From Minisyncoccota bacterium (GTDB lineage Bacteria > Patescibacteriota > Minisyncoccia > Phycocordibacterales > PALSA-1337), in the NCBI GenBank assembly GCA_041671485.1, contig JBAZBL010000001.1, positions 23,037-87,036 on the forward strand: DNA of 64,000 nucleotides. Reading direction: 5' to 3'. The translations under genes were made by a program, and so were the position numbers. The notes below the pieces were generated by a model. It was not told the DNA's origin. It did not search any database and saw nothing but the letters and a program-made list of their open reading frames with translations. Positions 1 to 64,000 of the stretch are shown here, one piece after another. Positions within the stretch are counted from its first letter, which is position 1, and every line of letters begins with the position of its first letter.

Positions 1-113
1 TTTTTATTTCAATAAACTACACATATGCGAAAGACGAAAATAATTTTTATACAGATAATAATTCATCAAAATTTCTTGCGGCCACTAGTGGCTTATGGGG
101 TACAATAAAAGGC

Positions 114-3065
114 TTGTTTAGTTCAACTCCACAAGTATTGTCAGTACGACAAGCAGGGCGAATGGTATTGTATGGTACTAATTTCACTTCGGGAGATAAT
201 GCAGTAAAATTTATAAGTAATGATACAGGGAAAGAATATGAAGTTCTAGAGATACCAAGTAGTGATGGCGTCTCTATAGCATTCAATGTTCCTGTTGATG
301 TTATTCCTGGCACATATACAGTCAAAGCTGGCGCATTCAATAGTGATTGGTCAAATACTCTAACTTTCAATGTTTTGGGAGCTCAAGCGCCAACTCTCTC
401 ATTTACCGCTACTCCATCGGCAGTATTACTTGGTCAGTCTTCAACAATAAGTTGGATATCTTCTGGCGCCTCGTCATGCGCTGGTGAAAGCGAATTGGAT
501 AAATTGCCAACTGAATGGAAAAGTCCAGGACTAACTGGCTCTTTCTCTTTCACTCCTTCTGAAAATGCTTCATTTACACTCACTTGTACCGGACCGGGTG
601 GTAATGTAACAAAGACAGTTAGTATATCAGTCGGGAACTTCGCTGGTCCGATCGTCTCATTAAATGCCACTTCAAAAAATATAACAGAAGGTCAAGGCAC
701 AACTCTTTCATGGAGTACTGCTAGGGTTTCAAGTTGTTATGGTTCAGGAACAGGAGACAGCGCCACACTTTCAAAATGGAATAAAACACAGCCAATCACT
801 GGATCTCTCTATATTACACCTAGTCAAAATTCATCTCTTTCTCTTGTGTGCGCAGGAAATGGTAGTTCAGCAACAGCAACATCAACGATTACCATAAATG
901 TTGTTCAACCACCGCCTGTACCAGAAATCACTGCTTCTTGCACCAGAGTTCCAAATAGTCCAACCAGTACATATGATACAGCAATTAAATATACGGCAAA
1001 TCCGTCTGGTGGAAATGGTACTTATACATATCTTTGGAACGGAACAGATGGTTTATCTGGAAATAGTCAATCAGTTACTTTTAATTATTATAATCCTCTT
1101 GGCCAAAGAACAACGACCAAAACAGCCAATGTAAAAATTTCATCGGGTGACAAAAATATCACTATTCAATGTCCATCAATCATAATTAATGATTCACTTG
1201 GTCGAGCAACTGGTTCTATTCCGCCATACATTGCTAGTATTAGTCCTTCCTCCGGACCAACTGGTACAGTTATTACATTATCAACAGGACCGATAAGTGG
1301 CGCGAGTGGATCATTTGATATAAAACAACATTCTGTTTTCATTAGAAATGGTAATAATACAATATATGCTCAACCTTCTTTGACTAATACTGGATACTGT
1401 ACACCGGGAATAATTGCCACACAATGTAGCACTTTAACATTTACATTACCTCAAATATTATCTGCAATAAACGGTACAGTTTATAGTGTTGGCGTATTTA
1501 CACATGGTGGTGGGTCTTCTTTCGAGAGTAATGCTATCAATTTTACTCTTGGATCTATTCCAACACCAATACCAAACATTACTTCTATTACACCAAATAG
1601 TGGAAATATAAATACAAGTGTAATATTAAAAGGAAGCAATTTTTCTGCCGACACTACAGTCCAAATATCACAAGCGAGTGAGACATATTCAATTAGACCA
1701 ACATATGCTCCAGCTTCATATCCAAACCCTGCCACTCTCACATTCAATTTTTTTCCTACTTCTGGTAAAAGTGGTCCATATGCTGTAAAAGCAAATAATA
1801 AAGGTGTTTTTGGTAATGCAGTATTATTTCAAATGACAGCAAGTACACCAACGCTTCAATTGTCTGCAATACCATCTACTATCAATATAGGATCTGGGCA
1901 ACAGATAGTGGTCAATTGGTCGGCAACAAATGTTTCTTCATGCAAAGGCGATACCAGTAATTTCAATCCTTCACCTATATGGAGAAATCCGGGAAGTTCT
2001 GGATCATTCTCATTTTCTCCTTCCGATTCTACTGTATTGACACTAACATGTGTTGGAGATGGTGGCAGTGTAACAAAGAATGTATCCATAAATGTTATTC
2101 CATTGGCTACAGCTCCGAGTATCGATCCTTTTACTTCATCTTTGTATCCGGGGACTATAACGATAAGAGGTAGAGAATTTGATACAACTGGTCCAAATAG
2201 TGTTAGGTTTGTAAAGATATCAGGATCAGATTTCGAGAGATGGTCCGATGTTACTACTAACAATGCCAATTATCTCTCTGTAACATTCAGTGATCTTCGT
2301 CCCGGCACATATCAAGTGACAGTATCGAACAAAAATGGTATTAGTGCTTCTGCAACTCTTGTAATTGAGGCTACCCCAGAACAAGTTATTACACCGCCAG
2401 TTGTTATACCGACAATACCAGTACCATCACTTTATCTAAGATTATCTCAATTGATAGTCACGTCTACAAGTCAACCAATAACGGTATCGTGGTCTTCTGT
2501 AAATGCAACATCATGTATATTTTCAACTGATAATAAAGGAGATTACTGGTCAGGAATAGTTGGTCAAGTTGAAACCTCTGGTAGTCTAACTGGAACTTCT
2601 GACTCCAATACCTCTTTTACTGTTTCGTGTACAGGTGCTGGAGGTTCTACTACAAGAACTGGTTCTGTCGAAGTTAGGATAACAGATCCAGCTACACCTC
2701 CTACAGTCACACTTACCGCCGACCCTCTTATTGTTCCGCCTAGTGAGAAAGATGGCGAACCTGTGACTATAACTTGGTCATCAACAAATGCGTCGGCCTG
2801 TACACTCAATGCAATAGGTGGAGAAAAAAGCAGCGATGGATGGGGAGGCTATCTTGGTCCAATTGATTTATCAGGTAGTTTTACAGGAAATACGGCATTT
2901 GATACAGCATTTACGGTTACTTGTACTGGAGCTGGTGGTACAGCTTCAAAAACGGTTAGTGTAACTGTTGGTACAGGATCAATGCTACAAAGATTGAATA
3001 TGGCTCAAATACTTCAATCATTAGAATGGAATCCGTTTATATTTATCAGGAATATATTCAAATAA
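114..3065 (+). CDS. Large secreted/cell-surface protein built from tandem Ig-like (IPT/TIG-like) modules and five ~65-aa Cys-containing repeat modules; probably 5'-partial (no in-frame stop back to window start)
   Basis: 983-aa ORF, Ser/Thr/Gly/Asn-rich. Five repeats of a W(S/I)S..(S/A)SC...FT(L/V)(T/S)C.G.GG...K.VS(I/V)-type module. Three or four 'I.SI.P..G..GT.I.L.G..F'-type IPT-like modules. The frame stays open upstream to position 3, so the start is likely outside the window. Confidence 0.6.
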   Translation: MFSSTPQVLSVRQAGRMVLYGTNFTSGDNAVKFISNDTGKEYEVLEIPSSDGVSIAFNVPVDVIPGTYTVKAGAFNSDWSNTLTFNVLGAQAPTLSFTATPSAVLLGQSSTISWISSGASSCAGESELDKLPTEWKSPGLTGSFSFTPSENASFTLTCTGPGGNVTKTVSISVGNFAGPIVSLNATSKNITEGQGTTLSWSTARVSSCYGSGTGDSATLSKWNKTQPITGSLYITPSQNSSLSLVCAGNGSSATATSTITINVVQPPPVPEITASCTRVPNSPTSTYDTAIKYTANPSGGNGTYTYLWNGTDGLSGNSQSVTFNYYNPLGQRTTTKTANVKISSGDKNITIQCPSIIINDSLGRATGSIPPYIASISPSSGPTGTVITLSTGPISGASGSFDIKQHSVFIRNGNNTIYAQPSLTNTGYCTPGIIATQCSTLTFTLPQILSAINGTVYSVGVFTHGGGSSFESNAINFTLGSIPTPIPNITSITPNSGNINTSVILKGSNFSADTTVQISQASETYSIRPTYAPASYPNPATLTFNFFPTSGKSGPYAVKANNKGVFGNAVLFQMTASTPTLQLSAIPSTINIGSGQQIVVNWSATNVSSCKGDTSNFNPSPIWRNPGSSGSFSFSPSDSTVLTLTCVGDGGSVTKNVSINVIPLATAPSIDPFTSSLYPGTITIRGREFDTTGPNSVRFVKISGSDFERWSDVTTNNANYLSVTFSDLRPGTYQVTVSNKNGISASATLVIEATPEQVITPPVVIPTIPVPSLYLRLSQLIVTSTSQPITVSWSSVNATSCIFSTDNKGDYWSGIVGQVETSGSLTGTSDSNTSFTVSCTGAGGSTTRTGSVEVRITDPATPPTVTLTADPLIVPPSEKDGEPVTITWSSTNASACTLNAIGGEKSSDGWGGYLGPIDLSGSFTGNTAFDTAFTVTCTGAGGTASKTVSVTVGTGSMLQRLNMAQILQSLEWNPFIFIRNIFK

Positions 3066-3073
3066 CATCGAGC

Positions 3074-3103
3074 TTGACTCATATAACATATATCTGCTAA
3101 TAT
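3074..3103 (+). promoter_or_regulatory. Putative sigma70-type promoter (TTGACT - 18 nt - TAATAT) upstream of infA operon
   Basis: TTGACT at 3074-3079 and TAATAT at 3098-3103, about 20 nt upstream of the infA start codon. Confidence 0.4.
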
Positions 3104-3121
3104 ACACAAACGCGCAAAGCG

Positions 3122-3343
3122 ATGAATAAAGCGCCCAATCCAAAAGAAATAGTTACCGGCATAATCACGGAAGCATTGCCGGATACTTTGTTTCGAGTAG
3201 AACTCGGAACATCGAAAGAGATAATTCTTGCATATTTAGCAGGAAAGATGAGGATGCATCGTATTCGAGTCTTGGTTGGGGATAAAGTCGAACTTGAGTT
3301 AGATAAGTATGGTGGTAAAGCTCGTATTACAAAAAGAATATAA
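3122..3343 (+). CDS. infA: Translation initiation factor IF-1
   Basis: 73 aa. S1-like fold signature 'LPDTLFRVELGTSKEIILAYLAGKMRMHRIRVLVGDKVELE' matches IF-1. Confidence 0.9.
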   Translation: MNKAPNPKEIVTGIITEALPDTLFRVELGTSKEIILAYLAGKMRMHRIRVLVGDKVELELDKYGGKARITKRI

Positions 3344-3370
3344 GTTAGCAAACAGAAATTTCAATAAAGT

Positions 3371-3487
3371 ATGAAGGTAAAAGCCTCGGTCAAGAAAATA
3401 TGTTCTAAATGCAAAGTCGTCCGCCGTAACGGATATGTTTGTGTAACTTGCAAGGCAAATCCTAGACATAAACAGAGACAAGGATAA
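3371..3487 (+). CDS. rpmJ: 50S ribosomal protein L36 (not in ORF track, 38 aa)
   Basis: Manual translation gives [38 protein letters not shown]. This is the classic L36 C-x2-C...C zinc-ribbon, located between infA and rpsM as in most bacteria. Confidence 0.9.
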
Positions 3488-3495
3488 TAAAATAT

Positions 3496-3876
3496 ATGAG
3501 AATATCAGGTATAACACTTCCAGAAAATAAAAGAATAGAAATTGCTCTCACGGCAATATATGGTATAGGTCGTTCTAGAGCAAAGCATATACTTTTGCTT
3601 ACAAAGATTGATGCTGGTATGAAACCAGGTCAAATATCGGTTGAGCAAGAAAACTCTATCAAAAAGCTCATAGAAAAATTCAAAATTGAAGGTGATCTAA
3701 AGCGTGAAATCGGAGGTAATATCAAAAGACTAAAAGACATCAAATCATATCGAGGACTTCGTCATGCTAGACATTTACCAGTGAGAGGACAGAGAACAAA
3801 GACCAATTCTAGGACAGTGAGGGGCAATGTGAGAAAGACTATGGGTTCAGGGAAGAGAAAAGAAGAAAAGACATAA
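3496..3876 (+). CDS. rpsM: 30S ribosomal protein S13
   Basis: 126 aa. 'RISGITLPENKRIEIALTAIYGIGRSRA' and 'YRGLRHARHLPVRGQRTKTNSRT' are S13 hallmarks. Confidence 0.93.
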   Translation: MRISGITLPENKRIEIALTAIYGIGRSRAKHILLLTKIDAGMKPGQISVEQENSIKKLIEKFKIEGDLKREIGGNIKRLKDIKSYRGLRHARHLPVRGQRTKTNSRTVRGNVRKTMGSGKRKEEKT

Positions 3877-3890
3877 AATAATATATTCAA

Positions 3891-4322
3891 ATGGGTAAAA
3901 AAAGGATTGTAACAACAGGAAATAATGAAAGTGATGGAGGCAAGTCAAAGACTACTTCATCTTCTTCGAAGAAAAAAACCGAATACGGTATTTTGCATGT
4001 ACAATCAACTTATAATAATACAAAAGTGCTTTTGACAGACAAAAGTGGTAATGCACTTATGTGGGGATCGAGCGGAGCATCTGGTTTTCGTGGAGCAAAG
4101 AAGGGTACTCCTTTTGCTGCAGCCAAAGTAGGAGAGACCCTGGGTGCTAAAGCAGTGGATATAGGACTAAAAGAGATTGACGTTATAGTCAAAGGTGTTG
4201 GTTCTGGACGAGAGTCTGCAATAAGGGGGTTTATAGGTAAAGGATTTAATATCAATTCCATAAAAGATGAGACACCTGTACCATTCAATGGACCAAAGCC
4301 AAAGAAGCCAAGACGAGTATAA
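3891..4322 (+). CDS. rpsK: 30S ribosomal protein S11
   Basis: 143 aa. 'GILHVQSTYNNTKVLLTDKSGNALMWGSSGASGFRGAKKGTPFAA' matches S11. Confidence 0.93.
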   Translation: MGKKRIVTTGNNESDGGKSKTTSSSSKKKTEYGILHVQSTYNNTKVLLTDKSGNALMWGSSGASGFRGAKKGTPFAAAKVGETLGAKAVDIGLKEIDVIVKGVGSGRESAIRGFIGKGFNINSIKDETPVPFNGPKPKKPRRV

Positions 4323-4328
4323 AATACC

Positions 4329-4934
4329 ATGCAAATAGGACCAAGATACAAAAAAGCAAGATACCTAGGAGCGCCAGTCTTCCGAAAGACGCAAACGCAA
4401 AAGTTTGCTATGCGATCGCAAAAGAAAACAAAGGTTAGGAGAGGACGTGGTGGCAAAAGCGAATACGGTCAACAATTGTTAGAAAAACAAAAAGCAAGAT
4501 ACAGCTATGGTGTTTCTAGTGGTCAATTCACAAATTATGTAAAGAAAGCTCTCAAGTCAACAGGTGACAATTCTCGCAATCTTCTGAAACTATTGGAAGG
4601 ACGATTAGATAATATAGTATTGCGTGCCAACTTTGCCCTAAGCAGGTTTGCAGCGAGACAAATGGTCTCTCACGGCCATATTATGGTTAATGATAAAATA
4701 GTTACGATCCCTTCATACGAAGTCAAGATTGGTGACAAGATATCTATTCGCGAAGGTAGTAAAAAGAAGGGAATATTCACAGATCTGGATCAAAATCTCA
4801 TCAATTTGCAAACACCAGAGTGGATAAAGGTCGATACAAAGAAGAGAGAAATAGCAATAGCAAGTGAACCATCTGTAGATATGAGTGAATTGCTATTTGA
4901 CGTTCGGTCAGTACTAGAATTCTATACACGCTAG
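4329..4934 (+). CDS. rpsD: 30S ribosomal protein S4
   Basis: 201 aa. N-terminal 'RYKKARYLG' and the S4 RNA-binding domain 'RLDNIVLRANFALSRFAARQMVSHGHIMVND' are present. Confidence 0.93.
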   Translation: MQIGPRYKKARYLGAPVFRKTQTQKFAMRSQKKTKVRRGRGGKSEYGQQLLEKQKARYSYGVSSGQFTNYVKKALKSTGDNSRNLLKLLEGRLDNIVLRANFALSRFAARQMVSHGHIMVNDKIVTIPSYEVKIGDKISIREGSKKKGIFTDLDQNLINLQTPEWIKVDTKKREIAIASEPSVDMSELLFDVRSVLEFYTR

Positions 4935-5011
4935 ACTAAGTCAATTTTTAGTGTATAATTATATGTCCATTTGCATTTTTAATAAAAATCTTAATTTTAA
5001 TAAAATATAAT

Positions 5012-5992
5012 ATGAAATACGACCTTATTTTGCCATCAAAACCAAAAGTAGTTAAAGAAGACGGTATTGTTGGAATCTATGAGATAGATGGCCTATCTCC
5101 TGGATATGGCCATACTCTCGGCAATTCTTTGAGACGGATTATCCTATCATCTCTTCCTGGAGCTGCTATAACCAAAGTCAAAATAAAGGGTGTAGATCAT
5201 GAATTTTCTGTGATAAATGGTGTTAAAGAAGATGTTATAACGATTCTCCTAAATATAAAGAAACTCCGTGTTCGCATAGATACTGATGAACCTCAAAATT
5301 TGCGTATAAAGGTGAAGGGCATTTCATCTATTGATGCCAAGGATATTGAAGCACCTGGCCAAGTAGAGATCCTAAATAAAGACCAGAATATTGCTACTCT
5401 AACAGAAAAGTCTTCTGAACTCGATATAGAGATGACAGCAGAGAAGGGTCTCGGATATGTGCAAAAAGAAATCTTACAGAAAGAGCGAGTTGATATAGGT
5501 TCAATAACACTTGATGCTGCATTCACGCCTATCCGAAAAGCAAATTATGAAGTTGAAAATATGCGTGTTGGTGATAGAACAGACTACAATCGTCTAAGGG
5601 TTATGATAGAAACTGATGGATCGATAACTCCAAGGGAGGCACTGGAAAGGTCTATAGAAATAATGATCAATCAATTGAAGTCAATAATTGGTTTCAGAGA
5701 GGGGGATGAAAAAACAGGAGAAACAGAAAGTGAAAAAGAATTGGCAAAAAGCAAACGTGAATCCAACAAAGCAAAGAATGAGCTTGGGGCGGATCTCTTG
5801 AAGACAAGGATTGACTCTATGGATCTATCATCTAGAACGACAAAAGCATTGGCTGGAGCAAATATACATACTCTAGGAGGCCTTTCGAGGAAGAAGGAGG
5901 CTGACATTATGGATGTCGATGGTTTGGGTGCAAAAGGAATGCAGGAAATCAAAAAACTTTTAGCTCAATATAGTATTACATTGAGACAATAA
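5012..5992 (+). CDS. rpoA: DNA-directed RNA polymerase subunit alpha
   Basis: 326 aa. The NTD '[21 protein letters not shown]'-type motif appears here as '[25 protein letters not shown]'. The CTD carries an HhH ('[15 protein letters not shown]'). The gene follows rpsD as in the alpha operon. Confidence 0.93.
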   Translation: [326 protein letters not shown]

Positions 5993-5996
5993 TAAA

Positions 5997-6347
5997 ATGA
6001 GACATCATAGTAATACAAGGAAATTTGGTAGAGAGAAGAATCAACGCGCGGCTTTATTGCGTTCTCTAGCACGCAACTTGATACGAGATGGACGTATAAA
6101 AACAACATTAGCAAAAGCAAAAGAATTGAGACCGATGGTAGAAAAGATGGTAACAAAGGCAAAGGTTGTTACTGTCGCTTCTAGGAGACTCATATCTTCT
6201 AGATTGAGAGGAGTAGAAGAGACAAAGAAACTTTTTAGCGAATTGGGACCAAAATATATTTCGAGAAAAGGTGGTTATACGAGGATTATCCGTATGCCAA
6301 ATAGAGATAAAGACAATAGCTCTATGGCACTTATCGAATTTGTCTAA
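5997..6347 (+). CDS. rplQ: 50S ribosomal protein L17
   Basis: 116 aa. 'MRHHSNTRKFGREKNQRAALLRSLARNLI' is the L17 N-terminus. Confidence 0.93.
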   Translation: MRHHSNTRKFGREKNQRAALLRSLARNLIRDGRIKTTLAKAKELRPMVEKMVTKAKVVTVASRRLISSRLRGVEETKKLFSELGPKYISRKGGYTRIIRMPNRDKDNSSMALIEFV

Positions 6348-6348
6348 T

Positions 6349-6693
6349 ATGAAATATACAATAGATGCAAATGGGAAAAAGATAGGCAGAGTTGCAAGTG
6401 AAGCAGCTTCAATTTTGATGGGGAAAAACTCTGTAGAATTTGCAAAAAATAAAGTTCCCGATTGTACAGTAGAGATTATCAATGCTTCAAAGGCAGATAT
6501 CAATACAAAGAAAAAGACTGATGATGTCTATATAACATATACGGGTTTTCGAGGAGGTTTGAAAGAACAAACTCTTGGAGAATTGATAGTTAGGAGAGGT
6601 ATGGATGAAGTATTCCGAAGAGCAGTAGAAAATATGTTACCAAAGAATAAGCTTCAAAAGCTGATGATTAAAAATCTATTTGTAAAAGAATAG
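6349..6693 (+). CDS. rplM: 50S ribosomal protein L13 (start placed at internal ATG right after rplQ stop; ORF track start 6271 overlaps rplQ)
   Basis: 'MKYTIDANGKKIGRVASEAASILMGK...GFRGGLKEQTLGELI' is L13-like. The ATG at 6349 directly follows the rplQ TAA. Confidence 0.85.
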   Translation: MKYTIDANGKKIGRVASEAASILMGKNSVEFAKNKVPDCTVEIINASKADINTKKKTDDVYITYTGFRGGLKEQTLGELIVRRGMDEVFRRAVENMLPKNKLQKLMIKNLFVKE

Positions 6694-6703
6694 TATCAAT
6701 AAA

Positions 6704-7114
6704 ATGTCTACAAAGGTAATAGATAATAAATATTATGAGGCAGTAGGACGCAGGAAGACTGCTATTGCAAGAGTACGTCTCTTCTTGAATTCCGCAAATT
6801 CTTTTGTAATAAATGATAAGACTCTAGAAACATATTTTCCAGTTCGTGAAATGCGAATGATTGCAAGTGAAGCATTAAAAAACTCCAAAGTATCTGAAAA
6901 ATTCAAAGTGAGTGTAAAAGTCTATGGAGGAGGTCTTGCTTCTCAAGCAGAGGCTATGAGACATGGTATTGCAAGAGCTCTCATCAAATACGATATTCTT
7001 TTGCGTGGACAAGTAAAGAAACTTGGTTATTTGAAGCGTGATCCTAGAGCCAAAGAACGTAGAAAGTTCGGTCTAAAGAAGGCCCGAAAGTCAGCTCAAT
7101 GGTCAAAGCGTTAG
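6704..7114 (+). CDS. rpsI: 30S ribosomal protein S9
   Basis: 136 aa. 'YYEAVGRRKTAIARVRL' and the C-terminal 'RDPRAKERRKFGLKKARKSAQWSKR' are S9 signatures. Confidence 0.93.
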   Translation: MSTKVIDNKYYEAVGRRKTAIARVRLFLNSANSFVINDKTLETYFPVREMRMIASEALKNSKVSEKFKVSVKVYGGGLASQAEAMRHGIARALIKYDILLRGQVKKLGYLKRDPRAKERRKFGLKKARKSAQWSKR

Positions 7115-7136
7115 AATATTTGTTATACTAGGTTTC

Positions 7137-7700
7137 ATGGAAAATGACTCTATAAATATAGTATCAGATGATAGTTTGGACGATTCGGTCGTAGCAGAAG
7201 AACATACAGGAGAAATGATAAAGAAGCTTCGCGAGAAGCTGAAGATCTGTGAAAAAGAAAAACTTGAATATCTAACAGGTTGGCAACGAGCCAAGGCCGA
7301 TCTTATTAATGCTAGAAAAAGAGATGATGATGATCGTAAAGAATTTATCAGATTTGCAAATGAAGGACTTTTGAATGATATACTGCCTGTTCTAGAGAGT
7401 TGGGACTCTGCAATGAATCACAAAGAATCTTGGGAAAAGGGAGATCCGAGCTGGAGGCAGGGGATGGAGTCTATCATAAATCAATTGAAGGGAGTTCTTT
7501 CTAATAATGGTCTAGCAGAGATAAACCCACTAGGAGAGAAGTTTGACCATTCCAAACATGAATCTGTATCACATAAAATAGTTGATGATGCCAAACTCGA
7601 CCAAATGATTCTTGATGTTGTACAAAAAGGTTATTCTCTGGGTGATAAAATATTGAAGCCTGCAAAGGTGGTAGTAGCTGAATACCGGGCTGTAGTATAG
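7137..7700 (+). CDS. grpE: Nucleotide exchange factor GrpE (3' end overlaps tRNA-Pro by ~15 nt)
   Basis: 187 aa. 'WQRAKADLINARKR' (the GrpE 'AEFENYRKR'-like motif), 'LPVLESWDSAM' and the C-terminal 'PAKVVVAE' are present. The stop TAG at 7698-7700 lies inside the predicted tRNA. Confidence 0.8.
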   Translation: MENDSINIVSDDSLDDSVVAEEHTGEMIKKLREKLKICEKEKLEYLTGWQRAKADLINARKRDDDDRKEFIRFANEGLLNDILPVLESWDSAMNHKESWEKGDPSWRQGMESIINQLKGVLSNNGLAEINPLGEKFDHSKHESVSHKIVDDAKLDQMILDVVQKGYSLGDKILKPAKVVVAEYRAVV

Positions 7701-7756
7701 CGGTAGTATACACCCATGGGGTGGGTGTAGTCCGGGTTCGACTCCCGGCAGCCCGA
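7686..7756 (+). tRNA. tRNA-Pro (anticodon GGG), atypical D/anticodon junction (71 nt, no encoded CCA)
   Basis: Perfect 7-bp acceptor CGGGCTG/CAGCCCG with discriminator A. D arm GTAT/ATAC with loop AGCGGTAGT. T arm CCGGG-TTCGACT-CCCGG. Anticodon hairpin CACCC-[ATGGGGT]-GGGTG gives U33-GGG-G37. The stretch between the D stem and the T stem is 2-3 nt shorter than canonical, so the fold is non-standard. Confidence 0.55.
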
Positions 7757-7773
7757 AGGGATGAAACAAGTCG
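7739..7773 (+). repeat. 35-bp direct repeat copy 1 (tRNA-Pro T-loop/3' end plus 17 nt of 3' flank)
   Basis: CGACTCCCGGCAGCCCGAAGGGATGAAACAAGTCG, identical to 7874-7908. Confidence 0.9.
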
Positions 7774-7873
7774 CTAATGCGACTTGTTTAGGGAGGCGAA
7801 AGGGTTTTCGATGTTTGCGAGGACGAGCTTGTCGAGTCCAAGCAAACCGAAAACCACCTGGCGACGTAGTCGC

Positions 7874-7908
7874 CGACTCCCGGCAGCCCGAAGGGATGAA
7901 ACAAGTCG
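7874..7908 (+). repeat. 35-bp direct repeat copy 2 (displaced partial tRNA-Pro 3' end); a third degenerate fragment GTAGTCCGAC at ~7925-7935
   Basis: Exact 35/35 match to 7739-7773. It is preceded by GTAGTC...GCC, which mimics the tRNA variable-loop/T-stem region with a deletion. Confidence 0.9.
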
Positions 7909-7933
7909 TTTTAACGACTTCCTGGTAGTCCGA

Positions 7934-9502
7934 CTAAAACGAGAAACTAAATGTGCTACCCATTCCAGATCCATCCGACTCTGCCCAAATCTTGCCTTTG
8001 TGACGCTCTATAATGTCTTTGGACATGTATAAACCTATACCCATGCCTTCTGTATATTGAGAACGGGCACGATTGCCACGATAAAATTTACTAAAGAGTA
8101 ATGGTATTTCTTCTTTTGGTACTCCAATACCACTATCCTTGACAGAATAAACAATTGTACCATTGATTGTATTTTTTAGTGATATAACTATAGTACCATT
8201 TTCTTTTGAATAGTGAATTGCATTCTCTAAGAATACCTGAATTACAAATTTTATTCGACTTTCATCACATACTGTATTTACATTTTGATCAAAATTTTTC
8301 TCTATTTGTAGTTTCTTTGCTCCAATTTGATCTTTCAATGAATCCACAATATCTTCAATTAGTGGATTTAGATTAATATTTGTTTTGTGATATTCATATG
8401 ATGCATTGTCAGTCTCTGAAACATTGATAAGTAAATCTGTAAGACCTACAAGCTTTGAATTTGCTTCACGGATATAGTCTATTTGTGTACGGTCTTCTAC
8501 ATTTGAGACTGTTTTATTGAGATTCTCTGCGGCCCATTTGATATGTGTAAGTGGTGTTCTAAATTTGTGTGTAACTGTTGTAATAAATTCGTATTTGAGT
8601 AGATCTTGTTCACGCAATCTACGCCATACGACTATCGCTATACTAACAACAATGATAGATATAATTATCGGTGAAACCCAAATCGGAAAATTCTGATAAT
8701 AGACTTGTGCTAGTCTATTGAAATAATCAAACAATGCTATAACTCCACCAACCAAAGCAATAGCAACGCCATAAAAAAATGCTTGTTTGGCAATAACTTT
8801 TATATCACACAATCCGTATTTCACAGCACCATATATTAAAAATGGTACAGATAGGCCAAGGAATGCCATACCCCAGACAGGGTCTATATGTATATTATAT
8901 ACAAGAAAATTGGCAGTATTTCCTGGAACATAGCCAAAAAACATTGCCAATATAAAATATTTTATTTTATTTCTCCAAAGTGTATCTTCTTTCTTGGCTT
9001 TGAAATATGCAACAATAAGTAAGTACATACAATATGGAAATATCAATACATACATAAATAACATACGAACAAAGTTCAAAACTCCAGGATCATAGTAATT
9101 TGGAAAATACATCTTTGGTATTGATGGGAGCAAGAATGTCTCTGGGAATATAATGAAAAATACAAGCATAGATATGCTAAAAGCATATACTAGAGATATA
9201 CTATATCTACTCTTATATTCTATATTTAGGAATGTTGTGATTCCGTGATAATTGAAAGTAATTATAAAAAAGTTAACTAGGTTGAACATCAATGCAATCT
9301 TAGAAATATTTGGATCGGCAATATTGACGCCTATTACATGGGAAAGGGAAAATATAGCAGCACATAGCATTGTAAGAGCAAGTAGTATAGTAGTCTTTGA
9401 TCTAAAATTATTGAAAAAGAAAAATGAAGCCAAACCAATACCAGCTATTACTGATACAATACTCAAAATATTGTGAATAATTAGATTTATATTTGCATCC
9501 AT
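7934..9502 (-). CDS. Membrane-bound sensor histidine kinase (multi-TM N-terminus, HisKA + HATPase_c)
   Basis: 522 aa. About 8 predicted TM helices. H-box 'THKFRTPLTHIKWAAENL'. ATPase G-boxes 'DSGIGVPKEEIPLLFSKFYRG' and 'GMGIGLYMSKDII'. No cognate response regulator is adjacent. Confidence 0.85.
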   Translation of the reverse strand: MDANINLIIHNILSIVSVIAGIGLASFFFFNNFRSKTTILLALTMLCAAIFSLSHVIGVNIADPNISKIALMFNLVNFFIITFNYHGITTFLNIEYKSRYSISLVYAFSISMLVFFIIFPETFLLPSIPKMYFPNYYDPGVLNFVRMLFMYVLIFPYCMYLLIVAYFKAKKEDTLWRNKIKYFILAMFFGYVPGNTANFLVYNIHIDPVWGMAFLGLSVPFLIYGAVKYGLCDIKVIAKQAFFYGVAIALVGGVIALFDYFNRLAQVYYQNFPIWVSPIIISIIVVSIAIVVWRRLREQDLLKYEFITTVTHKFRTPLTHIKWAAENLNKTVSNVEDRTQIDYIREANSKLVGLTDLLINVSETDNASYEYHKTNINLNPLIEDIVDSLKDQIGAKKLQIEKNFDQNVNTVCDESRIKFVIQVFLENAIHYSKENGTIVISLKNTINGTIVYSVKDSGIGVPKEEIPLLFSKFYRGNRARSQYTEGMGIGLYMSKDIIERHKGKIWAESDGSGMGSTFSFSF

Positions 9503-9684
9503 ATTATAAGAGAAATTATAACACTATTTAAACATTGCAAAAAGGTCAAAATTGTGAGACGATGGTTTTTCAAGATATAAATTATGTTTTTCAAGATGAT
9601 CAAATTCTTCTTTTGGATATTGTCGGCAATAGTTGTTTTGCCATGTGTATTTGTTGCAGGAGAATTGTATCCAAAATGGGTTGA

Positions 9685-11115
9685 ATGGGGAGAAAGTTTT
9701 TAAGCTATAATGCAATTATGAACAATAATGATTCATTGACTCTATATCCAACAATATTTGTTATCTTTGGCATAACTGGTGACTTGGCTTCTAGGAAGCT
9801 TTTGCCAGCATTATTATCTCTCTATTCCAAACGACTTTTGCCTATACGATTTACTGTGATTGGTTTCTCGAGACGATCTTTCAATAAAGAAGAATTTCGT
9901 GATCTTATACGAAATAAGATGAATATTCGTCCTGGTCAATTCAAGGAAGAGGATATCAAACATTTTCTCGACCATATGTCATATGAACAGGGGTATTTCG
10001 ATGATTCTAGAGCATACGAAAGGTTGTCCAAGCGTATTCAGTCTATAGATCATGAATGGGATCAATGTTCAAATAAAATATTTCATCTATCAGTTCCTCC
10101 TTCTTTCTATGCAGGAATATTGACAAATCTTTCTTCTTCGAAGCTAAATCATACATGTAATGACGAAAGTGGTTGGACGAGAATTCTAATAGAAAAACCT
10201 TTTGGTAGTGATATAAAAGAGGCAAAGGCATTGGATAATCTTCTAGGTAAACTGTTCGATGAAAAGCAAATATTCCGTATAGATCATTATCTGGCAAAAG
10301 AAGCTCTACAAAATATATTAGCATTTCGTTTCTCCAACTCTCTATTTGAATCTGTTTGGAATAATCGGTCAATAAGCAGAGTCCATATAAAACTTTTCGA
10401 GAAGATAGGCATAGAAGGGCGTGGTGACCTATATGAATCTTTGGGTGCTTTGAAGGATATGGGACAAAACCATATGTTGGCAATGCTAGCCCTCATCACA
10501 ATGGATAGGCCAAAATCATTTATAGCAGGAAATATAAGAGATGAGCGTGCAAAAGTCCTATCTACACTCTCTACTATATCTCCTCGGAATTTGGAAAGAT
10601 TTGTATCCAGAGGGCAATATGACGGATATCTCGCTGAAAAAGGTGTAGCTTCAAATTCTAGGGTTGAAACATATTTTCGAATAGAAGCTAGGCTAAATAA
10701 TAAAAACTGGAAAGGAGTGCCATTTTATCTAGAAAATGGAAAAGCAATGAGAGAGACAAAAACAGAAATAGATGTGTATTTCAAGGGTAGCAAGAATATA
10801 GAAGAGCAAAATATACTGACATTTCGGATTCAGCCAGAAGAATGTATAAAGATAAGATTCTTCGTCAAGACTCCAGGGTTTGCGTGGGAGAGGGAAGCAA
10901 AGACTCTCAAATTCAAGTATTCTGATATACCATCATTTACTTCACTACCAAATGACTATGAAAGACTCATACACGATGCATTTATAGGCGACCAGACCCT
11001 CTTTGCTTCGACTGACGAAATCATGGCTTCATGGAAATTTGTTACACCTATCATAGAGAATTGGAATAGATTACCGCTCAAAAAATATCCGAAAGGAGCA
11101 ATAGAGGTAGAGTAG
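9685..11115 (+). CDS. zwf: Glucose-6-phosphate 1-dehydrogenase (alternative start at ATG 9718)
   Basis: NADP-binding 'IFGITGDLASRKLLPAL', active site 'RIDHYLAKE' and 'NHMLAMLAL' (the G6PD 'QNHLLQ' region) are present. Confidence 0.88.
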   Translation: MGRKFLSYNAIMNNNDSLTLYPTIFVIFGITGDLASRKLLPALLSLYSKRLLPIRFTVIGFSRRSFNKEEFRDLIRNKMNIRPGQFKEEDIKHFLDHMSYEQGYFDDSRAYERLSKRIQSIDHEWDQCSNKIFHLSVPPSFYAGILTNLSSSKLNHTCNDESGWTRILIEKPFGSDIKEAKALDNLLGKLFDEKQIFRIDHYLAKEALQNILAFRFSNSLFESVWNNRSISRVHIKLFEKIGIEGRGDLYESLGALKDMGQNHMLAMLALITMDRPKSFIAGNIRDERAKVLSTLSTISPRNLERFVSRGQYDGYLAEKGVASNSRVETYFRIEARLNNKNWKGVPFYLENGKAMRETKTEIDVYFKGSKNIEEQNILTFRIQPEECIKIRFFVKTPGFAWEREAKTLKFKYSDIPSFTSLPNDYERLIHDAFIGDQTLFASTDEIMASWKFVTPIIENWNRLPLKKYPKGAIEVE

Positions 11116-11262
11116 ATAGAGCCAAATATATCTTTTAATGTTATTATTTTGTTATTCCTCTGCAGGATGAGAGAGCTCGTGCTGTAATAGGAAATTCGAA
11201 ACATGGAAACCGACGCGTCAAAATCGTTTTTTGTGTTACGAAAAAGGGCAAAGGGAGGTTCC

Positions 11263-11310
11263 GACGGATGATGTGGCTTTCTGTCATTTCATCCGTCTTT
11301 TTATTTATTT
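11263..11310 (+). terminator. Rho-independent terminator-like hairpin (GACGGATGA...TCATCCGTC + TTTTTATTTATTT), ~150 nt downstream of zwf
   Basis: Perfect 9-bp inverted repeat with a 17-nt loop followed by a T-rich tract. The ~150-nt region between zwf and this hairpin (11150-11260) is GC-richer and has no ORF. Confidence 0.5.
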
Positions 11311-11419
11311 TATAGAAGAAATTGTATTGAGACAAGTCTCTGTCTCTGTTGAAAAGATTGATTTTGAGGTGCAGATTAAAATACAGTAAAAATGTTTCAA
11401 TTGTGATATAATTGAGCAA

Positions 11420-12382
11420 ATGATCAATCAACTTGTAAAATATATGCATCCATTTGAAAAAATACTAAGTGTTTCAAAAGAAAATATTGTTCTTGAAATA
11501 AAAGGCTTTTCTGATTTACCATGGGTAGATTTCTTACTTAATCCTCGCCGTTTAAGAGGTAGCGACTTCTTGATGCGATGGTCACAGGGGGTTTGGAGCG
11601 AAAATCGTCTTATTGAAGCGATAAATGAAAGCGGGAAATATTTTGCCGTTCCTTATGGTCCGAGCGGAACTGCCCCAACAGACGATGTACGGGCATTTGA
11701 ACTTTATTTTGAACGTTTAGAGAAAGCAGGTCTTGGTCATATAAAAAGACCAGATTTACTTGTATTCAAGAAAACAAACGAGAAAGCAGTGAGCAAGATT
11801 CTAAAAAATATTGGCGGAATACAAGAATTGCCTTTTACAGAAGAAAGTAAGCTTGATGGATTGCTTAAGATGGCAACGGTGGCAGTAGAATGTGAAAACA
11901 GTCTATGGAAATCAAAGAAAATGCCTGATTATGAAACTCTTCTTACACCACAGAAAAGATTAAACGGTCAGTTTGGATTGAAGAAAACAGCTGTTTTACC
12001 AACTGTAATCATTAAAGAAGAAGACCGAGAACCTCTTAATAAGTGGCAGGAAAATAATAAAGTACTGATTCATGTGTGGCATGTATTTTACGACCAAGCA
12101 TTTGGTATTCCTCTCAAAGAAGTGGAACGGTTGATCAGTAATGGTCTTATTCAGCCGACGATTCAAACATTTCAGGCACCCGGCGGAGCAACGACAAAGA
12201 AAGCCATATACAAAATCTATTACCGTTATGCCTATCCACTTGGTGACGCTATAGAAGAACCTACGCTTATTTCAGATTGTATTGAGGACAAGAATGGACA
12301 CATTTTGCCGTATGTTAAATTCCATGGAGGTAAGTTAAGACTTAACAATGAAGCTATTAAAGTCCTGGATTCAATTTTATGA
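11420..12382 (+). CDS. Putative type II restriction endonuclease (uncharacterised family), translationally coupled to downstream N6-adenine methyltransferase
   Basis: 320-aa ORF with no recognisable family. Its TGA stop overlaps the ATG of the methylase (ATGA). There is a possible PD-(D/E)xK-like 'RPDLLVFKK'. The call rests on genomic context. Confidence 0.4.
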   Translation: MINQLVKYMHPFEKILSVSKENIVLEIKGFSDLPWVDFLLNPRRLRGSDFLMRWSQGVWSENRLIEAINESGKYFAVPYGPSGTAPTDDVRAFELYFERLEKAGLGHIKRPDLLVFKKTNEKAVSKILKNIGGIQELPFTEESKLDGLLKMATVAVECENSLWKSKKMPDYETLLTPQKRLNGQFGLKKTAVLPTVIIKEEDREPLNKWQENNKVLIHVWHVFYDQAFGIPLKEVERLISNGLIQPTIQTFQAPGGATTKKAIYKIYYRYAYPLGDAIEEPTLISDCIEDKNGHILPYVKFHGGKLRLNNEAIKVLDSIL

Positions 12383-13890
12383 AAAGAATTATTCATCAAA
12401 AATTACCATCTCAACACAATGAGAGAGAAAGACTTAGAGATAAGGGACAATTTTGGACTCCGAGCTGGGTTGCTGATGCAATGGTTGCTTATGTGGCCAA
12501 AAATGCCGATCTTGTCTTCGATCCCGGAGTTGGTAAGGGTGTTTTTTATAGCTCGCTCAAAAAGATTAATCCGAAAATTAAATTCTACGGTACGGATATT
12601 GACCCAAATATTATTACTGATGCAAAAGCTGAAGGTATTTTTGATGATAATGCTCATCTCGAGATAAGAGATTTTATCCTCAATACTCCAAAGAAACTAT
12701 TCCGAGGTATTGTCGCAAATCCACCTTATATACGCCATCATCGTCTGTCACAAGAATATAAAGAAAAATTTAAAGCAATAAGTATACGGTCAATGAATGA
12801 CACACTCGATGGTCGCGCTGGTTTGCATATTTATTTCCTTATTCAAGCTCTAAACTTACTCGATAAAGGTGGTAGACTTGCTTTCATTATGCCAGCAGAT
12901 ACATGTGAAGGCATATTTTCAAAAAAGCTTTGGGATTGGATTTCAAAAGATTTCGCCATTGATGGTGTAATAACTTTTGACCATAAAGCTACACCTTTCC
13001 CTGGTGTAGATACTAATGCAGTTATCTTTTTAATCCGCAAAGACAGTCCAATAGAAAAAATAAAGTGGATTAAATGTTTGGAGCCAGAAACTACTCAATT
13101 ATTGAGTCTTATAAACGATGATTTCAAAGACGATAAGTTTTCTGATCTAGTTATCTATGATAGAGATTTAGAAGAAGCAATCTCGACAGGCTTGTCAAGG
13201 GCACCACAGGATAGAAAATTTGAATTCACTTTGGTCGATTTTGCAAAAGTAATGCGTGGTATCGCTACAGGTGCTAACGAATTCTTTTTTCTCACAAAGA
13301 AAAAGGTGAAGGAACTTAAGATTCCCGATAAATTCTTTCTTACAGCAGTTGGTCGGACACGCGATGCTGAGGGGTCTTATATTACAAAAGAAACTCTAGA
13401 AAAATTGGAAAGAAAAGGGAGGCCTACGCTTCTGTTTTTTCCTAATGGGACTGATTGGAAAAATATGCCTGATTCAGTTAAAAATTATATTATAGAGGGT
13501 CAGAAAATGGGATTGTCTAATCGCGCGTTGATTTCAACAAGACAACCTTGGTATAAAATGGAAGTTAGAGAAAAACCAGTATTTTTATTTGCTTATCTTG
13601 GTAGAAGAAATGCGCGGTTTATAAAAAATGAAGCAGGGATTATTCCACTCACTAGTTTCCTTTGTGTATATCCCCATTCAGATAATAAGGAATATATTGA
13701 TAAACTATGGGGAGTTTTACAACATCCAGATACAATCTCAAATTTGCAACTAGTTGGAAAATCTTATGGTTCTGGAGCAATTAAAGTTGAGCCTCGGTCA
13801 TTAGAGAGATTACCTATAAGTTCTAAAATTATTAAGGAATTTGGTCTAAATCCTATTAAGTTGGGATTATCTTTGTTTACACAAACATAG
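12379..13890 (+). CDS. N6-adenine DNA methyltransferase, gamma-class (Eco57I/TaqI-like), type II R-M
   Basis: Motif X 'GQFWTPSWVADAM', motif I 'FDPGVGKGVF', motif IV 'NPPYI' (NPPY), and a C-terminal target-recognition region. Confidence 0.85.
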   Translation: MKRIIHQKLPSQHNERERLRDKGQFWTPSWVADAMVAYVAKNADLVFDPGVGKGVFYSSLKKINPKIKFYGTDIDPNIITDAKAEGIFDDNAHLEIRDFILNTPKKLFRGIVANPPYIRHHRLSQEYKEKFKAISIRSMNDTLDGRAGLHIYFLIQALNLLDKGGRLAFIMPADTCEGIFSKKLWDWISKDFAIDGVITFDHKATPFPGVDTNAVIFLIRKDSPIEKIKWIKCLEPETTQLLSLINDDFKDDKFSDLVIYDRDLEEAISTGLSRAPQDRKFEFTLVDFAKVMRGIATGANEFFFLTKKKVKELKIPDKFFLTAVGRTRDAEGSYITKETLEKLERKGRPTLLFFPNGTDWKNMPDSVKNYIIEGQKMGLSNRALISTRQPWYKMEVREKPVFLFAYLGRRNARFIKNEAGIIPLTSFLCVYPHSDNKEYIDKLWGVLQHPDTISNLQLVGKSYGSGAIKVEPRSLERLPISSKIIKEFGLNPIKLGLSLFTQT

Positions 13891-13910
13891 AGGATTCTAT
13901 TTTAATAAAT

Positions 13911-13939
13911 TTGACAAGACACTAATCTTGGTTTATACT
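13911..13939 (+). promoter_or_regulatory. Putative sigma70 promoter TTGACA-17-TATACT upstream of DEAD-box helicase
   Basis: TTGACA at 13911-13916 and TATACT at 13934-13939. Confidence 0.45.
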
Positions 13940-13946
13940 TGTATTT

Positions 13947-15119
13947 GTGTACCATCCGAAATCACGAATAAGAAGCAGATTTTCTCGTCCTACTAGCAAG
14001 AGAGGTAGAGGTAAAAACGAAAGAATTGATATCCATCGCTTTATAAACAAAGTAACAGTAGCTCTAGAAGTTGCTCTTTTTGTGCCTATCAATAAGTTTG
14101 AGAACTTCCAAATAGATCAAAGATTGAGAGATTCTATCATTACAAAAGGTTATAGTATACCAACGCCCATACAAGATAAAACTATACCGCACATTCTTCT
14201 TGGTAATGATGTAGTAGGTATTGCCAATACTGGCACAGGCAAAACTGCTGCCTTTTTGGTACCTCTCATACACAAGATTTTACAAAATAGGAAAGAGCAG
14301 GTAATGATCATTGTGCCCACTCGCGAACTGAGTATTCAGATTGACACAGAATTGAAACAGTTTGTACGAGGTATGAAAATATTTTCTGTTTGCTGTGTAG
14401 GTGGAGCGCCGATTCGTAGACAGATTGCCGATTTGAGACATCAGAATAATTTTATTATAGGCACACCTGGTAGACTCAAAGATCTGATAGACCGTAAACT
14501 GATACGCCTTTCAGAATTTAATACTATTGTTTTGGATGAGGCCGATAGAATGCTCGATATGGGTTTCATAAATGAAATGCGTGCAATAATGCTAGCCATG
14601 CCGAAAAATCGCCAAACATTGTTTTTCTCCGCAACTATTTCACCAGAAATCGAAAGACTTATCGGTGAATTTCTGAAAAATCCAATACATATTTCTGTCA
14701 AAACTTCCAATACTCCTCAAAATGTTGATCAGGATATCATCCGCGTAAAACATGGTGAAGAAAAAATAGATACTTTATACAATTTGCTCATTCAAAAAGA
14801 ATTGACCAAAGTGCTTATCTTTGGACGAACTAAGCATGGTGTAGAGAGACTTTCTCAATATTTGAAAAAGAGGGGACTAAAAACAGAATCAATTCATGGT
14901 AATAAAAATCATAATAAACGTCAGGAAGCGCTTGGTTTATTCAAGAATAACTCTATACAGATACTTGTCGCTACAGATGTGGCCGCTAGAGGTCTCGACA
15001 TTGCCGATGTGAGCCATGTTATAAACTATGACATTCCAGCCACACACGATGACTATATACACCGCATCGGCCGTACTGGTCGTGCAGGTAAGCTTGGTAA
15101 GGCATTGACGTTTGTCTGA
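13947..15119 (+). CDS. DEAD-box ATP-dependent RNA helicase
   Basis: Q-motif region. Motif I 'ANTGTGKTAAF', motif II 'VLDEADRMLDMGF', 'SAT', and motif VI 'HRIGRTGRAG'. Confidence 0.9.
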   Translation: MYHPKSRIRSRFSRPTSKRGRGKNERIDIHRFINKVTVALEVALFVPINKFENFQIDQRLRDSIITKGYSIPTPIQDKTIPHILLGNDVVGIANTGTGKTAAFLVPLIHKILQNRKEQVMIIVPTRELSIQIDTELKQFVRGMKIFSVCCVGGAPIRRQIADLRHQNNFIIGTPGRLKDLIDRKLIRLSEFNTIVLDEADRMLDMGFINEMRAIMLAMPKNRQTLFFSATISPEIERLIGEFLKNPIHISVKTSNTPQNVDQDIIRVKHGEEKIDTLYNLLIQKELTKVLIFGRTKHGVERLSQYLKKRGLKTESIHGNKNHNKRQEALGLFKNNSIQILVATDVAARGLDIADVSHVINYDIPATHDDYIHRIGRTGRAGKLGKALTFV

Positions 15120-15219
15120 TTCTGTATTTCTCACTGCAATGTATAGAAAAGGAGTTTGTATTAGGGTGTTTACAATTACTTGACAATTAGATATAGATTG
15201 GTTTACAATTGATTTACGC

Positions 15220-16272
15220 ATGATTACAAAACAGAAAATACTAGAAACTGCAAGGATTAAAGGCAAAATATTCAGTAAGGATTTTACTGAAGATTTTAAT
15301 GTTTCTAGACAGTATATTAGTGTTCTCATTTCTAGACTTGTGAAATCCAAAGAACTTTTAAGGATCGGTTCAACAAAAAATGCATTTTATATCTTACCGG
15401 AATATGCAGAAAATCATCCAGAAATTTTACCGACAAAATATTCTAAAAGTTTCAAAAACAATAATTTAGAAGAGCACGATGTTCTTATTGAAGTAGAGGA
15501 AAAGTTTCCACAAATTTCCGGACTCAAAGAACATGTCCGTAATATTTTTACTTTTGCTTTCTCTGAAATGTTCAATAATGCAATTGAACATTCCCAGTCA
15601 AAAAATATTTCTGTTGAGGTTATGGTCGCTGATAATGATTTATTGTTTATCGTGAGCGATTCGGGAATCGGAGTGTTCAGGAGCGTGATGAGAAAGGGAA
15701 AATTGAAATCAGAATTAGAAGCAATCCAAGATTTATTAAAAGGAAAAACTACAACTATGCCAAAATCTCATTCCGGAGAAGGAATCTTCTTTACATCAAA
15801 AGCAGCAGATGTCTTTATTTTAGACAGTTTCGGACACCAAATGACTATGAATAATAAGAATGGAGATGTTTCCGTGAGACAAGTCAAAGAAAAAAGGGGG
15901 ACGAGGGTTGTGTTCAGGATTAACACTAGTTCATCTAAACACCTAAGTGATGTATTTAAAAAATACACAAATCTGAAAGAGGAGAGCGATTACGGATTTG
16001 ATAAGACCGAAATACGAGTTAAACTCTATACGGTTGCTGGTATCCATATTTCCCGTTCCCAAGCGCGCCGAATTCTACATGGACTCGAGAAGTTCAAGAT
16101 CATCCTTTTTGATTTTGACAAAGTACCGATAGTCGGTCAGGCTTTTGCCGATGAAATATATAGAGTCTTTCATAACAAACATCCCAATATTGAAATACAA
16201 GAAGAAAATATGGCCGAGGCTGTAAAGTTTATGATTGATCGTGCAAAAAATGAAGCAAAACGAGCAAGATAG
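15220..16272 (+). CDS. wHTH - GHKL/HATPase_c ATPase - C-terminal STAS-like (DUF4325-like) domain protein
   Basis: N-terminal HTH 'SRQYISVLISRLVKSKELLRIG'. ATPase N-box 'AFSEMFNNAIEHS' and G-box 'VSDSGIGVF'. C-terminal 'IILFDFDKVPIVGQAFADEIYRVF' resembles the STAS-like DUF4325 fold. The domain assignment is made from memory of these families. Confidence 0.55.
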   Translation: MITKQKILETARIKGKIFSKDFTEDFNVSRQYISVLISRLVKSKELLRIGSTKNAFYILPEYAENHPEILPTKYSKSFKNNNLEEHDVLIEVEEKFPQISGLKEHVRNIFTFAFSEMFNNAIEHSQSKNISVEVMVADNDLLFIVSDSGIGVFRSVMRKGKLKSELEAIQDLLKGKTTTMPKSHSGEGIFFTSKAADVFILDSFGHQMTMNNKNGDVSVRQVKEKRGTRVVFRINTSSSKHLSDVFKKYTNLKEESDYGFDKTEIRVKLYTVAGIHISRSQARRILHGLEKFKIILFDFDKVPIVGQAFADEIYRVFHNKHPNIEIQEENMAEAVKFMIDRAKNEAKRAR

Positions 16273-16309
16273 ATTTTACTTTTCCTTATTTTTTAGCTAT
16301 CTTTATGAG

Positions 16310-17308
16310 ATGAGTTTATCCATCGGCATCGTAGGACTCCCAAATGTGGGCAAATCCACGCTTTTTAATGCACTTACAAAGAAGGGTGTGCCTGCGGAGA
16401 ATTATCCGTTCTGCACAATCGATCCTTCTGTTGGCATTGTGCCTGTACCAGATGAGAGAGTTGCAAAGCTTTCAGAGTTTTCAAAATCGGCCAAAACTAT
16501 TCCGGCTGTTGTTGAATTTGTTGACATTGCTGGCCTTGTAAAGGGGGCATCGGAGGGTGAAGGATTGGGCAACAAATTCTTGGCTCATATTCGGGAAACG
16601 GATGCTATAGCTGAAGTTGTTCGAATATTCAAGGATGATAAAATTATTCACGTTGATAAAGAGATAAATCCACTTCGCGATATAGATGTCATAAACCTAG
16701 AATTGGTACTCGCTGATCTAGAAACAGTGACAAAGAGGTTAGCCTCGGTGGAAAAGGATGTCAAAAGCAATAAAAAAGAAGCAATATTGGAGAAGGGAAT
16801 GCTTCAAAAAGTAAAAGTATTATTGGATGAAGGGAAATTGGCAAGTGGTGTAATATTGCATGATGATGAAAAACCACTATTGAAACAATTAAATCTGCTT
16901 TCTGTTAAACCGATTCTATATGTTCTCAATAGTTCTGAAGCTAGTGATAATGATGAAGAAGTCCTGTCAAAAATCTCGGGTTCTTATGTTAAAGTTGATC
17001 CTATATTTGAAAATGGTTTGGGCGATCTTATAAAGAAAAGTTATGAACTATTGGATTTGATAACATATTTTACAACTGGTGAAGATGAGACTCGTGCTTG
17101 GACAATAAAGAGACATTCAACAGCACCTGTAGCTGGTATGGCAATTCACACTGATTTCCGTGACAAATTTATTCGCGCAGAAGTGATAGAGTGGCAAAAA
17201 TTGCTCGAAGCTGGATCATATGCAAAGGCGCGAGAGAAAGGGTGGGTGAGGACGGAGGGGAAAGGGTATGTGGTGAAAGATGGGGATGTGGTGGAGTTCA
17301 AAATCTAA
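16310..17308 (+). CDS. ychF: Ribosome-binding ATPase YchF (Obg-family GTPase); start at internal ATG 16310
   Basis: 'MSLSIGIVGLPNVGKSTLFNALT' is the G1 motif, 'FCTIDP' is the G2/TGS-coupling region, and a C-terminal TGS-like domain 'GKGYVVKDGDVVEFKI' is present. Confidence 0.9.
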   Translation: MSLSIGIVGLPNVGKSTLFNALTKKGVPAENYPFCTIDPSVGIVPVPDERVAKLSEFSKSAKTIPAVVEFVDIAGLVKGASEGEGLGNKFLAHIRETDAIAEVVRIFKDDKIIHVDKEINPLRDIDVINLELVLADLETVTKRLASVEKDVKSNKKEAILEKGMLQKVKVLLDEGKLASGVILHDDEKPLLKQLNLLSVKPILYVLNSSEASDNDEEVLSKISGSYVKVDPIFENGLGDLIKKSYELLDLITYFTTGEDETRAWTIKRHSTAPVAGMAIHTDFRDKFIRAEVIEWQKLLEAGSYAKAREKGWVRTEGKGYVVKDGDVVEFKI

Positions 17309-17453
17309 ATAGAAACAGCCCTTCCTTTCGGTTGGGCTGGGACCTGGGGAGACGCTCTTAACGTATCTAACCAAGCTTATATATAGTGTAGCAGATAACA
17401 TTATTCCTGTCAAGCGCAAGAAAATGTTGGTGTTTTAGACCAAATCATATGTT

Positions 17454-17498
17454 AATCGTATCATTTTGATACAATTATAGGTGTTAAATGATACGATT
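17454..17498. repeat. 13-bp perfect inverted repeat AATCGTATCATTT / AAATGATACGATT with 19-nt spacer
   Basis: Arms at 17454-17466 and 17486-17498. The repeat lies in the ~630-bp non-coding region after ychF. Confidence 0.8.
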
Positions 17499-17532
17499 AT
17501 GCAGTAGTTGCTGGGTAAGAATGGATGGGAAG

Positions 17533-17558
17533 GGGTATGTGGTGAAAGATGGGGATGT
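17533..17558 (+). repeat. Duplicate of the last ~26-35 nt of ychF coding sequence (GGGTATGTGGTGAAAGATGGGGATGT), 270 bp downstream of the original (17264-17289)
   Basis: 26/26 identity, extended with mismatches on both sides. It is followed by the terminator hairpin at 17566-17600. Confidence 0.85.
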
Positions 17559-17565
17559 AATGAAA

Positions 17566-17600
17566 AAGCCAGATGTATTTAATCTTTGTGCATCTGGCTT
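17566..17600 (+). terminator. Hairpin AAGCCAGATG...CATCTGGCTT (10-bp stem, 15-nt loop) after the duplicated ychF 3' fragment
   Basis: Perfect 10-bp inverted repeat. The downstream tract CTCTTAATTATTTTAATT is only moderately T-rich. Confidence 0.45.
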
Positions 17601-17813
17601 CTCTTAATTATTTTAATTATCTTAACCCCACTTCACACCAGTGTTTTGTTGGCTTCAGATAATCACACCACACATACACTATCATCATGACTAGTGATTG
17701 CGGAGACGGTACAAAGAGCGCTACCCGTCAAATACGACACCAATCACAAGCAATTGCTTGTACTCTCGATCATCGTGCCGTTCTGGTAATGAGCCTAACA
17801 TAGTAGATATTTT

Positions 17814-17852
17814 TTGTCAAGCAATTGACAATATTCAAAAACCCTGTATGAT
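17814..17852 (+). promoter_or_regulatory. Putative promoter TTGACA-16-TATGAT overlapping an operator-like palindrome TTGTCAA-GCAA-TTGACAA
   Basis: Palindrome at 17814-17831. The -35 is at 17825-17830 and the -10 at 17847-17852, upstream of the membrane-protein gene at 17942. Confidence 0.4.
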
Positions 17853-17941
17853 TCTTGCTGGAAAGTAGGGGAGGTCGGACGATCTTTCCTTGAAAACTAA
17901 AAACAAATGCGATTTAGTTCGCATAGAATGGAGCAAGCAAT

Positions 17942-18931
17942 ATGAAAAAGAATGAAGTGTTTGGTCAGTTTATCAGGATGTTCATATCCGGATTCATCGG
18001 CACCGCCATCGCAATCTTGTCGAGTAGGCGTTTCGATAGTTGGTGGGCAGGGCTCGTCGGTGTACCCGTAGCACTCCTTCTCTGTGATGTGAAGGAAAGT
18101 GTTCGGGCAACCCAGTTCGCTCTTGCGACAATCAAAAATGCTGTCAGTTCGATTCGTCTTCAGAAAACAGAATCGATCAAGAAATTTCTCACTCCCAGTG
18201 AAAAAACTATATCGGTTTTCAAAGATCTACTTCAGAGTTTCTTCTGTGGACTGACTACATGTACATGGGTCATCTCAACCACTTTCTTTTCAGCTATAAT
18301 TATCAGTCTGTTATGGATCTTTATGTTCCTATACATATTCGGTAGTACCCGTTATGAAGGTGGTTTGGAAACGGTGTTTCCTACCTTAATAATGATAGCT
18401 GCTGGAATTCCTTTGCTCAGTTTTAGCAGGCATATCGAAGGATCCAGTAAGTCGATGAAGATATTTCCAATAAATCACCTATTTAGGAAATTCAAATTCT
18501 TTCGAGTTTGGGACGAACCGTCATCACCAAACAATAGTAATAATCCGACATGTTCCATTCGCGATAGAGATGAGCGACTGTACTCATCTGGAGAAATAGT
18601 CCATGCTTTGAAAGAGACTTTTCTTGGTGGCGTTCCGTCCTGCTTGATACTCTTCCTTGCGTGTTTATTTGGTTTGTTTATATTGCTCATCGATGTCATT
18701 CTTTCTGTGTTATTGAATGTCATCACGAGCAAAAGCGTCTCGGTTGGAGCAGGAGTGATCTTTGGACTTAGTGTCGATTACTTCCTCAGTCCGGTCAATG
18801 CTACAGCTATCTGGTTCATCGGTTGCTGTTTCCTCGGTGCTGTATCTGGATGGATCTTCTGGTGTGTAAGAGAGAAGTTGCTTGACATGCCATTGCCATC
18901 TACGGTATATGCAAATTTGGCAAATACATAG
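17942..18931 (+). CDS. Hypothetical polytopic membrane protein
   Basis: 329 aa with about 8 hydrophobic segments. No recognisable motif. Confidence 0.6.
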   Translation: MKKNEVFGQFIRMFISGFIGTAIAILSSRRFDSWWAGLVGVPVALLLCDVKESVRATQFALATIKNAVSSIRLQKTESIKKFLTPSEKTISVFKDLLQSFFCGLTTCTWVISTTFFSAIIISLLWIFMFLYIFGSTRYEGGLETVFPTLIMIAAGIPLLSFSRHIEGSSKSMKIFPINHLFRKFKFFRVWDEPSSPNNSNNPTCSIRDRDERLYSSGEIVHALKETFLGGVPSCLILFLACLFGLFILLIDVILSVLLNVITSKSVSVGAGVIFGLSVDYFLSPVNATAIWFIGCCFLGAVSGWIFWCVREKLLDMPLPSTVYANLANT

Positions 18932-18948
18932 GATGCAAATCAAAACAT

Positions 18949-19119
18949 ATGCCCTTCTCTTTTCCAAAACGGGTTCGCCATCAAGTGATTGAAGGAAGAG
19001 TTGAGATGCTTACAAATATGGGATATGATGGTAATGGTGCCGTCTTGGCTCTCACGCTATCTGTAGTCGCTCTTCTTTCCGGAATTGCCTACGTGGCATA
19101 TTGTTCAATCGCTTACTAA
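18949..19119 (+). CDS. Small hypothetical membrane peptide (56 aa, not in ORF track)
   Basis: ATG-initiated MPFSFPKRVRHQVIEGRVEMLTNMGYDGNGAVLALTLSVVALLSGIAYVAYCSIAY with a C-terminal TM helix. The call is speculative. Confidence 0.3.
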   Translation: MPFSFPKRVRHQVIEGRVEMLTNMGYDGNGAVLALTLSVVALLSGIAYVAYCSIAY

Positions 19120-19196
19120 ACAGTGTTGAATTATTTCAGGGTCCCTCTGTGGCATACAGTTGGGACCTTTTGTTTTATAAGCAATTTTGATATATC

Positions 19197-22100
19197 ATGA
19201 TACACATGAAAAAGAAGACATACGGAGGTCAGACCTCCGGAGACAAATCAAAAGAATATAGTCCCTCTTTGATTGAAAATAAATGGCAAAGAAAATGGAA
19301 ATCTTCCAAGCTTTTCAAGACAAAAGAAGATACAAAGAAAGATAAATATTATATTCTAGACATGTTCCCATATCCTTCTGGTGAAGGACTTCATGTCGGG
19401 CATCCCAAAGGCTATATAGCGACCGATATAGTATCACGATACAGGAGAATGAGTGGGTACTCGGTTCTGCACCCTATGGGTTTCGATGCTTTCGGACTTC
19501 CTGCAGAGAATTATGCTATCCAGATGAAGACGAACCCAGCTATTGCAGTGTCTCAGAATGTCAAAAGATTCAAGAAGCAACTAGAAATTCTTGGCTTTGA
19601 CTATGATTGGTCTCGAGAAGTGAATACTACAGATCCAAAATACTATAAATGGACGCAATGGATCTTTCTACAACTTTTGAATAAGGGTCTAGCTTATGAA
19701 TCATATGAGCCGATAAACTGGTGTCCTTCTTGCAAAACTGGTTTGGCAAATGAAGATGTCGATGATGGTAGGTGCGAGAGGTGTGGTACTCCTGTAGAGA
19801 AGAAGCCGATGAGACAATGGGTCTTGAAGATCACTGATTATGCAGGAAGGTTGCTTGAGGATTTGGATGTAAAGAATAATGATGATAAACCCTTACTCGA
19901 CTGGCCGGAATCGATCAAAGAGGCTCAAAGGAATTGGATAGGGAGGAGTGAGGGAGCGGAGATAAAATTTCAAATTTCAAATTTCAAAGGTCAAAAATTA
20001 GAAAAGAACATAAAAGTCTTCACCACCCGCCCTGACACCATATTCGGCGTGACTTATTTGGTATTGGCACCAGAGCATAGATTGGTCAAAGAACTTTTGC
20101 CATTGGTTGAAAACAAAAAGGAAGTTGAGGAATATGTTGGTCGTGCCAAGAATGAGACCGAAATAGAGCGCACTGATGCCAAGAAAGAGAAGACCGGCGT
20201 TGAGATGAAGGGTATCAAGGTGATCAACCCCGCAAATAGAGAAGAGATACCTGTTTGGATAGCAGATTATGTTCTTGCCGACTATGGTACAGGCGCCGTC
20301 ATGGCTGTACCCTCACACGATGAGAGAGATTGGGATTTTGCGAAGAAGTTCGACTTACCGATAAAGCAGGTCATTGCACCTTACTTCACAGACAATCCTG
20401 GAAGTAAAGATGCTGTTAGAGATAATAAGAAAACAGTAAAAAGAAAGACTGCATATGCTCTTGTCTTTGACAAAAAAAATGATAAATTTTTATGCTTGAA
20501 TTGGGAAAAATTTGGTTGGCACTCTGGGATCATTGGTGGAGTTGATGATGGTGAAAGTTTCAAAGATGCAGCTTTACGAGAAATAAAAGAAGAAACTGGT
20601 TATAAAAATTTAAATTTGATCAAGAAATTGGGAGGTGAGCAACACAATCATTTCTTTGCTACTCATAAAGATGAAAACCGATATGCAATTGGCCATGGCA
20701 TGCTTTTTGAACTTGTGAATGATGAAAAAGAATTGGTTCTCGAAGAACATAGTTTAAACCATAAACCTGTGTGGATTGATATGGATAAAATGGAAGACTG
20801 GCTCAATTTGTCAGCTTTTAAATATATGTGGAAAGCTTACAAATCTAATTCGGATTGTTTTACTGGATATGGTAGGTTGTTAAATTCTGAGAAATTTGAT
20901 GGGACAGAAAGTAAAGATGTGATGAAAGAGATTACAGATTTTGTCGGTGGTCAGTGGGTCACAAAGTATAAACTCCGAGACTGGGTATTTTCTAGACAAC
21001 GGTATTGGGGCGAGCCGATACCTGTAATACATTGCACAAATTGTTTTGCAAAAGAGAATAAAACAAACGCAATTATTTTGCATGGCTGTCCTTCGAATGT
21101 TGAAAGAGCGATGGATCCTAAAAGACAAACATATGATAAACATTGGATACCATGGACAAAGAAACAATTAGAAATAGCAGGTATTGAGACACTAGTGCCA
21201 TTGATGCCAGAACCATGGCATATGTCATATGAAAAATGGAAGATAGAATTTGATAAATTACCGATAACTGAAAATAGTATTCTAATAGGACATAGTTGTG
21301 GATCTGCTTTTCTGGTTAGATGGTTGGGAGAGACAAAGAAAAAAGTGAGGATGCTTGTCTTGGTTGCACCTTGGAAAATAAATAGTAATAATGATGAATT
21401 TAGAAATAAATTCTATACATACACTATTGACAATGAAATTAAAGACAAAATAAAAAATATCTTTATCTTTACATCAGATGATGAGGAGGATAATGGAAAG
21501 AAAAGTGTCAATATCTTCAGAGAATCTTTGAATGCAAAAGTAATTGAATTAAAAAAACATGGTCATTATATTTACGGTGATATGAAAACAGAAGAATTCC
21601 CTGAATTAATAAATTTGATAAGTTCGTTTTCTTCCAAAGTAGTACCAGTTCCCGAGAAAGACCTACCAATAAAACTACCCAAAGTAAAATCCTATGAACC
21701 CACAGGAACAGGCGAATCGCCACTCGCTAATATAGACAAATGGGTCAATGTAAAGTGTCCAAAGTGCAAAGGTAAAGCCAAAAGAGAGACAAATACAATG
21801 CCACAATGGGCTGGCTCGTCTTGGTATTATTTGCGATATGAAGATCCAAAGAATAAAAAAGCATTCGTTGACACAAAGAAAGACAAATACTGGTCACCAG
21901 TTGACCTCTATGTAGGCGGAGCAGAACATGCCACGCGCCACCTCATATACGCTCGATTCTGGCACAAATTCTTGTACGATATAGGCATAGTCTCAACCAT
22001 CGAACCATTCATCAAACTTCAGAACGTAGGACTCATAATAGGTGAAGATGGAAGGAAGATGTCAAAAAGATTTGGTAATGTTGTCAATCCTGATGAAATT

Positions 22101-22802
22101 GTCGAAATATATGGAGCTGATACACTCCGAATATATGAAATGTTCATGGGTCCATTTGATCAACAGATCGCTTGGAATACGAACAGTATGGTTGGTTCTA
22201 GGAGATTTATCGAAAAAGTTTGGAGACTAAATAATAATCTAAAGACGAATAGAGGATCGACCGTCGCAGGGGCGACAAATGGCGACTTGGCGAAGCCAAC
22301 GAAGGCATTTAGTCGCCCCGAGGAGGGAGATCCGTATTTAATTTTGATTGATAAAACCCTTCACAAAGCAATTAAAAAGGTAACCGAAGACATTCAAGGA
22401 CTAAAATTCAATACTGCATTGAGTACACTTATGATTGCTGTGAATGAAATGGAGTCTTCGGGATCGGTGACTAGAGAACAATTCGAAATATTACTGAAAC
22501 TGCTAGCACCATTTGCTCCTTATGTAACAGAAGAATTGTGGTCTGGACTTGGTAATAAGAAATCGATACATATATCAGAATGGCCAGAGTATGATCCGAG
22601 CCTAATAGTTGATAATGAAGTAAAAATCATTGTTCAAGTGAATGGCAAGGTTCGTGGTTCATTTGACGCTGATCCAGATATAAATGAAGAAGAAATGAAG
22701 AAGAAAGCGCTCAATCTACCTGAAGTGAAAAAGTGGATTGATGGCAATCAAATCAAGAAAGTGATCGTCGTTAAAAGTAAGTTGGTGAGTTTGGTGGTTT
22801 AA
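19197..22802 (+). CDS. leuS: Leucyl-tRNA synthetase with two embedded extra domains (NUDIX hydrolase; alpha/beta serine hydrolase) and one in-frame palindromic element
   Basis: 1201 aa, versus ~800-880 typical. HIGH motif 'PYPSGEGLHVGHPKGY'. KMSKS motif 'KMSKRFGNVV'. 'YKLRDWVFSRQRYWGEPIP'. C-terminal anticodon-binding domain. The NUDIX box is 'GGVDDGESFKDAALREIKEETG'. A GxSxG hydrolase nucleophile 'IGHSCGSAF' lies within the insertion. Confidence 0.9.
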   Translation: MIHMKKKTYGGQTSGDKSKEYSPSLIENKWQRKWKSSKLFKTKEDTKKDKYYILDMFPYPSGEGLHVGHPKGYIATDIVSRYRRMSGYSVLHPMGFDAFGLPAENYAIQMKTNPAIAVSQNVKRFKKQLEILGFDYDWSREVNTTDPKYYKWTQWIFLQLLNKGLAYESYEPINWCPSCKTGLANEDVDDGRCERCGTPVEKKPMRQWVLKITDYAGRLLEDLDVKNNDDKPLLDWPESIKEAQRNWIGRSEGAEIKFQISNFKGQKLEKNIKVFTTRPDTIFGVTYLVLAPEHRLVKELLPLVENKKEVEEYVGRAKNETEIERTDAKKEKTGVEMKGIKVINPANREEIPVWIADYVLADYGTGAVMAVPSHDERDWDFAKKFDLPIKQVIAPYFTDNPGSKDAVRDNKKTVKRKTAYALVFDKKNDKFLCLNWEKFGWHSGIIGGVDDGESFKDAALREIKEETGYKNLNLIKKLGGEQHNHFFATHKDENRYAIGHGMLFELVNDEKELVLEEHSLNHKPVWIDMDKMEDWLNLSAFKYMWKAYKSNSDCFTGYGRLLNSEKFDGTESKDVMKEITDFVGGQWVTKYKLRDWVFSRQRYWGEPIPVIHCTNCFAKENKTNAIILHGCPSNVERAMDPKRQTYDKHWIPWTKKQLEIAGIETLVPLMPEPWHMSYEKWKIEFDKLPITENSILIGHSCGSAFLVRWLGETKKKVRMLVLVAPWKINSNNDEFRNKFYTYTIDNEIKDKIKNIFIFTSDDEEDNGKKSVNIFRESLNAKVIELKKHGHYIYGDMKTEEFPELINLISSFSSKVVPVPEKDLPIKLPKVKSYEPTGTGESPLANIDKWVNVKCPKCKGKAKRETNTMPQWAGSSWYYLRYEDPKNKKAFVDTKKDKYWSPVDLYVGGAEHATRHLIYARFWHKFLYDIGIVSTIEPFIKLQNVGLIIGEDGRKMSKRFGNVVNPDEIVEIYGADTLRIYEMFMGPFDQQIAWNTNSMVGSRRFIEKVWRLNNNLKTNRGSTVAGATNGDLAKPTKAFSRPEEGDPYLILIDKTLHKAIKKVTEDIQGLKFNTALSTLMIAVNEMESSGSVTREQFEILLKLLAPFAPYVTEELWSGLGNKKSIHISEWPEYDPSLIVDNEVKIIVQVNGKVRGSFDADPDINEEEMKKKALNLPEVKKWIDGNQIKKVIVVKSKLVSLVV
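19223..19239. repeat. Palindrome CGGAGGTC-A-GACCTCCG (family also at 49341 and 51121)
   Basis: Perfect 8-bp arms. It lies at codons 9-15 of the leuS ORF. Confidence 0.8.
19965..19985 (+). repeat. Heptanucleotide tandem repeat (AAATTTC)x3 inside leuS
   Basis: AAATTTCAAATTTCAAATTTC. The same heptamer, x4, occurs at the 5' end of the M23 peptidase gene. Confidence 0.85.
22254..22333. mobile_element. GC-rich palindromic miniature element (family A) inserted in-frame in leuS
   Basis: GGATC...CGTCGCAGGGGCGACAAATGGCGACTTGGCGAAGCCAACGAAGGCATTTAGTCGCCCCGAGGAGGG...GATCC. About 93% identical to the infB copy (44490-44576) and the topA copy (40424-40530, reverse complement). It encodes 'STVAGATNGDLAKPTKAFSRPEEGD' within an otherwise AT-rich gene. 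Confidence 0.75.
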
Positions 22803-22924
22803 ATCCCAATGAAATACGCTCTTGAGCCGACACGCAATGCAATGTGATTCTCCTTGACTTATATTGTAGGAGGTGATAAAACTATAGTATTAAATGGGAC
22901 AATATTATTATTAATAAAGCAAAC

Positions 22925-23971
22925 ATGGCAACAGCAAACATTTCATTCAAACCAAAGCAGATCGTAAAGAAACTACTTTCATCTCTACCCGATAGGGCAA
23001 GAGACGTTATCATATTTCGTTTTGGACTAGGTAAAGATACAAAAAGAATGACGCTTGATGCTATAGGAAAGAAGTATGGTATCACTAGAGAAAGAGTACG
23101 CCAGATAGAAAACTATGCAAAGAATACCATACAAAAATCCGAAGAATTCAAACAATCAAAAACAGTTTTTTCTGAAATGGAAGGATTACTTCATTCATTG
23201 GGTGGTATTGTCGTAGAAGAAGATTTCCTAGGCCACGTATCCAAAGACAAGAGTCTACAAAATAATATACATTTCTTGCTAACAGTAGGTGAACCTTTCA
23301 AGAAAATAAAAGAAGATGATGATTTCAAGCATCGCTGGCATGTCAATGAAGAGCTTTCAAAAAATGTAGAGAGTGCCCTGAAGAAACTCTATGCAAGCCT
23401 GTCAATGGATGACCTTTTGCCTGAAGGAGAGATAGTAAATAAGTTTTTGAATCATTTGGAGAACGTATCAGAGCAATACAAGAATCAAGAAGTAGTAAAG
23501 CGTTGGTTATCACTTTCGAAACAAATAGGCAAAAATGCTCTAGGTGATTGGGGCAAGTCCAAGTCTGCAAATATCAAAAGCAAGGGTGTAAGAGACTATG
23601 CATTTCTTGTCATGAAGAAACACGGCTCTCCTATACACTTCCGCGATGTTGCAAAACAGATAACAAAGCTTTTCAATAAAAAGGCACATGTTGCAACTAC
23701 ACACAATGAACTCATAAAAGATAAGAGATTTGTCTTGGTAGGACGTGGCTTGTATGCTCTAGCAGAATGGGGTTATATGCCAGGAGTTGTACGAGACGTA
23801 GTACGAGCACTACTCGAAAAGCATGGGCCACTCACAAAAGAAGACATAATCGCAAGAGTATTGAAAGAGAGATATGTCAAAGAAAATACAGTTATGGTCA
23901 ATCTTCAAGATACCAAACACTTCAAGCGTGATAAAGAAGGTAAATATTCACCTGTTGTATTGTTAGCATAG
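22925..23971 (+). CDS. Hypothetical DNA-binding protein: N-terminal sigma-70 region-4-like HTH, C-terminal Mrr_N-like winged helix
   Basis: 'LPDRARDVIIFRFGL...TLDAIGKKYGITRERVRQIENYA' looks like sigma-70 region 4. The C-terminal 'FVLVGRGLYALAEWGY' is Mrr_N-like. Confidence 0.5.
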   Translation: MATANISFKPKQIVKKLLSSLPDRARDVIIFRFGLGKDTKRMTLDAIGKKYGITRERVRQIENYAKNTIQKSEEFKQSKTVFSEMEGLLHSLGGIVVEEDFLGHVSKDKSLQNNIHFLLTVGEPFKKIKEDDDFKHRWHVNEELSKNVESALKKLYASLSMDDLLPEGEIVNKFLNHLENVSEQYKNQEVVKRWLSLSKQIGKNALGDWGKSKSANIKSKGVRDYAFLVMKKHGSPIHFRDVAKQITKLFNKKAHVATTHNELIKDKRFVLVGRGLYALAEWGYMPGVVRDVVRALLEKHGPLTKEDIIARVLKERYVKENTVMVNLQDTKHFKRDKEGKYSPVVLLA

Positions 23972-23999
23972 TCTTTCTCATTTATGGTAAAATATTGGT

Positions 24000-25274
24000 A
24001 TGACAATCAATGAGGTTATTTCTTTTGTAATAAATAATTTTCGCTCGGAAGCGTGGCCAATAACTATCAATATTCTGATTGTATTATCACCGATTTTCTT
24101 GGCAATAATACTTTTTGTGATTATGTGGGATTTGTGGATGCAATACATTCGAGCCAAGAATTATCTCAAAACAAAAAGAGTTGTACTAGAACTAAAATTA
24201 CCAAAAGAGACATTCAAATCCCCACTTGCTATGGAGACATTTCTGAACTCTTTGCATAATACAGCAGATGGAAGTAAATATGCACAATACTGGAAAGGTG
24301 AGTCAAGACCATGGTATTCACTAGAGTTGGTCTCTATCGAAGGAAATGTAAAATTCTTCATCTGGACAGAAGAGATAAGAAAGTCAAATCTTATTTCAGC
24401 TCTTTATTCTCAATTCCCAGAAATAGAAGTCCACGAAGCAGAAGACTATACAAGAAGTGTTCATTTCGATCCAAAAATCACTAGAATATGGGGTGGAGAA
24501 TTCAAATTCACAATGGCAGATCCGTATCCAATAAAAACATATATTGATTATGGATTGGATAAAGATCCAAAAGAAGAATACAAAGTAGATCCTCTAACAC
24601 CACTTATTGAATTCCTAAGTAGTGTACCTATCAATCAACAGGTGTGGATACAGATAATGATAAGAGCACATAAAGATGAGCAAAGAATACCAGGTAATTT
24701 TTTTAAAACTCATGATGCTTGGAAAGAAAAAGCAATTAAAGAAGTTGATAAATTGTTACTTCGAGATTCAAAAACAAAAGTTGCAGGTACGAAGGATGAA
24801 GCAACCGGTTTTACGAAACTTCCATCTATTTCAAAAGGGGAGCAAGATATTGTAGCGGCATTAGAGAGAAGTATAACAAAACATCCATTTGATGTTGGTA
24901 TCAGAGCTCTCTATATAGCTCCAAAAGACACCTTCAATACACCATTTGGCATAGGAGGAATCGTTGGGAGTATGAAACATTTCTCTTCACCACACTTAAA
25001 TGGCTTAAAGCCAAATAGTAAGTTATGGCATATGAAGCTCGACAATCCATGGCAAGACTTTAGGAATTACAGACGCAATTTATTTAGCAAATTGGCTCTA
25101 ATGGCATATAAAAGACGTTCATATTTCTATGCACCATTTGTTAGTACGCCACTAGTTATGAATTCAGAAGAACTTGCAACTATTTATCATTTCCCAGGAT
25201 CTGTCTCTGCTACACCAGGACTAGAGAGAGTACAGTCAAAGAAAGCTCAAGCGCCGACCAATCTACCTATCTGA
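24000..25274 (+). CDS. Hypothetical protein with N-terminal TM helix
   Basis: 424 aa. One TM segment ('ITINILIVLSPIFLAIILFVIMW'). No recognisable motifs. Confidence 0.5.
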   Translation: MTINEVISFVINNFRSEAWPITINILIVLSPIFLAIILFVIMWDLWMQYIRAKNYLKTKRVVLELKLPKETFKSPLAMETFLNSLHNTADGSKYAQYWKGESRPWYSLELVSIEGNVKFFIWTEEIRKSNLISALYSQFPEIEVHEAEDYTRSVHFDPKITRIWGGEFKFTMADPYPIKTYIDYGLDKDPKEEYKVDPLTPLIEFLSSVPINQQVWIQIMIRAHKDEQRIPGNFFKTHDAWKEKAIKEVDKLLLRDSKTKVAGTKDEATGFTKLPSISKGEQDIVAALERSITKHPFDVGIRALYIAPKDTFNTPFGIGGIVGSMKHFSSPHLNGLKPNSKLWHMKLDNPWQDFRNYRRNLFSKLALMAYKRRSYFYAPFVSTPLVMNSEELATIYHFPGSVSATPGLERVQSKKAQAPTNLPI

Positions 25275-26260
25275 TGAAAATTTTTATTCGTTATTTGAAA
25301 CGCATTGTAAATAAGAAGTATAGGTCTTTTTTTATTGCTTCATCTGCAATTGTCTTTTTATCTGTAGTAATATTGATATTTGTATCTATTGCACCGAGTA
25401 ATTTCCCTGAAAAGAAAATAATCTCTATAGAGAAAAATTTAGGCCTATCACAAGTAGCAGATTTGCTTCTCCACAATAATGTCATAAAACATCCAAATGT
25501 TTACAAAGCTTTTGTAGTTATTTTGGGTGGTAGTAAGAAAGTCATAGCAGGAGACTATCTTTTTGATAGTCCACAATCCGCACTTCGCATAGCATATAGA
25601 ACAATAAAAGGCATACAGGGCTTGAAGAAGATCAAGGTGACTATTCCAGAGGGATTGGCATCTTCAGATATTGGTAGATTATTGACCAAGAATATTCCTG
25701 GTTTTGATGAAAAAAAGTTTCGAAGTCTAGCAAAGAGACAAGAAGGGTATCTATTTCCAGATACATATTTCTTCTATGAAAATGTTGAGCCAGAAAAAAT
25801 CATAGATATGATGCATTCAAATTTCGATAGACAGATAGAAAGTGTCAAAATGCGAATATTAGCTTCTGGCAAATCTCTAGAAGATGTTATCAAGATGGCC
25901 TCTATAGTCGAGGAAGAAGCAGCATCTAGTACAGATCGTAAAATTATTGCTGGTATTCTATGGAAAAGATTAGAAAGTGATATGCCACTACAAATAGATG
26001 CGCCATTTTTCTATATTCTTGGCAAAACTTCTGCACAGCTGACTCGAGATGACTTGGCAATGGATTCACCATACAATCTGTATAAAAATAAAGGTTTACC
26101 AGCTACACCTATAAGTAATCCGGGGCTTGGATCTATACAAGATGTTCTGAATCCTATAAATACAAAATATTGGTTCTATCTAGCAGATTCAAAGGGTATT
26201 ACACATTATGCAGAAGACCATGAAGGGCATTTGGAGAATATAAGAAAGTATTTGCAATAA
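25274..26260 (+). CDS. mltG: Endolytic murein transglycosylase MltG (YceG family)
   Basis: N-terminal TM anchor. A YceG-like domain with the conserved 'GDYLF' and 'LYKNKGLPATPISNPG' region. Confidence 0.8.
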   Translation: MKIFIRYLKRIVNKKYRSFFIASSAIVFLSVVILIFVSIAPSNFPEKKIISIEKNLGLSQVADLLLHNNVIKHPNVYKAFVVILGGSKKVIAGDYLFDSPQSALRIAYRTIKGIQGLKKIKVTIPEGLASSDIGRLLTKNIPGFDEKKFRSLAKRQEGYLFPDTYFFYENVEPEKIIDMMHSNFDRQIESVKMRILASGKSLEDVIKMASIVEEEAASSTDRKIIAGILWKRLESDMPLQIDAPFFYILGKTSAQLTRDDLAMDSPYNLYKNKGLPATPISNPGLGSIQDVLNPINTKYWFYLADSKGITHYAEDHEGHLENIRKYLQ

Positions 26261-26302
26261 TTAACAAATAAGATAGGTTACACAATCAATCTCTTTCAAG
26301 AA

Positions 26303-26336
26303 GAAACCGCCACAACATCGAAGTGTGGCGGTAGTT
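26303..26336. terminator. Bidirectional terminator-like hairpin CCGCCACA...TGTGGCGG between convergent mltG and response regulator
   Basis: Perfect 8-bp stem with a 9-nt loop, flanked by A-rich and T-rich tracts. Confidence 0.5.
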
Positions 26337-26361
26337 TGGTGAAGTTGTTTGTCGGAATCTA

Positions 26362-26727
26362 TTAGATTCCCAGAACCTGAACCAAATCGTTGAAAAGAAA
26401 TGGCTTATGGATTGTATACTGGGCCCCTACCGAGATTGCGGCCGCAACATCCGCTTTGCCAAGGTCTCCAGACATGAGACATATCTTGGCATCGTCCGGC
26501 AGAAGCTCCTTCGCTTCTCTGATCAGCCTGATACCATTCCCATCTGGATTGATGTTGAGGTCGGTAATGAGGACATCGAACTCTGGATCTCCAGACAAGT
26601 ATTCCAGAGTTTCACTTTCAGATCCAAAATCAACGACATGATGACCCAGTCCTCGAAAACGTATTGCCAACGTGAGACGAAGAAGCTCAGTGTCATCAAC
26701 GATTAGTATCTTTAGTAACTTATTCAT
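26362..26727 (-). CDS. Single-domain response regulator (CheY-like receiver)
   Basis: 121 aa. 'ILIVDDTELLR' and the phospho-acceptor region 'DVLITDLNI'. Confidence 0.85.
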   Translation of the reverse strand: MNKLLKILIVDDTELLRLTLAIRFRGLGHHVVDFGSESETLEYLSGDPEFDVLITDLNINPDGNGIRLIREAKELLPDDAKICLMSGDLGKADVAAAISVGAQYTIHKPFLFNDLVQVLGI

Positions 26728-26797
26728 CGTATTTTTCTCTTTCTTTATCCGAATTTATTTCTTTATCTGTTCTAAAAAGTATGATATCATCATTAAT

Positions 26798-28003
26798 ATG
26801 ATTCGTCAAGACAGAAAAAAGGTATTCATCGGCCTATCTGGAGGAGTAGATAGTGCTGTTTCTGCGACACTATTGAAAAGAGCTGGCTATGATATAACTG
26901 GTGTCTTCATCAAAGTCTGGCAACCAGATTGGATAGAGTGCTCTTGGCGAGAAGATAGGCTCGATGCAATGAGGGTTGCAGCACATCTAGATATACCCTT
27001 CATTACACTAGACCTAGAAAAAGAGTATAAACATGAAGTTATAGATTATATGATAGAGGAATACAAAAGAGGCAAAACACCAAATCCAGATGTAATGTGC
27101 AATCGAACAATCAAATTTGGTGCATTTTATGATTGGGCAATGCAAAATGGTGGAGACTTCGTAGCAACGGGGCACTATGCAAGAATCAGATGCCAGAACA
27201 TTGTCGGCGCTGACTTGTACCTGCGCGAAGCCTTTTCGCCTCACCACTACTCGCGGTTCGGCGAGAAAGGTTCGCTTCGGCACGCGTCAGCACCTGACAA
27301 TGTTAAATATTCTCTATCTATGGGAAAAGACTCAAATAAAGACCAATCGTATTTTCTCTGGACATTGAAGCAGGAACAATTGCCACATATTTTATTTCCT
27401 GTTGGCAATATGACAAAGCCGGAGGTTAGGAAGCTGGCAAAAAGGTTTGATTTGCCAAATGCTGACAAAAAAGACAGTCAAGGACTATGCTTTATTGGCA
27501 AGGTTGATGTAAAAGATTTTCTTTCACATTACATTGAGAGAGAAAGTGGTAATGTTCTAAATATGAATGGTGAAATCATAGGTAAACACCCAGGATCATT
27601 ATTTTTCACTATTGGAGAGAGACATGGTTTTAGTTTAGACAAGAAGACACCAAATGATGAGCCAATGTATGTCGTAGACAAAGACATAGAGCAAAATACG
27701 ATTACTGTCGGGGTGCGATTGGCTCGCGAAGTAAATGTGTCCGACTTGATGAACACTTCATCAGAGCAAATTTCAATTGAACAAGTGAATTGGATTCGAG
27801 GGAGTGTTCCAGAAAATTTCAAGGATAAAATATTCACTGCAAGGACTAGATATAGACAAAGACTCGAAAAAATAAGAATCATTTCTGTAACATTTACTGA
27901 AACAATAATAGAATTTATGGAAAAACAAGAGAATTTAGCTAGTGGACAATCACTTGTTATATATGATGGGGATGAATGTTTTGGTGGGGGAGTGATATCT
28001 TGA
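26798..28003 (+). CDS. mnmA: tRNA-specific 2-thiouridylase MnmA (start at internal ATG; contains ~30-aa in-frame GC-rich insertion)
   Basis: PP-loop 'VFIGLSGGVDSAVSA', 'GHYARI' and 'KDQSYFL'. The ORF track start at 26672 encodes an implausible low-complexity leader. Confidence 0.88.
   Translation: MIRQDRKKVFIGLSGGVDSAVSATLLKRAGYDITGVFIKVWQPDWIECSWREDRLDAMRVAAHLDIPFITLDLEKEYKHEVIDYMIEEYKRGKTPNPDVMCNRTIKFGAFYDWAMQNGGDFVATGHYARIRCQNIVGADLYLREAFSPHHYSRFGEKGSLRHASAPDNVKYSLSMGKDSNKDQSYFLWTLKQEQLPHILFPVGNMTKPEVRKLAKRFDLPNADKKDSQGLCFIGKVDVKDFLSHYIERESGNVLNMNGEIIGKHPGSLFFTIGERHGFSLDKKTPNDEPMYVVDKDIEQNTITVGVRLAREVNVSDLMNTSSEQISIEQVNWIRGSVPENFKDKIFTARTRYRQRLEKIRIISVTFTETIIEFMEKQENLASGQSLVIYDGDECFGGGVIS
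27204..27296. repeat. GC-rich palindromic in-frame insertion within mnmA (~90 bp)
   Basis: GGCGCTGAC...GCGCGAAGCCTTTTCGCC...GGCGAGAAAGGTTCGCTTCGGC...GCGTCAGCACC, with approximately reverse-complementary halves. It encodes 'VGADLYLREAFSPHHYSRFGEKGSLRHASAP' between the conserved GHYAR and KDQSYFL motifs. It is far GC-richer than its flanks. Confidence 0.7.
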
Positions 28004-28010
28004 TAAATAC

Positions 28011-28065
28011 GGTTAACGTCAAGGACTAACCTTACTGTTCCCAAGGTTAGTCCTTGACGTTAACC
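28011..28065. repeat. 23-bp perfect inverted repeat (GGTTAACGTCAAGGACTAACCTT - 9 nt - AAGGTTAGTCCTTGACGTTAACC) between mnmA stop and clpB start
   Basis: Seen directly in the sequence. A collapsed relative (TTACGTCAAGGTTAGTTCTTG) occurs at 31193-31215. It could be a terminator or an operator. Confidence 0.8.
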
Positions 28066-28107
28066 GAACTCCTTCCCCAGCTAGAAAATCTGTGTTATTA
28101 TACTTTT

Positions 28108-30858
28108 ATGCCTCCATTAAATAAGCTTACAACCAAAGCCCGTGAAGCTCTAAAAAGAGCCCATGAACTCGCTATTGAACGTGGACAAAACCATGTCAAT
28201 CCAGCACATTTGCTCTGTGCACTTCTTTTGCAAGAAGAAAGTATGGTTACATCTGTCTTAGACAAATTGGATATAGATACAACCATGCTTATTGATGTAG
28301 TTCTGGAACATATAGAAGCACCTGATGGATCCAATGTCCTTTCACCTTCATATCAGATATATATTACTCCAGACTTAGCACAAATTCTCGACAATTCTTT
28401 ACGAGTAACAACAAATATGAAAGAGGAATTTATATCAACCGAACATTTATTCTTGGCAATATTTGAAGTACCCTGTATAGCTCGTGATATTTTGAGTAGA
28501 TTCAAGATAGAGCGCGATCAGATAATAAAGATCATAGAGGAGCTCAAAGCCAATCCGCCATCCAAAGAAAATCAGCCAAAGAAATTTAGAACTCTATACA
28601 AATATGCAAGAAGTCTAACCAGGCTTGCACATGAAAATAAACTCGATCCTGTGATCGGTCGTGATGCAGAGATAATGCGAATAGTACAAATATTATCTCG
28701 AAGAACAAAAAACAATCCTATACTGATAGGTGAAGCTGGGGTAGGAAAGACTGCAATAGCAGAAGGCTTGGCTCTCCGTATGGCACAGGGTGATATTCCA
28801 GAATCTCTGAAAGACAAAGAGCTTGTATCACTAGATTTGGGTTCTCTCATAGCAGGTACAAAATATCGTGGAGAATTCGAAGAAAGACTCAAAAATATAC
28901 TGAAAGAAATAGAGCGTGCAGATGGAAAAATAATTTTATTTATAGATGAAATGCATACACTAGTTGGAGCTGGTGCCGCAGAAGGTTCTATGGATGCTTC
29001 AAATATGCTAAAACCTGCTCTTGCTCGTGGAGAATTGCGTGCTATAGGAGCTACAACACTCAAGGAATATCAGAAACATATAGAGAAGGATCCGGCCCTG
29101 ACTCGCAGATTTCAACCTGTTTTCGTACAAGAACCAAGTATAGAAGATGCAATAGCTATATTGCGTGGAATAAAGGAAAAATATGAACTATATCATGGTG
29201 TTAGGATCACAGACGATGCTATCGTTGCATCTGTCACCCTAGCAAGCCGTTATATCACCGACAGATTCTTGCCTGATAAAGTAGTTGATCTTATAGATGA
29301 AGCAGCATCATCTCTACGTATTTCACTAGAGAATATGCCTCCAGAACTTGAAGAGTCTAGGAGAAAGATCATGCGTCTAGAAATAGAAAAAGAGGCTTTA
29401 AAGAAAGAAAATGATCTACCGGACAAGCAAAGTAATAAAACGACTAAAACAAGGATGTTGAAGATAGAAAAAGAGATTGCTGATATTAGAGAAAGTACTT
29501 CCGAAATCGAATTGAAATGGAAAAATGAAAAATCTGCAATAGGTGATATAAAGAGAATAAAGAAAGAATTGGAGACTTTGCGTATAGAAGCAGAGATGGC
29601 AGAGTCGAGGTCCGATCTATCCAAAGCTGCAGAGATAAGATATGGCAAACTTCCTGCATTAGAAAAGGAATTGGACCAGAAGAATAAACGTCTCAAGAAA
29701 TTGCAATCCTCGAGAAGAATACTAAAAGAAGAAATAAATGCAGAAGATATAGCAGGAGTTGTATCTCGTTGGACTGGTATACCAGTCTCTAGAATGCTAG
29801 AATCCGAAGCATCAAAACTAATGCGTATGGAAAATGAATTGCAGAGGAGAATTGTTGGGCAAAATGATGCAGTATCAAAGATAGCCGATACAATAAGACG
29901 TTCTCGCGCAGGTATAGCAGATCCAAATCGCCCAATTGGCTCATTTATATTCCTAGGTCCTACTGGAGTAGGGAAAACAGAACTTACAAAAGCTCTTGCA
30001 GAATTCTTATTCAATGATGAAAAATCTCTAGTGCGAGTAGATATGTCAGAATTCATGGAGAAACATTCTGTATCAAAGTTGATCGGGGCTCCTCCTGGTT
30101 ATATTGGCCATGATGATGGAGGATCATTCACGGAAACTATAAGACATAGGCCTTACTCGGTAGTTCTCTTTGATGAAATCGAAAAGGCTCATCCAGAAGT
30201 CTTCAATATCTTACTTCAAGTACTAGACAATGGTCGCCTCACAGATGCAAAAGGCCGTATTGTCAATTTTAGAAATACGGTTATCATCATGACTTCGAAT
30301 ATTGGCGCACAATATATTGAAAAAATGGAAAAGATAGGTTTTGCAAAAAATGTGAAAGATGTTGATAGAGACAATTATACTGGAGCAAAAGAAAAAGTTA
30401 TGACATCCCTCAAGGATTATTTTCGACCAGAATTTTTGAATCGCGTAGATGATATTATAATCTTCGATATCTTGTCCCATGAAGCAATAAAAGAAATAGT
30501 TGGTATTCAGGTCAAAGAAGTTGTAAAGAGGCTTGTAGACAAAAATATCGAGCTTATCTTATCTCCAGAAGTTATGGATTATCTTTCCCTAGAAGGATAT
30601 AACCCACAATATGGTGCTAGACCATTGAAAAGACTGATCCAGACCAAGATTTTGACTCCAGTAGCTAGATTGCTCATAAGTAATGAAGTGGGTAAAAACG
30701 GTATCATAAATGTTACAATGCCAATACTACAAAAAGTTTCAAAAGATATTTCTTTAGATTCTACAGAAAAGAAAGAAGTCAATTTCGTATTTGAAGTAAG
30801 CAAGAAGAGGAAAAACAATAGATCGATTGTACTAGGGGAGATGGTACTTCAAAAATAG
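28108..30858 (+). CDS. clpB: ATP-dependent chaperone ClpB (AAA+ disaggregase); start at internal ATG 28108
   Basis: Clp_N repeats. NBD1 Walker A 'GEAGVGKTAIAEGLA'. A long coiled-coil M-domain. NBD2 Walker A 'LGPTGVGKTELTKALA'. A sensor-2 region is present. Confidence 0.9.
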   Translation: MPPLNKLTTKAREALKRAHELAIERGQNHVNPAHLLCALLLQEESMVTSVLDKLDIDTTMLIDVVLEHIEAPDGSNVLSPSYQIYITPDLAQILDNSLRVTTNMKEEFISTEHLFLAIFEVPCIARDILSRFKIERDQIIKIIEELKANPPSKENQPKKFRTLYKYARSLTRLAHENKLDPVIGRDAEIMRIVQILSRRTKNNPILIGEAGVGKTAIAEGLALRMAQGDIPESLKDKELVSLDLGSLIAGTKYRGEFEERLKNILKEIERADGKIILFIDEMHTLVGAGAAEGSMDASNMLKPALARGELRAIGATTLKEYQKHIEKDPALTRRFQPVFVQEPSIEDAIAILRGIKEKYELYHGVRITDDAIVASVTLASRYITDRFLPDKVVDLIDEAASSLRISLENMPPELEESRRKIMRLEIEKEALKKENDLPDKQSNKTTKTRMLKIEKEIADIRESTSEIELKWKNEKSAIGDIKRIKKELETLRIEAEMAESRSDLSKAAEIRYGKLPALEKELDQKNKRLKKLQSSRRILKEEINAEDIAGVVSRWTGIPVSRMLESEASKLMRMENELQRRIVGQNDAVSKIADTIRRSRAGIADPNRPIGSFIFLGPTGVGKTELTKALAEFLFNDEKSLVRVDMSEFMEKHSVSKLIGAPPGYIGHDDGGSFTETIRHRPYSVVLFDEIEKAHPEVFNILLQVLDNGRLTDAKGRIVNFRNTVIIMTSNIGAQYIEKMEKIGFAKNVKDVDRDNYTGAKEKVMTSLKDYFRPEFLNRVDDIIIFDILSHEAIKEIVGIQVKEVVKRLVDKNIELILSPEVMDYLSLEGYNPQYGARPLKRLIQTKILTPVARLLISNEVGKNGIINVTMPILQKVSKDISLDSTEKKEVNFVFEVSKKRKNNRSIVLGEMVLQK

Positions 30859-30918
30859 TATTGACTAAGTAAAGATAAAAATCTACTATATAGTAAGTAC
30901 TTTTATTATAAATTAAAT

Positions 30919-31002
30919 GCGCAGGTGGCAGAGTGGTCAATTGCAGTGGACTGTAAATCCATCGCCCTATGGGCTCCGGGGGTTCAAATCCCTCCCTGCG
31001 CA
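30919..31002 (+). tRNA. tRNA-Tyr (GTA), class II with long variable arm
   Basis: Acceptor GCGCAGG/CCTGCGC with discriminator A. Anticodon arm GTGGA-[CTGTAAA]-TCCAT. Variable hairpin GCCC-TAT-GGGC. T arm GGGGG-TTCAAAT-CCCTC. Confidence 0.9.
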
Positions 31003-31012
31003 CATGAAAAAA

Positions 31013-31032
31013 CCGAGCAAAGCTCGGTTTTT
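31013..31032 (+). terminator. Rho-independent terminator CCGAGC-AAA-GCTCGG-TTTTT immediately after tRNA-Tyr
   Basis: 6-bp GC stem followed by a T5 tract. Confidence 0.7.
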
Positions 31033-31187
31033 GAGTGGACGCAGAGCAAAGCGCTTGAGCGCTTTGCGTGGAGGGATTTGAAAAGGTCGAGCATATTTTC
31101 GAACCTGAGCGAGCGATCAGCGAGTCGAAGGTGAGAAAATGCGAGACCTGTACAGAGTCTGTAAGACTCAAATCCCTCCCTGCGCAC
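31033..31187 (+). mobile_element. tRNA-3'-end-associated miniature element (copy 1), ending in a 20-bp duplicate of the tRNA-Tyr 3' end
   Basis: The direct repeat TCAAATCCCTCCCTGCGCAC occurs at 30984-31003 and 31168-31187. The left arm ACGCAG-[GC hairpin AGCAAAGCGCTTGAGCGCTTTGC]-GTGGAGGGATTTGAA is antisense to the tRNA 3' end. A ~60-nt core GAAAAGGTCGAGCATATTTTCGAACCTGAGCGAGCGATCAGCGAGTCGAAGGTGAGAAAATGCGA is ~97% identical to 43378-43438. Confidence 0.7.
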
Positions 31188-31219
31188 AAAATTTTACGTC
31201 AAGGTTAGTTCTTGCTGTA

Positions 31220-32389
31220 TCATACAATGACTCTTTTCAAATGTGCTGGTATCTTGACCACTATTTCATAGGGAATAGTGTTGCACTTCTGTGCAATTGA
31301 TATTATTGAATTCTGATCAGAGCTATTGTCGCTTATCACCGTGACTGGTGTATTGATCTTAATATCTTTCACATTTGATACATCAATAGAAGTGATATTC
31401 ATACTCACGTGGCCGATGATGGGGCATGGAATATTATTATCTCCAACCAATATTGTTCCAACATTAGATAGTCTCCTATCCACACCTTCGAAATAACCAA
31501 CAGGTATGGTTGCAATTCGCATATCATTCAATGCTTTGAATGTATTGCCATAGCCAACTGTCTCGCCCTTCTTTATTTGTTTTATACTTGTAATGATAGT
31601 CTTCATCTTGAGAACTGGTAATAAATTGATCTTATGTTCAAATAGATCTCCATCTTTGAGACCATAAAGACCTATCCCTAGTCTTGAAACATTGGACTTT
31701 ATTTTATCCGAAAATTTGTTACCATCTGTATTGCTTATATGAAAATATTTTATGTCAGGAAAAGTTTTCTTGAATTTGTCTACAATACTATTCCAAAGAA
31801 TTATTTGCTTCTGTGTAAAAAAAGTGTCTAGATTATCTGCATCAGATAAGTGTGAAGCAATGCCTTCTATCTTAATATTTTTATTATTCTTTATGATCTC
31901 TATTGCTTGATTTACTTCTTCGGGTAATATACCTTGGCGATGCATACCTGTATCTATCTTCAAATGAATAGGGGATTTGATCTTTTTGTATTTGGATAAG
32001 GCATGAAGTACTTCGACACTACTAACAGTAAAAGAGATATTTTTTAGTCTAGAATTGGCAATCGTTTCTGGGTGAGAATAGCCGATGATAAGTAGTGGAG
32101 TCTTTATACCTTTTGCTCTCAATGCAATTGCTTCAAAATACGAATCGACAACGAAAAATGGTATATCTCCGTTCACGAGGTCCGACCTTGCGGAATTCAA
32201 TATTTGAGCTACCTCTAATAGACCATGACCATAGGCATTACTCTTCAATACGGGGGCAATTTGACCATTTGGCACCAATTTACGGAACTCATTGAGATTG
32301 TCCAATAGGCGACTTTTAGAAATCTCAATAGTTATAAGTGGTTCGTAAGGAAAACATGATTTGGACAAGCTTTTGAGCCATTTTTTCAT
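31220..32389 (-). CDS. alr: Alanine racemase
   Basis: PLP-lysine motif 'APVLKSNAYGHG'. 389 aa with a TIM-barrel plus beta C-domain architecture. Confidence 0.88.
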   Translation of the reverse strand: MKKWLKSLSKSCFPYEPLITIEISKSRLLDNLNEFRKLVPNGQIAPVLKSNAYGHGLLEVAQILNSARSDLVNGDIPFFVVDSYFEAIALRAKGIKTPLLIIGYSHPETIANSRLKNISFTVSSVEVLHALSKYKKIKSPIHLKIDTGMHRQGILPEEVNQAIEIIKNNKNIKIEGIASHLSDADNLDTFFTQKQIILWNSIVDKFKKTFPDIKYFHISNTDGNKFSDKIKSNVSRLGIGLYGLKDGDLFEHKINLLPVLKMKTIITSIKQIKKGETVGYGNTFKALNDMRIATIPVGYFEGVDRRLSNVGTILVGDNNIPCPIIGHVSMNITSIDVSNVKDIKINTPVTVISDNSSDQNSIISIAQKCNTIPYEIVVKIPAHLKRVIV

Positions 32390-32554
32390 AATCTATATTG
32401 TACCCCTCATTTATGGCGAAAACCACCTTGACAGATACTTTGCTATATGCTAGACTATCTTCCAGTTAAACCGAGGCTATAATAGCCTCATTTTCGTTCT
32501 TTTACAGTCGCATATTGTCAGTAAACATAGCTTTTTGCGAGTAGCAAGAAGCGT

Positions 32555-32839
32555 GTGCGAATGTTTGAGGACGATGAACGGAGTATTATGATCCAAAAAC
32601 AAAGATTCATTTTGTCTGTCGCCATGTTGATGGCCCTGGTAGCAGCGCTACTAGTGTTCATCAGCTATCCAAAAGAGGTGGCGCCGGTGATGACTCCGGT
32701 CATCACGAACACGGCTCCTGTAGAGGAGATCGTTGAGACCAACAATGTAGTCACCAATTCCGCGAAAGTGGATGGGGTGATAAACAAAACTGGATCAGTC
32801 TCGGTGACTGGAACAGTTCGTGCAGAGTTCGGGAAGTGA
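32555..32839 (+). CDS. Small membrane-anchored hypothetical protein (GC-rich island)
   Basis: 94 aa. One TM ('FILSVAMLMALVAALLVFI') and a Thr/Val-rich tail. Its GC content is distinctly higher than the surrounding genome. Confidence 0.5.
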   Translation: MRMFEDDERSIMIQKQRFILSVAMLMALVAALLVFISYPKEVAPVMTPVITNTAPVEEIVETNNVVTNSAKVDGVINKTGSVSVTGTVRAEFGK

Positions 32840-32898
32840 AGTGCAGTGCAGAAAACAACAGAAACAAACACAACAAACAGAGAAGAAAGACAACGCAG

Positions 32899-33990
32899 AT
32901 GAAAAAAACACAAATCCTATCGGTAATCTTATCAGTCACACTGCTCGCAGTCGGCGCCTTTGCGCAATCACCTCCAGCTTCTAGCGGTGGTGGTTCGAGC
33001 GGAGGCACGGGGACAATCGTGGTTCCGGCAGATAAAATGCCAACCGCGCTTGCCTTCCTCGGTTCCAAGGCGGCACTACGCGCTTTCGCTCGTGAAAGTG
33101 CAAGGAGCGCGAACTTAAACATCAACTCTGCCGGCATGCAGGGTACATGGGGAACTGGTTCCTCATGGGATTCCCCAAAAAGTCAAGAACAAATCCTTTC
33201 GATAATCAATGCGTGGAGGTTCACCTTCACCATGGAGAATCCAGCGGATTCTGTTCAGGCGACGACGGAAATCAAGAACAGCGACTGGGAGACTCTCTTC
33301 AGCGCGGAGTCTTGGCGGACGCCACAGCTTGTGAGTGGAAGTAGTTACCGATTGCCGGAACTTTACTTCCACTTAACACTGGCGGATATCATCCCATTCA
33401 AGGTTGACAGGTCGGTTCAATGGGGTCAAATCAAGTACCTCAATGACGACGGCAGAACGATCACTACCGTTGACCTTGTTGTCCGGAACGGAAAAGTTTA
33501 TTTCCGATCCGATCTCGCAGGTAAGGGAATTCTCGTCCTGCACAATAACGATGGGAGAACATTCCTGTATAACCTCCGGAATGGTGGAGTACAGGTACCA
33601 GTTGCAAGTGTTCAGTACATGGGGAGTTCCTCGTGGATTGAGAATATGCCATGGTTCAACAACCCAAGCACCATCAATCAGCAGGTCTGGAGCTGGAATG
33701 GTGTTGGCCAAAATCCTACATTCGATGTCAACATGGACTCGAGTGCATGGGTATCGTTCAGGACATATTCCAACGAAGGTGCCGAAGCGATTGGTTTCCA
33801 GGTACGACCACAAGGTGGCACGAACTGGACTTTCTATCCGGTTGTCCTACCTGCCAAGTATGTACCAATCCAACTCACCCCAGGCACCTCGTTTATCATT
33901 CCGGTATGGAATCCGGATGAGTTCAAGGAACCGGAGCCGTACATTCCTGAGAATGGGACGCCGGTGGGTTTCTTCGATGGTAAGGGTTAA
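32899..33990 (+). CDS. Secreted hypothetical protein with signal peptide (GC-rich island); start at ATG 32899
   Basis: 'MKKTQILSVILSVTLLAVGAFAQSP' looks like a signal peptide. It is followed by a Gly/Ser linker and a ~330-aa beta-rich domain rich in W and Y. No family was recognised. Confidence 0.6.
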   Translation: MKKTQILSVILSVTLLAVGAFAQSPPASSGGGSSGGTGTIVVPADKMPTALAFLGSKAALRAFARESARSANLNINSAGMQGTWGTGSSWDSPKSQEQILSIINAWRFTFTMENPADSVQATTEIKNSDWETLFSAESWRTPQLVSGSSYRLPELYFHLTLADIIPFKVDRSVQWGQIKYLNDDGRTITTVDLVVRNGKVYFRSDLAGKGILVLHNNDGRTFLYNLRNGGVQVPVASVQYMGSSSWIENMPWFNNPSTINQQVWSWNGVGQNPTFDVNMDSSAWVSFRTYSNEGAEAIGFQVRPQGGTNWTFYPVVLPAKYVPIQLTPGTSFIIPVWNPDEFKEPEPYIPENGTPVGFFDGKG

Positions 33991-34012
33991 CTGACCCCCG
34001 AATCAGTTTCAT

Positions 34013-34051
34013 CCCCGCAAGTTGCGCAAGCAGCTTGCGGGGTATTCTTTT
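34013..34051 (+). terminator. Rho-independent terminator CCCCGCAAG...CTTGCGGGG + TATTCTTTT
   Basis: 9-bp GC-rich stem with a 12-nt loop and a T-rich tail, directly after the island ORF. Confidence 0.75.
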
Positions 34052-34073
34052 ATACGCTATAGTAATGCTTACC

Positions 34074-34229
34074 ATGTCCCAAAATTCACTCATACAACTC
34101 AAGAACAAATCAACTGGCGAAGTGTATTGGACACGCAAGAATAAGAAAACAGTTGAAAAGAAGATAGAACTCAAGAAATATAGTGCCAAGTTGAGAAAGC
34201 ATGTAGTGTTCAAAGAGACTAAGAAATAA
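34074..34229 (+). CDS. rpmG: 50S ribosomal protein L33 (Cys-less form); start at ATG 34074
   Basis: 'LIQLKNKSTGEVYWTRKNKKTVEKKIELKKYSAKLRKHVVFKETKK' matches the L33 pattern (...YTT.KNKRN.PERLELKKY.P..RKH..HKETK) without zinc-binding cysteines. Confidence 0.85.
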   Translation: MSQNSLIQLKNKSTGEVYWTRKNKKTVEKKIELKKYSAKLRKHVVFKETKK

Positions 34230-34260
34230 ACATACAAATATACGGATTAGTTGATTGCTT

Positions 34261-34306
34261 TTATTCGTATTCATTCGTATCATTAGTATTATTCGTATAT
34301 TCGAAT
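34261..34306. repeat. ~10-bp-periodic tandem repeats of ATTCGTAT (4 copies) ending in palindrome TATTCGAATA, upstream of tRNA-Trp
   Basis: ttATTCGTATtcATTCGTATcATTaGTATtATTCGTATattcgaataa. Confidence 0.75.
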
Positions 34307-34314
34307 AATTTTTT

Positions 34315-34385
34315 GGGCGATTAGTTAAGTGGTATAACTACGGTCTCCAAAACCGTTGTCCGAGGTCCGATTCCTCGATCGCCCG
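34315..34385 (+). tRNA. tRNA-Trp (CCA)
   Basis: Acceptor GGGCGAT/ATCGCCC with discriminator G. Anticodon arm ACGGT-[CTCCAAA]-ACCGT. T arm CGAGG-TCCGATT-CCTCG. The rpmG-tRNA-Trp order is conserved in bacteria. Confidence 0.9.
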
Positions 34386-34476
34386 CCTTTGATTAATAGT
34401 CTTCTAGTTTTATTGTATAATTGATAAATATTTGTTAGTATAAGTATATTATTAATCATATTTATAATATATTATT

Positions 34477-34875
34477 ATGAGTGAATTTAATGAAAAAGCA
34501 CCAATAGAGGCAGTAAATCCTGATGTTAAACCAAAACATGAAGCAGATAATAAGATACTAGAATTGTCAGAAGAACAAATGGATATGATTGTTAGAACAA
34601 TTATTGACCGTCTCACAGAAAAAAAGGGGCTTCCAAATCGTCAAAATGTTTCTCCGAGACCACCCATGGTTTCTCCGGAAACTCCTAAAGGTGTACCTAC
34701 TGAAGAAAAAAGACCTGAACTTAGTAAAGACGAAGTGTGGTCTCGTGAAGTAGATAAATTTGTTTTGAGAGCATTAGATAGAGTTATTGATAACGCTGAT
34801 GCTACAAAGCGACTTGATGATAAGCTTAGAGAGGAATATAAAAATACAGCAAAGTATCGAGAAGGTTTGAAATAA
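34477..34875 (+). CDS. Hypothetical protein (charged, coiled-coil-like)
   Basis: 132 aa. No motif recognised. Confidence 0.45.
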   Translation: MSEFNEKAPIEAVNPDVKPKHEADNKILELSEEQMDMIVRTIIDRLTEKKGLPNRQNVSPRPPMVSPETPKGVPTEEKRPELSKDEVWSREVDKFVLRALDRVIDNADATKRLDDKLREEYKNTAKYREGLK

Positions 34876-34976
34876 CAAGTTTCTTCATAATAGTTACTAT
34901 ATAGGTTCTAGATTATATTTGACACAATAGTGATGACTATGTTAATATATATTTATTAAATATTAATATAAAATTC

Positions 34977-35483
34977 ATGCAAATATCCCCAAATAAATGG
35001 ACAGTAATAGCTTCTATTTTGACAGCAGTCATTGTTGTTTCAACTGCATTGAATATTCCAGGTACAAAATCTCCTAGCCTCATATATGACAATCTTGGTA
35101 ATAGTGGTAATACAGTATTCACATTTCTCGATCCAAATATATCTTCTGTAGAAGTCGGTCAAGTTGAAACAATTCGCTGGATATCCGAAGGTTATATTCC
35201 AAGAACAGTCAGTATCAATCTAATTCGTAAAGTATCCAGTATGCCAGAACAGTATGAATTGATTCGTACTATAGCAACTAGTACCATGAATGATGGTGTA
35301 GCTATATGGGTACCGGGAAAAAGTGATGTAGGAGACAATCTTTATATAGAGATAGGGTGTGAACTTTCTCAAAATTCATGTAATGCTGGAGGATCGATCT
35401 CTCCTATAGCAGTTAACGATACTGGTCGTTTTGCTAATACCGCCGCGAGTTATCAAGCTATCGAACAGTTGAATAATAGATAA
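34977..35483 (+). CDS. Hypothetical exported/membrane-anchored protein
   Basis: 168 aa. N-terminal signal-anchor ('WTVIASILTAVIVVSTAL'). Confidence 0.5.
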   Translation: MQISPNKWTVIASILTAVIVVSTALNIPGTKSPSLIYDNLGNSGNTVFTFLDPNISSVEVGQVETIRWISEGYIPRTVSINLIRKVSSMPEQYELIRTIATSTMNDGVAIWVPGKSDVGDNLYIEIGCELSQNSCNAGGSISPIAVNDTGRFANTAASYQAIEQLNNR

Positions 35484-35534
35484 AAAGTGGCACTCAAGAC
35501 TACTAGAGTCTCGAGTGCCGTGAAGATCTTACCA

Positions 35535-35819
35535 CTAATTGTTGTGTACGCTGGCATTTGCCAATGCCAAGCGTTTCGCAATTGTTTCCGGGTGCCAGTC
35601 AAACGCGAGAGTGGCGCCTGTACCTGGAACAATGATTCTCGCCACAAGAGTCCTTGGATCTCCATGTGCTGGTCCAACTTCAAATGCGAGTTGGCCACAA
35701 TGTCTGAATTCCCTGACAATTTCCTCGAGATGAGGATTGAGGTCAGTTACCATCAAACTCATTGTTGGTAACTCAGAGATGAGCGCATCTAACGCTATAA
35801 GATCAGCCTTCGTTATCAT
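35535..35819 (-). CDS. Hypothetical protein in a GC-richer patch
   Basis: 94 aa. It is convergent with the upstream gene and separated from it by a hairpin (GGCACTC...GAGTGCC at ~35490-35525). Confidence 0.4.
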   Translation of the reverse strand: MITKADLIALDALISELPTMSLMVTDLNPHLEEIVREFRHCGQLAFEVGPAHGDPRTLVARIIVPGTGATLAFDWHPETIAKRLALANASVHNN

Positions 35820-35859
35820 ACGTTTTTAGCTTTTGTGCAGTTTACCTACTAGTATAGTA

Positions 35860-36831
35860 TTACATAAGTAATTGTTTGTCAATAGCACACTTTTCTATCA
35901 GATTCTTAGGATCAAACCACTTTATCCTCTCATCTTTCCTCCACCATGTCTTCTGTCTTCTAGCATATTGCCATATCTTCGTAGAAAGTATTTCAATCAA
36001 TTGATCTTTGTCTATTTTTCCTTGTAGGAATTCTGCTAGATAGCGATATTCAAGTCCCAATTCATTCATACGTTCATATGATAAACCATTTTTATGTAAA
36101 TTTTTTGCTTCATCTATCATTCCTATATCAATCCTATCTACAAGACGTTTGTGAATGCGTTTTCTCAATTCTTCTGATGATATATTGACACCAATAAATA
36201 TTGGATCATAATGATCGTGGAGGGATGGCTCATGAGGAAGCATTCGACTGGTTGATTCGTCGACTGGTTGACTGGCACAAACCCGCTGTCCCTCCATCTT
36301 TTCTTGTACTGAAGTCGCTATCTCAATAGCTCTTATCAAACGCCTTTTATTCTTATCATCACCATTTCTCGATCCAGATATCATTTTCTTTGCATAAACA
36401 GGATCTAACCTCTTCAAAATATCAAACAATTCCTCGACTGACTTTTCTCCTAATTCTCTGCGCAAATCTTCATTTGGTGATACATCTGGTATTTCCAGAT
36501 TATCGACTAAAGCAGAAATATAGAAACCTGTACCGCCACATATTATTGGCAATTTACCTCTATTGTGAATATCCAAGATCGCTTGTCTGGCTTTCTCTTT
36601 CCAGTCTACAACAGTGAATCTATCTCTCGGATCAGCAATATCTAAACAATAGTGGGGAATTCCTTGCATTTCTTCTTTTGTAATCTTACCAGTACCGATA
36701 TCAAGTCCTTTATATACTTGCCTAGAATCAGCAGATATCACTTCACCATTCCATTGTTGGGCCAGTTTAACAGCCAAATCACTTTTGCCAGAAGCGGTGG
36801 GACCTAGGATAATTAGGATCTTAAATTTCAT
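35860..36831 (-). CDS. miaA: tRNA dimethylallyltransferase MiaA (contains in-frame GC-rich palindromic insertion)
   Basis: P-loop 'ILGPTASGKSDLAV' and 'ISADSRQVYKGLDIGTGKIT'. An internal ~26-aa GC-rich segment encodes 'RVCASQPVDESTSRMLPHEP'. Confidence 0.88.
   Translation of the reverse strand: MKFKILIILGPTASGKSDLAVKLAQQWNGEVISADSRQVYKGLDIGTGKITKEEMQGIPHYCLDIADPRDRFTVVDWKEKARQAILDIHNRGKLPIICGGTGFYISALVDNLEIPDVSPNEDLRRELGEKSVEELFDILKRLDPVYAKKMISGSRNGDDKNKRRLIRAIEIATSVQEKMEGQRVCASQPVDESTSRMLPHEPSLHDHYDPIFIGVNISSEELRKRIHKRLVDRIDIGMIDEAKNLHKNGLSYERMNELGLEYRYLAEFLQGKIDKDQLIEILSTKIWQYARRQKTWWRKDERIKWFDPKNLIEKCAIDKQLLM
36219..36295. repeat. GC-rich in-frame element in miaA with 7-bp terminal inverted repeats GGAGGGA/TCCCTCC and internal 11-bp tandem duplication CGACTGGTTGA x2
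   Basis: Seen directly in the sequence. It is GC-rich relative to its flanks. Confidence 0.6.
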
Positions 36832-36900
36832 ATATCAAATAAGCTGTATTTGAATCTTTATAATTCATGGTGCGCCGTCTGTGACAATCTTAGATAGCAA

Positions 36901-37170
36901 CTAGATTATAGTGAGTTTCAAACCTAACCCAGAGGTAACTTTTTGGAGAAAAGAAAGGGTAGGATTTGTTCTACCGGATTCAAGACGAGAAAGGGCTGCT
37001 TGAGTAATACCCAATTTTAATGCCAGTTGTTTCTGGGTGAGTTTCTTTTGGATCCGAGCTTCTATAAGTGCATCGTGAATTTTGAATTCCACCTCAAGAC
37101 TATCATAAGCTTTCTTGTTCTCTGGATCACTAAGAAACTCCTCCATGACTTGTTTGTGTGTTTTCATCAT
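36901..37170 (-). CDS. HTH XRE-family antitoxin (HigA-like)
   Basis: 89 aa. C-terminal HTH 'LTQKQLALKLGITQAALSRLESGRTNPTLSFLQKV'. It sits immediately downstream of the toxin gene on the same strand. Confidence 0.75.
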   Translation of the reverse strand: MMKTHKQVMEEFLSDPENKKAYDSLEVEFKIHDALIEARIQKKLTQKQLALKLGITQAALSRLESGRTNPTLSFLQKVTSGLGLKLTII

Positions 37171-37196
37171 AAAACTAATATAGCATATACGGCATA

Positions 37197-37514
37197 TTAT
37201 GCAAATCCAACAACCTCTTTCTGAATTCTCCTGGCATAACTAATATCTTTTAAACTTATTCTCCAAGCTTTCTTGATAAAACCATGAACAATGTATGCTT
37301 TATTATTCTGGAATACGTACAAGATTCTTATTTGATTTTTACCAAGAGTTCTAAGTTCAAATAACCCCTTACCCAGACTTTTAGAATCAGGCATCCCTAA
37401 TAAATATCCGAATTTTTCCAGAGAATTTACTGTCTTTTTTATGCGGGAGGATGTGATCTTGTCTAGACCATTTATAAATTCTCGCACTTTTTCATTCCAA
37501 TAAATTATTTCCAT
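37197..37514 (-). CDS. RelE/HigB-type toxin (Gp49-like, DUF891 family)
   Basis: 'GLFELRTLGKNQIRILYVFQNNKAYIVHGFIKK' matches the Gp49/HigB family pattern. It lies upstream of an XRE antitoxin, the reversed HigBA order. Confidence 0.7.
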   Translation of the reverse strand: MEIIYWNEKVREFINGLDKITSSRIKKTVNSLEKFGYLLGMPDSKSLGKGLFELRTLGKNQIRILYVFQNNKAYIVHGFIKKAWRISLKDISYARRIQKEVVGFA

Positions 37515-37598
37515 ATCCGCATAATACATCACACATAAGAAAATGCAAAAAGATGGCATTGAATGACTGTGTCCACTTTATGGGGTACAGATCAATTG

Positions 37599-37680
37599 TG
37601 CCGGGAGAGAGAATCGAACTCTCATGGATTACTCCGTACGATTTTGAGTCGTATGCGTCTACCAATTCCGCCATCCCGGC
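37599..37680 (-). tRNA. tRNA-Leu (CAA), class II
   Basis: Reverse complement reads GCCGGGATGGCGGAATTGGTAGACGCATACGACTCAAAATCGTACGGAGTAATCCATGAGAGTTCGATTCTCTCTCCCGGCA. Anticodon arm TACGA-[CTCAAAA]-TCGTA, with a long variable arm. Confidence 0.9.
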
Positions 37681-37769
37681 TTGTTATTCAATATTACAAG
37701 AAATACAACTAAAATCAATGATCAAAATTACAAAAAAACTTATAAGAATTTCGCAAATAGAAATATTGA

Positions 37770-38255
37770 TTAAAGGGGTAGGTATTGTCGGCCTGTATCA
37801 AATGCAGTATCCGATATAGCTACCATCCATTGTTTATTCTTGCCATCACTACTTCGCCACCTTTTTTCAAATTTATCTATCTCCAATGTAAATCCTTCAC
37901 CATTCCAAGGATCATTGAGGATAATATTATCTTCATCTATACCAATAACAACAGCATAATGACCTTCTTCATTTGAAGGTTCAATAAAATTTATGATCAC
38001 TGGGTGACCATTATTTATTTGGTCTTTGATAGAGATTATTGATGTATCATTATCAACAAAAGCATATAATCCAGACTTTACTATTACATGAATGATGCCA
38101 CCGTGTTTTGTCCCATCTTTTCCTTGTTTAGAAATCTCTTTCAATTCAAGTTCTGATTTCTTTATACCATAATATTCAAGAACCATACGCAAAGAAGCAG
38201 GACCACATGATGTATTTGAATTTTGACTATAGAATGGTACCTTTATTGTTTTCAT
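37770..38255 (-). CDS. C39-like papain-fold cysteine peptidase
   Basis: 'PFYSQNSNTSCGPASLRMVLEYYG' carries the Gln and catalytic Cys. 'EGHYAVVIG' is the His region and 'NDPW' the Asp/Asn region. Confidence 0.7.
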   Translation of the reverse strand: MKTIKVPFYSQNSNTSCGPASLRMVLEYYGIKKSELELKEISKQGKDGTKHGGIIHVIVKSGLYAFVDNDTSIISIKDQINNGHPVIINFIEPSNEEGHYAVVIGIDEDNIILNDPWNGEGFTLEIDKFEKRWRSSDGKNKQWMVAISDTAFDTGRQYLPL

Positions 38256-38290
38256 AGATTCCTATATTTGCTATAATAACACTTAATACT

Positions 38291-39253
38291 ATGTCCACAC
38301 CATATGTAAACAATGCGATATTCTGGATAGAGATAGAGAAGGTCAGCCCAAATCCATATCAACCGCGACGAGAATTTGACGAGATGGCTTTGAAGAGCTT
38401 GGCAGAATCCATAAGGATGTATGGTGTACTCCAACCCCTAGTTGTGACTAGGAAAGAAGTCGAAAAAGATGATGGTGGACTTTCTGTAGAATATGAACTC
38501 ATTTCAGGTGAAAGGAGACTACGCGCATCGAAACTAGCTGGATTATCACAAGTACCAGCTCTCATAAGGAGCGGGGAAGACGGAGCGAGAGAAAAACTAG
38601 AGATCGCTATCATAGAAAATCTACAAAGAGAAGATCTCAATCCTGTTGAGAGAGCAAGATCTTTCAGTAGACTTATCAAAGAATTTGGCTTGAAGCAAAT
38701 ACAAGTCGCAGACAAAGTAGGCAAGAGCCGTGAATATGTAGCTAACACTTTGCGTATATTGGCTTTGCCAGAAGAAATACTAACTGCTTTGGGAGAAGGA
38801 AAAATATCAGAAGGGCATACAAGACCGCTTCTTATGTTATCGGGAAGACCCGAAGAACAGCTTGTTCTATTCAAGGAAATTTTGATCAAGAAATTATCAG
38901 TGCGTGATGCAGAATCAGCTTCGAGAAGGGTTGCAACAGATAGGGTCAGGAATCGTGACAAATATCTGGACCCAGCAGTACTTGAAATTGAAAAGAAACT
39001 GAACGAAGCTCTAGGTACACGAGTAAAGGTTGATAGGACAAATGAAAATGGTGGTACTGTAAAAATTGACTTCTTTTCTACAGATGATCTTCGCGCATTA
39101 TTGGTCAAACTAGGCGCAGAATTGAATCTAGGTGAAGCAACAAAAGCAGACGCCAAATTGCAAAATAATTCACCAGTTGATGATCGTTCACCAGATGAAA
39201 TACAAAAAGAAGAGAACGAGGATCTTTATTCTCTGAAGAATTTTTCGGTTTAA
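38291..39253 (+). CDS. parB: Chromosome partitioning protein ParB/Spo0J
   Basis: ParB box 'GERRLRASKLAGLSQVPALIR', an HTH 'IQVADKVGKSREYVANTLRIL', and a C-terminal dimerisation region. Confidence 0.88.
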   Translation: MSTPYVNNAIFWIEIEKVSPNPYQPRREFDEMALKSLAESIRMYGVLQPLVVTRKEVEKDDGGLSVEYELISGERRLRASKLAGLSQVPALIRSGEDGAREKLEIAIIENLQREDLNPVERARSFSRLIKEFGLKQIQVADKVGKSREYVANTLRILALPEEILTALGEGKISEGHTRPLLMLSGRPEEQLVLFKEILIKKLSVRDAESASRRVATDRVRNRDKYLDPAVLEIEKKLNEALGTRVKVDRTNENGGTVKIDFFSTDDLRALLVKLGAELNLGEATKADAKLQNNSPVDDRSPDEIQKEENEDLYSLKNFSV

Positions 39254-39259
39254 CCTGTA

Positions 39260-41710
39260 TCAAGGATTAACTTCCTTTATTTTCTTTTTGAATCCACGTT
39301 GTTTCTTTTCTTGTGCCAATAACTCTAATGCACGTTCGAATGTAATATTGTAAATATCATCTGGTGCTTTGACTGAACGGAAGTCGCCATCAAGGACGAC
39401 GTATGGACCAAAACGTCCGATCGAAGCTGTAATTTCTTTATTTGTCTTTGGATCTATACCCAATACTTTTGGCAAACTCAAATATTTGAGAGCATCTGCA
39501 ACCGTAACTTTCATAGGATCAGCGTTCTTTGGAATCGAGGCCATCTTTGGTTTAAAATTAGCAACAATTTTATTGGCATCTTGCTCTTCACTTTTCACTT
39601 TTAACTTTTCCCCGCGCGCCAAGCTTCGCCCGGCGAAGCGGGCGGGACTTTTAATCTTTATTTTCCCCTTAATCCTCTCCCCCAACTGCACATATGGTCC
39701 AAATCTTCCATTCAAAACAAATATTGGCAATCCTGTTGTCGGATCTATACCTATAGGTTCATCTTTCTTGAATTCCATACCGTCTATAGTGAGTGCTCCA
39801 TCACAATCGGGATATTTTGAACATGATATAAATTTGCCGTTCTTTCCTAGTTTTATTTCCATAGAAGGACTGCCACATTTCGGACATTTGAACTTTGAAT
39901 CTGCTAAACCAAGATTGGTCAATTTGTCTATCTTTTCTTTGGACTTCACTTCTTTGTGAAATGGTCCATAAAAGTCAGTAAGAGTCTTCAAATATGTACG
40001 TTCACCATTTGCTATTTCATCGAGTTCATTCTCCATCTCTGCTGTAAAGTCATCACTTATATAAGTAGGGAAGTTCTCCTCTAGGAATGTAGAAACAACT
40101 TCACCTATATCGGTCGGCTTTAGAGAGCGACCCTCCTTTTCTACATAACCTCTATCTTCTATAGTCTTTGAAATAGAAGCGTATGTAGAAGGACGCCCTA
40201 TGCCTCTCTTTTCCAATTCTTTGATCAAACCTGCTTCTGTATATCGAGACGGTGGTTGTGTTTGCTTTTCTTCGGAATCAATATTCAAAAGCTTCAATGA
40301 TTCTCCTTTATCACATTTTGGTAAATTAACTTCATCGCCACTTGAATCTGGATCAGCCTTGAGCCAGCCGTCGAATAAAATACGAGAACCATTTGCTTCG
40401 AAGTTTGGGATGCCACCGGCCGCTTCTCCCTCCTCGGCGCGACTAAATGTCTTCGTTTGCTTCGCAAAGTCGACATTTGTCGCCGCCTCGACGGTCGAAG
40501 CGGCCTCCGACGCCGTTCGCGGAGGGAGAATGTTCTCCACCGATTCCAAAATGTTTGCAATAATCTTTGTTTTCGCCAATCTTGCATCTGCCATTTGAGA
40601 AGCAACCGCTCTTTGCCAAATAAGTTTATAAAGACGCTTTTGTTCATCCGTATGTCCAGCAACAGATTTATTGAAATGACTTGGTCTTATAGCTTCATGT
40701 GCTTCTTGAGCATTTTTGCTCTTTGTAGCATATGTTCTTATATGTAGGTAATTTTTGCCATATTCTTTTTCTACCACTTGGCTTATCTGTGCCAATGCTT
40801 GCTCTCCTAGATTCGTAGAATCTGTCCTCATATATGTGATATATCCAGATTCGTACAATTTCTGGGCAATACTCATTGTCCTAGAAGGAGAAAAACCGAG
40901 TCTTGAACTAGCGGTCTGTTGCAAAGTAGATGTTATAAATGGTGCGCGTGGAGATCTCTTTTGTTCTGATTCTTCTATGTCTATGACTTTCCAATCATTC
41001 TTTTTTGCAGTGTCAATTATGTATTCAGCTTCTTCTTTCTTCTTTGGCTCTACAGAACAAGATAGATGCAATTTACCATCTTTTGTAGTCAACCAATCTC
41101 CAGCAATAGTCCAATATGTCTCTGGCTTGAATGCACGGATCTCTCTTTCTCTCTCCATTATTATACGTAGAGCAGGGGACTGGACTCGGCCAGCAGACAA
41201 GCCATAACGAACTTTTTTCCAGATAAGTCCGGAGAGATCATATCCTACTATCCTGTCTAGAACACGACGAGCTTCTTGTGCTTCTTTTAGATTTTCATCT
41301 ATAGGTCTAGGACTTTTGAGAGCTTCCTCTACAGCTTCTTTTGTAACTTCATGATATGTGATTCTCTTTATCTTCGATGCAGGGATCTTGTCATAACCAT
41401 CAGACAAGCCCTTCTTGGTCAGAAGCTCCTTCAAATGCCAAGCTATGGCTTCACCTTCACGGTCTGGGTCGGTTGCAAGAAGTATTTCATCGGCTTTCTC
41501 TGCTTCAATCCTTATTTCATCTATGATAGTTTGCTTCTTTGCTACGACTTCATAGTGGGGTATAAAACCGCCTTCTATATCTACTGCTTTTTTATTGGAC
41601 TTTGGCAGATCACGCACATGACCAACAGAAGCACGTACGATAAAATCTTTTCCCAAATATTTGGAAATAGTTTTTGCTTTTGAGGGGGACTCGACGATCA
41701 GTAGTTTCAT
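39260..41710 (-). CDS. topA: DNA topoisomerase I (with two in-frame GC-rich palindromic insertions)
   Basis: Toprim N-terminus 'LLIVESPSKAKTISKYLG', the catalytic Tyr region, and C-terminal zinc ribbons 'CPKCGS...CSKYPDC'. Confidence 0.92.
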   Translation of the reverse strand: MKLLIVESPSKAKTISKYLGKDFIVRASVGHVRDLPKSNKKAVDIEGGFIPHYEVVAKKQTIIDEIRIEAEKADEILLATDPDREGEAIAWHLKELLTKKGLSDGYDKIPASKIKRITYHEVTKEAVEEALKSPRPIDENLKEAQEARRVLDRIVGYDLSGLIWKKVRYGLSAGRVQSPALRIIMEREREIRAFKPETYWTIAGDWLTTKDGKLHLSCSVEPKKKEEAEYIIDTAKKNDWKVIDIEESEQKRSPRAPFITSTLQQTASSRLGFSPSRTMSIAQKLYESGYITYMRTDSTNLGEQALAQISQVVEKEYGKNYLHIRTYATKSKNAQEAHEAIRPSHFNKSVAGHTDEQKRLYKLIWQRAVASQMADARLAKTKIIANILESVENILPPRTASEAASTVEAATNVDFAKQTKTFSRAEEGEAAGGIPNFEANGSRILFDGWLKADPDSSGDEVNLPKCDKGESLKLLNIDSEEKQTQPPSRYTEAGLIKELEKRGIGRPSTYASISKTIEDRGYVEKEGRSLKPTDIGEVVSTFLEENFPTYISDDFTAEMENELDEIANGERTYLKTLTDFYGPFHKEVKSKEKIDKLTNLGLADSKFKCPKCGSPSMEIKLGKNGKFISCSKYPDCDGALTIDGMEFKKDEPIGIDPTTGLPIFVLNGRFGPYVQLGERIKGKIKIKSPARFAGRSLARGEKLKVKSEEQDANKIVANFKPKMASIPKNADPMKVTVADALKYLSLPKVLGIDPKTNKEITASIGRFGPYVVLDGDFRSVKAPDDIYNITFERALELLAQEKKQRGFKKKIKEVNP
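39596..39653. repeat. 42-bp GC-rich palindromic element (CTTTTCCCCGCGCGCCAAGCTTCGCCCGGCGAAGCGGGCGGG) flanked by 8-bp direct repeat ACTTTTAA, in-frame in topA
   Basis: The direct repeats sit at 39596-39603 and 39646-39653. The element contains the perfect palindrome GCTTCGCC-C-GGCGAAGC. It encodes 'SPARFAGRSLARGE' between KIK and KVK codons. Confidence 0.7.
40424..40530. mobile_element. GC-rich palindromic miniature element (family A, reverse orientation) with 10-bp perfect TIR TTCTCCCTCC/GGAGGGAGAA, in-frame in topA
   Basis: The reverse complement of the inner ~65 nt (CCGTCGAGGCGGCGACAAATGTCGACTTTGCGAAGCAAACGAAGACATTTAGTCGCGCCGAGGAGGG) matches the leuS and infB copies at ~85-90%. It encodes 'STVEAATNVDFAKQTKTFSRAEEGE', paralleling the leuS peptide. 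Confidence 0.75.
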
Positions 41711-41771
41711 GACTTTTAGTATTGCATGAATGAATTGTCTAAGTCAAAAAAATCTGGTAGATTATGCATAT

Positions 41772-41844
41772 CCGCCCATAGCTCAGCTGGTAGAGCAGAT
41801 CCCTCTTAAGGATAAGGTCGTAGGTTCAAATCCTACTGGGCGGA
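41772..41844 (+). tRNA. tRNA-Lys (CTT)
   Basis: Acceptor CCGCCCA/TGGGCGG with discriminator A. Anticodon arm GATCC-[CTCTTAA]-GGATA. T arm GTAGG-TTCAAAT-CCTAC. Confidence 0.88.
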
Positions 41845-41874
41845 CAGAAATAGATAAAAGATCAAAAATAAAAA

Positions 41875-42246
41875 ATGATAAAAAACAAGAATAAATTTAA
41901 GAAGAGGTTGTATTCATGGACTTTGAATATAATTAGATTAACAGACACATTACCTGATTTATTGTCTGCGGATGTAATAGGTAAACAATTGATGAGAAGC
42001 GGAACAAGCATTATTGCCAATTATGTTGAAGCAAAATCTGCCAGTTCAAGAAAAGATTATATAAACTTTTTCACTCACGCACTAAAATCTGCCAATGAAT
42101 CAAAAGTGTGGTTAACAATGATGAAAGATTTAGAAATTGGAAATAGAGAGCAAACCTGTGTATTATTAAGAGAGTTAGATGAAATATCAAAAATATTGGC
42201 ATCTAGTATCATAACCCTTAAGAATAAAGGTGATAAAAATCTTTGA
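41875..42246 (+). CDS. Four-helix-bundle protein (family often found in rRNA IVS/tRNA loci)
   Basis: 'LMRSGTSIIANYVEAKSASSRKDYINFFTHALKSANESKVWL' fits the four-helix-bundle (PF05635-like) pattern. Family membership is recalled from memory. Confidence 0.6.
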   Translation: MIKNKNKFKKRLYSWTLNIIRLTDTLPDLLSADVIGKQLMRSGTSIIANYVEAKSASSRKDYINFFTHALKSANESKVWLTMMKDLEIGNREQTCVLLRELDEISKILASSIITLKNKGDKNL

Positions 42247-42276
42247 TTTTTGATCTTTTATTTTTGATTTATTTCC

Positions 42277-42361
42277 GCCGGGGTGGCGAAATTGGTAGAC
42301 GCACTTGGCTTAGGACCAAGCGAAGCAATTCATGGAGGTTCGAGTCCTCTCCCCGGCACCA
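42277..42361 (+). tRNA. tRNA-Leu (TAG), class II, CCA encoded
   Basis: Acceptor GCCGGGG/CCCCGGC with discriminator A plus CCA. Anticodon arm CTTGG-[CTTAGGA]-CCAAG. Long variable arm. Confidence 0.9.
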
Positions 42362-42367
42362 AATAAA

Positions 42368-42949
42368 ATGGACACCCTCCACTTCTTCAAAGAGTCAATA
42401 ATAGACTTCAAAAATACTGGTAGTTTCTTGCCGAGTTCGAACAGGCTGGCAAAGCGTTTGAGTCGACCGATAATTGGAAAACCAAAATTGATAATAGTTG
42501 AGCTTGGTGCTGGTACTGGATCGGTAACAAAATACCTTTTGAAAATACTACCAAAAGACTCAATGCTCATATCCCTAGAGATAAATGAATCGCTTATAAA
42601 CAAACTGACAAAGAATATTCATGATCCTAGACTAATGCTGATCAAAGGGGATGCATCGAAACTTGGTACATATTTACAAGAATTGAATATTGGTAAGGTT
42701 GATTATATAGTTTCTGGATTGCCACTAGGCAATTTCTCACGAAAATCTCGCTATGCTATATATTCAGAAATTTGCACAAATCTAAAAGATAACGGTATAT
42801 ACACTCAATTCCAATACCTTCTTGCCAGCTTTGTTGAAATTCGAAGGATCTTCTCTATAACAGATCTTGCTTTTGAATGGCGCAATATGCCTCCAGCATT
42901 CGTATATACTTGTAAATTGCGTCAGCTGAATAATTTTGTACGAGGATAA
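42368..42949 (+). CDS. Class I SAM-dependent methyltransferase (start at ATG 42368; ORF-track start 42332 lies inside tRNA-Leu)
   Basis: Motif I 'IIVELGAGTGSVTKYL'. Motif II/post-I acidic residue 'LEINESL'. 'LIKGDASKL...DYIVSGLPL' is of the rRNA/small-molecule methyltransferase type. Confidence 0.7.
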   Translation: MDTLHFFKESIIDFKNTGSFLPSSNRLAKRLSRPIIGKPKLIIVELGAGTGSVTKYLLKILPKDSMLISLEINESLINKLTKNIHDPRLMLIKGDASKLGTYLQELNIGKVDYIVSGLPLGNFSRKSRYAIYSEICTNLKDNGIYTQFQYLLASFVEIRRIFSITDLAFEWRNMPPAFVYTCKLRQLNNFVRG

Positions 42950-43011
42950 GCAGAAATATGACCAAATACTAGTTTGTCAATACTCTAAACTTACTGTAAT
43001 ATTTGGAAAGT

Positions 43012-43083
43012 GGCCACGTAGACAAGTGGTAAGTCAGCGGTCTGCAAAACCGCTATACGCGAGTTCGATTCTCGCCGTGGCCT
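43012..43083 (+). tRNA. tRNA-Cys (GCA)
   Basis: Acceptor GGCCACG/CGTGGCC with discriminator U, as is universal for Cys. Anticodon arm GCGGT-[CTGCAAA]-ACCGC. T arm GCGAG-TTCGATT-CTCGC. Confidence 0.9.
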
Positions 43084-43220
43084 CTGCGAATTTTGCATAA
43101 GCGTAGCGAATGGCAAAATTCAGCATCCTCTCGAAGTTCGATCCGCCAGCTGGCGGAGAGGGACGAAGCAGGAATTAGTATTAATTTTTGATCTTTGATT
43201 TTTAATTTTTGACTTAATAT

Positions 43221-43304
43221 GCCCGGGTGGCGAAATTGGTATACGCGCAAGACTTAAAATTTTGTAGCCGTAAGGCTGTGTGGGTTCGATTCCCACCCCG
43301 GGCA
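43221..43304 (+). tRNA. tRNA-Leu (TAA), class II
   Basis: Acceptor GCCCGGG/CCCGGGC with discriminator A. Anticodon arm CAAGA-[CTTAAAA]-TTTTG. Variable hairpin TAGCCGTAAGGCTG. T arm TGGGT-TCGATTC-CCACC. Confidence 0.85.
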
Positions 43305-43486
43305 CACTAAAAAATATATAATGATAGACTTATTTGCCCGGGAGCAAGGTGCATTTGCACCTTGCGAGTGAGAATCGAAAAGTCTGAGCATATTTTCGAA
43401 CCTGAGCGAGCGATCAGCGAGTGGAAGGTGAGAAAATGCGAAGACTATACCGTTCCAGTATGGAAAGATTCCCACCCCGGGCACAC
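43305..43486 (+). mobile_element. tRNA-3'-end-associated miniature element (copy 2), ending in a 20-bp duplicate of the tRNA-Leu(TAA) 3' end
   Basis: The direct repeat GATTCCCACCCCGGGCACAC occurs at 43288-43307 and 43467-43486. The left arm TTTGCCCGGG-[GC hairpin AGCAAGGTGCATTTGCACCTTGC]-GAGTGAGAATCGAA is antisense to the tRNA 3' end. The ~60-nt core at 43378-43438 is shared with the tRNA-Tyr copy. Confidence 0.7.
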
Positions 43487-43502
43487 TTGATCTGTACCCC
43501 AT

Positions 43503-43820
43503 TTATATAGCAATCATATCTATCTTCTGCCTATTTTTCTCGCCTTTGTCTATTGCCACATCAAAATAGGGGACTCTCATCATCCTTGCGTGTTCGCATA
43601 CATATGTTCGAAAATCTGTGAGTTGTCTATGTATAAAGTCTAGTGCAGCCGGCTCTTGATCTTGAGGCAAAACAGTAAACATGATGACTGCCCTTGATCC
43701 ACGATTTTTTATTTCTACATCTGTAATCGTGATTAGGGAAGTGCGGTTTGATTCACGCGAAAAAAACTCCGCTGCTAACTCTTTTATAAGTTCTTTGAGT
43801 TTTTGTTCTTTGAAGCTCAT
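43503..43820 (-). CDS. rbfA: Ribosome-binding factor A
   Basis: 105 aa. KH-like RbfA pattern 'RESNRTSLITITDVEIKNRGSRAVIMFTV'. It sits downstream of infB as in the nusA-infB-rbfA operon. Confidence 0.8.
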   Translation of the reverse strand: MSFKEQKLKELIKELAAEFFSRESNRTSLITITDVEIKNRGSRAVIMFTVLPQDQEPAALDFIHRQLTDFRTYVCEHARMMRVPYFDVAIDKGEKNRQKIDMIAI

Positions 43821-43835
43821 GATTATTTTTCACTT

Positions 43836-45437
43836 TTAACCTACCTTTTCCACCGTCTTCACCGCCTCCACTCTATCTCCAACAGCAATTTCAACTTTTG
43901 CTTCTACCATAACACCAAATTCATGTCCCTCTCTAACTTCACCTGTTCTCATCTTCTTTTCTTGAAGTTCTCTTATCTTACCTCGTCCAATCTCTGCATC
44001 TCTTCTAATTATCTTTACTTCATTTCCAGTCAAAATAGTACCCGTTACAACCTTTCCACCAATAACTTGTTTATCTCTTTCTTTTGAAAATATCGCAAGA
44101 ATCTTGGCGAGGCCAATTGATTCCTCTATATATTCTTTTGGCACTTTTGCCAGTAATGAATCACGAACGAATTGAACCAATTCATATATAACTTTGAATG
44201 TTTTGACATTTACAGAATTGTGCTCGATCACAGCAACAACCTTCTTGTCTGGCATTGAATTGAAACCAATTATTGTAATATTTGGATCACCCATGGCAAT
44301 CTTTACATCATTTTCATTTATATCACCAATACCTTCGGAAACAACCTTTATTTGCACCTTATCATGTTTTATCTTTGCCAATTCATGTTTGACACCATCG
44401 AGACTGCCTATAACATCAGCTTTGATGATAATGGGGAATGAAATAATTTCTGTCTCTGTATTCTCTTCAGAATCAATAGCTGACTTGTTGTCGTCGCCCC
44501 CGTCGCAGGCGGCGACAAATGGCGACTTCGCGAAGCGAACGAAGGCATTTCGTCGCGCCGAGGAGGGGGCGACGACTGAAATCTTATTTACCTCCACCAA
44601 CTTCTCTGCCTCTTTCTTTGTATCAACTATAGTAAATGTACTTCCACAAACAGGTATTTCATTCCAGCCACTAACAATTACAGGCATTGAAGCTATCGCT
44701 CTATCAATCTTTTGTCCTTTGAAATCTTCTATAAAACGAATTGGTGTGTAAGATACACCTGCAACAGCAAATGTACCTATTCCAAGTGTTCCATTTTTTA
44801 TCAATAATGTGGCTTGTATTCCTTTTTGTGTATCCATTTCAGATTCTATGACTATACCTTCTGCAGATTTATCTGGATCTGTTTTGAGATCGGCCAATTC
44901 GGAAATCAAAATAACCATATCCAAAAGTTCTGAAATGCCTTCTCCATTCAAGGAAGAAATTGATACATTTGGAATATCACCACCCCAACCTTCAAGATAT
45001 ACCTCATTCTCGCCCAAACTTTGTTTTGTCTTATTTATATCTGCATTTGGTTTGTCTATCTTATTTATAGCAACAACATAGGGGATTTTTGCATTTTTAA
45101 TTTCGTTCAAAGCTTCTATCGTTTGTGGCTTTACACCATCTTCAGCAGAAACAACCAATATTGCTACATCAGCAGCTTTGGCACCTCTCTCACGGATAGT
45201 ACAAAAGGCTTCATGACCTGGTGTATCCAAAAATGTGATTTCATGTTTATTCCCATCACTACTTATATGCTCTACTTCATATGCGCCAACGTGCTGGGTT
45301 ATACCACCAGCTTCGCCTGCAACTATATTTGATTTCCTGATGAAATCGAGCAGAGTAGATTTGCCATGATCTATATGACCCATAACAACGACTATAGGAG
45401 GCCGCTTTATGCAGTTTTTTGTATTCTTATTTGGCAT
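43836..45437 (-). CDS. infB: Translation initiation factor IF-2 (short form; contains in-frame palindromic element)
   Basis: G-domain 'VVVMGHIDHGKSTLLDFIR', 'DTPGHEAF' and 'NKIDK'. The C-terminal beta-barrel domains are present. Confidence 0.92.
   Translation of the reverse strand: MPNKNTKNCIKRPPIVVVMGHIDHGKSTLLDFIRKSNIVAGEAGGITQHVGAYEVEHISSDGNKHEITFLDTPGHEAFCTIRERGAKAADVAILVVSAEDGVKPQTIEALNEIKNAKIPYVVAINKIDKPNADINKTKQSLGENEVYLEGWGGDIPNVSISSLNGEGISELLDMVILISELADLKTDPDKSAEGIVIESEMDTQKGIQATLLIKNGTLGIGTFAVAGVSYTPIRFIEDFKGQKIDRAIASMPVIVSGWNEIPVCGSTFTIVDTKKEAEKLVEVNKISVVAPSSARRNAFVRFAKSPFVAACDGGDDNKSAIDSEENTETEIISFPIIIKADVIGSLDGVKHELAKIKHDKVQIKVVSEGIGDINENDVKIAMGDPNITIIGFNSMPDKKVVAVIEHNSVNVKTFKVIYELVQFVRDSLLAKVPKEYIEESIGLAKILAIFSKERDKQVIGGKVVTGTILTGNEVKIIRRDAEIGRGKIRELQEKKMRTGEVREGHEFGVMVEAKVEIAVGDRVEAVKTVEKVG
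44490..44576. mobile_element. GC-rich palindromic miniature element (family A) with 12-14-bp perfect TIR GTCGTCGCCCCC/GGGGGCGACGAC, 87 bp (29 codons), in-frame in infB
   Basis: Inner sequence CGTCGCAGGCGGCGACAAATGGCGACTTCGCGAAGCGAACGAAGGCATTTCGTCGCGCCGAGGAGGG. It is in the opposite coding orientation to the leuS and topA copies. It encodes 'SSARRNAFVRFAKSPFVAACDGGDD' in IF-2. Confidence 0.8.
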
Positions 45438-45534
45438 TTGCTAAATAATAACACAGACTTTGGCCGTTTGACAAGTCACAATATTCAAAAAGATCTAGAT
45501 TATTGTCAATAATAAGATTATAATCGATAGTAAT

Positions 45535-46647
45535 ATGCAAACAGCCCTTGTAGTACTCGTTGTAATAGCAGTAATTACCAATATCATTCTAGGTATTGCT
45601 CTTTTCAGGCGAAAAAATAAAGGAGAATATAAATATACTAGTAACAATGATGGATTACAACTCATATTGGAACAGGTCAATGAATTATCACGTACAGTTG
45701 ATCGTAAAGTCGGTGACCTTACAAAAACGGTTGATTCAAAAATGCATGACACTGCAAAAAATATGCAGGAATCAGTCCGCAATCAACTTTCAGAATCTTC
45801 AAAACTTATACGAGAAGTAACAGAGGGTATTACCAAGCTAGACGAGACCAATAAACAAGTAATATCATTTGCAGATCAGTTACAAAACCTTCAGGATATC
45901 CTGAAGAATCCGAAGCAAAGAGGAATATTGGGTGAATACTATCTCGAAACTCTGCTAAAAAATGTCATGCCACCAGGAAGTTATGCTATGCAATATGAAT
46001 TGCCGTCAAAAGAAGAAGATGGCAAAAAAGTGATAGCGGATGCAGTTGTATTTGTGAAAGACAAGATAATACCTATTGACTCCAAATTCTCATTGGAAAA
46101 TTACAATCGTCTTGTAGAAGAAAAGAATCCTATAGAAAGAGACAGACTTGAAAAACTATTCAAAAACGATTTGAAGACAAGGATAGATGAAACATCAAAA
46201 TATATACAACCAGAAAACGGAACTATGGACTTTGCTTTTATGTTTATACCTCATGAAGCTATCTACTATGACCTATTGGTCGCAGAAGTTGGGGGCATGA
46301 AGATAAATACACGAGATCTTATCGAATATGCTTTCAAAGATAGGCATGTACTTATCGTATCACCAACTTCATTCCTGGCATTCTTGCAAACTGTACTTCA
46401 AGGATTAAAAGCATTACAGATAGAAGAAACTGCAAAAGATATAGTAAAGAGAGTAGGTGAGCTAGGCAAACATTTGAAATCATTTGAAGATTTCTACGAA
46501 AAGATGGGAGTACATCTCGGCACTGTAGTCAGTCAATACAATAAAGCTGGTCATGAATTCAAGAAAATAGATAAAGATGTTATGAGGATCACTGGAATAA
46601 GTCCAGAACTAGAAGTCCCACTCATAGAAAAGCCAGAAGTTGAATAA
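45535..46647 (+). CDS. rmuC: DNA recombination protein RmuC
   Basis: N-terminal TM helix followed by coiled coil. The RmuC domain shows 'QRGILGEYYLETLL' and 'MFIPHEAIYYDLL'. Confidence 0.8.
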   Translation: MQTALVVLVVIAVITNIILGIALFRRKNKGEYKYTSNNDGLQLILEQVNELSRTVDRKVGDLTKTVDSKMHDTAKNMQESVRNQLSESSKLIREVTEGITKLDETNKQVISFADQLQNLQDILKNPKQRGILGEYYLETLLKNVMPPGSYAMQYELPSKEEDGKKVIADAVVFVKDKIIPIDSKFSLENYNRLVEEKNPIERDRLEKLFKNDLKTRIDETSKYIQPENGTMDFAFMFIPHEAIYYDLLVAEVGGMKINTRDLIEYAFKDRHVLIVSPTSFLAFLQTVLQGLKALQIEETAKDIVKRVGELGKHLKSFEDFYEKMGVHLGTVVSQYNKAGHEFKKIDKDVMRITGISPELEVPLIEKPEVE

Positions 46648-46676
46648 TTCGGCAGTCCATGTATAATATAGCGACT

Positions 46677-46994
46677 ATGGAATTTGCCATTATTAAAACT
46701 GGTGGAAAGCAGTACAATGTCTCAAAAGGGGACGTTATTACTATTGAAAAGCTTGGTGATACCCAAAAAGAGGGTGATTCTGTTATATTTGACAAGGTTT
46801 TACTAGTTGATGATGGCAAAAATACTACAATTGGTACTCCTTACATTCCAAAAGCACAAGTAAAAGGCACAATCGAGAAGATAGGCCGTGCACAAAAGAT
46901 CATAGTAACTCACTACAAACAAAAGAGCCGTTACTGGAAAAGAAACGGCCACAGACAACATTTCTTCAATGTGAAGATTGATTCGATCAAATAA
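46677..46994 (+). CDS. rplU: 50S ribosomal protein L21 (start at internal ATG 46677)
   Basis: 'MEFAIIKTGGKQYNVSKGDVITIEKL' matches the L21 N-terminus (MYAVIKTGGKQYKV). Confidence 0.88.
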   Translation: MEFAIIKTGGKQYNVSKGDVITIEKLGDTQKEGDSVIFDKVLLVDDGKNTTIGTPYIPKAQVKGTIEKIGRAQKIIVTHYKQKSRYWKRNGHRQHFFNVKIDSIK

Positions 46995-47037
46995 TAATTT
47001 GAAAGGAGTCAAATAAATTGGACCCTTTCAAATAGGG

Positions 47038-47213
47038 TTTGGAGGTGCAAATACAGAAACTCAAACCTGCGTAACTCGCTTGCGTCATTCTCTTGTATTT
47101 TCACAAAAGACTCGACCTCTCGGACATGAACGGCCTCGTCTTTTGGAAAATACTAGTCGAATGACTACGCTCGAACAGTACTCGGTTTGAGTTTCTGTAT
47201 TTGCACCTCCAAA
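47038..47213. repeat. 176-bp element with 30-bp perfect terminal inverted repeats (TTTGGAGGTGCAAATACAGAAACTCAAACC ... GGTTTGAGTTTCTGTATTTGCACCTCCAAA); interior is an imperfect palindrome
   Basis: Arms at 47038-47067 and 47184-47213. The interior halves (GCGTCATTC.../...GAATGAC...GC and TTTTCACAAAAGAC/GTCTTTTGGAAAA) are also roughly symmetric. The element is intergenic between rplU and recR. Confidence 0.85.
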
Positions 47214-47226
47214 CTAAACTTTTCTG

Positions 47227-47838
47227 TCAAAATCGATTCTTCAATGCATTTTTTATCGTATCACTATCTGCATATTCAAGTTCTGAACCAGTAGATAGAC
47301 CTCTCCCTAAAATAGATACTTTTGTCTCTTTTGTATCGATGAATTTTGAGATTGCATCTTTGACTATATTTGTTGTATGTTCACCGTCTGGTGTAGCATT
47401 GAGAGATAGGATTATTTCTTTAGGTTTGGATTCGTCCGATATTCTTTCGAGCAATTCTTTTAGCCTAATTCTCTTGTCTGGTTCTTTGTCGAGAATTGGC
47501 ACGATGCCACCAAGAACAAAATATAATCCTCTATATGCACCACTCTTTTCTATAGATTCAAGATCTGTATCTCTAGCAACTATCATCAATGCCGATACAT
47601 CTCTAGAATTGTCATTGCATATATCACATGTAGTTTTCTTGATACCATTCTCTATAAAAAATCGATGGCATTTATTACATTCATGAGCAAGTCTCTTTAT
47701 AGTCTCTATGAGATATGTAAATTCTTTTGCAAAAGATGGTGGCCTACTCAATACATAATTCACAAAACGCCTAGCTTGTCTCGGTCCAATACCAGGGAAA
47801 TGTGCAAATATTTCTTCTAAACGATGCAACGAATCCAT
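47227..47838 (-). CDS. recR: Recombination protein RecR
   Basis: HhH 'FPGIGPRQARRF', C4 zinc finger 'CNKCHRF...CDIC', and a Toprim domain. Confidence 0.9.
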   Translation of the reverse strand: MDSLHRLEEIFAHFPGIGPRQARRFVNYVLSRPPSFAKEFTYLIETIKRLAHECNKCHRFFIENGIKKTTCDICNDNSRDVSALMIVARDTDLESIEKSGAYRGLYFVLGGIVPILDKEPDKRIRLKELLERISDESKPKEIILSLNATPDGEHTTNIVKDAISKFIDTKETKVSILGRGLSTGSELEYADSDTIKNALKNRF

Positions 47839-47869
47839 ATGAGAATAATAGCATACCTATTGGCATGAA

Positions 47870-49261
47870 TCAGTCTTTTGTCTCACTTTTTTCAAAATCC
47901 CCAAATTCTCCTTTGTCCATAGAGAGAAATGTAGTTTTTTTGCTATCAAAATAGAGCTTTGCAATACCAGTAGGACCATTTCTATGTTTTTCGATGAGAA
48001 TATCTGTTTCTTCTTTCTTGCCACCCTGATCCTGATCAATTTCGCGGTGAATGAACATAACAACATCGGCGTCTTGTTCAATAGATCCAGAATCGCGCAG
48101 GTCTGATAGTCTAGGACGGCCACCACGCTGTTCGACAGCACGACTCAATTGTGAAAGTGCCAATACTGGTACTTCGAGTTCACGGGCTAAATTCTTGAGT
48201 GAACGAGAAATCTCTGTTACTTGTTGTACCAAATTGTCATTGTATCTAGCATTGGTAGGTAACATCAATTGCAAATAATCAACAACGATTAGTCCTAGCC
48301 CTTTTTCATTTTTAAGTCTCCTAGCTACAGCTCTCATTTTCAAAATATTATTGCCTGGCTGATCATCTATATATATTGGTGCTTGCGAAAGTCGAGATAT
48401 AGCATCACCAATTGCACGAAAATCATTTTCAACAGATAGATTGTGTCCTGTCCTTATCTTCCAAGAATCAACTTGAGATTCGGCAGAAAGCATACGATCT
48501 ACCAATTGCTGTGAACTCATTTCAAGGGAAAATATTGCAACAGGTACTTTGTGATTGACTGCTGTCTTCCTAGCAATATCGAGTGCTAGGGAAGTCTTAC
48601 CCATAGAAGGTCTTGCTGCAAGAATGATGAGATCTGACTTTTGCAAACCAGACAATTTATTGTCCAGTTCTGGAAAACCTGTTGGCACACCGCGCAATTC
48701 ATCTTTTGTTTTATGGAGATGATCAAGCCTTTCCCATGCTTCGTCCAATGTATCTTTGAGAGCAACGTATTTGTGTGAACCTGTTTTATTTGTTACTGCA
48801 TACAGAGCTTTTTCGGCTTTTTCCAAGACTTCATGTAATTCTGTTTCCTCATCATATCCAAGAATATTTATCTGTTCTCCTGCGTGTAAAAGTTCGCGCA
48901 TAACATGCTTATTTTCTACAATTTCTGCATAGTGATGGGCATTTGCAGATGATGGAACAATATTCACCAACTCTGTGAGATATGTCATACCACCCGCATT
49001 CTCCAATAAATTTTTCTCTTTGAGACGTAAAGATACAGACAGAAGATCTATGGGTATTCCTTTGCCGTGAAGTTCGAAGAGTACTATCCATACAGAGCGA
49101 TTTTGATTGGAATAGAAAGAAGTCTCATGAATAATATCTATGACATCATGCATAACTTCTGGATTCATGAGTATTGATCCAAGAAGAGCTTTCTCCGCAT
49201 CAATACTATGAGGTGGAATTTTGAGGTCTCTGGCTTTTAGAAAAGGGGATACTGTAGACAT
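47870..49261 (-). CDS. dnaB: Replicative DNA helicase DnaB
   Basis: N-terminal DnaB domain 'PHSIDAEKALLGSIL'. Walker A 'ILAARPSMGKTSLALDIA'. The H4 'SQLSR' region is present. Confidence 0.92.
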   Translation of the reverse strand: MSTVSPFLKARDLKIPPHSIDAEKALLGSILMNPEVMHDVIDIIHETSFYSNQNRSVWIVLFELHGKGIPIDLLSVSLRLKEKNLLENAGGMTYLTELVNIVPSSANAHHYAEIVENKHVMRELLHAGEQINILGYDEETELHEVLEKAEKALYAVTNKTGSHKYVALKDTLDEAWERLDHLHKTKDELRGVPTGFPELDNKLSGLQKSDLIILAARPSMGKTSLALDIARKTAVNHKVPVAIFSLEMSSQQLVDRMLSAESQVDSWKIRTGHNLSVENDFRAIGDAISRLSQAPIYIDDQPGNNILKMRAVARRLKNEKGLGLIVVDYLQLMLPTNARYNDNLVQQVTEISRSLKNLARELEVPVLALSQLSRAVEQRGGRPRLSDLRDSGSIEQDADVVMFIHREIDQDQGGKKEETDILIEKHRNGPTGIAKLYFDSKKTTFLSMDKGEFGDFEKSETKD

Positions 49262-49340
49262 GAAAGCTATTATAACAGAAGATCAAATCTTTAATCTCAT
49301 AATAAATCAAAAATGGGGATATGATGTGGATTACATCTAA

Positions 49341-49359
49341 TACGAGGTCCGACCTCGTA
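49341..49359. repeat. Palindrome TACGAGGTC-C-GACCTCGTA (variant of the CGGAGGTC/GACCTCCG family), ~80 nt upstream of dnaB start
   Basis: Perfect 9-bp arms. Confidence 0.8.
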
Positions 49360-49476
49360 GCGCCGAAAGAAAACTTTATCATTTCTTCAGCGGAAATTTA
49401 TCAAAATTTTAGGAGAATTTTATCAGGATTTTATCTCCATTTTATATGATTATCTATTATTAGGTAATAAATAAAT

Positions 49477-49722
49477 ATGTCATTAGATCAAAAAGATTTG
49501 GAACTTATAGAACGCATAATATACAAATGCGGTGATGATATTGCTATTGCAATAGGGCGTAGCTTCGAACATCTAGAAGAACGTATAGATGGTGTCGAAT
49601 CGCGCATGTATTCGAGATTGGCCGATGTCGAAGAGAGGATAGAGGATTCACATCAGAGTTCTGTTGATTGTTTCGACTTGATCCGTGAAGATATACGTGG
49701 ACTCGATCAAGAAGAAGTATAG
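49477..49722 (+). CDS. Hypothetical small acidic protein
   Basis: 81 aa. No recognisable motif. It is Glu/Asp-rich. Confidence 0.4.
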   Translation: MSLDQKDLELIERIIYKCGDDIAIAIGRSFEHLEERIDGVESRMYSRLADVEERIEDSHQSSVDCFDLIREDIRGLDQEEV

Positions 49723-49725
49723 AGA

Positions 49726-51111
49726 TCAATTGCTATGAATTACTGAACCACTATCTGTATCAATAACATTAAAGCCTTTTCCTTCTATTTCTTTACGGAG
49801 TATATCTGCCTTTGACCAATCTTTATCATTGCGTGCTTTTTCTCTTTCTTTTGAAAGAGTCACTATATCTTCTGGAATATTCTCATCTGAAATAATCTTC
49901 AAAGCTGATCCTAAATTCAAGCCAAGTACACGATCAAAATCAAGTATCGTAGACTTCTTGTCTGCATCAGAATGACTAGGATCTTTGACCAATTCCCAAA
50001 TAAGCGCTATTGCTTGTGGAGTATCCAAATCATTACCTATAAAAGCCTCAAAACGGCCCTTATATTGGGATATAATGCTTCCTTGGCCTCCATACCCAGA
50101 AACAGTAATATTTAGACGTATAAGGGCATTTTGGGCCGATTCTAGGGCTTCAAATGAGAAGTTGATAGGTGAACGATAGTGCGCTGTCAAAAGCCAGTAA
50201 CGATATGCCAGAGGAGGAATCCTTTTATCTAATAATGTACCAACTGTAATAGTATTACCCTTTGACTTCGACATTTTGTCTTCATTCATTATCAAAAATT
50301 CATTGTGCATCCAATAATTGGAAAGTTGAGTATCATATGCCGATTCTGATTGAGCAATTTCATTATTGTGGTGTACTGGAATATGATCGATACCACCAGT
50401 ATGAATATCGAAAGGCTGTCCCAAATATTTTCTAGACATTGCCGAACATTCTATATGCCAACCAGGGAAACCTTTTCCCCAAGGACTGTCCCAACCGATA
50501 TTTGCATCGGATTTCCATAAAAGAAAATCTGTAGGATTTCTCTTTTCCGAATCAGACGCTATACGAGCACCTTCTCTAAGTGATTTGACATCGATATTTC
50601 CAAGCTTGCCATAAGTAGGGAATAGGGAAGTATCAAAACATATTCCACTTGATATTTGATATGCAATACCTTTCTTCATCAAAAGATCTATGATTTCTAT
50701 ATCTTCTTTTATATTCTCACTTGCTTTGGGGAATTCATCTGGCAATTTGATATTCAAAGCCTTTAAATCTTCGACAAATATATCAAAAAATTTTATGCCT
50801 ACTTCTTGCATTGCTTCTATAGTCAGTGGTTTATTCTCTCTTTTGAGTGCTTTCGTCATCTTGTCTTCTCCTTCATCAGCATCACTTGAGAGATGACCAA
50901 CGTCAGTAATATTTATGATTTGATGTACTTTGTAATCGAAATATTCAAATGTCCTCCTCAAAGTATCTGCAAAAATATATGAACGCAAATTGCCTATATG
51001 AGCCCTGTCATAAACAGTTGGTCCACAATTGTACATGCCTACTTGTTTGGGCTTAATGGGCTGGAATACTTCTTTTTCCTTTGAAAGGGTATTGTATAAC
51101 TTTATTTCCAT
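49726..51111 (-). CDS. cysS: Cysteinyl-tRNA synthetase
   Basis: HIGH motif 'GPTVYDRAHIGN'. KMSKS motif 'KMSKSKGN'. Zinc-binding Cys residues are present. Confidence 0.92.
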   Translation of the reverse strand: MEIKLYNTLSKEKEVFQPIKPKQVGMYNCGPTVYDRAHIGNLRSYIFADTLRRTFEYFDYKVHQIINITDVGHLSSDADEGEDKMTKALKRENKPLTIEAMQEVGIKFFDIFVEDLKALNIKLPDEFPKASENIKEDIEIIDLLMKKGIAYQISSGICFDTSLFPTYGKLGNIDVKSLREGARIASDSEKRNPTDFLLWKSDANIGWDSPWGKGFPGWHIECSAMSRKYLGQPFDIHTGGIDHIPVHHNNEIAQSESAYDTQLSNYWMHNEFLIMNEDKMSKSKGNTITVGTLLDKRIPPLAYRYWLLTAHYRSPINFSFEALESAQNALIRLNITVSGYGGQGSIISQYKGRFEAFIGNDLDTPQAIALIWELVKDPSHSDADKKSTILDFDRVLGLNLGSALKIISDENIPEDIVTLSKEREKARNDKDWSKADILRKEIEGKGFNVIDTDSGSVIHSN

Positions 51112-51120
51112 ATTTATTCA

Positions 51121-51141
51121 TACGGAGGTCTGACCTCCGTA
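51121..51141. repeat. Palindrome TACGGAGGTC-T-GACCTCCGTA, ~10 nt upstream of the cysS start codon
   Basis: Perfect 10-bp arms. It contains an SD-like GGAGGT and its complement. Confidence 0.8.
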
Positions 51142-51151
51142 TCGCTCGGCA

Positions 51152-52078
51152 TTACTGTAACCATTTCTTCTTCTTGAATGTTATCCAGATACTTGCTGTT
51201 ATTATGACCATAAATACCAATATACCCATCCAACCATAAGAACTTCCGATAAAAGGGACTTTTATGGCAGGAATAGTAAAGAGTGCAGAGATAAATGTGA
51301 GTGGATAAAATATAAAGGCTACAAGTGTAAGGACTTTGATTATCTGATTCTGTTTTGTATTGAGTAGAGAATCATTGGTTTCTCGAAGATCTATGAGCAA
51401 TTCACGACAATTGCCGATCAATTCATGAACTCTATTGAATTGATCTCTTATATCACGGAGATATGGCACGAAGTCTTTTCCGAGTAAATTTGGATTGTCA
51501 TATTCCAAGAATTCATTCCATATATCCCTATGAATACGAGCGGTTTGCCGAAAGTCAATGAGTTCGCGACTTAGATTGGAAAGATTTTTGACCATTTTCA
51601 ATTCGTCTCCACTAAATATCTTTGTTTCCGAACTAGTGAGTGAATCACGAATATTTTCTAGATCTTCGAACATTCCAGAATATATCTTTTTCATCATAAA
51701 ATAAAAAAGATTTGCCGCATTTTCGATCTTTTCATCTTTGTCGAGAATAGAATTGGCTTCGAAAATCTTTGCAAAATATTCCAATTGTTCGATGGTATCA
51801 TTCCTAGCAGTGATCATGAAATTCTTGCCAATGACAAAATCTATTTCTCTATCGACAACTGTATATGAATTACCATCTCTCTCTCTTATTGGCAAAGTCA
51901 ACACAATCAAAATGTATTCTTCATAAAAGTCTATCTTAGCTAGAGATGAAGAACTCTTCAATTCTTCGCCTACCAATGGGTGTAAACCGTACCGTCGGAC
52001 GAGTCCCCCTATTTCAGTATCACTAGGAGACTCGAGATCAATCCATACAATACCACGATATGTGTGAGTTGTAGTCAT
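51152..52078 (-). CDS. corA: CorA-family divalent cation transporter (non-canonical GMN motif)
   Basis: N-terminal CorA-like cytoplasmic domain ('GIVWIDLESPSDTEIGGLVRRYGLHPL'). Two C-terminal TM helices with 'YGWMG' in place of YGMN. Confidence 0.7.
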   Translation of the reverse strand: MTTTHTYRGIVWIDLESPSDTEIGGLVRRYGLHPLVGEELKSSSSLAKIDFYEEYILIVLTLPIRERDGNSYTVVDREIDFVIGKNFMITARNDTIEQLEYFAKIFEANSILDKDEKIENAANLFYFMMKKIYSGMFEDLENIRDSLTSSETKIFSGDELKMVKNLSNLSRELIDFRQTARIHRDIWNEFLEYDNPNLLGKDFVPYLRDIRDQFNRVHELIGNCRELLIDLRETNDSLLNTKQNQIIKVLTLVAFIFYPLTFISALFTIPAIKVPFIGSSYGWMGILVFMVIITASIWITFKKKKWLQ

Positions 52079-52112
52079 TTGTATTTTATATTAGTTATGC
52101 AATAATTATATC

Positions 52113-53318
52113 GTGAATCAGCAAAACAAGACAACTGTTAGATTTTTGGTCTCAATAGCGATTGTGATCACTTTTATTTTGGGTCTATACATTGGCCGAA
52201 GCCAAATGCCTATAAGGTTTGCAAATTCAAATCTAACCGATCTTACAAAAGTTGAACAGGATCAGTTTTCATCATTCTGGAAAGCTTGGAGATTACTCGA
52301 TGAAAAATATGTTACTGCCGCTAGTACTACTATACAAGACAAGATATGGGGGTCTATCGGTGGTTTGGCTGGATCATATAAAGATCCATACACTGTTTTC
52401 TTTCCACCAGTTGAAGACAAAATGTTCAAAGAAGATATATCTGGTGATTTCGAAGGAGTGGGTATGGAGATAGGTATAAAGAATAAACAATTGCAAGTTG
52501 TATCTCCACTAAAGGGAAGTCCTGCTGACAATGCAGGAGTAAAGTCTGGTGACTTTATATTGAAGATTGATGACAAATCAACCGTGGATATGGCAGTTGA
52601 CCAGGCTGTAAAGCTCATTCGTGGTCCAAAGGGCAGTGTAGTAAAAATAACTTTCCTACCTCAAGGCGCTTCGAAGACTGTTGATAGATCTATCACTCGT
52701 GACAAGATAAGCATACCAACGATAGAAACATCAACAAAAGGGAATGGTATATTTGTAATCCGTTTATTTAGCTTTACTGCACAGTCGCCAGACCTATTCC
52801 GTAATGCTCTAAGGGAATTTGTACTTTCTGGTAAAGAAAAACTTATTCTCGATCTTCGTGGCAATCCAGGTGGCTATTTAGACGCTGCATGGGATATGGC
52901 TTCATGGTTCCTTCCAGCAGGGAAGATAGTTGTAAACGAAGACTTTGGCAACAAAGAATCTCCAAAAATTTATCGCAGTAAAGGATATGATATATTCAAT
53001 AACAATCTAAAAATGCTAATACTAGTAGATGGTGGATCTGCATCAGCATCAGAAATATTGGCTGGAGCTCTGGCCGAGAATAGTAAAGCCAAGCTCGTTG
53101 GTACAAAGACTTTTGGCAAGGGTTCGGTCCAAGAATTGGTACCTATCACTTCAGATACATCTCTAAAGATTACAATTGCTCGTTGGCTTACGCCCAATGG
53201 TCACAATCTATCTCAAAGCGGTTTGGATCCAGACTATCCTGTAGAGATAACAGAAGAAAATACAAAAAATGGCAGAGACCCAGTGATGGAGAAGGCAGTT
53301 GAGTTGCTGTCAAAATAG
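52113..53318 (+). CDS. ctpA: Carboxy-terminal processing protease (S41 family, PDZ domain)
   Basis: PDZ 'SPLKGSPADNAGVKSGDFILKID'. S41 catalytic region 'LRGNPGGYLDAA' and 'VDGGSASASEI'. Confidence 0.88.
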   Translation: MNQQNKTTVRFLVSIAIVITFILGLYIGRSQMPIRFANSNLTDLTKVEQDQFSSFWKAWRLLDEKYVTAASTTIQDKIWGSIGGLAGSYKDPYTVFFPPVEDKMFKEDISGDFEGVGMEIGIKNKQLQVVSPLKGSPADNAGVKSGDFILKIDDKSTVDMAVDQAVKLIRGPKGSVVKITFLPQGASKTVDRSITRDKISIPTIETSTKGNGIFVIRLFSFTAQSPDLFRNALREFVLSGKEKLILDLRGNPGGYLDAAWDMASWFLPAGKIVVNEDFGNKESPKIYRSKGYDIFNNNLKMLILVDGGSASASEILAGALAENSKAKLVGTKTFGKGSVQELVPITSDTSLKITIARWLTPNGHNLSQSGLDPDYPVEITEENTKNGRDPVMEKAVELLSK

Positions 53319-53339
53319 ATTGATGGTAGATTGGAAGAT

Positions 53340-53780
53340 ATGAAAATCATTTTACTCAAAGATGTTCCGAAGCTTGGTCATCGTCTCGATATCAAAGACG
53401 TTAGTTCTGGCTATGCCACAAATCTCCTCATACCAAAAGGAATGGCTGTATCTGCTACAAAAGAAATGATAAGAAAAACAGAAATAGAAAAGGCTATGAT
53501 AGAAGGGGAGAAGAGGGTACAACAAGATCTATTGGTCAAAAATATCCAAGACTTGGAAGGTATCACTATCACCATGAAGAGTAAGGCCAATGAAAAAGGC
53601 CACCTTTTTGCAGGACTTCATAAAGAAGCTATAGCAGAAGAATTGGCAAAACAAACAAAACTAACTATAGATCCAACATTTATTCAGCTAGAACACCCTA
53701 TCAAAGAAATTGGTGAGCACAATATAGAGGTCAAGGGAATAAAAAAATCAGTCAAGTTCAAACTAGTGATTGAGACCTAA
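53340..53780 (+). CDS. rplI: 50S ribosomal protein L9 (start at ATG 53340)
   Basis: 'MKIILLKDVPKLGHRLDIKDVSSGYATNLLIPKGMA' matches the L9 N-domain. Confidence 0.88.
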   Translation: MKIILLKDVPKLGHRLDIKDVSSGYATNLLIPKGMAVSATKEMIRKTEIEKAMIEGEKRVQQDLLVKNIQDLEGITITMKSKANEKGHLFAGLHKEAIAEELAKQTKLTIDPTFIQLEHPIKEIGEHNIEVKGIKKSVKFKLVIET

Positions 53781-53786
53781 ATATAA

Positions 53787-54059
53787 TTAGACGATACTTA
53801 CTAGTTTCTTTCTATCAATATCGTTATTGAAAGAGATTTTTCTTTTTGTAGCAAATTGGACAGTTCCATCCTTCAAAGCAAAAAGGGTATAGTCTTTACC
53901 CATACCTACATTCCTGCCTGGCAAGACTGTAGTACCACGCTGGCGGACGATTATTTGTCCAGTATTGGCATTTTGGCCATGGTTAATCTTGATACCAAGG
54001 AATTTTGGATTTGAATCGCGACCATTTTTGGTTGATCCTTCTGCTTTACGATGGGCCAT
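53787..54059 (-). CDS. rpmA: 50S ribosomal protein L27
   Basis: '[61 protein letters not shown]' is canonical L27. It is not adjacent to rplU here. Confidence 0.92.
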
Positions 54060-54298
54060 AAAATTAAATCAAAGATTAAAGATAAAAAATCAAAAATTAG
54101 TATAAAAATAGCTTAACATGGGACTATTCTTTATGCAAGTCTCTAAATATGGCTCAAAATAAGGGTATTTATGGTGTTTTATATGGCTTTGTTGAGCCAT
54201 ATTCTGACAGTATGGACTTGACTTTATGCCTTTGAGGTGCTAAGCTATATGCAAATGAGTAAAGTGGGCACCATGCTTACGAAGCTCGTTTTTTATTT

Positions 54299-54766
54299 AT
54301 GATTGAACTTACAACAGGTGTAATCTTCCTAATGTCATCCCTATACGGCTCTCAACATGCAGATATGCAAGTTGCAAATATTGCAAATGCACAGATGCAG
54401 GACGAAGAAAAAGTAGAGAAGGTGGCAATTGTGAAGATTGTTGATCCAAAAGACATCGAAGCATATATCCGCAAAGAATTTTCTGATAAGCCAATCCTAA
54501 TTGAAATTGCATGGTGCGAATCACGCTTCAGGCAATTCAATGAAAATGGAACAGTAATTCGTGGTGAAAAAAATAGCAAAGATGTCGGTGTGATGCAGAT
54601 CAATGAAAGATTCCATGCCGAAGATGCAGTCGAACTAGGATATAACATATATTCAACACAGGGTAATACAGCATTTGGTAAATATCTTTATGAGAAGTAT
54701 GGAACAGATCCATGGAGCGCGTCCAAGAAGTGTTGGAGTCAGTCGGGTGATCTCGCGAAGAAGTAA
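54299..54766 (+). CDS. Small lysozyme-like / lytic transglycosylase (SLT-like) domain protein
   Basis: N-terminal hydrophobic segment. Catalytic-Glu context 'IAWCESRFRQ' and 'GVMQIN' fit the family-1 lytic transglycosylase pattern. Confidence 0.6.
   Translation: MIELTTGVIFLMSSLYGSQHADMQVANIANAQMQDEEKVEKVAIVKIVDPKDIEAYIRKEFSDKPILIEIAWCESRFRQFNENGTVIRGEKNSKDVGVMQINERFHAEDAVELGYNIYSTQGNTAFGKYLYEKYGTDPWSASKKCWSQSGDLAKK
54639..54766 (+). repeat. 128-bp direct repeat, copy 1 (3' end of SLT-like gene)
   Basis: 126/128 identical to 57332-57459. Similarity continues ~45 bp further downstream into terminator-like hairpins (GGCTCC..GGAGTCTTTTGTT). Confidence 0.9.
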
Positions 54767-54922
54767 AATTATTATTCAAGAACAAAACAAGAGGCTCCCC
54801 AACAGGGGAGTCTTTTGTTATACAGTACCGCGCTTTACACACCATGTCGCACAATAGAAACTTGCAAGTCACATTGTCGCACAACTGTGGATAACTCTTT
54901 TGATCGTGTTTTATCCTGAAAT

Positions 54923-55324
54923 CTACTTGTCGATGATACATCGATATTTAGCAGTCACAGCTTGTCCAGGAGAAAGGTAAGGATACAATTTACTGTCAGT
55001 CAATTTCTGTAAGCTTACTGGAGAACAAATAGGATCAGCGGGACCCGATAACGAAATTGAGGAACCGGTACTATCTCCCTTACAATAACCGACTGATTCT
55101 CCAGTAGGAGTAAAATAATATGTAGTAGCCTTGGCGACATCTGCTAATTTCATTAACTTTCTCTCTATTTTACAAATACCCAGCTCCTTCTCGGTCTCAT
55201 CAAAATACTTACCTGATTGGACGGTCACATTCTCAACTTGGTTCAGATAAAAGAATAGAGCGAGTCCACACAAAATTATAATCACAAGCACTACTAGAAA
55301 GGAGATTAAGATTTTCTTTTTCAT
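54923..55324 (-). CDS. Hypothetical membrane-anchored protein (inside repeat-flanked cassette)
   Basis: 133 aa. N-terminal TM ('ILISFLVVLVIIILCGLALFFYL') and several Cys residues. Confidence 0.5.
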   Translation of the reverse strand: MKKKILISFLVVLVIIILCGLALFFYLNQVENVTVQSGKYFDETEKELGICKIERKLMKLADVAKATTYYFTPTGESVGYCKGDSTGSSISLSGPADPICSPVSLQKLTDSKLYPYLSPGQAVTAKYRCIIDK

Positions 55325-55351
55325 AGATTAAGCATACCACATTTAGCCAAC

Positions 55352-55986
55352 TTGTGGTATAATATTCCACATATGAAAAACTCACAAAAAGGTTTTATAA
55401 ATATTATTATTGCTATAGTAGTTGTCGTCGCGATCGCTGGATATGTTGCTTGGGATAACAATCTGATCCCCAAAAATATTCTTTCTAATAACAGCGAGAA
55501 ACAGGAAAATGTGGAAATAAATACAAGACTCTTCCGATCGGTCAATCATACAAAAACATCCAATATGGAATTGAAATAACTCCACCTGCGAATTGGGCAG
55601 TAGACGAAAGTAAAAAAGATGGCCAGGTAGTTGGTTTTATTGAGAGATCGCAAGATATTTTATCAATCATATCGGTAACAGCCATTTCTGATCCTGATAT
55701 TACACCGTCTTTCTTTGATCAATACATTGATAACGGGATTCAGCAAGCTCGTGCTACACAAGGAGTTACTTTTATTGGTAGCAGTAAACTCGAATCCAGC
55801 AACCTCCCTACGTACTTGATCGAGTTAAAAATGAATGTAGGGAACAAGCTTATGCACGCTTTACAATTGAGTCTTTTAGCTAAGTCGGGACAAGTGTTCA
55901 TTATTACTGGGATGAGTGAGGATACTCAATGGATAAATCGTAAAGACTTGATCAGAGATTCACTAATGAGTTTCCATTTGCTGTAA
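55352..55986 (+). pseudogene. Frameshifted gene for a TM-anchored exported protein (N-terminal part 55352-55579 in one frame, C-terminal ~140 codons continue in the -1 frame to 55986 without any start codon)
   Basis: Frame A gives 'MWYNIPHMKNSQKGFINIIIAIVVVVAIAGYVAW...'. The frame ending at 55986 is open from 55492 and reads '...KNIQYGIEITPPANWAVDESKKDGQVVGFIE...'. The frames probably join near the A5 run at 55552-55556. Confidence 0.5.
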
Positions 55987-56130
55987 TTTAGAGGTGTCTA
56001 GTATTACCATTACCGAAATGCTCATGTCTATGTTATCAACACATTTGCTATTAACTTTTAATCTGAATTGTCTATACTAGTAGAGTCATCAGAAAACGCT
56101 GGCCTGTACGGCGTTTTTCTTTGTATATAA

Positions 56131-57174
56131 CTATGCTCTTTTCCACTCCTCTATATCAGGATGAAAATCAACTTGATACTCTGGGATTCCTAGAGAGATT
56201 CCATATTCTTTAGCTTCGTTGTACTGGTCTTTACTTTTCCTGTCTATGAGAAATACCTTGTTTTTGAAAATAATATAGTGATGTGATTCACTCTTGAAAT
56301 CTGCATACCAATTATATTTACTATCGAGGGCTTTGGATATTTCCTCTGCCACCTCTTTTGATTCTTTTACTGGGATTATGACTGAGTGCATTGTCCATTG
56401 AGATACCCATGGAGTTTTATGCTCATCAGTGACTTTTTCAATTTCTGTTGAGATAATTTCGATTTTCTTAAGTATATCCTTATTTTCCAGAGACTCATCA
56501 ATAATTACTCCCTTAAATGGTTGTTTTCGGAGCAATTTCTTTAGGTCACTTTCTACTAGGACTCTTTGTGTGTCAGTATTTGATATCATAGATTGGAGTG
56601 GCTTAGTCGAATTCTTGGGATTAGACTTGTCCTCAATAGAAAAACCGATATACTCCACGTGCTTTTTCTTCCGGTCACGCACCCACTTGATAGCAGGGAG
56701 GAGATCAGCGTCAGAACTTACGACAATAGCTATATCATATACATTCTCAACTGCCCCTACGATGAGATCTGTGGCGAGCATGACATCAATACCTTTTTCT
56801 CTTTTTCGCTCGTATGTTATTTCGGTGATACCAGCTTTTTTGAGTTTCTGATATTCTTTCATGCGATCATCTACAGTTATAGTTTCAGTGCGGGTTTTCA
56901 ATTTGCTTGTGCGTAATATCCAGCCATACTTCTTGAGTTCGGCAAAAAACCTCGTCTGTCGTGCCATTGAATATTTTGATTTGAGATTTCCTTCTTGTTC
57001 CCGGACTGTACCGATGTAGTAGCGCTTGTGACCAGATGAGATAGTTTTGCCGTTCGCAAGAAGTGCGGTGAATGCTTCAAAATCAAAACCGAGTTCTGAT
57101 ACCCCGATCTTCTTCAGGGCTATATGGTGGAGATTCCCTCCGTCTATAAAAATGGCAGCTCGGTTCTTATTCAT
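56131..57174 (-). CDS. NYN-domain (LabA-like PIN) protein with uncharacterised C-terminal extension
   Basis: 'AAIFIDGGNL' and 'DIAIVVSSDADLLPAIKWVRD' are NYN/LabA acidic motifs. The ~150-aa C-terminal region has no recognised domain. Confidence 0.65.
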   Translation of the reverse strand: MNKNRAAIFIDGGNLHHIALKKIGVSELGFDFEAFTALLANGKTISSGHKRYYIGTVREQEGNLKSKYSMARQTRFFAELKKYGWILRTSKLKTRTETITVDDRMKEYQKLKKAGITEITYERKREKGIDVMLATDLIVGAVENVYDIAIVVSSDADLLPAIKWVRDRKKKHVEYIGFSIEDKSNPKNSTKPLQSMISNTDTQRVLVESDLKKLLRKQPFKGVIIDESLENKDILKKIEIISTEIEKVTDEHKTPWVSQWTMHSVIIPVKESKEVAEEISKALDSKYNWYADFKSESHHYIIFKNKVFLIDRKSKDQYNEAKEYGISLGIPEYQVDFHPDIEEWKRA

Positions 57175-57331
57175 GGATATATTGACTGAATCATATCAAA
57201 AAAACGGCTAATAACAAAACTCGCACACACATTGCTGTGGCGCGAGTGACTTGTACTTATAGCATTACAAATAACGTTGCAGAAGTCAAGGGATTACATG
57301 AGGATACAGAAAAGGGAAGTGTCAGTATTTT

Positions 57332-57459
57332 GATATAACATATATTCAACACAGGGTAATACAGCATTTGGTAAATATCTTTATGAGAAGTATGGAACAG
57401 ATCCATGGAGCGCGTCCAAGAAGTGTTGGAATCAGGCGGGTGATCTCGCGAAGAAGTAA
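57332..57459 (+). repeat. 128-bp direct repeat, copy 2 (orphan 3' fragment of the SLT-like gene; preceded by in-frame stop)
   Basis: It matches 54639-54766 with 2 mismatches. It has no upstream coding continuation. Confidence 0.9.
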
Positions 57460-57630
57460 TCTAAACTAATTGCACTAATAGCAATTTCAAAAAACACAAA
57501 AGGCTCCACGAAATGGAGTCTTTTGTGTTGGAAAAAATGAATACTTTGTTAAAGTTTCTGCCAAAAATACTTCCAACACATTTTTTCATCGTTGGGAACT
57601 TCACAGAAATTTTTTGTTTGATACAATTAC

Positions 57631-58245
57631 GTGATGATGAAGCAAGAAATCATTCAACAACTCCACAGAAACTTTGATGATTACGTCCAGAAGACTGACG
57701 GTGGAGTTGAATTTTGGTTTGCCCGTGATTTGCAGGTGTTGCTTGGATATGACGAGTGGCGTAATTTCCTTAAGGTTGTTGAGAAGGCCAAAATTGCGTG
57801 TAAAAAAAGTGGTTTAGTCATTGAGGATCAATTTGTTGATGTCAACAAGATGATCGTTGCCGGTAAAGGAGCGGAGCGCGAAATTGATGACATTTCACTA
57901 ACCCGTTACGCCTGTTATCTCATTGCACAAAATGGTGACCCTAACAAAGAACCTATCGCTTTTGCTATGGCCTATTTCGCGATACAGACGCGCAAACAGG
58001 AACTGATCGAAAAAAGATTGAACGAACTGGAAAGATTAACTCTTCGTGAAAAACTTTCTGGTTCAGAGAAACTATTGTCCGGAATCATGTACGAACGGGG
58101 TGTTGATAGTGCTGGTTTCGCACGCATTAGAAGCAAGGGGGATCAGGCTCTATTTGGTGGTAGAACAACTTTAGATATGAAAAATAAACTAAATAAATTA
58201 GTCATACGTTTACCTTCAGTCTATCGATATGAACTACAAAGGTAA
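57631..58245 (+). CDS. dinD: DNA damage-inducible protein D (DinD family), C-terminally shorter than E. coli DinD
   Basis: 'EFWFARDLQVLLGYDEWRNFLKV' and 'LTRYACYLIAQNGDPNKEPIAFAMAYFAIQTRKQEL' align with the E. coli DinD motifs (EFWSARELAPLLDYRDWRNFQKV; LSRYACYLVVQNGDPAKP...YFAIQTRRQEL). Confidence 0.75.
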   Translation: MMMKQEIIQQLHRNFDDYVQKTDGGVEFWFARDLQVLLGYDEWRNFLKVVEKAKIACKKSGLVIEDQFVDVNKMIVAGKGAEREIDDISLTRYACYLIAQNGDPNKEPIAFAMAYFAIQTRKQELIEKRLNELERLTLREKLSGSEKLLSGIMYERGVDSAGFARIRSKGDQALFGGRTTLDMKNKLNKLVIRLPSVYRYELQR

Positions 58246-58456
58246 GAGTCCACAAGTTGGCGGCCCTCTTGTTCATACCTATTACTCCAAAGATGAATTC
58301 ATAAAGAAATGTGCAGAGTGGGGAATAGATATTATTGAATATTCAAACTGTGGTTTCTGTCAGAAAACTATTTATGGTTCGTGTACATTCAGAGATGGAA
58401 AACTTTGTTGTTATAGTTGTGAGTTGAAAACAGAACATAAAAAAGTTCAGGGATAA
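58229..58456 (+). CDS. Small Cys-rich (zinc-ribbon-like) hypothetical protein
   Basis: 75 aa with 'CGFC...CTFRDGKLCCYSC'. It overlaps the dinD end in another frame. Confidence 0.4.
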   Translation: MNYKGKSPQVGGPLVHTYYSKDEFIKKCAEWGIDIIEYSNCGFCQKTIYGSCTFRDGKLCCYSCELKTEHKKVQG

Positions 58457-58563
58457 TAATTACCGGAACATTCTGTGCTAGAGGGGATAGTGGTGATGCG
58501 CCAGCCTTGGCCAGATTTATCCTCTACATACCATGTCGCACAATATATGTTGGGTACACTATA

Positions 58564-58911
58564 TCATCTAACTATGGGGAGGAGGGGTGAAGTGGTCGAC
58601 ATCTTTGGTACTTGATCTCTTGTAATAGCTGGACCGCCATCCTTCATCCTATCTATCGTAGTGAAGAATGGATCCCATATATATGGCAAGAAGAATTTGT
58701 CCCAAAGATATGTTGCAGGTCTCTTCAGATAGTCATTCCAGCCAACTACAACCAATTCTTTGGCATAGATGAGGTTATCATGGACTACAGGAGAAGCTAC
58801 AATGTTCCTTAGATTGAAACCAAAGTATCCTAGAATGATGAGAATAGCGACAATAAATATGACTGTTCTCAATAGCCCTCCCCTTCTGTAATAAATTTTT
58901 TTTGAATTCAT
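58564..58911 (-). CDS. Hypothetical membrane-anchored protein
   Basis: 115 aa. One TM helix ('TVIFIVAILIILGYFGF'). Confidence 0.45.
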   Translation of the reverse strand: MNSKKIYYRRGGLLRTVIFIVAILIILGYFGFNLRNIVASPVVHDNLIYAKELVVVGWNDYLKRPATYLWDKFFLPYIWDPFFTTIDRMKDGGPAITRDQVPKMSTTSPLLPIVR

Positions 58912-58963
58912 TTGTGAGACTTAAATGATTAATCAATATAATTATCTTATTAATAGCAAAAAA

Positions 58964-60274
58964 TTACAAATAGGAAAGTGGATTGAGATATGCTTTGAAA
59001 TCAGCGAGTGGTATAAGTGCACCTGCACAATTCCTGCTTTGCCCAGCAGTAAGCTTCTGGATCTCTACACCCTCTGTAGCATATACACCAAAGTGTAGAT
59101 GTGGCCCTGTAGTGTATCCTGTATTACCTGTGTAACCAACGATTTGTCCTACTGAAACATCCTGACCTTTTTGTACTGATTGAAGTGATAAATGAGCATA
59201 TAGTGTTGATAAACCATTTACATGTTTGATCATGACCCATTTACCATATGAATAACATCCTCTCACCAAATCTGTATTGCCGACACCTATGACAGTACCT
59301 GATAGAGATGCCTTTATAGGTGTTCCTATAGATGCCCTGAAGTCTATACCATTATGCCCCTTCCCTCCATAAACTTGTGGATTTGCTGTAGCAAAAGATG
59401 TATTGCCGAAATATTGAGTAATAAATACTTTATCGAGTGGCCAAGACAATACACCAGATCCGGTGCTAGGTAATTTTGAAGCATCAACTGCCAGTTTCAA
59501 TTGTGATTCATAAGCTAGTACTTCCCTTTCGAATGCTTCTTTTTGGGCCAACTTTTCAGACATCATCTTTTTGTATTGGGATTCTGATTGTTTTGTTTCC
59601 TTGAGAAGAGTATTTTTCTCTGATTGAGTATCTATTACAACTTGCCTCTGGTCTTTGAGTTGCTTATTCAACCTTATCAATTCATCTTTTGCTTTCTCTG
59701 TCGCTTTTTTATTTGCTTCAAGATTGGATTTCACTAGACGTAGATTCTCGATGCGCTTCAAAAGGCTTCCTTGTATTGAACTTAATTCATCCATAGAATT
59801 CCATGCAGAAAGTAATGAATTGCTACTTAATAAAACCTCTATTAGCGATTGATCTTCTGTTCTCTGTATAAGTGCCAATGAATGAGATATTATCCTTTTA
59901 TCATCTATTATAGTATCTTCTTTATTTATAATTTCCGAAGACAATCCTTGTATTTCATCATTCTTTACCCCTATCTTATTCTCTGTGAGCTGGATATCAG
60001 CCTTCAATTTCTTCTCTGTAAGATCAAGTGATTTGACTGTTGCAGATAATGTATTCACTTCTTTACCTAGATCCTCAATCTCTTTTTGATATCCTAGAAT
60101 CTCTTTCTCAAGATTTTGTATATCTGTATTCCTCTGATCTATTTTTTCCTGCAATTGAGAAGCTGTTTGCGCATTGGAATTTGGTATAGTAAATATGAGT
60201 AAACAAAATAGTGCAAAGAATAAAAATAATACTCCGACATTTGAAATTTGAAATTTGAAATTTGAAATTCTCAC
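58964..60274 (-). CDS. M23 family metallopeptidase with N-terminal coiled coil (EnvC-like); GTG start coupled to gltX stop
   Basis: M23 zinc motifs 'GHNGIDF' (HxxxD) and 'GNTGYTTGPHLHF' (HxH), a long coiled-coil region, and a signal peptide. Confidence 0.88.
   Translation of the reverse strand: MRISNFKFQISNVGVLFLFFALFCLLIFTIPNSNAQTASQLQEKIDQRNTDIQNLEKEILGYQKEIEDLGKEVNTLSATVKSLDLTEKKLKADIQLTENKIGVKNDEIQGLSSEIINKEDTIIDDKRIISHSLALIQRTEDQSLIEVLLSSNSLLSAWNSMDELSSIQGSLLKRIENLRLVKSNLEANKKATEKAKDELIRLNKQLKDQRQVVIDTQSEKNTLLKETKQSESQYKKMMSEKLAQKEAFEREVLAYESQLKLAVDASKLPSTGSGVLSWPLDKVFITQYFGNTSFATANPQVYGGKGHNGIDFRASIGTPIKASLSGTVIGVGNTDLVRGCYSYGKWVMIKHVNGLSTLYAHLSLQSVQKGQDVSVGQIVGYTGNTGYTTGPHLHFGVYATEGVEIQKLTAGQSRNCAGALIPLADFKAYLNPLSYL
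60239..60266. repeat. Heptanucleotide tandem repeat (ATTTGAA)x4 (coding strand AAATTTC x4) at codons 3-12 of the M23 peptidase gene
   Basis: Plus strand ATTTGAAATTTGAAATTTGAAATTTGAA. The repeat unit is not a multiple of 3. Confidence 0.85.
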
Positions 60275-61608
60275 ATCAGTTTACTTATTGCCAGATCTAT
60301 TCTGACCAGTGATTCGTCTTTACCAAGAATATATGCAGAGCTAAATGGATCTGGTGACTTCTCTTGGCCCGTAAGAGCAAATCTAAATGGCCATAAGACG
60401 TCACCTTTGCCATTCCCTTCTGCATATGGCCAGATTGCACTCTTCACTACTTCACTGGTGAAATTATCTTTGGCAATTGTATCTAATAATTTCTTTATCT
60501 CTTTCAAATGATTTGAAGCTATTTCTTTATTTGGATTCTTTTTCCACAAAAGAGAGTCAGCAGTATATTCTCCTAGGTCTTGAATAAAATTCATCTCACT
60601 TCCCTTCTCAAAAATTTTTGCTATATCACCGAAAGAATGTATTTTCTCACGAATGATATGTAATGCTCTGCCAAATAATTCTGGCTTATTGGAGAGCCAT
60701 TTAGGGACAAATTTAGAGCAATGATCTATAAAATCTTCATTGCTCAACTTTGACATATATTGTTTATTGAACCAGTCCAATTTTTCTCTATTGAATACTG
60801 CTCCGGCTTTTTGTACCTTTTCAATATTGAATTTCTCAATCATTTGATCGATACTCAATATCTCTTCATCATTTCCTGGATTCCAGCCGAGTAAGACTAG
60901 AAAATTGAGCAGTGCATCCCTCAAATATCCTTGTTCTTTATAATATTCTACAGAAACTATTTCTCCATGCTTTCTCTTGGATATCTTTTCTCTATTCTCG
61001 GAAAGTATGAGTGGAATATGTGCATATCGAGGTAGTGACACTTCATTTATCGCTTCCCATATGAGTATTTGTCTCGGAGTATTGGATAGATGCTCTTCAC
61101 CACGTATCACATGAGTTATGCCTGAAGTGATATCATCAACGACGTTCGATAGATGGAAAATAGGTTCATCGAGACTTTTGGCAATAACAAAATCACCTAG
61201 TTCTGTAGTATTGAACTTGACTTGACCTTTTATGATATCATCTACCGTAACATCTTTATTTGGATTCTTGAATCTTATAACTTCATTCCTATCTCCTTCT
61301 TTTTTTATTTCTTCTTTGGAAATATATGCTTTTCCAGATGATATGAGTTTTTCTATGTATTTCCTATGAATTGGGAAATTGTCAGATTGTTTGTATGTCA
61401 GATCGAAACCTATACCAAGCCATTTGAATGCATCGGTAATTCCTGTAATATATTCTTCTTTATTCCTCTCTATATCTGTATCTTCTATCCTCAATATGAT
61501 TTGCCCGCCATTTTGCTTTGCAAAAAGATAATTGAACAATGCCGAACGAGCTCCTCCTACATGGAGAAAGCCAGTTGGTGATGGTGCAAAACGGGTAATG
61601 ACTTTCAT
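60271..61608 (-). CDS. gltX: Glutamyl-tRNA synthetase
   Basis: HIGH motif 'PSPTGFLHVGGARSALFNYLFA'. KMSKS-like motif 'KISKRKHG'. Confidence 0.92.
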   Translation of the reverse strand: MKVITRFAPSPTGFLHVGGARSALFNYLFAKQNGGQIILRIEDTDIERNKEEYITGITDAFKWLGIGFDLTYKQSDNFPIHRKYIEKLISSGKAYISKEEIKKEGDRNEVIRFKNPNKDVTVDDIIKGQVKFNTTELGDFVIAKSLDEPIFHLSNVVDDITSGITHVIRGEEHLSNTPRQILIWEAINEVSLPRYAHIPLILSENREKISKRKHGEIVSVEYYKEQGYLRDALLNFLVLLGWNPGNDEEILSIDQMIEKFNIEKVQKAGAVFNREKLDWFNKQYMSKLSNEDFIDHCSKFVPKWLSNKPELFGRALHIIREKIHSFGDIAKIFEKGSEMNFIQDLGEYTADSLLWKKNPNKEIASNHLKEIKKLLDTIAKDNFTSEVVKSAIWPYAEGNGKGDVLWPFRFALTGQEKSPDPFSSAYILGKDESLVRIDLAISKLM

Positions 61609-61843
61609 ATGGGTATTATAGCAAGAAAGTATATGAATTTCTTTATGCTAGAGTTATCAACAACAAGTAAATTTGACTATATATATCCAATTTGTTAGTC
61701 TTTAATTAGAAGTATGCAATAATAACTTACGAGGTGCTCCGATGTTCCCTCAGAATATCTGGGGCTTGAGTTGGAGAACACCACCTTGTGAGACGCTACT
61801 TCTAACAAAGAACCCCTTTCCACTTCGGTCAGGGATTTTTTGT

Positions 61844-62509
61844 TTATATTATAATCGATTTTCCATTGAACAATTCCCTCCCCTTTCCAATAATATTTTT
61901 CTTCAGAATTTTGAAACATTCCTCACCTAGTTTTCCTTTTTCAAGATATCGTGCCAAAGCTCCTGCAATCCAGTCGGCAATTTGAATATTCACTACCGCA
62001 GTTGAATCAACCATTTCAATTTGTAAAACTACACCCTTTGGCAAGGATGGTAACAGACGAGCTTTTAGGACTTCCTTGAATTCTGTCTCGGACATACCAC
62101 TCAATCTTCTACGGTCGCAGAAAACACGAAACTCTTTATCAGTTGTCGGTAAATATGATGTTAGTATTTCGCCGACTATATTTGTATATAAAAGTCCGCT
62201 CTGTAATTTATTTTTATGATGATACTCTGCTGGAATATTTCTATGAAGTAAATAGGCAAAATGTATTCGAACATCTAGTTTTGAAATCTCTCTCAAAGTC
62301 TTTAGGCGTAAGGCATCAGAAAATCCGGTACTTGCCCATTTAATCTCACTCAGATCACGCATCTTTCTAGGAAAATGGCCACGAAGCCATGCTCGAAATC
62401 CCTTTGCTGTTCGCCGAACATTGCCAACAGTAAATGAAGCAACAATAAAATAGTTTTTATTACTGTACTTGGAAAATTGTCCACTTTCATCAAGAAAAAT
62501 ATATGGCAT
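61844..62509 (-). CDS. DUF3800-family protein
   Basis: N-terminal 'YIFLDESG' and C-terminal 'IQIADWIAGAL' match the DUF3800 signature motifs. Family membership is recalled from memory. Confidence 0.6.
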   Translation of the reverse strand: MPYIFLDESGQFSKYSNKNYFIVASFTVGNVRRTAKGFRAWLRGHFPRKMRDLSEIKWASTGFSDALRLKTLREISKLDVRIHFAYLLHRNIPAEYHHKNKLQSGLLYTNIVGEILTSYLPTTDKEFRVFCDRRRLSGMSETEFKEVLKARLLPSLPKGVVLQIEMVDSTAVVNIQIADWIAGALARYLEKGKLGEECFKILKKNIIGKGRELFNGKSIII

Positions 62510-62587
62510 GTAGCAAATATGCTAACGTAAATTAGAATCTCCAGCAACTTAAAAGAGAATAGAAAACATGTTATAATATCTCAGTAT

Positions 62588-63205
62588 ATGGAAGTCTCAT
62601 TTAATGATCTACCAGTTGGACCATATTCAGAAGAAATGTGGCGAAAACAATGGCATGGCGTTACAAAGCCTCGCGGTGTTGCCGAAGGTAGACTTTCAGT
62701 AGTTGAACTTCACAATGAGCATGTCCTCTGTGTCACCTGCTTAAAAGATAAGTGTGGCCCTGATCAAGGTGGAACATCATGGAGTTCTTGTTTTGATAAG
62801 TCTTACGAAGAGGCAACGGTTGAATATAAGGTGAGGATTAGCAGTGACTTTGACTATAAGCGAGGCGGTAAACTTCCGGGATTTTGTGGTGGTTCAAGCC
62901 CTATGGGAGGAAGGAATACGACTGATGGATTTTCCGCACGAGTAATGTGGAGAGAGTTGGGTATGATGACTCAGTATGTATATTATTTGGAAAAAGATAC
63001 GACGAAACAATGGGGACAAGATTTTATCTGGACTAAAGCAGAAAACAAACAAGTTCCGATCACTTCTCACATGTGGAAAATGTGGGACACCTTAAAGACA
63101 CATCATGAAGATAGGGTGTATTTGACACATAGGGTATGGCATACAATAAAAACTTATATCAAAATGAATACTCCAGACAAAGAAGATAGTAAACTTATTT
63201 CTTGA
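62588..63205 (+). CDS. Hypothetical protein, possibly beta-jelly-roll (polysaccharide-lyase/lectin-like) fold
   Basis: 205 aa, W/Y/G-rich ('KLPGFCGGSSPMGG', 'YVYYLEK'). The family assignment is uncertain. Confidence 0.35.
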   Translation: MEVSFNDLPVGPYSEEMWRKQWHGVTKPRGVAEGRLSVVELHNEHVLCVTCLKDKCGPDQGGTSWSSCFDKSYEEATVEYKVRISSDFDYKRGGKLPGFCGGSSPMGGRNTTDGFSARVMWRELGMMTQYVYYLEKDTTKQWGQDFIWTKAENKQVPITSHMWKMWDTLKTHHEDRVYLTHRVWHTIKTYIKMNTPDKEDSKLIS

Positions 63206-63448
63206 TTCGATGGAGATGAAGTCGCCAATCTAACATTACGCTTTAGAAATGATAAATCATTTGGTATAGATGCATTCAAATTTGCAGTATTTTTTGGCAG
63301 GAATGATGAAACATGGGCACCAGAAAAAGACGAAAAGATTTACTTCAAAGATTTCAAATTTTCTTTCTAAAAGATATCTAGTAACCTTTCTCACAATCAA
63401 AAAACCAGTATAAAACTGGTTTTTTGATTCACATAATGTGAGAGTATA

Positions 63449-63949
63449 CTATCCCTTGACCTCCGAATCTGCAGACGTAGTTGCGCGGAATATCTTCATG
63501 ATGACGCTGCCATTTTTGTCTTTGACAGTCGTATCTTTTGTAATGTCAAATAATCCATTACCATCGTCCTTATACATAACTGCATAGTATGTAGCACCAT
63601 CCAAGGTTGGTTCTGTAAGAGTAACTTTGCCTGGATTGATACCTACTGCAAATATAGTCTTACCAATAACCTTGCCCGGCTTACCTGCATCATCCTTTTG
63701 TACAACTACCCATGAAGGATTCTCTGCTTGTACAGATGATATATATACTACATCACCTGGGAATTGATCACTCATTATTATACGGTTTACAGGTTGAGTT
63801 GGTATTTCTGTATTTGGTGTTTCTGTAGTAACTGGAGCTTCGGTCTTTTTGCCACCAAAGACGAATATACCAATAATGATAAGTGCAATAATAACTATCA
63901 CAGTAACTACCCATTGCCATGTCTTCACACCATTTGTTTCTGGTTGCAT
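63449..63949 (-). CDS. Hypothetical membrane-anchored exported protein
   Basis: 166 aa. N-terminal TM ('WQWVVTVIVIIALIIIGIFVF') and a Thr/Pro linker. Confidence 0.5.
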   Translation of the reverse strand: MQPETNGVKTWQWVVTVIVIIALIIIGIFVFGGKKTEAPVTTETPNTEIPTQPVNRIIMSDQFPGDVVYISSVQAENPSWVVVQKDDAGKPGKVIGKTIFAVGINPGKVTLTEPTLDGATYYAVMYKDDGNGLFDITKDTTVKDKNGSVIMKIFRATTSADSEVKG

Positions 63950-64000
63950 TTTATTAAAATTATTTATAATTAACTGATAATTCGACTTTGTTTATTTTGC

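Follow-up and report, generated by a model that had tools for sequence, protein, structure and literature searches.

The tRNA-Pro(GGG) gene of this CPR bacterium is followed by what we interpret, with about even confidence, as a short tandem array of tRNA-trailer units, one complete (135 nt) and one truncated, which by its architecture would be the CPR counterpart of the RtT repeats behind tyrT and tyrV of E. coli. This interpretation includes recombination between the repeats and a processed trailer RNA, both of which we infer. Elements of one kind are found at tRNA-Pro, tRNA-Tyr and tRNA-Leu(TAA); they share an architecture, and the arms of each fit its own tRNA. A 3'-end copy accompanies three of the eight tRNAs in the window, by which we mean the whole 64-kb stretch of DNA analysed; among about 70 tRNAs of other loci, the search for comparable 3'-end copies gave only a 12-nt T-arm match to a neighbouring tRNA. 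The features are listed in Table 1.

Table 1. Features of the Pro, Tyr and Leu(TAA) trailer-unit loci, with positions in the window
Feature	Position	Strand	Description and basis
grpE ORF	7137-7700	+	ORF list; Pfam GrpE on called gene
tRNA-Pro(GGG)	7686-7756	+	ARAGORN; Rfam; cloverleaf alternatives; sister-species comparison
Direct repeat copy 1	7739-7773	+	18 nt tRNA and 17 nt trailer; repeat search and k-mer scan
Complete 135-nt Pro trailer unit	7757-7891	+	Acceptor-like stem, hairpin 1, T-like stem enclosing rod and small hairpin; MFE fold
5' acceptor-like strand	7758-7763	+	GGGAUG, pairs with CAGCCC of 3' copy, 5/7 acceptor positions; MFE structure
Hairpin 1	7764-7789	+	AAACAAGTCGC TAAT GCGACTTGTTT, perfect 11-bp stem; inverted repeat search and MFE
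Antisense-T segment	7791-7800	+	GGGAGGCGAA; read from sequence and folds
Rod hairpin	7803-7855	+	G-A internal loops; folds
Small hairpin	7860-7874	+	GGCGAC GUA GUCGCC; fold
Direct repeat copy 2	7874-7908	+	7874-7891 tRNA 3'-end copy, 7892-7908 trailer-start copy; repeat search
Truncated second unit	7892-7935	+	AGGGATG, hairpin 1' (AAGTCG TTTTAA CGACTT), CCTGG-GTAGTCCGACT; 47-nt repeat and sequence
Histidine kinase gene, convergent	7934-9502	-	Stop codon overlaps third fragment; ORF; Pfam HisKA/HATPase_c
tRNA-Tyr trailer unit	31004-31188	+	Repeat scan; fold; cap model
Tyr, terminator-like hairpin	about 31008-31032	+	Directly after tRNA-Tyr
Tyr, CGCAG	31040-31044	+	
Tyr, hairpin 1	31046-31067	+	
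Tyr, antisense-T	31070-31082	+	13/13 match to own tRNA
Tyr, rod with cap, then small hairpin	31098-31138 (rod)	+	Cap model
Tyr, 21-nt tRNA 3'-end copy	31168-31188	+	
tRNA-Leu(TAA) trailer unit	43306-43487	+	Repeat scan; fold; cap model
Leu, GCCCGGG	43336-43342	+	
Leu, hairpin 1	43344-43365	+	
Leu, antisense-T	43368-43379	+	11/12 match to own tRNA
Leu, rod with cap, then small hairpin	43395-43435 (rod)	+	Cap model
Leu, 21-nt tRNA 3'-end copy	43467-43487	+	

The tRNA-Pro(GGG) gene and its overlap with grpE

The tRNA-Pro(GGG) gene called by ARAGORN has 71 nt, no encoded CCA and a variable loop of 4 nt, and the Rfam tRNA model gives it 55.9 bits (gathering score 29). A cloverleaf with acceptor, D, anticodon and T arms, as is canonical for a bacterial tRNA, is thus detected by both, and it is complete apart from the D/anticodon junction, which is 1 nt short, and the 4-nt variable loop. 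Two folds were compared. Nucleotide 26 is absent and the anticodon stem has 5 bp in one of them (-27.9 kcal), and the anticodon stem has 4 bp in the other (-26.1 kcal), in agreement with the atypical tRNA given in a preliminary description of this DNA. Only a single change, A44G, is found in the gene of the sister species, and this conservation indicates that tRNA-Pro is not a pseudogene.

The preliminary description was also correct in that the grpE ORF runs 15 nt into the tRNA; these first 15 nt of the tRNA encode the final four codons (RAVV) and the stop of grpE. In the sister species, grpE ends with AEYKKNN and a stop, followed by a spacer of ~20 nt to the tRNA. Comparison of the two species indicates that the overlap arose in this lineage, when 31 nt were deleted between GAATAC and GAATATTAC; it was rejected as a trace of integration.

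Direct repeats and fold of the Pro trailer unit

Behind tRNA-Pro, two exact 35-nt copies are separated by 100 nt and can be extended to 47 nt at 89% identity. Chance does not predict an exact 35-mer repeat in 64 kb. The tRNA part of the repeat corresponds to gene positions 54-71, from T-loop position 56 to the discriminator. A third fragment, GTAGTCCGACT at 7925-7935, corresponds to GTAGTC of the tRNA joined to CGACT with CGGGTT deleted, and copy 2 has the same pattern, GTAGTC-GC-CGACTCCC. Both the perfect duplication of the tRNA 3' end with 17 nt of flank and the third degenerate fragment had been noted in the preliminary description, and both were recovered here. The CCTGG-GTAGTCCGACT end of the truncated unit is a remnant of the small hairpin and the 3' copy, and the truncated unit has diverged in the sister species.

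An independent ENA contig has an identical sequence at the Pro locus. In Logan assemblies of two other runs, contigs start at 7879, exactly 30 nt from the end of copy 2. These breaks are the k-1 overlap expected for a real repeat, indicating that the repeat is not an assembly artefact.

As RNA, the Pro unit has an MFE of -62.4 kcal/mol (z -6.37), and none of 200 shuffles was as good. With its 3'-end copy, acceptor-like strand and antisense segment, the single strand closes into a helix resembling the acceptor and T arms of a tRNA. AGGGATG, which follows the 3' copies, is kept in the sister species. The antisense-T segment GGGAGGCGAA agrees at 9 of its 10 positions with the reverse-complemented T-loop and T-stem 3' strand of the tRNA (TTCGACTCCC), and its GGGAG is paired with CUCCC of the 3' copy in the fold. 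The helix encloses the rod, GGUUUUCG-AU-GUUUGC-GA-GGAC-GA-G-CUUGU-C-GA-GUCC-AA-GCAAAC-CGAAAACC. The unit also folds strongly as DNA (z -8.0), and under nearest-neighbour rules both strands are near-equal in folding. Considering the strong DNA fold and the near-equal strands, the Pro unit may have a role as single-stranded DNA.

Units at tRNA-Tyr and tRNA-Leu(TAA)

The arrangement of the Pro unit is found again in the Tyr and Leu units, with fold z values of -6.47 and -7.59, respectively, and in each of the three MFE structures the antisense segment is base-paired to the 3'-end copy. The inserts between the repeats range from 100 to 163 nt across the units, the shortest being that of Pro. A comparison of the Tyr and Leu units supports the predicted structure: of 48 predicted pairs, 14 are compensatory, with both sides changed and the pair kept, and none is broken. 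Nine of these 14 pairs fall outside the tRNA-derived arms. It is noted that the terminator-like hairpin after tRNA-Tyr could stop transcription before the Tyr unit.

The rods of Tyr and Leu share a cap, for which a covariance model (R1) was built from 51 metagenome and genome copies, with the pattern stem - GA - GC - GA - GC - loop - GC - GA - GUC - GA - stem. R1 scores the Tyr core at 39.5 bits (E 5e-10) and the Leu core at 27.6 bits (E 3e-6), and it gives no match to the Pro insert at E <= 10. Local alignment of the Pro insert with the Tyr/Leu core stays at the chance level (p 0.3-0.5), so the loose likeness between the two stated in the preliminary description is not upheld. The rod of Pro being without significant sequence similarity to the Tyr/Leu rod, it is the design alone that argues for one family in the case of Pro. 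The earlier proposal of the same element family at the three tRNAs stands with respect to the common architecture and the block-wise gain or loss, with a kinship by design and not by sequence. In the cap family, 42 of 126 instances are located downstream of a tRNA gene on the same strand, two upstream and one on the opposite strand. The window as a whole has only two caps and three units.

A conserved cap hairpin was also seen just 3' of tRNA-CCA in many soil bacteria, with no Rfam entry. It suggests that a large family of elements associated with tRNA genes is still uncatalogued.

Comparison with the sister species

The sister species has a GrpE with 89% identity and a histidine kinase orthologue with 88% identity. 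Its gene order is conserved, with grpE, tRNA-Pro, a 3'-end copy having the same GC junction, and the histidine kinase gene, and this indicates that the Pro arrangement is ancestral to both species. The preliminary description had named orthologous loci as a check on its claim of repeated integration, and the shared, ancestral arrangement goes largely against that claim. The contig breaks at the Pro locus of the sister species imply at least two non-tRNA copies, and the Pro copy number differs between the two genomes.

The tRNA-Tyr site of the sister species lacks the Tyr unit, including the 163 nt that separate the repeats here. Simple local duplication cannot create the Tyr unit, because these 163 nt are not found at the sister locus. 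The flank after copy 2 at Tyr (CAAAATTTT) resembles the flank that follows the tRNA in the sister species (CCAAATATTTT), suggesting that copy 2 is the displaced original end. Units are gained or lost whole, as discrete blocks with the repeated tRNA 3' end at their borders.

Comparison with RtT and a proposed role of the units

To our knowledge, the RtT repeats of E. coli tyrT, although described decades ago, still have no clear role and have been treated as an enterobacterial peculiarity. The tyrT-tyrV-rttR region contains four RtT units with a period of 178 nt, which includes the last 19 nt of tRNA-Tyr. In the Rfam consensus (RF00391), the outer stem is formed by an internal GgGaaGG and CCuuCcC of the tRNA-end copy, the unit ends with CCACCA, and a GA-GC-loop-GC-GA hairpin is contained within it. 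The Pro unit resembles RtT in being located in a tRNA trailer or spacer on the same strand, as are the RtT units behind tyrT and tyrV, and in closing with a copy of the adjacent tRNA 3' end (18 nt at Pro, 21 at Tyr and Leu, 19 in E. coli). In both, an internal segment pairs with the tRNA-end copy to close the unit, the units are in tandem, and a hairpin is closed by tandem G-A pairs. In contrast to RtT of Gammaproteobacteria, the units described here belong to Paceibacterota, with three different tRNAs each having a matched unit, and they have an additional hairpin that separates the 5' acceptor strand from the antisense-T segment and lack both an encoded CCA and a tpr-like ORF. The Rfam RtT model scores the E. 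coli units at 133-138 bits (gathering threshold 45 bits) and finds none of the Pro, Tyr and Leu units at E <= 10. This leaves homology with RtT unproven, and convergence may account for the likeness.

RNA released from tRNA operon transcripts is described for RtT in a passage of PMC4986893 that cites Bosl and Kersten (1991), and RtT is expressed beside other tRNAs in Pasteurellaceae (PMC4986893). By analogy, the units would function at the RNA level. The unit would be transcribed as the 3' trailer of the tRNA. No promoter-like site was found preceding tRNA-Pro or between tRNA-Pro and the unit, and in the former absence the Pro transcript would run from the rpoA-...-grpE operon. The tRNA-like helix could allow RNase P, a 3' nuclease and the CCA-adding enzyme to excise a stable small RNA, in which the helix would display the small hairpin and the long hairpin rich in tandem G-A loops. 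The latter, the rod, may be the working part of the released RNA, as proposed for the rtT RNA in E. coli. The units would multiply, shrink and vanish through recombination or slippage between the tRNA 3'-end copies, and not through visits of a large integrative element.

Release of a neighbouring RNA by tRNA-like signals is known from mascRNA of MALAT1, the tRNA-miRNA units of gammaherpesvirus-68 and the 3'ETS-leuZ trailer RNA. In these systems a tRNA or its mimic serves as a handle for RNase P and RNase Z and gives the adjacent RNA defined ends, as may be the case here. Unlike the present units, the mimics in these systems are cloverleaf-like, do not duplicate the end of a neighbouring tRNA and are not known to carry a rod with G-A loops.

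Alternative explanations

The units could instead be REP- or BIME-like extragenic palindromes with no specific RNA product, that is, GC-rich hairpin blocks in an AT-rich genome that act as bidirectional terminators or insulators separating the tRNA from the convergent gene, with the tRNA-derived ends as by-products of the origin of the repeat. We regard this as unlikely, while still giving it some weight. REP, BIME and REPIN sequences, too, are imperfect GC-rich palindromes that lie in intergenic regions where genes converge, and each of the three units has a plus-strand tRNA on one side and a minus-strand gene running towards it on the other (alr, infB and the kinase gene). The small hairpin at 7860-7874 is terminator-like for the kinase gene on the minus strand, according to a terminator scan. 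In other genomes the Tyr/Leu cap is found as dispersed repeats, as tandem 23-nt arrays and as stand-alone hairpins at gene ends, in many phyla, and rtT-like repeats are classed with BIMEs and can act as attenuators or terminators (PMC2965389). However, the match of the arms on both sides of the rod to the unit's own tRNA is left unexplained, as is the strict position of the cap downstream on the same strand (42 versus 1). In contrast to REP, BIME and REPIN, the elements have tRNA-specific arms, a strict orientation to tRNA genes and a low copy number; the mere two caps found in 64 kb do not make this a high-copy repeat here. The proteins scanned included no RAYT-type transposase. A classical scar is very improbable and strongly disfavoured. 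It would mean that tRNA-Pro was the attachment site of repeated visits by a tyrosine-integrase phage or genomic island, whose traces are attL/attR duplications and a remnant of 100 nt, in line with the repeated integration and excision claimed in the preliminary description. tRNA and tmRNA integration sites were reportedly classified by Williams in 2002. The classical signature of attL and attR is a duplicated tRNA 3' part that starts in the T-loop and reaches or passes the end of the gene, and an original flank behind the distal copy is another likeness. The third degenerate fragment suggests more than one event, and the gene order has changed relative to more distant relatives, in which grpE is followed by dnaK and not by tRNA-Pro and the kinase gene. 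On the other hand, no integrase or transposase was found in the vicinity of the three units, which are flanked by housekeeping genes, with grpE and the histidine kinase gene as neighbours at Pro, and there is no cargo. The insert, only 100 nt at Pro, is a conserved fold with compensatory changes and with sequence antisense to the repeat, and neither antisense nor 5' acceptor-like segments are expected in att remnants. Remnants of equal size and architecture would be needed at three loci, and the arrangement is common to the sister species. The claim of repeated integration at tRNA-Pro is thus not sustained.

Miniature non-autonomous integrative elements are improbable as well. Each would carry a replacement tRNA 3' end as an attP-like core and an antisense segment with which a single strand folds back and offers the core as a duplex, as in integron attC or CTX attP, and a recombinase encoded elsewhere would insert and excise it at the matching tRNA. 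The repeats do run from the T-loop to the tRNA end like att sites in tRNA genes, and three different tRNA targets each have matched arms. Integron attC sites and the attP hairpin of CTX phage are recombination sites folded from a single strand; as in the units, inverted site halves surround a variable hairpin, and the structure is conserved while the sequence varies, a hallmark of such sites that would also fit the strong folding as DNA. The clean presence or absence of the Tyr unit between the sister species, with a flank at copy 2 that suggests a displaced original end, can be read as insertion, but loss through repeat-to-repeat recombination explains the Tyr difference equally well, and the Pro array is conserved in the sister species and not variable in position. 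The hairpin that sets the 5' acceptor strand apart from the antisense-T segment fits a junction in a tRNA-like RNA better than a duplex site. In contrast to attC and CTX attP, neither an integron integrase nor an Xer-type site was identified, a tRNA gene would be targeted, and the single-stranded DNA intermediate is hypothetical here. No recombinase was found within or beside the units, nor in those parts of the window that were annotated, and the search for the units gave no circular or free copies and no match in phage records or viral contigs. A more speculative proposal, which we consider quite improbable, is that the units, and by extension RtT of E. coli, are so far unrecognised micro-elements without a recombinase of their own. 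The single strand would fold into a duplex tRNA 3' end, recombine with the gene, regenerate the tRNA and leave the displaced end behind; through its matched arms each lineage would be tuned to one tRNA, and the widespread G-A cap would be a shared module recognised by the machinery.

Significance

For annotation, the Pro locus indicates that a duplicated tRNA 3' end alone is not evidence of an integrated mobile element. The units raise the questions of whether tRNA-processing enzymes cut at the mimic, which partner binds the rod, and whether the units move. The RtT-like design, consisting of a tRNA-end copy and an antisense segment with a G-A-loop hairpin between them, is present at three tRNAs of a CPR bacterium, a group with tiny genomes, and the three units, each tuned to its tRNA, point to a general way of building tRNA-trailer elements.

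The tRNA-Pro(GGG) gene and its 3′-end repeats

The tRNA-Pro(GGG) gene spans 71 nt, CCA not being encoded; its acceptor, D, anticodon and T arms are all intact, and the variable loop has 4 nt. Both ARAGORN and the Rfam tRNA model find the gene. The preliminary description had called it atypical for its short D-to-T stretch, and its geometry is that of a tRNA with either nucleotide 26 absent or an anticodon stem of 4 bp. Because the sister species, a relative with an 89% identical GrpE, keeps the gene with a single change, it is no pseudogene but a somewhat compact tRNA that has been conserved. The perfect duplication of its 3′ end and flank was recovered by repeat search. The sequence of the locus is identical in an independent assembly, and two more assemblies end 30 nt from the terminus of copy 2 of the repeat, as a real repeat longer than k-1 predicts. 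A third fragment, reported earlier together with the duplication, is also present and is the decayed remnant of a small hairpin and 3′-end copy that closes a truncated second unit. The described overlap of grpE with the tRNA holds as well (see table).

It is noted that this overlap (window 7680-7700, compared with 3545-3585 of the sister-species contig L187) corresponds to a lineage-specific 31-nt deletion of AAGAAGAATAACTAAACTGTTTGAATATTAC, between GAATAC and GAATATTAC. RNase P cutting at the 5′ end of tRNA-Pro would leave the grpE mRNA without its stop codon.

Features of the tRNA-Pro locus, the related trailer units and other loci in the window
Feature	Coordinates	Strand	Remarks
grpE	7137-7700	+	last 15 nt inside tRNA-Pro
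tRNA-Pro(GGG)	7686-7756	+	ARAGORN; Rfam tRNA model, 55.9 bits
Exact 35-nt direct repeat, copies 1 and 2	7739-7773 and 7874-7908	+	100 nt between; 47 nt at 89% identity when extended
Pro unit	7757-7891	+	135 nt, from tRNA discriminator to end of second 3′-end copy
Pro unit, part 1			GGGAUG, 5′ acceptor-like; pairs with CAGCCC of the 3′ copy
Pro unit, part 2			hairpin, 11 bp
Pro unit, part 3			GGGAGGCGAA; 9/10 positions are the reverse complement of tRNA T-loop and T-stem 3′ strand
Pro unit, part 4			rod hairpin, 53 nt, broken by G-A loops
Pro unit, part 5			hairpin, 15 nt
Pro unit, part 6			tRNA 3′-end copy CGACUCCCGGCAGCCCGA
Second-unit start	7892-7935	+	without antisense segment and rod
Third fragment	7925-7935	+	GTAGTCCGACT
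Tyr unit	31004-31188	+	part order as in Pro unit
Leu(TAA) unit	43306-43487	+	part order as in Pro unit
Leu antisense segment	43368-43379		GTGAGAATCGAA
tRNA-Cys	43012-43084		
ORF between alr and tRNA-Trp	32836-33990		GC-rich, 384 aa
Gp49/HigB-like toxin gene	37197-37559		directly adjoins tRNA-Leu(CAA)
tRNA-Leu(CAA)	37598-37680		
23S rRNA intervening-sequence protein gene	41875-42246		four-helix bundle; between tRNA-Lys and tRNA-Leu(TAG)
DUF3800-V RNA	61708-61803		Rfam RF02964, 82.6 bits
DUF3800 gene	61844-62509		opposite strand to the adjoining DUF3800-V RNA

Trailer units behind tRNA-Pro, tRNA-Tyr and tRNA-Leu(TAA)

The predicted fold of the Pro unit agrees with its six-part anatomy (-62.4 kcal/mol, z -6.4, with none of 200 shuffles as good), the folding energy being similar for both strands and so giving no indication of which one acts. 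A downstream copy of the tRNA's own 3′ end was found in three of the eight window tRNAs, namely Pro, Tyr and Leu(TAA); among about 70 tRNAs of the comparison loci there was a single match, of 12 nt, between a T arm and a neighbouring tRNA. The Tyr and Leu units run from a 5′ acceptor strand (CGCAG and GCCCGGG, respectively) through a hairpin, an antisense-T segment, a rod and a small hairpin to 21 nt copied from the tRNA 3′ end. The antisense-T segment is exact in the Tyr unit (GGAGGGATTTGAA) and has one mismatch to the T arm of tRNA-Leu(TAA) in the Leu unit (GTGAGAATCGAA); the latter shows the same one-mismatch complementarity to the T arm of the neighbouring tRNA-Cys.

Both units fold well (z -6.5 for Tyr, -7.6 for Leu). 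Of 48 predicted pairs in the Tyr-Leu alignment, 14 carry changes on both sides with pairing kept and none is broken, and 9 of these 14 compensatory pairs lie outside the tRNA-derived arms; the 55-nt rod centre differs by a single base. Such a pattern marks selection acting on a single strand that folds, as opposed to decaying scar DNA.

The preliminary description had seen in the Pro insert a loose resemblance to the Tyr/Leu core, the G-A-loop hairpin module, or cap, within the Tyr and Leu rods. This resemblance did not survive comparison: BLAST gave no match between insert and core, local alignment did no better than chance even at its best (p 0.3-0.5), and a cap covariance model built from 51 core-cap copies out of other organisms scored the Tyr core at 39.5 bits and the Leu core at 27.6 bits and did not find the Pro insert. 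The Pro unit therefore has the common design, down to the G-A loops in its rod, but lacks the cap module. The proposal that one element family is involved stands for the design common to Pro, Tyr and Leu and fails for sequence, in which the Pro insert is unrelated.

Other assignments were considered and set aside. No Rfam family was found for the inserts at gathering or permissive thresholds. A hammerhead or other self-cleaving ribozyme does not fit the core and has no Rfam match, the weak match to Y RNA/YrlA covers the tRNA T arm only, and an IS200/IS605 element or MITE with fixed terminal repeats was rejected, as the 'terminal repeats' vary by copy and track the tRNA. Elsewhere in the window, the identification of the ORF between alr and tRNA-Trp as EF-Tu was rejected after protein search; it has no Pfam match and, the identical protein aside, only four homologues at E <= 1e-100. 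Further tRNA-adjoining genes and an RNA are listed in the table.

Genomic context and the sister species

No integrase or transposase was found among the genes neighbouring the three units, which are grpE and a histidine kinase for Pro, clpB and alr for Tyr, and tRNA-Cys and infB for Leu; each unit has a plus-strand tRNA on one side and a convergent gene on the other. Between the tRNA and its own unit, no promoter-like site was found in any of the three, nor was one found ahead of tRNA-Pro, and because of the latter, tRNA-Pro is probably cotranscribed with grpE.

The sister species was found in Logan assemblies and compared at the tRNA-Pro and tRNA-Tyr loci (GrpE 166/187 identical, clpB 92% at the nucleotide level, kinase 88%). 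Sequencing runs in which the window's organism or the sister occurs include SRR6484324, SRR18595301 and SRR22216446/48/51. Its grpE ends in ...AEYKKNN*, followed by about 20 nt, tRNA-Pro, AGGGATGGAACA and the contig end, and the contig on the kinase side opens with GCCGACTCCCGGCAGCCCGAAGGGATGGAATAATTG, a 3′-end copy whose GC junction is that of copy 2. The Pro arrangement is therefore older than the split of the two species. We infer that the sister carries at least two non-tRNA copies at this locus, because both contig ends, taken as graph branch points, require at least one further GC-type copy. The grpE orthologues at about 70% identity have the order grpE-dnaK without tRNA-Pro and are therefore uninformative as empty sites.

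At the Tyr locus, the sister tRNA is identical, with CCA encoded, and is followed by an AT-rich spacer and a pilin-like gene; neither a trailer unit nor a cap is present there. The flank after Tyr copy 2 in the window resembles the flank behind the sister's tRNA-Tyr. From this comparison, the Tyr unit is a 184-nt block bounded by 21-nt repeats, either gained here or lost in the sister. In the window, tRNA-Tyr is followed by CAT (31000-31005), where the sister gene encodes CCA (3270-3285 of its contig L188), and the distal Tyr copy (31184-31195) by CAA and the sister-like flank.

A widespread cap hairpin

The cap has the form stem-GA-GC-GA-GC-loop-GC-GA-GUC-GA-stem, with a basal stem that co-varies. 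It occurs in genomes of Acidimicrobiia, Acidobacteriota and Thermoanaerobaculia and is very common in soil metagenomes. In 42 of 126 instances the cap follows a same-strand tRNA gene within 200 nt; 2 instances lie upstream and 1 lies on the opposite strand. At the soil loci, the element begins right after CCA with TTCGACTCGC, a stretch of the cap in reverse complement, and no tRNA-end copy is present. Neither the cap nor the soil elements have a family in Rfam, and the cap sequence strings did not occur in the literature searched.

The elements of GC-rich soil bacteria among the metagenome contigs L051-L170 (e.g. L060 1905-2011, L073 3539-3638 and, on the minus strand, L099 942-1045) are built from TTCGACTCGCC and GGCTCGCTCATGGCRRGCC with a variable hairpin between them, then a short spacer and TCGAATGCCCTGAGCGAGCG..GCGAGTCGAAGGGC, the 5′ part being a hairpin-split reverse complement of the cap; 37 non-redundant examples follow about a dozen tRNA species. 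Five contigs (L058, L070, L121, L130, L151) carry tandem arrays in which the cap sequence is repeated head to tail as a 23-nt unit, GAGCGAGCG-N-AGCGAGTCGAAGG. A solitary long Tyr/Leu-type G-A-loop rod overlaps a gene's stop codon in a low-GC (33%), CPR-like contig (L064 1640-1710, minus strand), with no tRNA nearby. In the viral contig IMGVR_UViG_3300031555_011079 (L047), the cap GTCATCCTGAGCGAGCGNAGCGAGTCGAAGGATC is part of a roughly 170-nt dispersed repeat that is present five times in 14 kb, at sites between 720 and 12640.

A genome-collection scan with a gapped pattern for the Pro and Tyr/Leu cores gave 36 matches, mostly by chance; only three (L013, L021, L034) are true Tyr/Leu-core relatives, none beside a tRNA. 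In the viral-contig and phage scans, the first pattern gave no match and the second found cap repeats with no tRNA link. Matches to the Pro-rod pattern in these searches were rejected as chance matches in coding sequence.

Likeness to RtT and possible origins of the units

The window units have the same architecture as RtT of E. coli K-12 (Rfam RF00391), of which four units lie behind tyrT and tyrV with a period of 178 nt that includes the final 19 nt of tRNA-Tyr. The Rfam consensus has an internal GgGaaGG that is paired to CCuuCcC in the tRNA-end copy, CCACCA at the unit end, and a CGAGCG-loop-GCGAG hairpin in the interior. The cap model gave weak matches in all four E. coli units (E 0.0015-0.007 in 1.8 kb). 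The Rfam RtT model had no match in the window units. The annotated sRNA RttR starts just behind tyrV and stops where the first copy does. Rfam RtT matches in Gammaproteobacteria include units beside tRNA-Asn and tRNA-Lys in Pasteurellaceae. RtT is described as being released from tRNA operon transcripts, as possibly modulating the stringent response, and as expressed next to other tRNAs in Pasteurellaceae (PMC4986893); rtT-like repeats have been grouped with BIME-type attenuators (PMC2965389). By analogy, we file the window units as elements that may work like RtT, outside the membership of RF00391.

The reading that we favour, with about an even chance of being right, takes the Pro locus as a short series of trailer units like RtT, arranged in tandem. 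The array would evolve by recombination or slippage between tRNA-end copies, and each unit would be transcribed together with its tRNA; tRNA-processing enzymes acting on the tRNA-like helix could give the unit its defined ends, and the functional part may be the rod. Within this reading, the anatomy, the covariation and the comparative pattern are established, and transcription, processing and function are inferred. Terminator blocks of the REP/BIME kind would suit the position before a convergent gene but leave the tRNA-matched arms unaccounted for, and we consider them unlikely. Folded single-strand micro-elements mobilised in trans, for which neither an enzyme nor an intermediate was found, are rather improbable; they would fit the indel at tRNA-Tyr and a structure that is better conserved than its sequence. 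That the repeats are classical integrase scars, as the earlier proposal of repeated integration and excision at tRNA-Pro would have it, is very improbable: no integrase is present, the insert is very small and has a conserved fold, and the sister species shares the arrangement.

The finding at the Pro locus is real and more structured than the preliminary description had recognised, and the locus is no integration hotspot as the term is normally used. Its element is a variant, so far unreported, of a known but obscure element type. Taken together, the window and the metagenome loci indicate that tRNA-linked elements form a much wider set.

What the first reader, a model, noticed from the sequence alone, without database searches (positions are those of the whole stretch)
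19197..22802. LeuRS of ~1200 aa carrying an embedded NUDIX hydrolase domain and an embedded alpha/beta serine-hydrolase domain
Two extra domains are spliced into conserved LeuRS regions.
- Between the post-editing-domain segment (SHDERDWDFAKKFDLPIKQVIAPYF) and the LNSEKFDG region sits a ~150-aa NUDIX domain with an intact Nudix box, GGVDDGESFKDAALREIKEETG.
- Within the leucyl-specific/zinc region, after PIPVIHCTNC, sits a ~220-aa domain with an ILHGCP...IGHSCGSAF (GxSxG) hydrolase signature. LeuRS sequence then resumes at VPEKDLPIKLP...CPKCKG.

Neither has intein boundaries. A tRNA synthetase fused to a nucleotide-pyrophosphatase and an esterase-like domain is an unusual architecture. Conceivable roles include Ap4A or capped-nucleotide turnover, or deacylation.
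Basis: partly seen in the sequence, partly recalled or inferred. Interest (0 to 1): 0.7.

Follow-up and report, generated by a model that had tools for sequence, protein, structure and literature searches.

The report
LeuRS carrying two nested hydrolase enzymes
This is the leucyl-tRNA synthetase of an ultra-small (Paceibacterota/CPR) bacterium with two complete small enzymes, a NUDIX pyrophosphatase and a YdeN/RBBP9-type serine hydrolase, inserted in frame; the same two enzyme families recur fused to or next to synthetase genes in related genomes, which points to undescribed helper enzymes of tRNA charging.

Summary
Window 19197-22802 (+) is one 1201-aa ORF, a bacterial-type LeuRS (TIGR00396, 998 bits).

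- **Inserts.** A NUDIX domain (aa 394-554) sits inside the CP1 editing domain. A YdeN/RBBP9-like serine hydrolase (aa 617-814) sits between the two CxxC halves of a zinc knuckle.
- **Clean boundaries.** Deleting both in silico restores a contiguous 842-aa LeuRS.
- **Likely active.** Both inserts fold confidently (AF2) and keep their catalytic residues.
- **Common in the lineage.** Among the 120 closest database clusters, 97 carry the NUDIX at this site and only 5 have no insert. There are 21 architectures using six sites; NUDIX, Ser_hydrolase, HAD and Ham1 were identified.
- **Hydrolase-LeuRS link.** The hydrolase is 55-66% identical to free-standing ~190-aa genes of Patescibacteria and DPANN archaea. 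In 80 species genomes it is embedded in LeuRS at three different sites. It is also operon-adjacent to bacterial-type LeuRS, archaeal-type LeuRS and IleRS.
- **NUDIX link.** Free-standing NUDIX genes of the same subfamily lie in tight same-strand gene clusters with LeuRS and ProRS.

Best reading: these are active accessory hydrolases coupled to synthetase chemistry. The substrates are inferred, not shown. I found no description in the literature searched. Novelty: new variant of a known kind.

The parts
19197..22802 (+). leuS ORF, 1201 aa plus stop: bacterial-type leucyl-tRNA synthetase with two nested enzyme domains
   Evidence: ORF. TIGR00396 997.7 bits against cut-off 548.4. phmmer to T. thermophilus LeuRS 1h3n, E 1e-200. 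Foldseek to E. coli LeuRS-tRNA complexes, TM (target) 0.82. 100% identical to P0001, named by NCBI 'MAG: leucine--tRNA ligase [Candidatus Paceibacterota bacterium]'.
19197..20375 (+). LeuRS N-terminal part (aa 1-393): first half of the Rossmann fold, ZN1 knuckle and the first ~146 profile positions of the CP1 editing domain. Motifs: HIGH = HVGH aa 66-69 (nt 19392-19403); CPSC aa 176-179 and CERC aa 193-196; TTRPDT aa 276-281; HDERD aa 374-378.
   Evidence: Motif positions. Pfam PF13603 aa 245-399 = profile 1-146. These residues are invariant or nearly so in 63 relatives.
20376..20858 (+). Nested NUDIX hydrolase domain (aa 394-554). The Nudix box GX5EX7REUXEEXGU is intact at aa 447-469 (nt 20535-20603).
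   Evidence: PF00293 43.3 bits. Borders. AF2 of the domain alone: pLDDT 93.4. Foldseek to NUDIX structures including Ap4A/Ap6A hydrolases and MutT1. Box residues 98-100% conserved in 84 site-C copies.
20859..21044 (+). LeuRS middle segment (aa 555-616): the last part of the CP1 editing domain and the return to the catalytic core, ending in the first CxxC (C613, C616) of the second zinc knuckle.
   Evidence: Aligns to Tt LeuRS 380-442. After in-silico excision of the inserts, PF13603 is contiguous 1-183 of 185.
21045..21638 (+). Nested YdeN/RBBP9-type alpha/beta serine hydrolase (aa 617-814). Nucleophile S700 in GHSCG (nt 21294-21296); H790 (nt 21564-21566); acidic D761/D762/E763.
   Evidence: PF06821 35.2 bits. 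phmmer to B. subtilis YdeN 1uxo (E 2e-9) and human RBBP9 (E 1e-7). 55-66% identical over >90% of its length to free-standing ~190-aa genes. S700 and H790 conserved 126/126, E763 125/126.
21639..22802 (+). LeuRS C-terminal part (aa 815-1201). Contains the second CxxC (C854, C857; nt 21756-21767), KMSKS = KMSKR aa 954-958 (nt 22056-22070), the anticodon-binding domain with a disordered extra loop at about aa 1018-1043, and the C-terminal domain. There is no leucine-specific domain.
   Evidence: Alignment to Tt LeuRS 444-579 and 638-876. PF08264 aa 1053-1163. pLDDT <50 at P0001 residues 1015-1040.

Best explanation
What it is. The gene encodes a working bacterial-type leucyl-tRNA synthetase of a Paceibacterota (CPR) bacterium. 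Two whole small enzymes have been inserted in frame at surface loops:
- A NUDIX pyrophosphohydrolase sits inside the CP1 editing domain.
- A YdeN/RBBP9-type Ser-His-acid hydrolase sits between the two CxxC halves of a zinc knuckle.
The mature protein is therefore one polypeptide with up to four catalytic sites: synthetic, editing, NUDIX and serine hydrolase.

How it most likely works. Both inserts are active accessory enzymes whose job is tied to synthetase chemistry rather than being random passengers.
- NUDIX: most likely removes nucleotide by-products, such as Ap4A-type dinucleoside polyphosphates formed when an aminoacyl-adenylate reacts with ATP, or possibly damaged NTPs.
- Serine hydrolase: like its relative RBBP9, most likely cleaves compounds with a free alpha-aminoacyl group (amino-acid esters, thioesters or amides) and releases the free amino acid.

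Status of each step.
- Shown here: the architecture, the folding, the conservation of catalytic residues, and the repeated fusion or operon association with LeuRS, IleRS and ProRS genes.
- Inferred: that the domains are active, and that the association reflects function.
- Speculative: the particular substrates.
For: Host intact.
- HIGH, KMSKS, ZN1, the editing-site TTRPDT and HDxRD motifs, the anticodon-binding domain and the C-terminal domain are all present. These residues are invariant or nearly so in 63 relatives.
- Three tRNA-Leu genes lie in the same window.

Inserts are clean, folded modules.
- Excision restores contiguous LeuRS profiles.
- AF2 pLDDT is mostly above 85 over both inserts and 93.4 for the NUDIX domain alone.

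Catalytic residues are kept.
- In 84 site-C NUDIX copies the Nudix box is conserved at E7 98%, R15 98%, E16 100%, E19 98%, E20 100%. The domains themselves are only about 31% identical to one another.
- For the hydrolase, S700 and H790 are conserved 126/126 and E763 125/126 across embedded and free copies.

The hydrolase is a captured whole gene.
- It is 55-66% identical, end to end, to free-standing ~190-aa genes of Patescibacteria and DPANN archaea.

The hydrolase associates with LeuRS repeatedly in 80 species-representative genomes.
- Embedded at site D (L006, L007), site B (L032) and site C (L042, L078).
- Overlapping or about 1 nt from bacterial-type LeuRS: L024, L026, L040, L056.
- Upstream of archaeal-type LeuRS (TIGR00395, 845 and 798 bits): L037 about 140 nt, L053 about 500 nt.
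- 16 nt after an IleRS: L074.
- No other neighbour family recurs in more than 4 loci.
- On the hydrolase tree the adjacent copies fall in at least four separate places.

The NUDIX subfamily is narrow and synthetase-linked.
- Only 447 clusters in 1.84 billion representatives match at E<=1e-3.
- 100 of the top 149 sit in LeuRS; one sits in a class II ProRS.
- A free-standing member lies 1 nt upstream of a LeuRS, in the same synteny as this window.
- Another lies in a tight same-strand cluster two genes upstream of a ProRS.

Substrate hints.
- Among the best Foldseek matches of the NUDIX domain are Ap4A, Ap6A and diadenosine-polyphosphate hydrolases and MutT1.
- Synthetases make Ap3-5N (PMC7705103).
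- RBBP9 needs a free alpha-amine and is an aminopeptidase (PMC8866121).
- RBBP9 also activates the L-valyl ester drug valacyclovir (Shenoy 2020, cited in PMC7730578).
Against: - No activity was measured, and NUDIX and alpha/beta-hydrolase substrates cannot be read from sequence.
- NCBIfam has no curated family for either domain.
- 67 of 80 hydrolase loci have no synthetase within 3 kb. Two free-standing hydrolase contexts showed nothing informative.
- One free-standing NUDIX sits next to Fpg/MutM, which fits general MutT-like pool sanitation rather than a synthetase-specific role.
- Relatives also carry HAD and Ham1 inserts, which are generic house-cleaning enzymes.
- Free-standing hydrolases are mildly acidic (median pI 6.1). 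That argues against direct tRNA binding on their own.
- LeuRS-associated hydrolase copies sit on long branches that may reflect one clade or long-branch attraction, so the number of independent events is uncertain.
Confidence: 0.55

Rival explanations
1. Passenger domains. The inserts are ordinary house-cleaning enzymes (nucleotide-pool sanitation, a general esterase) that landed in permissive loops of an essential, constitutively expressed gene. They are kept only because fusion gives free co-expression in a tiny genome. They work independently of LeuRS.
For: - Most free-standing hydrolase genes are not near a synthetase (67 of 80).
- One free NUDIX is coupled to Fpg/MutM.
- Other inserts in relatives are HAD and Ham1/ITPase, classic house-cleaning families.
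- Architectures are combinatorial: 21 combinations in 120 clusters.
- Insert GC3 (0.25-0.26) is genome-typical.
- The same NUDIX subfamily also occurs in a Peptidase_M17 protein.
Against: - The hydrolase is tied to LeuRS in many different ways: three insertion sites, upstream and downstream adjacency, and bacterial- and archaeal-type LeuRS. My own estimate of the chance expectation is about 0.2% per flanking pair in a ~1000-gene genome.
- LeuRS is the most recurrent neighbour.
- Two of four free NUDIX genes examined lie beside synthetases.
- CysRS and GluRS in the same window carry no inserts.
Confidence: 0.25
2. Built-in protection against synthetase-targeting toxins. The hydrolases destroy aminoacyl-adenylate mimics or other nucleotide-type inhibitors aimed at LeuRS, at the target itself.
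For: - Both domain chemistries (pyrophosphate cleavage, aminoacyl ester/amide cleavage) could act on aminoacyl-nucleotide analogues.
- Another class I synthetase with an extra detoxification-type enzyme domain exists as a curated NCBI family: NF040702, IleRS with an N-acetyltransferase domain (listed).
- The patchy, fast-changing distribution and the faster evolution of LeuRS-associated copies resemble conflict-driven genes.
Against: - There is no direct evidence.
- The free-standing hydrolase is highly conserved and near-ubiquitous (55-64% identity across Patescibacteria and DPANN), which looks like core metabolism rather than resistance.
- No toxin or immunity genes were seen nearby.
Confidence: 0.08
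3. Catalytically silent structural or regulatory inserts. The domains have been recruited only as bulk, for example for tRNA or partner binding, and no longer act as enzymes.
For: - Some NUDIX copies in relatives are degenerate. In the second of two tandem copies at site A, the box E is Q in 66% and the box R is A in 55%.
- The inserts evolve faster than the LeuRS core.
Against: - In this protein the Nudix box is perfect.
- The hydrolase keeps every residue that is invariant in 126 embedded and free copies.
- It is still 55-66% identical to free-standing enzymes.
Confidence: 0.05
4. Removable or spurious inserts: inteins or other elements excised after translation, or an assembly chimera.
For: The inserts lie next to highly conserved motifs of an essential protein, as inteins often do.
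Against: - Pfam reported no intein or Hint family on the protein.
- The residues at the junctions (A394 ... Y558|G559; F617 ... K814|V815) lack the Cys/Ser/Thr and His-Asn signatures.
- There are no flanking target-site-like repeats beyond chance.
- The identical protein occurs on two contigs, and the same layout occurs in many independent metagenomes.
Confidence: 0.02

Closest known systems
Canonical bacterial LeuRS (T. thermophilus 1H3N/2BYT; E. coli 4AQ7/4ARC)
   Same: Same domain order and motifs: Rossmann core, ZN1, CP1 editing domain in the bacterial position, anticodon-binding domain and C-terminal domain. phmmer E 1e-200; TM (target) about 0.8.
   Different: It carries two extra enzyme domains (359 aa in all) nested in CP1 and in the second zinc knuckle. 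It lacks the leucine-specific domain. It has an extra disordered loop in the anticodon-binding domain.
B. subtilis YdeN (1UXO) and human RBBP9 (2QS9, 7OEX), Pfam PF06821
   Same: Same small alpha/beta-hydrolase family, with the GxSxG nucleophile and catalytic His. RBBP9 acts on substrates with a free alpha-aminoacyl group (PMC8866121).
   Different: The sequence relationship is distant (E 1e-7 to 2e-9). This subfamily has its own invariant motifs (HGCP, GHSCG, APWK). It occurs in CPR/DPANN organisms and is nested in or adjacent to LeuRS. No substrate is known.
NUDIX (di)nucleoside polyphosphate hydrolases and MutT-type enzymes (Aquifex Ap4A hydrolase 3I7U, T. thermophilus Ndx1 1VC8, M. smegmatis MutT1, M. 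tuberculosis Rv2985)
   Same: NUDIX fold and a complete Nudix box. These are among the best structural matches: TM (target) up to 0.81 for the single-domain Ap4A/Ap6A hydrolases and about 0.37 for the ~290-residue MutT1 and Rv2985, whose query-normalised TM is 0.63-0.66.
   Different: Sequence identity is 22% or less. All curated NCBIfam NUDIX families score far below their cut-offs. The domain is nested in a synthetase rather than free.
Other synthetases with extra enzyme or editing modules: NCBIfam NF040702 (IleRS with an N-acetyltransferase domain) and the free-standing trans-editing factors (AlaX, YbaK/ProX, DTD), the latter from general knowledge
   Same: The principle is shared: a synthetase is combined, in cis or in trans, with a second hydrolytic or modifying activity.
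   Different: The folds (NUDIX, alpha/beta hydrolase) and the insertion sites are different. The known trans-editing factors are not alpha/beta hydrolases. No editing role is shown here.
Survey of domain insertions (Protein Sci 2026, PMC13114784)
   Same: It names aminoacyl-tRNA synthetases as preferred hosts of inserted domains and the LeuRS editing domain as a typical inserted module.
   Different: That survey found zero instances of the LeuRS editing domain acting as a host. Here it hosts a NUDIX domain (site C). In relatives it also hosts a hydrolase or a Ham1 domain (site B).

Membership tests
Bacterial-type leucyl-tRNA synthetase (TIGR00396) | Whole-protein score above the curated cut-off | tested here: met
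   997.7 bits against cut-off 548.4.
Bacterial-type leucyl-tRNA synthetase (TIGR00396) | Class I signature motifs HIGH and KMSKS | tested here: met
   HVGH aa 66-69; KMSKR aa 954-958. H63, G65, H66, K951, M952 and K954 (P0001 numbering) are invariant in 63 relatives.
Bacterial-type leucyl-tRNA synthetase (TIGR00396) | CP1 editing domain with the threonine-rich region and the conserved Asp | tested here: met
   PF13603 217.8 bits. TTRPDT aa 276-281 and HDERD aa 374-378. The domain is interrupted by the NUDIX insert and is contiguous once the insert is excised.
Bacterial-type leucyl-tRNA synthetase (TIGR00396) | Leucine-specific domain (Tt 577-634) | tested here: not met
   Query 949->955 spans Tt 579->638. 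The domain is absent. This is a variable feature of the family and not required by the profile.
Bacterial-type leucyl-tRNA synthetase (TIGR00396) | Leucylation of tRNA-Leu and hydrolysis of mischarged tRNA-Leu | not testable with these tools
   Needs enzyme assays. Three tRNA-Leu genes are present in the window.
NUDIX hydrolase superfamily (PF00293) | Nudix box GX5EX7REUXEEXGU | tested here: met
   GGVDDGESFKDAALREIKEETGY at aa 447-469 fits a strict regular expression. The box is conserved in 84 copies at the same site.
NUDIX hydrolase superfamily (PF00293) | Alpha/beta/alpha NUDIX fold | tested here: met
   AF2 pLDDT 93.4. 422 PDB matches at E<=1e-3; all 50 listed are NUDIX proteins.
NUDIX ApnA (diadenosine polyphosphate) hydrolase subgroup | Subgroup marker recalled from the literature (Dunn et al. 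1999, from memory): a Tyr about 16-18 residues after the Nudix box | tested here: inconclusive
   Positions 485-487 are H, F, F in this protein. Many relatives have Y or F there (alignment A2). Structural neighbours include ApnA hydrolases. No activity data exist.
YdeN/RBBP9 serine hydrolases (PF06821) | Profile score above cut-off and sequence similarity to solved members | tested here: met
   35.2 bits against cut-off 22. YdeN 1uxo E 1.9e-9; RBBP9 E 1.5e-7.
YdeN/RBBP9 serine hydrolases (PF06821) | Ser-His-acid catalytic triad with a GxSxG elbow | tested here: met
   S700 (GHSCG) and H790 are conserved 126/126. The acid candidates are E763 (125/126), D761 (113/126) and D762 (106/126); which one serves as the acid is not resolved.
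YdeN/RBBP9 serine hydrolases (PF06821) | Acidic residue anchoring the substrate's free alpha-amine (RBBP9 Glu108, PMC8866121) | tested here: inconclusive
   The pairwise alignment puts E734 opposite Glu108. E734 is only 68/126 conserved, whereas the neighbouring D733 is 115/126.
Inteins | Hint domain and splice-junction residues (Cys/Ser/Thr at +1 positions, C-terminal His-Asn) | tested here: not met
   Pfam reported no intein or Hint family. The junction residues are A394, Y558|G559, F617 and K814|V815.

The most novel reading that the evidence does not exclude
The YdeN/RBBP9-like hydrolase is a dedicated, previously unrecognised partner of leucyl- and isoleucyl-tRNA synthetases in CPR bacteria and DPANN archaea. 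It would be a proofreading or by-product-detoxifying factor with an alpha/beta-hydrolase fold, acting for example on mis-made aminoacyl esters or on homocysteine thiolactone produced by editing. More broadly, synthetases of these ultra-small organisms would serve as platforms onto which metabolite-repair enzymes are repeatedly grafted; NUDIX, HAD, Ham1 and histidine-phosphatase domains were seen here.
Probability: 0.3. Interest if true: 0.8.

Novelty: new variant of a known kind. Interest (0 to 1): 0.68.

Why it matters
- **New layout.** Synthetases are among the best-studied enzymes, yet four full-text searches aimed at this architecture found no description of a LeuRS carrying nested NUDIX and alpha/beta-hydrolase enzymes. 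The sequences sit in public databases labelled simply as leucine--tRNA ligase.
- **A testable function for an orphan family.** Gene fusion at three sites, plus operon linkage to both bacterial- and archaeal-type LeuRS, is classic evidence of a functional partnership. It offers a hypothesis for a highly conserved CPR/DPANN hydrolase family that has no known role.
- **Possible new quality control.** If the partnership is real, it would reveal a new layer of quality control or by-product clearance in translation.
- **Exception to a published generalisation.** A recent survey reported that the LeuRS editing domain never hosts another domain (PMC13114784). Here it does.
- **Protein engineering.** The family is a natural, combinatorial example of domain insertion that marks permissive sites in LeuRS.

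Tried and rejected
- **Intein or mobile-element reading.** Rejected. Pfam reported no intein or Hint family, the junction residues are wrong, and the only flanking repeat (an 11-nt exact core at 20402 and 20909) is at chance level.
- **Foreign origin by composition.** Not supported. Insert GC3 of 0.25-0.26 is genome-typical (mean 0.30, sd 0.07); if anything the LeuRS core (0.34-0.43) is the outlier.
- **Second copies in the window.** tblastn found no second copy of either domain.
- **Contexts of two free-standing hydrolase genes.** No conserved operon was seen.
- **Pattern search with the NUDIX alignment in genome contigs.** Failed because no stretch was conserved enough. A single-protein query was used instead.
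- **AFDB fold search of the full model.** The library was unavailable.
- **NJ tree of the LeuRS core.** Star-like, so gains and losses of inserts could not be counted reliably.
- **NCBIfam.** No curated family for either insert.
- **Literature.** Four searches aimed at the architecture found nothing. Three further searches only supplied background on RBBP9 and Ap4A.
- **Tool caveat.** The word-indexed protein search with the hydrolase domain did not return the query's own protein P0001. That tool under-reports embedded copies.

Full report
**1. The observation**

Window 19197-22802 (+) is a single ORF of 1201 aa.

Pfam finds the LeuRS parts:
- PF13603 editing domain, 217.8 bits.
- PF00133, PF09334 and PF08264.

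Pfam also finds two extra domains above their curated cut-offs:
- NUDIX PF00293, aa 416-532, 43.3 bits.
- Ser_hydrolase PF06821, aa 646-805, 35.2 bits.

NCBIfam scores the protein 997.7 bits on TIGR00396 (bacterial leucine--tRNA ligase, cut-off 548.4). An identical protein, P0001, is in NCBI as 'MAG: leucine--tRNA ligase [Candidatus Paceibacterota bacterium]'. The neighbourhood is ordinary housekeeping: G6PD, a restriction-modification pair, a DEAD helicase, YchF, a sigma factor, YceG, MnmA, ClpB and alanine racemase.

**2. Anatomy**

The alignment to T. thermophilus LeuRS (1h3n) breaks exactly at the two inserts:
- query 19-394 = Tt 2-363
- query 558-616 = Tt 380-442
- query 815-949 = Tt 444-579
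- query 955-1201 = Tt 638-876

Insert-less relatives (P0099, P0103, P0116, P0117; about 845 aa) define the borders:
- ...PIKQVI[aa 394-554]FTGYGRLLNSEKFDG...
- ...HCTNC[aa 617-814]VVPVPEKDLP...

Where the inserts sit:
- The NUDIX lies inside the CP1 editing domain, at profile position about 146 of 185.
- The hydrolase lies immediately after the first CxxC (C613, C616) of a Cys4 knuckle whose second half is C854 and C857. Zinc binding is inferred from the alignment with Tt C439/C442/C484/C487.
- The leucine-specific domain is missing.

Removing both inserts in silico gives an 842-aa protein. It matches PF13603 contiguously (1-183 of 185) and PF00133 in one stretch.

The LeuRS catalytic and editing signatures are present and are invariant or nearly so in 63 relatives: HVGH, KMSKR, TTRPDT and HDERD. 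The window also encodes tRNA-Leu CAA, TAG and TAA.

**3. The inserts are real, folded and probably active enzymes**

- AF2 of P0001 with a 63-sequence alignment gives mean pLDDT 84.7 and pTM 0.75. Most 10-residue blocks of both inserts are above 85; a few hydrolase blocks are 69-83.
- The full model matches LeuRS crystal structures, with TM (target) about 0.8.
- The NUDIX domain alone gives pLDDT 93.4 and matches NUDIX structures.
- Its Nudix box is perfect. In 84 copies at the same site the catalytic positions are 98-100% conserved, although the domains are only about 31% identical to one another.
- The hydrolase is related to B. subtilis YdeN (E 2e-9) and human RBBP9 (E 1e-7).
- Across 126 embedded and free copies, S700 and H790 are invariant and E763 is 125/126.
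- There are no intein features and no flanking repeats beyond chance.

**4. The architecture is a lineage-wide mosaic**

I aligned the query with the 120 best database clusters, all Patescibacteria/Paceibacterota where named. This sample is biased towards relatives of the query. Inserts occur at six sites.

| Site | Position in query | Clusters | Content |
|---|---|---|---|
| A | before CP1, about aa 230 | 65 (46 single, 19 double) | One or two further NUDIX domains, so relatives have 1-3 NUDIX domains; Ham1 in P0080 |
| B | inside CP1, about aa 265 | 26 | Mostly a second Ser_hydrolase subfamily; Ham1 in P0111; the query-type hydrolase in P0052 |
| C | the NUDIX site of the query | 97 | NUDIX |
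| D | the zinc knuckle | 11 | Query-type hydrolase, another Ser_hydrolase subfamily, or domains with no Pfam match |
| E | about aa 857-860 | 10 | HAD phosphatase |
| F | about aa 881-900 | 1 | No Pfam match |

Only 5 clusters have no insert, and 21 different combinations occur. The LeuRS core tree is star-like, so events cannot be counted. CysRS and GluRS in the same window are of normal size.

**5. The hydrolase is a captured whole gene that keeps turning up with LeuRS**

The insert is 60-66% identical over more than 90% of its length to free-standing ~190-aa proteins. It is equally similar to ~326-aa hydrolase+NUDIX two-domain proteins, whose NUDIX belongs to another subfamily.

A scan of one genome per species returned 80 loci; in 78 of them a query-type copy matches at 54-64% identity. 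By record title they come from many Patescibacteria and from DPANN archaea (Woesearchaeota, Pacearchaeota, Nanoarchaeota, Micrarchaeaceae). Archaeal tRNA-intron endonuclease genes next to some of them support the archaeal labels.

Among these 80 loci:
- **Embedded in LeuRS.** Site D in L006 and L007, site B in L032, and site C in L042 and L078.
- **Separate gene, overlapping or about 1 nt from a bacterial-type LeuRS.** L024, L026, L040 and L056.
- **Upstream of an archaeal-type LeuRS** (TIGR00395, 845 and 798 bits). L037 by about 140 nt and L053 by about 500 nt.
- **16 nt after an IleRS.** L074. That IleRS itself carries a nested histidine-phosphatase domain.

An unbiased clustering of all neighbouring ORFs found no other family in more than 4 loci.

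My own estimate of chance: LeuRS would be an immediate neighbour in about 0.2% of loci, or about 0.15 of 74 loci, against 6 observed.

On a hydrolase tree, the embedded copies and three adjacent copies share long branches. L024, L037, L053 and L074 sit within the slowly evolving free-standing cluster. That gives at least four independent associations.

**6. The NUDIX subfamily is also synthetase-linked**

- An exhaustive phmmer search of 1.84 billion representatives finds only 447 clusters at E<=1e-3.
- Of the best 149, 100 also contain LeuRS core sequence.
- The remainder include about 30 free-standing proteins of 143-207 aa, a class II ProRS with a nested NUDIX, and a Peptidase_M17 with two GNAT domains and a NUDIX.

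Four free-standing genes were examined:

| Protein | Context |
|---|---|
| P0273 | 1 nt upstream of a 951-aa LeuRS, in the same YchF...LeuRS-sigma synteny as this window |
| P0279 | In a tight same-strand cluster two genes upstream of a ProRS that has its own nested NUDIX |
| P0259 | 4 nt after Fpg/MutM |
| P0290 | Beside another NUDIX |

Free copies are 40-54% identical to embedded ones at both sites.

**7. Mechanism**

Shown:
- An intact LeuRS with two folded, catalytically complete inserts.
- Both insert families exist free.
- Both insert families are repeatedly fused to, or lie beside, synthetase genes.

Inferred: the inserts are active accessory enzymes coupled to synthetase chemistry.

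For the NUDIX domain:
- LeuRS (class I) and ProRS (class II) share only the ATP/aminoacyl-adenylate chemistry.
- Synthetases make Ap3-5N from the adenylate (PMC7705103).
- Structural neighbours include Ap4A, Ap6A and diadenosine-polyphosphate hydrolases and MutT1.
- So dinucleoside polyphosphates are my first guess.
- MutT-like pool sanitation is the alternative, supported by the Fpg neighbour.

For the serine hydrolase:
- RBBP9 removes N-terminal amino acids and needs a free alpha-amine (PMC8866121).
- RBBP9 also activates the L-valyl ester valacyclovir (reference in PMC7730578).
- So an alpha-aminoacyl ester, thioester or amide substrate is the best guess.
- Candidates are mis-made aminoacyl esters, homocysteine thiolactone from editing, or peptide-derived leucine. 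These are my speculation.
- The mildly acidic free proteins (median pI 6.1) favour small-molecule substrates over tRNA.

Rivals are passenger domains, toxin protection, silent modules and inteins or artefact. They are weighed in the rival section.

**8. Comparison and novelty**

The host is a member of bacterial-type LeuRS. The inserts are members of the NUDIX superfamily and of PF06821. No curated NCBIfam family fits either insert.

Four full-text searches aimed at the architecture found no description of it. A 2026 survey of domain insertions states that the LeuRS editing domain never acts as a host (PMC13114784). Here it does.

The sequences are public but annotated only as LeuRS. I rate this a new variant of a known kind: a synthetase with accessory modules. 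The hydrolase-LeuRS partnership is the part most likely to be new biology.

Noticed in passing
Relatives P0002-P0120 (alignment); absent from the window: Paceibacterota LeuRS proteins are a combinatorial mosaic. There are six insertion sites and 21 architectures in 120 clusters. They carry up to three NUDIX domains, two Ser_hydrolase subfamilies, HAD and Ham1/ITPase domains, and domains of about 78-200 aa with no Pfam match (P0073/P0089 site D, P0090 site D, P0111 site F).
   Followed up: partly
L074:76-2979 (+), Candidatus Yanofskybacteria MAG: An IleRS carries a nested histidine-phosphatase (dPGM/ribazole-phosphatase-like) domain at aa 269-438. The query-type hydrolase gene follows 16 nt downstream. 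Nested enzymes are therefore not confined to LeuRS.
   Followed up: partly
P0269 and L090:2762-4693; P0387: The same NUDIX subfamily is nested in a class II ProRS, between the anticodon-binding and C-terminal domains. It also occurs in a 1318-aa Peptidase_M17 (leucyl-aminopeptidase family) that carries two GNAT domains.
   Followed up: partly
L016-L079 (many), e.g. L040:2998-3576: The ~190-aa hydrolase is shared at about 60% identity between Patescibacteria and DPANN archaea. Several DPANN contigs encode a bacterial-type LeuRS, and one of those (L056) carries a NUDIX insert. This suggests gene exchange between the two groups of ultra-small organisms.
   Followed up: partly
P0216, P0141 (L004:6001-6984): Free-standing ~326-aa two-domain proteins combine the query-type hydrolase (N-terminal) with a NUDIX of a different subfamily (C-terminal). 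This is an independent fusion of the same two enzyme types.
   Followed up: partly
window 22248-22325 (aa ~1018-1043): An extra loop, predicted disordered, lies inside the anticodon-binding domain of the LeuRS (pLDDT <50). Its length varies among relatives.
   Followed up: no
window 37598-37680 (-), 42277-42361 (+), 43221-43305 (+): Three tRNA-Leu genes (CAA, TAG, TAA) with long variable arms lie in the same 64-kb window as leuS. Five other tRNA genes are also present.
   Followed up: no
window 61708-61803 (+): A strong match to the Rfam family DUF3800-V RNA (82.6 bits, gathering score 37.4).
   Followed up: no
window 32836-33990 (+): A GC-rich ORF (GC 0.50, GC3 0.55, in a 0.38 GC window) encodes a 384-aa protein with a signal-peptide-like N-terminus and no Pfam match. 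It may be a horizontally acquired surface protein.
   Followed up: partly
L078:1804-1806: An in-frame stop codon interrupts the LeuRS reading frame of a Woesearchaeota contig that has the hydrolase embedded at site C. It could be a sequencing error, a pseudogene or recoding.
   Followed up: no
window 49726-51111 (-) and 60271-61608 (-): CysRS (461 aa) and GluRS (445 aa) in the same window are of ordinary or small size with no nested domains. IF-2 is short at 533 aa.
   Followed up: no
(tool behaviour): The word-indexed protein search with the hydrolase insert listed only free-standing or two-domain proteins. It did not return the query's own protein P0001 or other LeuRS-embedded copies, so embedded copies are under-reported by that tool.
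   Followed up: no

Follow-up and report, generated by a model that had tools for sequence, protein, structure and literature searches.

The leucyl-tRNA synthetase (LeuRS) gene of a Candidatus Paceibacterota bacterium carries in frame a GC-rich, hairpin-forming repeat, Family A, that recurs in two other genes of the same 64-kb stretch of DNA (the window) and, at 85-96% identity of its core, at unrelated sites in other CPR assemblies, with nine loci overall. On balance, we think it probable that Family A is a palindromic repeat of the REP/RPE type, non-autonomous, which spreads from site to site and from lineage to lineage and persists where protein loops tolerate it.

The leuS gene (19197..22802, plus strand) is a single uninterrupted open reading frame for a protein of 1201 aa, whose identity is clear from matches to LeuRS entries in the PDB (E to 1e-80) and from its Pfam tRNA-synt_1 and Anticodon_1 domains; its source name, 'leucine--tRNA ligase [Candidatus Paceibacterota bacterium]', agrees with the CPR-like host suggested by the preliminary description. 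The element quoted there at 22254..22333, with an intact frame and GGATC/GATCC flanks, is present as described, and the 1201-codon frame reads through it in the forward orientation of the element (detected match 22257-22330). Its outer stem pairs GGATC (22254-22258) with GATCC (22329-22333), and its core, CCGTCGCAGGGGCGAC...GAGGAGGG, starts at 22259 and includes an apical hairpin, TTGGC-GAA-GCCAA, at 22285-22301. This copy encodes STVAGATNGDLAKPTKAFSRPEEGD, and the translation through the segment reads ...RGSTVAGATNGDLAKPTKAFSRPEEGDP.... The element is indeed GC-rich within an AT-rich gene (about 60% GC vs 38% for the whole of leuS), and its length had been underestimated at ~67 nt, as the hairpin with its outer stem covers about 80-90 nt.

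Repeat finding, nhmmer with filters off and a covariance model all agree on exactly three copies of Family A in the window, where the chance expectation for a 24-nt piece of it is 0. Copy 2 (40418..40505, minus strand; detected match 40425-40498) lies in frame in topA, coding for the 816-aa DNA topoisomerase I (39260..41710, minus strand), and has the same orientation and reading frame relative to its gene as the leuS copy, with which it shares 89% identity. It has a 9-bp outer stem, GGCCGCTTC / GAAGCGGCC, and an apical hairpin, TTTGC-GAA-GCAAA, and encodes STVEAATNVDFAKQTKTFSRAEEGE; together with two small hairpins 5' of it, GGAGAACATTCTCC and CTCCGCGAACGGCGTCGGAG, it makes up a GC-rich extra block of TopA (40412..40546, minus strand; residues ~389-433) recognised as a GC island and by its fold. 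Copy 3 (~44490..44576, plus strand) is in frame in infB, the gene for IF-2 (43836..45437, minus strand; 533 aa), and is inverted relative to it, so that a different peptide, APSSARRNAFVRFAKSPFVAACDGG (the segment is also given as SSARRNAFVRFAKSPFVAA), is added to the protein. Its outer stem, GTCGTCGCCCCC / GGGGGCGACGAC, spans 12 bp, its apical hairpin is TTCGC-GAA-GCGAA, and its identity is 92-93%. The infB and topA copies had been called near-identical; both exist, but at 89-93% identity that term is too strong. A 100-nt hairpin in mnmA (27201-27299) was considered as a further copy; at just 18 bits under the Family A model, it was treated as a different element.

Comparison with homologues supports the proposal that these segments are lineage-specific insertions. 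The LeuRS stretch RRFIEKVWRL..HKAIKKVTEDI is 65 aa long here vs mostly 36-46 aa in 120 homologues, none of which contains the Family A peptide; the net gain is ~25 residues, close to the ~26 first estimated, in a loop whose length varies among homologues. The matching stretch of TopA has 82 aa vs mostly 37-43 in 150 representatives, which lack the segment, and 40-41 in the nearest relatives, for a net gain of ~42 residues over the nearest homologues; residues 416-422 of Escherichia coli TopA align to residues 384-435 of the query. By alignment, solved LeuRS, TopA and IF-2 structures are without the segment, and the insertion point is an alignment gap relative to solved structures in TopA and IF-2, as it is in PNPase and GatB (see below), with the IF-2 insert sitting in the variable linker after domain II. 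Mapping onto a LeuRS structure, as had been suggested, places the segment in a low-confidence loop: in an AlphaFold model of a fragment it is coil, with pLDDT <50, between two confident helices (179-197 and 230-251). The 90% clusters of LeuRS, TopA and IF-2 hold no empty-site allele, containing the same sequences or ones with a different start call only, and the nearest LeuRS is only ~60% identical; because no close relative with an unoccupied site was found, the case for insertion is drawn from distant orthologues. Other Paceibacterota LeuRS genes have different hairpin elements in the same loop, one being a REP-like dimer with ATTCCCGC stems, and hairpin insertion into permissive loops therefore recurs in Paceibacterota.

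Beyond the window, carriers of Family A are found in Paceibacterota and Saccharibacteria. It is in frame and forward in PNPase (locus L003) and in GatB (L009), a point insertion relative to the solved structure in each, and in frame and inverted in a glycosyltransferase (L001); it is also present in sense orientation in the rplW-rplB (L002/L005) and groES-groEL (L011) spacers, both of which lie inside highly expressed operons. One MAG, FK_Sedi_B_Bin.203, has two copies on different contigs. The only other DNA alignable between carrier genomes is a conserved housekeeping gene, at 65% identity vs 85-96% for the element. All six intragenic copies (leuS, topA, infB, PNPase, GatB and glycosyltransferase) are in frame and stop-free, and none disrupts a gene; they use three different element frames, and two of them (infB and glycosyltransferase) are antisense to the mRNA. 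The scarcity of stop codons in the element is what its GC content alone predicts; coding neutrality evolved beyond GC content was considered and rejected, with three to six of the six frames open, no more than in dinucleotide shuffles.

The family is rare by an exact 20-base probe, which identified four genome loci and two true metagenome loci. There were no hits in viral, phage or plasmid collections that would point to a vector. A six-frame concatenated peptide profile had no match in a set of 5.8 billion proteins, with true sites receiving only 30-34 bits from the 140-position model. A forward-frame profile with real flanks recovered only two spurious 39-aa open reading frames over intergenic copies from the protein collection; the TopA and LeuRS of the window itself, both present in that collection, escaped it, which shows that the word index lacks the sensitivity for a motif this short.

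Family A is ~75-95 nt long. An asymmetric core of ~62 nt, nearly invariant between copies, is enclosed by an outer stem (5-12 bp) that has its own sequence in each copy and yet remains self-complementary. The element has a putatively unpaired tag on its 5' side, CCGTCG, then a stem in which GG(C)GGCGAC pairs with GTCGCNCC, an inner stem (AAATGNC with GNCATTT), an apical mini-hairpin (TTNGC-GAA-GCN'AA) and an unpaired 3' tail, GAGGAGGG. CCGTCG precedes the main stem in eight of eight copies, and part of it can pair in predicted folds; six of the eight also have a second tag, CGTC(A)GCC / CGTT, immediately 5' of the outer stem. The AccI-type site GTCGAC is found in most copies and is absent from those in leuS and infB, and the window encodes an AccI-like enzyme. 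Restriction avoidance was tried as an idea and dropped, GTMKAC not being under-represented (29 sites vs 29.4 expected).

The hairpin is predicted to be very stable at either level of nucleic acid: RNA z-scores for the three window copies are -6.6 (leuS, -45.6 kcal/mol), -8.4 (topA, -54 kcal/mol) and -5.0 (infB), and DNA z-scores are -5.8, -6.0 and -3.9. Across eight copies, 86% of cells are paired vs 35-51% in slid controls, and 11 pairs in the apical, inner and outer stems have changed on both sides in a compensatory manner; the covariation score of 0.229 vs 0.097 in shuffles was reached by none of 500 shuffles. The covariation, which is strong, and the invariant asymmetric core might equally well be due to selection for a function. 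The hairpin would then be a functional RNA or single-stranded DNA element conserved for its role and not through recent spread; it could serve a CPR protein as a site of binding or processing, stabilise mRNA, as has been suggested for REPs, or be a signal in replication or recombination. The invariance of the core across distant lineages would suit such a role, as would the better RNA fold of the forward strand, compared with the reverse, in each of the three window copies and the sense orientation of both intergenic copies in highly expressed operons. We nevertheless judge it quite unlikely. The sites, in six different proteins and two spacers, are mutually unrelated, the orthologous genes work without the element, and no common RNA-level role fits, given the antisense orientation of two of the six intragenic copies. 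Rfam 15 has no match to the element at the gathering score, and relaxing the threshold to E = 10 added nothing above chance level (9-14 bits); a 12-bit hit of the topA copy to the 'L2-Alphaproteobacteria leader' was set aside as chance, the copy upstream of rplB having no match to that model. Wobble pairs on the forward strand (nine G.T vs four A.C) are not decisive between RNA- and DNA-level structure.

The GC-rich 'byp' hairpins of Magnusiomyces mitochondria sit within coding sequence that is AT-rich, as do the intragenic Family A copies. By analogy, the segment could be left untranslated, either cut out of the mRNA or passed over by the ribosome, as happens with those byps or the T4 gene 60 gap. 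This is very improbable, however, as all six intragenic copies keep the frame free of stops, in three element frames; were translation irrelevant, the chance of such frame preservation would be ~(1/3)^6. We give as little credence to the peptide being an adaptive protein module that several housekeeping proteins have recruited, for example as a common tag for interaction or localisation. All four forward intragenic copies do share one frame (A-T-N/S-V/G-D-F/L-A-K-x-T-K...R-A-E-E-G), but the remaining forward frames are either TAG-closed in some variants or extremely basic (RRRRRQMSTLRSKRRH), and purifying selection against these accounts for the bias; moreover, inverted copies give unrelated peptides in two further frames, copies exist between genes, and the segment is modelled as disordered. 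Strand switching can create hairpins and the outer stems differ between copies, but an assembly or amplification artefact, or independent formation of the palindromes at each site by template switching, is barely credible when the host proteins are identical across several independent assemblies (two accessions of NCBI MAGs, JGI and ENA) and an asymmetric 62-nt core, 85-96% identical at nine loci, could not arise separately.

The behaviour that sets Family A beside the Rickettsia palindromic elements (RPEs), as first proposed, is borne out in its testable parts, and from its distribution we infer that it is selfish and mobile. Rickettsia RPEs and intragenic GTAG/CGTC REPs are in-gene palindromes that extend to aminoacyl-tRNA synthetase genes, according to PMC10969869, which summarises RPE-1 to RPE-10 (Ogata et al. 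2000, 2002), and PMC3733652. As RPEs are portrayed there, Family A resembles them in being repeated, hairpin-forming and without a gene of its own, in occupying many unrelated loci, often housekeeping genes that belong to a reduced genome and gain, in frame, a peptide at a fold-compatible site, and in having copies between genes too; it is shorter, at ~75-95 nt vs ~100-150 nt for the RPEs treated there. It also differs in its hosts, which are CPR bacteria (Paceibacterota and Saccharibacteria) and not Rickettsia, in being GC-rich in an AT-rich genome with a copy-specific outer stem, and in having a core common to very distant lineages. Since the host belongs to the Paceibacterota, Family A is at best an RPE analogue, likened by behaviour and not by sequence, with the features of an RPE-like class: several non-homologous loci per genome, a stable hairpin, an in-frame peptide absent from orthologues and a permissive protein site.

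The GTAG/CGTC REPs (Di Nocera et al. 2013, PMC3733652) share with Family A a conserved tag adjoining a GC-rich stem (CCGTCG in Family A), stems that vary within a family, sense orientation in operon spacers and intragenic copies encoding 20-30 aa, tRNA synthetase genes included, and the CGTC REPs have no known dedicated transposase. The defining tag of the CGTC REPs is an unpaired CGTC (or TGTC/CCTC) located at one hairpin end. REP units are 20-40 bp long, with a stem of 8-9 bp starting with A/T pairs, a loop of 4-5 nt and a CCA tail (PMC3733652), whereas Family A has none of these size, stem, loop or tail features: its stems start with G/C, and it is one long compound hairpin, with GAGGAGGG as its 3' tail and a further compound hairpin in place of a loop. 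Classical bacterial MITEs (ERIC/RU elements and Anabaena MITEs; PMC2759123, PMC3184786, PMC10969869) are likewise small, non-autonomous and hairpin-folding, with occasional in-frame fusions, but they have conserved terminal inverted repeats, target-site duplications and a match to a parent IS, none of which was seen for Family A. Its outer stems (GGATC, GGCCGCTTC, GTCGTCGCCCCC and others) differ in every copy, leaving no terminal inverted repeat conserved between copies, and the flanks of the eight copies have no consistent direct repeat by eye, with boundaries that are approximate without empty sites. Yeast mitochondrial DNA contains optional GC-rich palindromic clusters, for example in the var1 coding sequence, which are thought to be mobile and encode nothing. 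Like Family A, they are palindromes rich in GC that lie dispersed through a strongly AT-rich genome, some of them in frame in a protein gene and adding residues; they differ in residing in an organelle, in their unrelated sequences and in their flanking A/T-rich duplications, none of which were seen for Family A.

If Family A is a mobile palindromic repeat, it would have originated as a small non-coding palindrome without its own gene, been copied to non-homologous sites in the Paceibacterota genome and passed between distantly related CPR lineages. Visible copies would be the survivors, those adding a multiple of three bases and no stop codon in flexible surface loops, protein linkers or operon spacers; they would be transcribed, and the intragenic ones translated as harmless disordered peptides. 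Family A, GC-rich against an AT-rich genome, is nearly stop-free in all six frames and would thus be tolerable in either orientation. Judged from sequence, conserved and putatively unpaired tags beside a covarying stem suggest an enzyme of HUH/RAYT or IS200/IS605 type, one that works on a hairpin in single-stranded form, and not a DDE transposase, the mover of classical MITEs; no transposase, integrase or HUH nuclease was found in the 64-kb window or the fetched flanks. A bolder proposal, which we think unlikely, is that Family A is one of several hairpin elements moving between CPR lineages by means of a structure-reading enzyme, one recognising an unpaired CGTC-type tag plus a hairpin, and inserting preferentially at the apex of pre-existing hairpins. 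Such a mechanism would explain why the core is always central in a copy-specific palindrome, the second CGTC tag 5' of the outer stem and why the same LeuRS and TopA loops are hit repeatedly by different hairpins across lineages.

CPR bacteria have very small genomes, and we are not aware of any report of small inserted repeats in their genes; in line with the preliminary description, a full-text literature search likewise found no description of such elements in CPR, which is absence of evidence only. Here, a repeat of ~80-90 nt is present in at least six essential or housekeeping proteins across several CPR lineages, with DNA identity of 85-96% vs 65% for the conserved housekeeping gene, and odd GC-rich segments of CPR proteins may be repeat-derived, which is a warning for annotation. 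If confirmed on complete genomes, Family A would mark recent exchange of DNA among CPR lineages, serve as a natural map of the loops that tolerate insertion in LeuRS, TopA, IF-2, PNPase and GatB, and offer a second system, independent of Rickettsia, in which selfish palindromes become protein sequence. Should structure-reading insertion prove true, it would be a new way in which DNA flows horizontally and protein loops evolve in CPR bacteria.

The GC-rich near-palindrome that the preliminary description placed at 22254-22333 within leuS lies there, inside a single uninterrupted plus-strand ORF of 1201 codons (19197-22802) that translates the Family A segment as ...NRGSTVAGATNGDLAKPTKAFSRPEEGDPY.... 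The C-terminal third of the ORF product matches solved bacterial LeuRS chains (E values of 1e-80 to 1e-59), and the window LeuRS is identical to a database leucine--tRNA ligase from a MAG of Candidatus Paceibacterota (another name for the CPR phylum Minisyncoccota), except for a start 3 codons downstream. The element has a GC content of ~60% versus 38% for the gene, and the chance expectation for a 24-nt piece of it is 0 occurrences. LeuRS owes its length of 1201 aa to NUDIX and Ser_hydrolase (PF06821) domains inserted mid-protein (about 20400-21600); its 120 closest homologues all belong to Paceibacterota/Patescibacteria, and most of them share the NUDIX insert, with many also carrying hydrolase or HAD domains.

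Repeat finding, an unfiltered nhmmer profile, and a covariance model each recover exactly three Family A copies in the window. The first (22257-22330, plus strand) is forward relative to leuS and encodes the peptide STVAGATNGDLAKPTKAFSRPEEGD; the second (40425-40498, minus strand) is forward within the topA ORF (39260-41710, minus strand), in the same frame as the first, and encodes STVEAATNVDFAKQTKTFSRAEEGE; and the third (about 44490-44576, plus strand) is inverted relative to the infB ORF (43836-45437, minus strand) and encodes APSSARRNAFVRFAKSPFVAACDGG. The infB and topA copies had been called near-identical to that in leuS; both are present, with pairwise identities among the three of 89-93%, which is somewhat short of that wording. 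All three ORFs read through the element without a stop, in agreement with the proposed in-frame insertion. Because ~90% of the window is coding, the location of all three copies inside genes is not in itself surprising; the telling point is that none of them disrupts its gene.

Comparison with homologues bears out the suggestion that the LeuRS and TopA segments are lineage-specific insertions. The element peptide occurs, in any frame, in 0 of the 120 best LeuRS homologues, the closest of which is only ~60% identical to the window protein, and the stretch from RRFIEKVWRL to HKAIKKVTEDI spans 65 aa in the window versus 36-46 aa in most of them. The TopA stretch spans 82 aa versus 37-43 aa in 128 of 150 representatives (40-41 aa in the four nearest), and E. 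coli TopA places 7 residues opposite 52 of the window TopA at the insertion. The net excess of 42 residues in TopA comes from a block formed by the Family A copy and two small GC-rich hairpins directly adjoining it (40506-40546). The infB copy lies in the variable IF-2 linker after domain II, and the window IF-2 has ~16 extra residues relative to Thermus IF-2. The C-terminal 385 residues of LeuRS were modelled with AlphaFold using 60 homologues; the model is confident (pLDDT ~90) in the anticodon-binding and C-terminal domains, and predicts the element-encoded residues 205-222 as coil with pLDDT <50, between helices 179-197 and 230-251.

Outside the window, we scanned species-representative genomes and metagenome contigs once each with the probe CGACTTNGCGAAGCNAACGAAG, and reached one further locus through a protein lead; together these gave six copies, five full and one divergent, each of them in a CPR assembly. 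Three are in frame within genes: a forward copy in PNPase (L003), forming a 34-aa point insertion relative to solved PNPases; an inverted copy in a glycosyltransferase (L001, in the same Patescibacteria MAG as L003), using a third element frame; and a forward copy within a 64-aa insertion in GatB (L009). Two are intergenic, in the rplW-rplB spacer of a Saccharibacteria MAG (L002/L005) and in a groES-groEL spacer (L011), and the divergent member (L004, 43.7 bits), beside a tRNA-like sequence, retains the apical module alone. No Family A copy was found in the viral contigs, phage records, and plasmids searched. Between the window and the outside loci, the element is 85-96% identical, whereas the sole other alignable DNA, one conserved gene, is 65% identical; on this contrast rests the main case that the element spread recently from lineage to lineage and was not inherited from a common ancestor.

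Each window copy folds, as RNA and as DNA, into one long imperfect hairpin (leuS, -45.6 kcal/mol as RNA, z scores of -6.6 for RNA and -5.8 for DNA; topA, -54.0 kcal/mol, -8.4 and -6.0; infB, -46.2 kcal/mol, -5.0 and -3.9). Alignment of the three window copies with the five full copies from elsewhere reveals a nearly invariant core, CCGTCG(C)AGG(C)GGCGAC-AAATGNC-GAC-TTNGC-GAA-GCN'AA-CGAA-GNCATTT-N-GTCGCNCC-GAGGAGGG, in which the main stem is flanked by conserved, mutually non-complementary 5′ CCGTCG and 3′ GAGGAGGG. Covariation is seen in the apical stem, where N:N' is G:C, T:A or C:G, and the inner stem has an AAGTG/CACTT variant in place of AAATG/CATTT. No two copies have the same outer stem, yet it is self-complementary in all, as in leuS (GGATC/GATCC), topA (GGCCGCTTC/GAAGCGGCC), infB (GTCGTCGCCCCC/GGGGGCGACGAC), GatB (CCTCCGTCTC/GAGGCGGAGG), and the glycosyltransferase gene (GCCGCTC/GAGCGGC); CGTC(A)GCC or CGTT stands directly 5′ of it in six of the eight copies. 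Across the alignment 86% of cells are paired, versus 35-51% with the partners slid; 11 pairs have changed on both sides, a number matched by 5 of 500 shuffles, and the covariation score is 0.229 versus 0.097 in shuffles, with 0 of 500 reaching the observed value. Forward-strand G.T mismatches number 9, versus 4 for A.C, a difference compatible with a role of the structure either as RNA or as DNA.

The four forward intragenic copies all share one frame, A-T-N/S-x-D-F/L-A-K-x-T-K..., the remaining two forward frames being either closed by TAG in some variants or extremely basic. The two inverted intragenic copies use a different frame each, so that at least three of the six element frames are in use. 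Family A is nearly stop-free, yet no more so than dinucleotide-shuffled versions of its copies; we therefore reject a special adaptation for coding and regard the tolerance as a by-product of GC-richness and selection against disruptive insertions.

Family A is thus a family of repeats whose hairpin is conserved and covaries. Its sites are unrelated, both inside one CPR genome and from one to another, and its intragenic copies always preserve the frame and lie in variable loops. We infer that Family A is selfish and non-autonomous and that it spreads both through copying into new sites and through horizontal exchange; the copies now visible would be survivors of purifying selection. It is not a classical MITE, as the termini are unconserved, target duplication is not visible, and a parent IS was not seen in the window or its flanks. 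The layout of Family A, with conserved and probably unpaired tags next to a stem that keeps its structure but not its sequence, is the kind that single-strand enzymes of REP/RAYT and IS200/IS605-type systems recognize. Such tag-plus-stem recognition is also described in PMC3733652. Neither the window nor its flanks contain a REP/RAYT or IS200/IS605-type gene. The outer stems may reflect insertion of the core at the apex of small hairpins already there, or the palindrome may have been lengthened by strand switching.

Hairpin insertions in permissive loops look common in this group, judging from several besides Family A. In other Paceibacterota LeuRS genes, the same loop (RRFIERVWKL to (H/N)K(T/A)IKKVT(E/D)DI) holds hairpins unrelated to Family A: in L019 two REP-like units form a dimer whose stems are ATTCCCGC...GCGGGAAT and which encodes ...LDSRFRGNDK, and in L020 there is a hairpin 138 nt long, at -79 kcal/mol. 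In one TopA representative (P0135), the window TopA's insertion site is occupied by a different repeat-like peptide (RHPELVEGS...LRQAQNDV). Within the window, mnmA (tRNA 2-thiouridylase, MnmA-like) contains an in-frame 100-nt GC-rich hairpin (27203-27303, -46.6 kcal/mol) that is probably of another family, since it scores only 18 bits against the Family A model, and the topA C-terminus has a small GC-rich hairpin, CCCCGCGCGCCAAGCTTCGCCCGGCGAAGCGGGCGGG, at about 39610-39647, encoding SPARFAGRSLARG. The heptamer GCGAAGC, an unusually stable DNA mini-hairpin, occurs nine times in the window versus 2.8 expected (including at 22290, 27225, 39623, 39633, 40459, and 44530), six of the nine at or close to the tips of intragenic GC-rich hairpins.

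The window has other features besides Family A. Direct repeats of 128 nt (54639-54766 and 57332-57459; 98% identical, 2.7 kb apart), the first supplying the 3′ terminus of an SLT-like ORF, enclose an NYN-domain gene and small ORFs, with a Bro-N gene after them; the arrangement resembles a small integrated island. A stretch (7739-7785) made up of the end of tRNA-Pro (7686-7756) on its 3′ side and the sequence that follows recurs 135 nt downstream (7874-7920, 89% identity), which could be a scar of site-specific integration. Related sequences of ~114 nt (31075-31188 and 43372-43485, 78% identical) follow tRNA-Tyr and tRNA-Leu(TAA), and a 36-nt piece (37580-37615 / 43467-43502) is repeated in inverted orientation at tRNA-Leu(CAA), overlapping the 3′ end of that tRNA gene (37598-37680, minus strand); together these are a conserved tRNA-flanking element. 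A DUF3800-V RNA motif (61708-61803, 82.6 bits) adjoins a DUF3800 protein gene (61844-62509). A 384-aa ORF (32836-33990; GC 51% versus ~37% for the genome), without a confident match in a Pfam search and followed by a strong terminator hairpin (about 34012-34044), is possibly a foreign gene, and the L21-RecR gene spacer contains a perfect 31-nt inverted repeat (47037-47067 / 47184-47214) with 116 nt between its arms.

Among known systems, Family A resembles the Rickettsia palindromic elements in behaviour, as it does the intragenic REPs that Di Nocera et al. catalogued, whose hosts include tRNA synthetase genes (PMC3733652); it does not fit the structure by which the four known CGTC-REP families are defined. 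Nothing in Rfam resembles it, and full-text searches turned up no description of elements of this kind in CPR or Patescibacteria, which is weak negative evidence. The most interesting points are the conservation of Family A across lineages and its complementary outer stems, specific to each copy.
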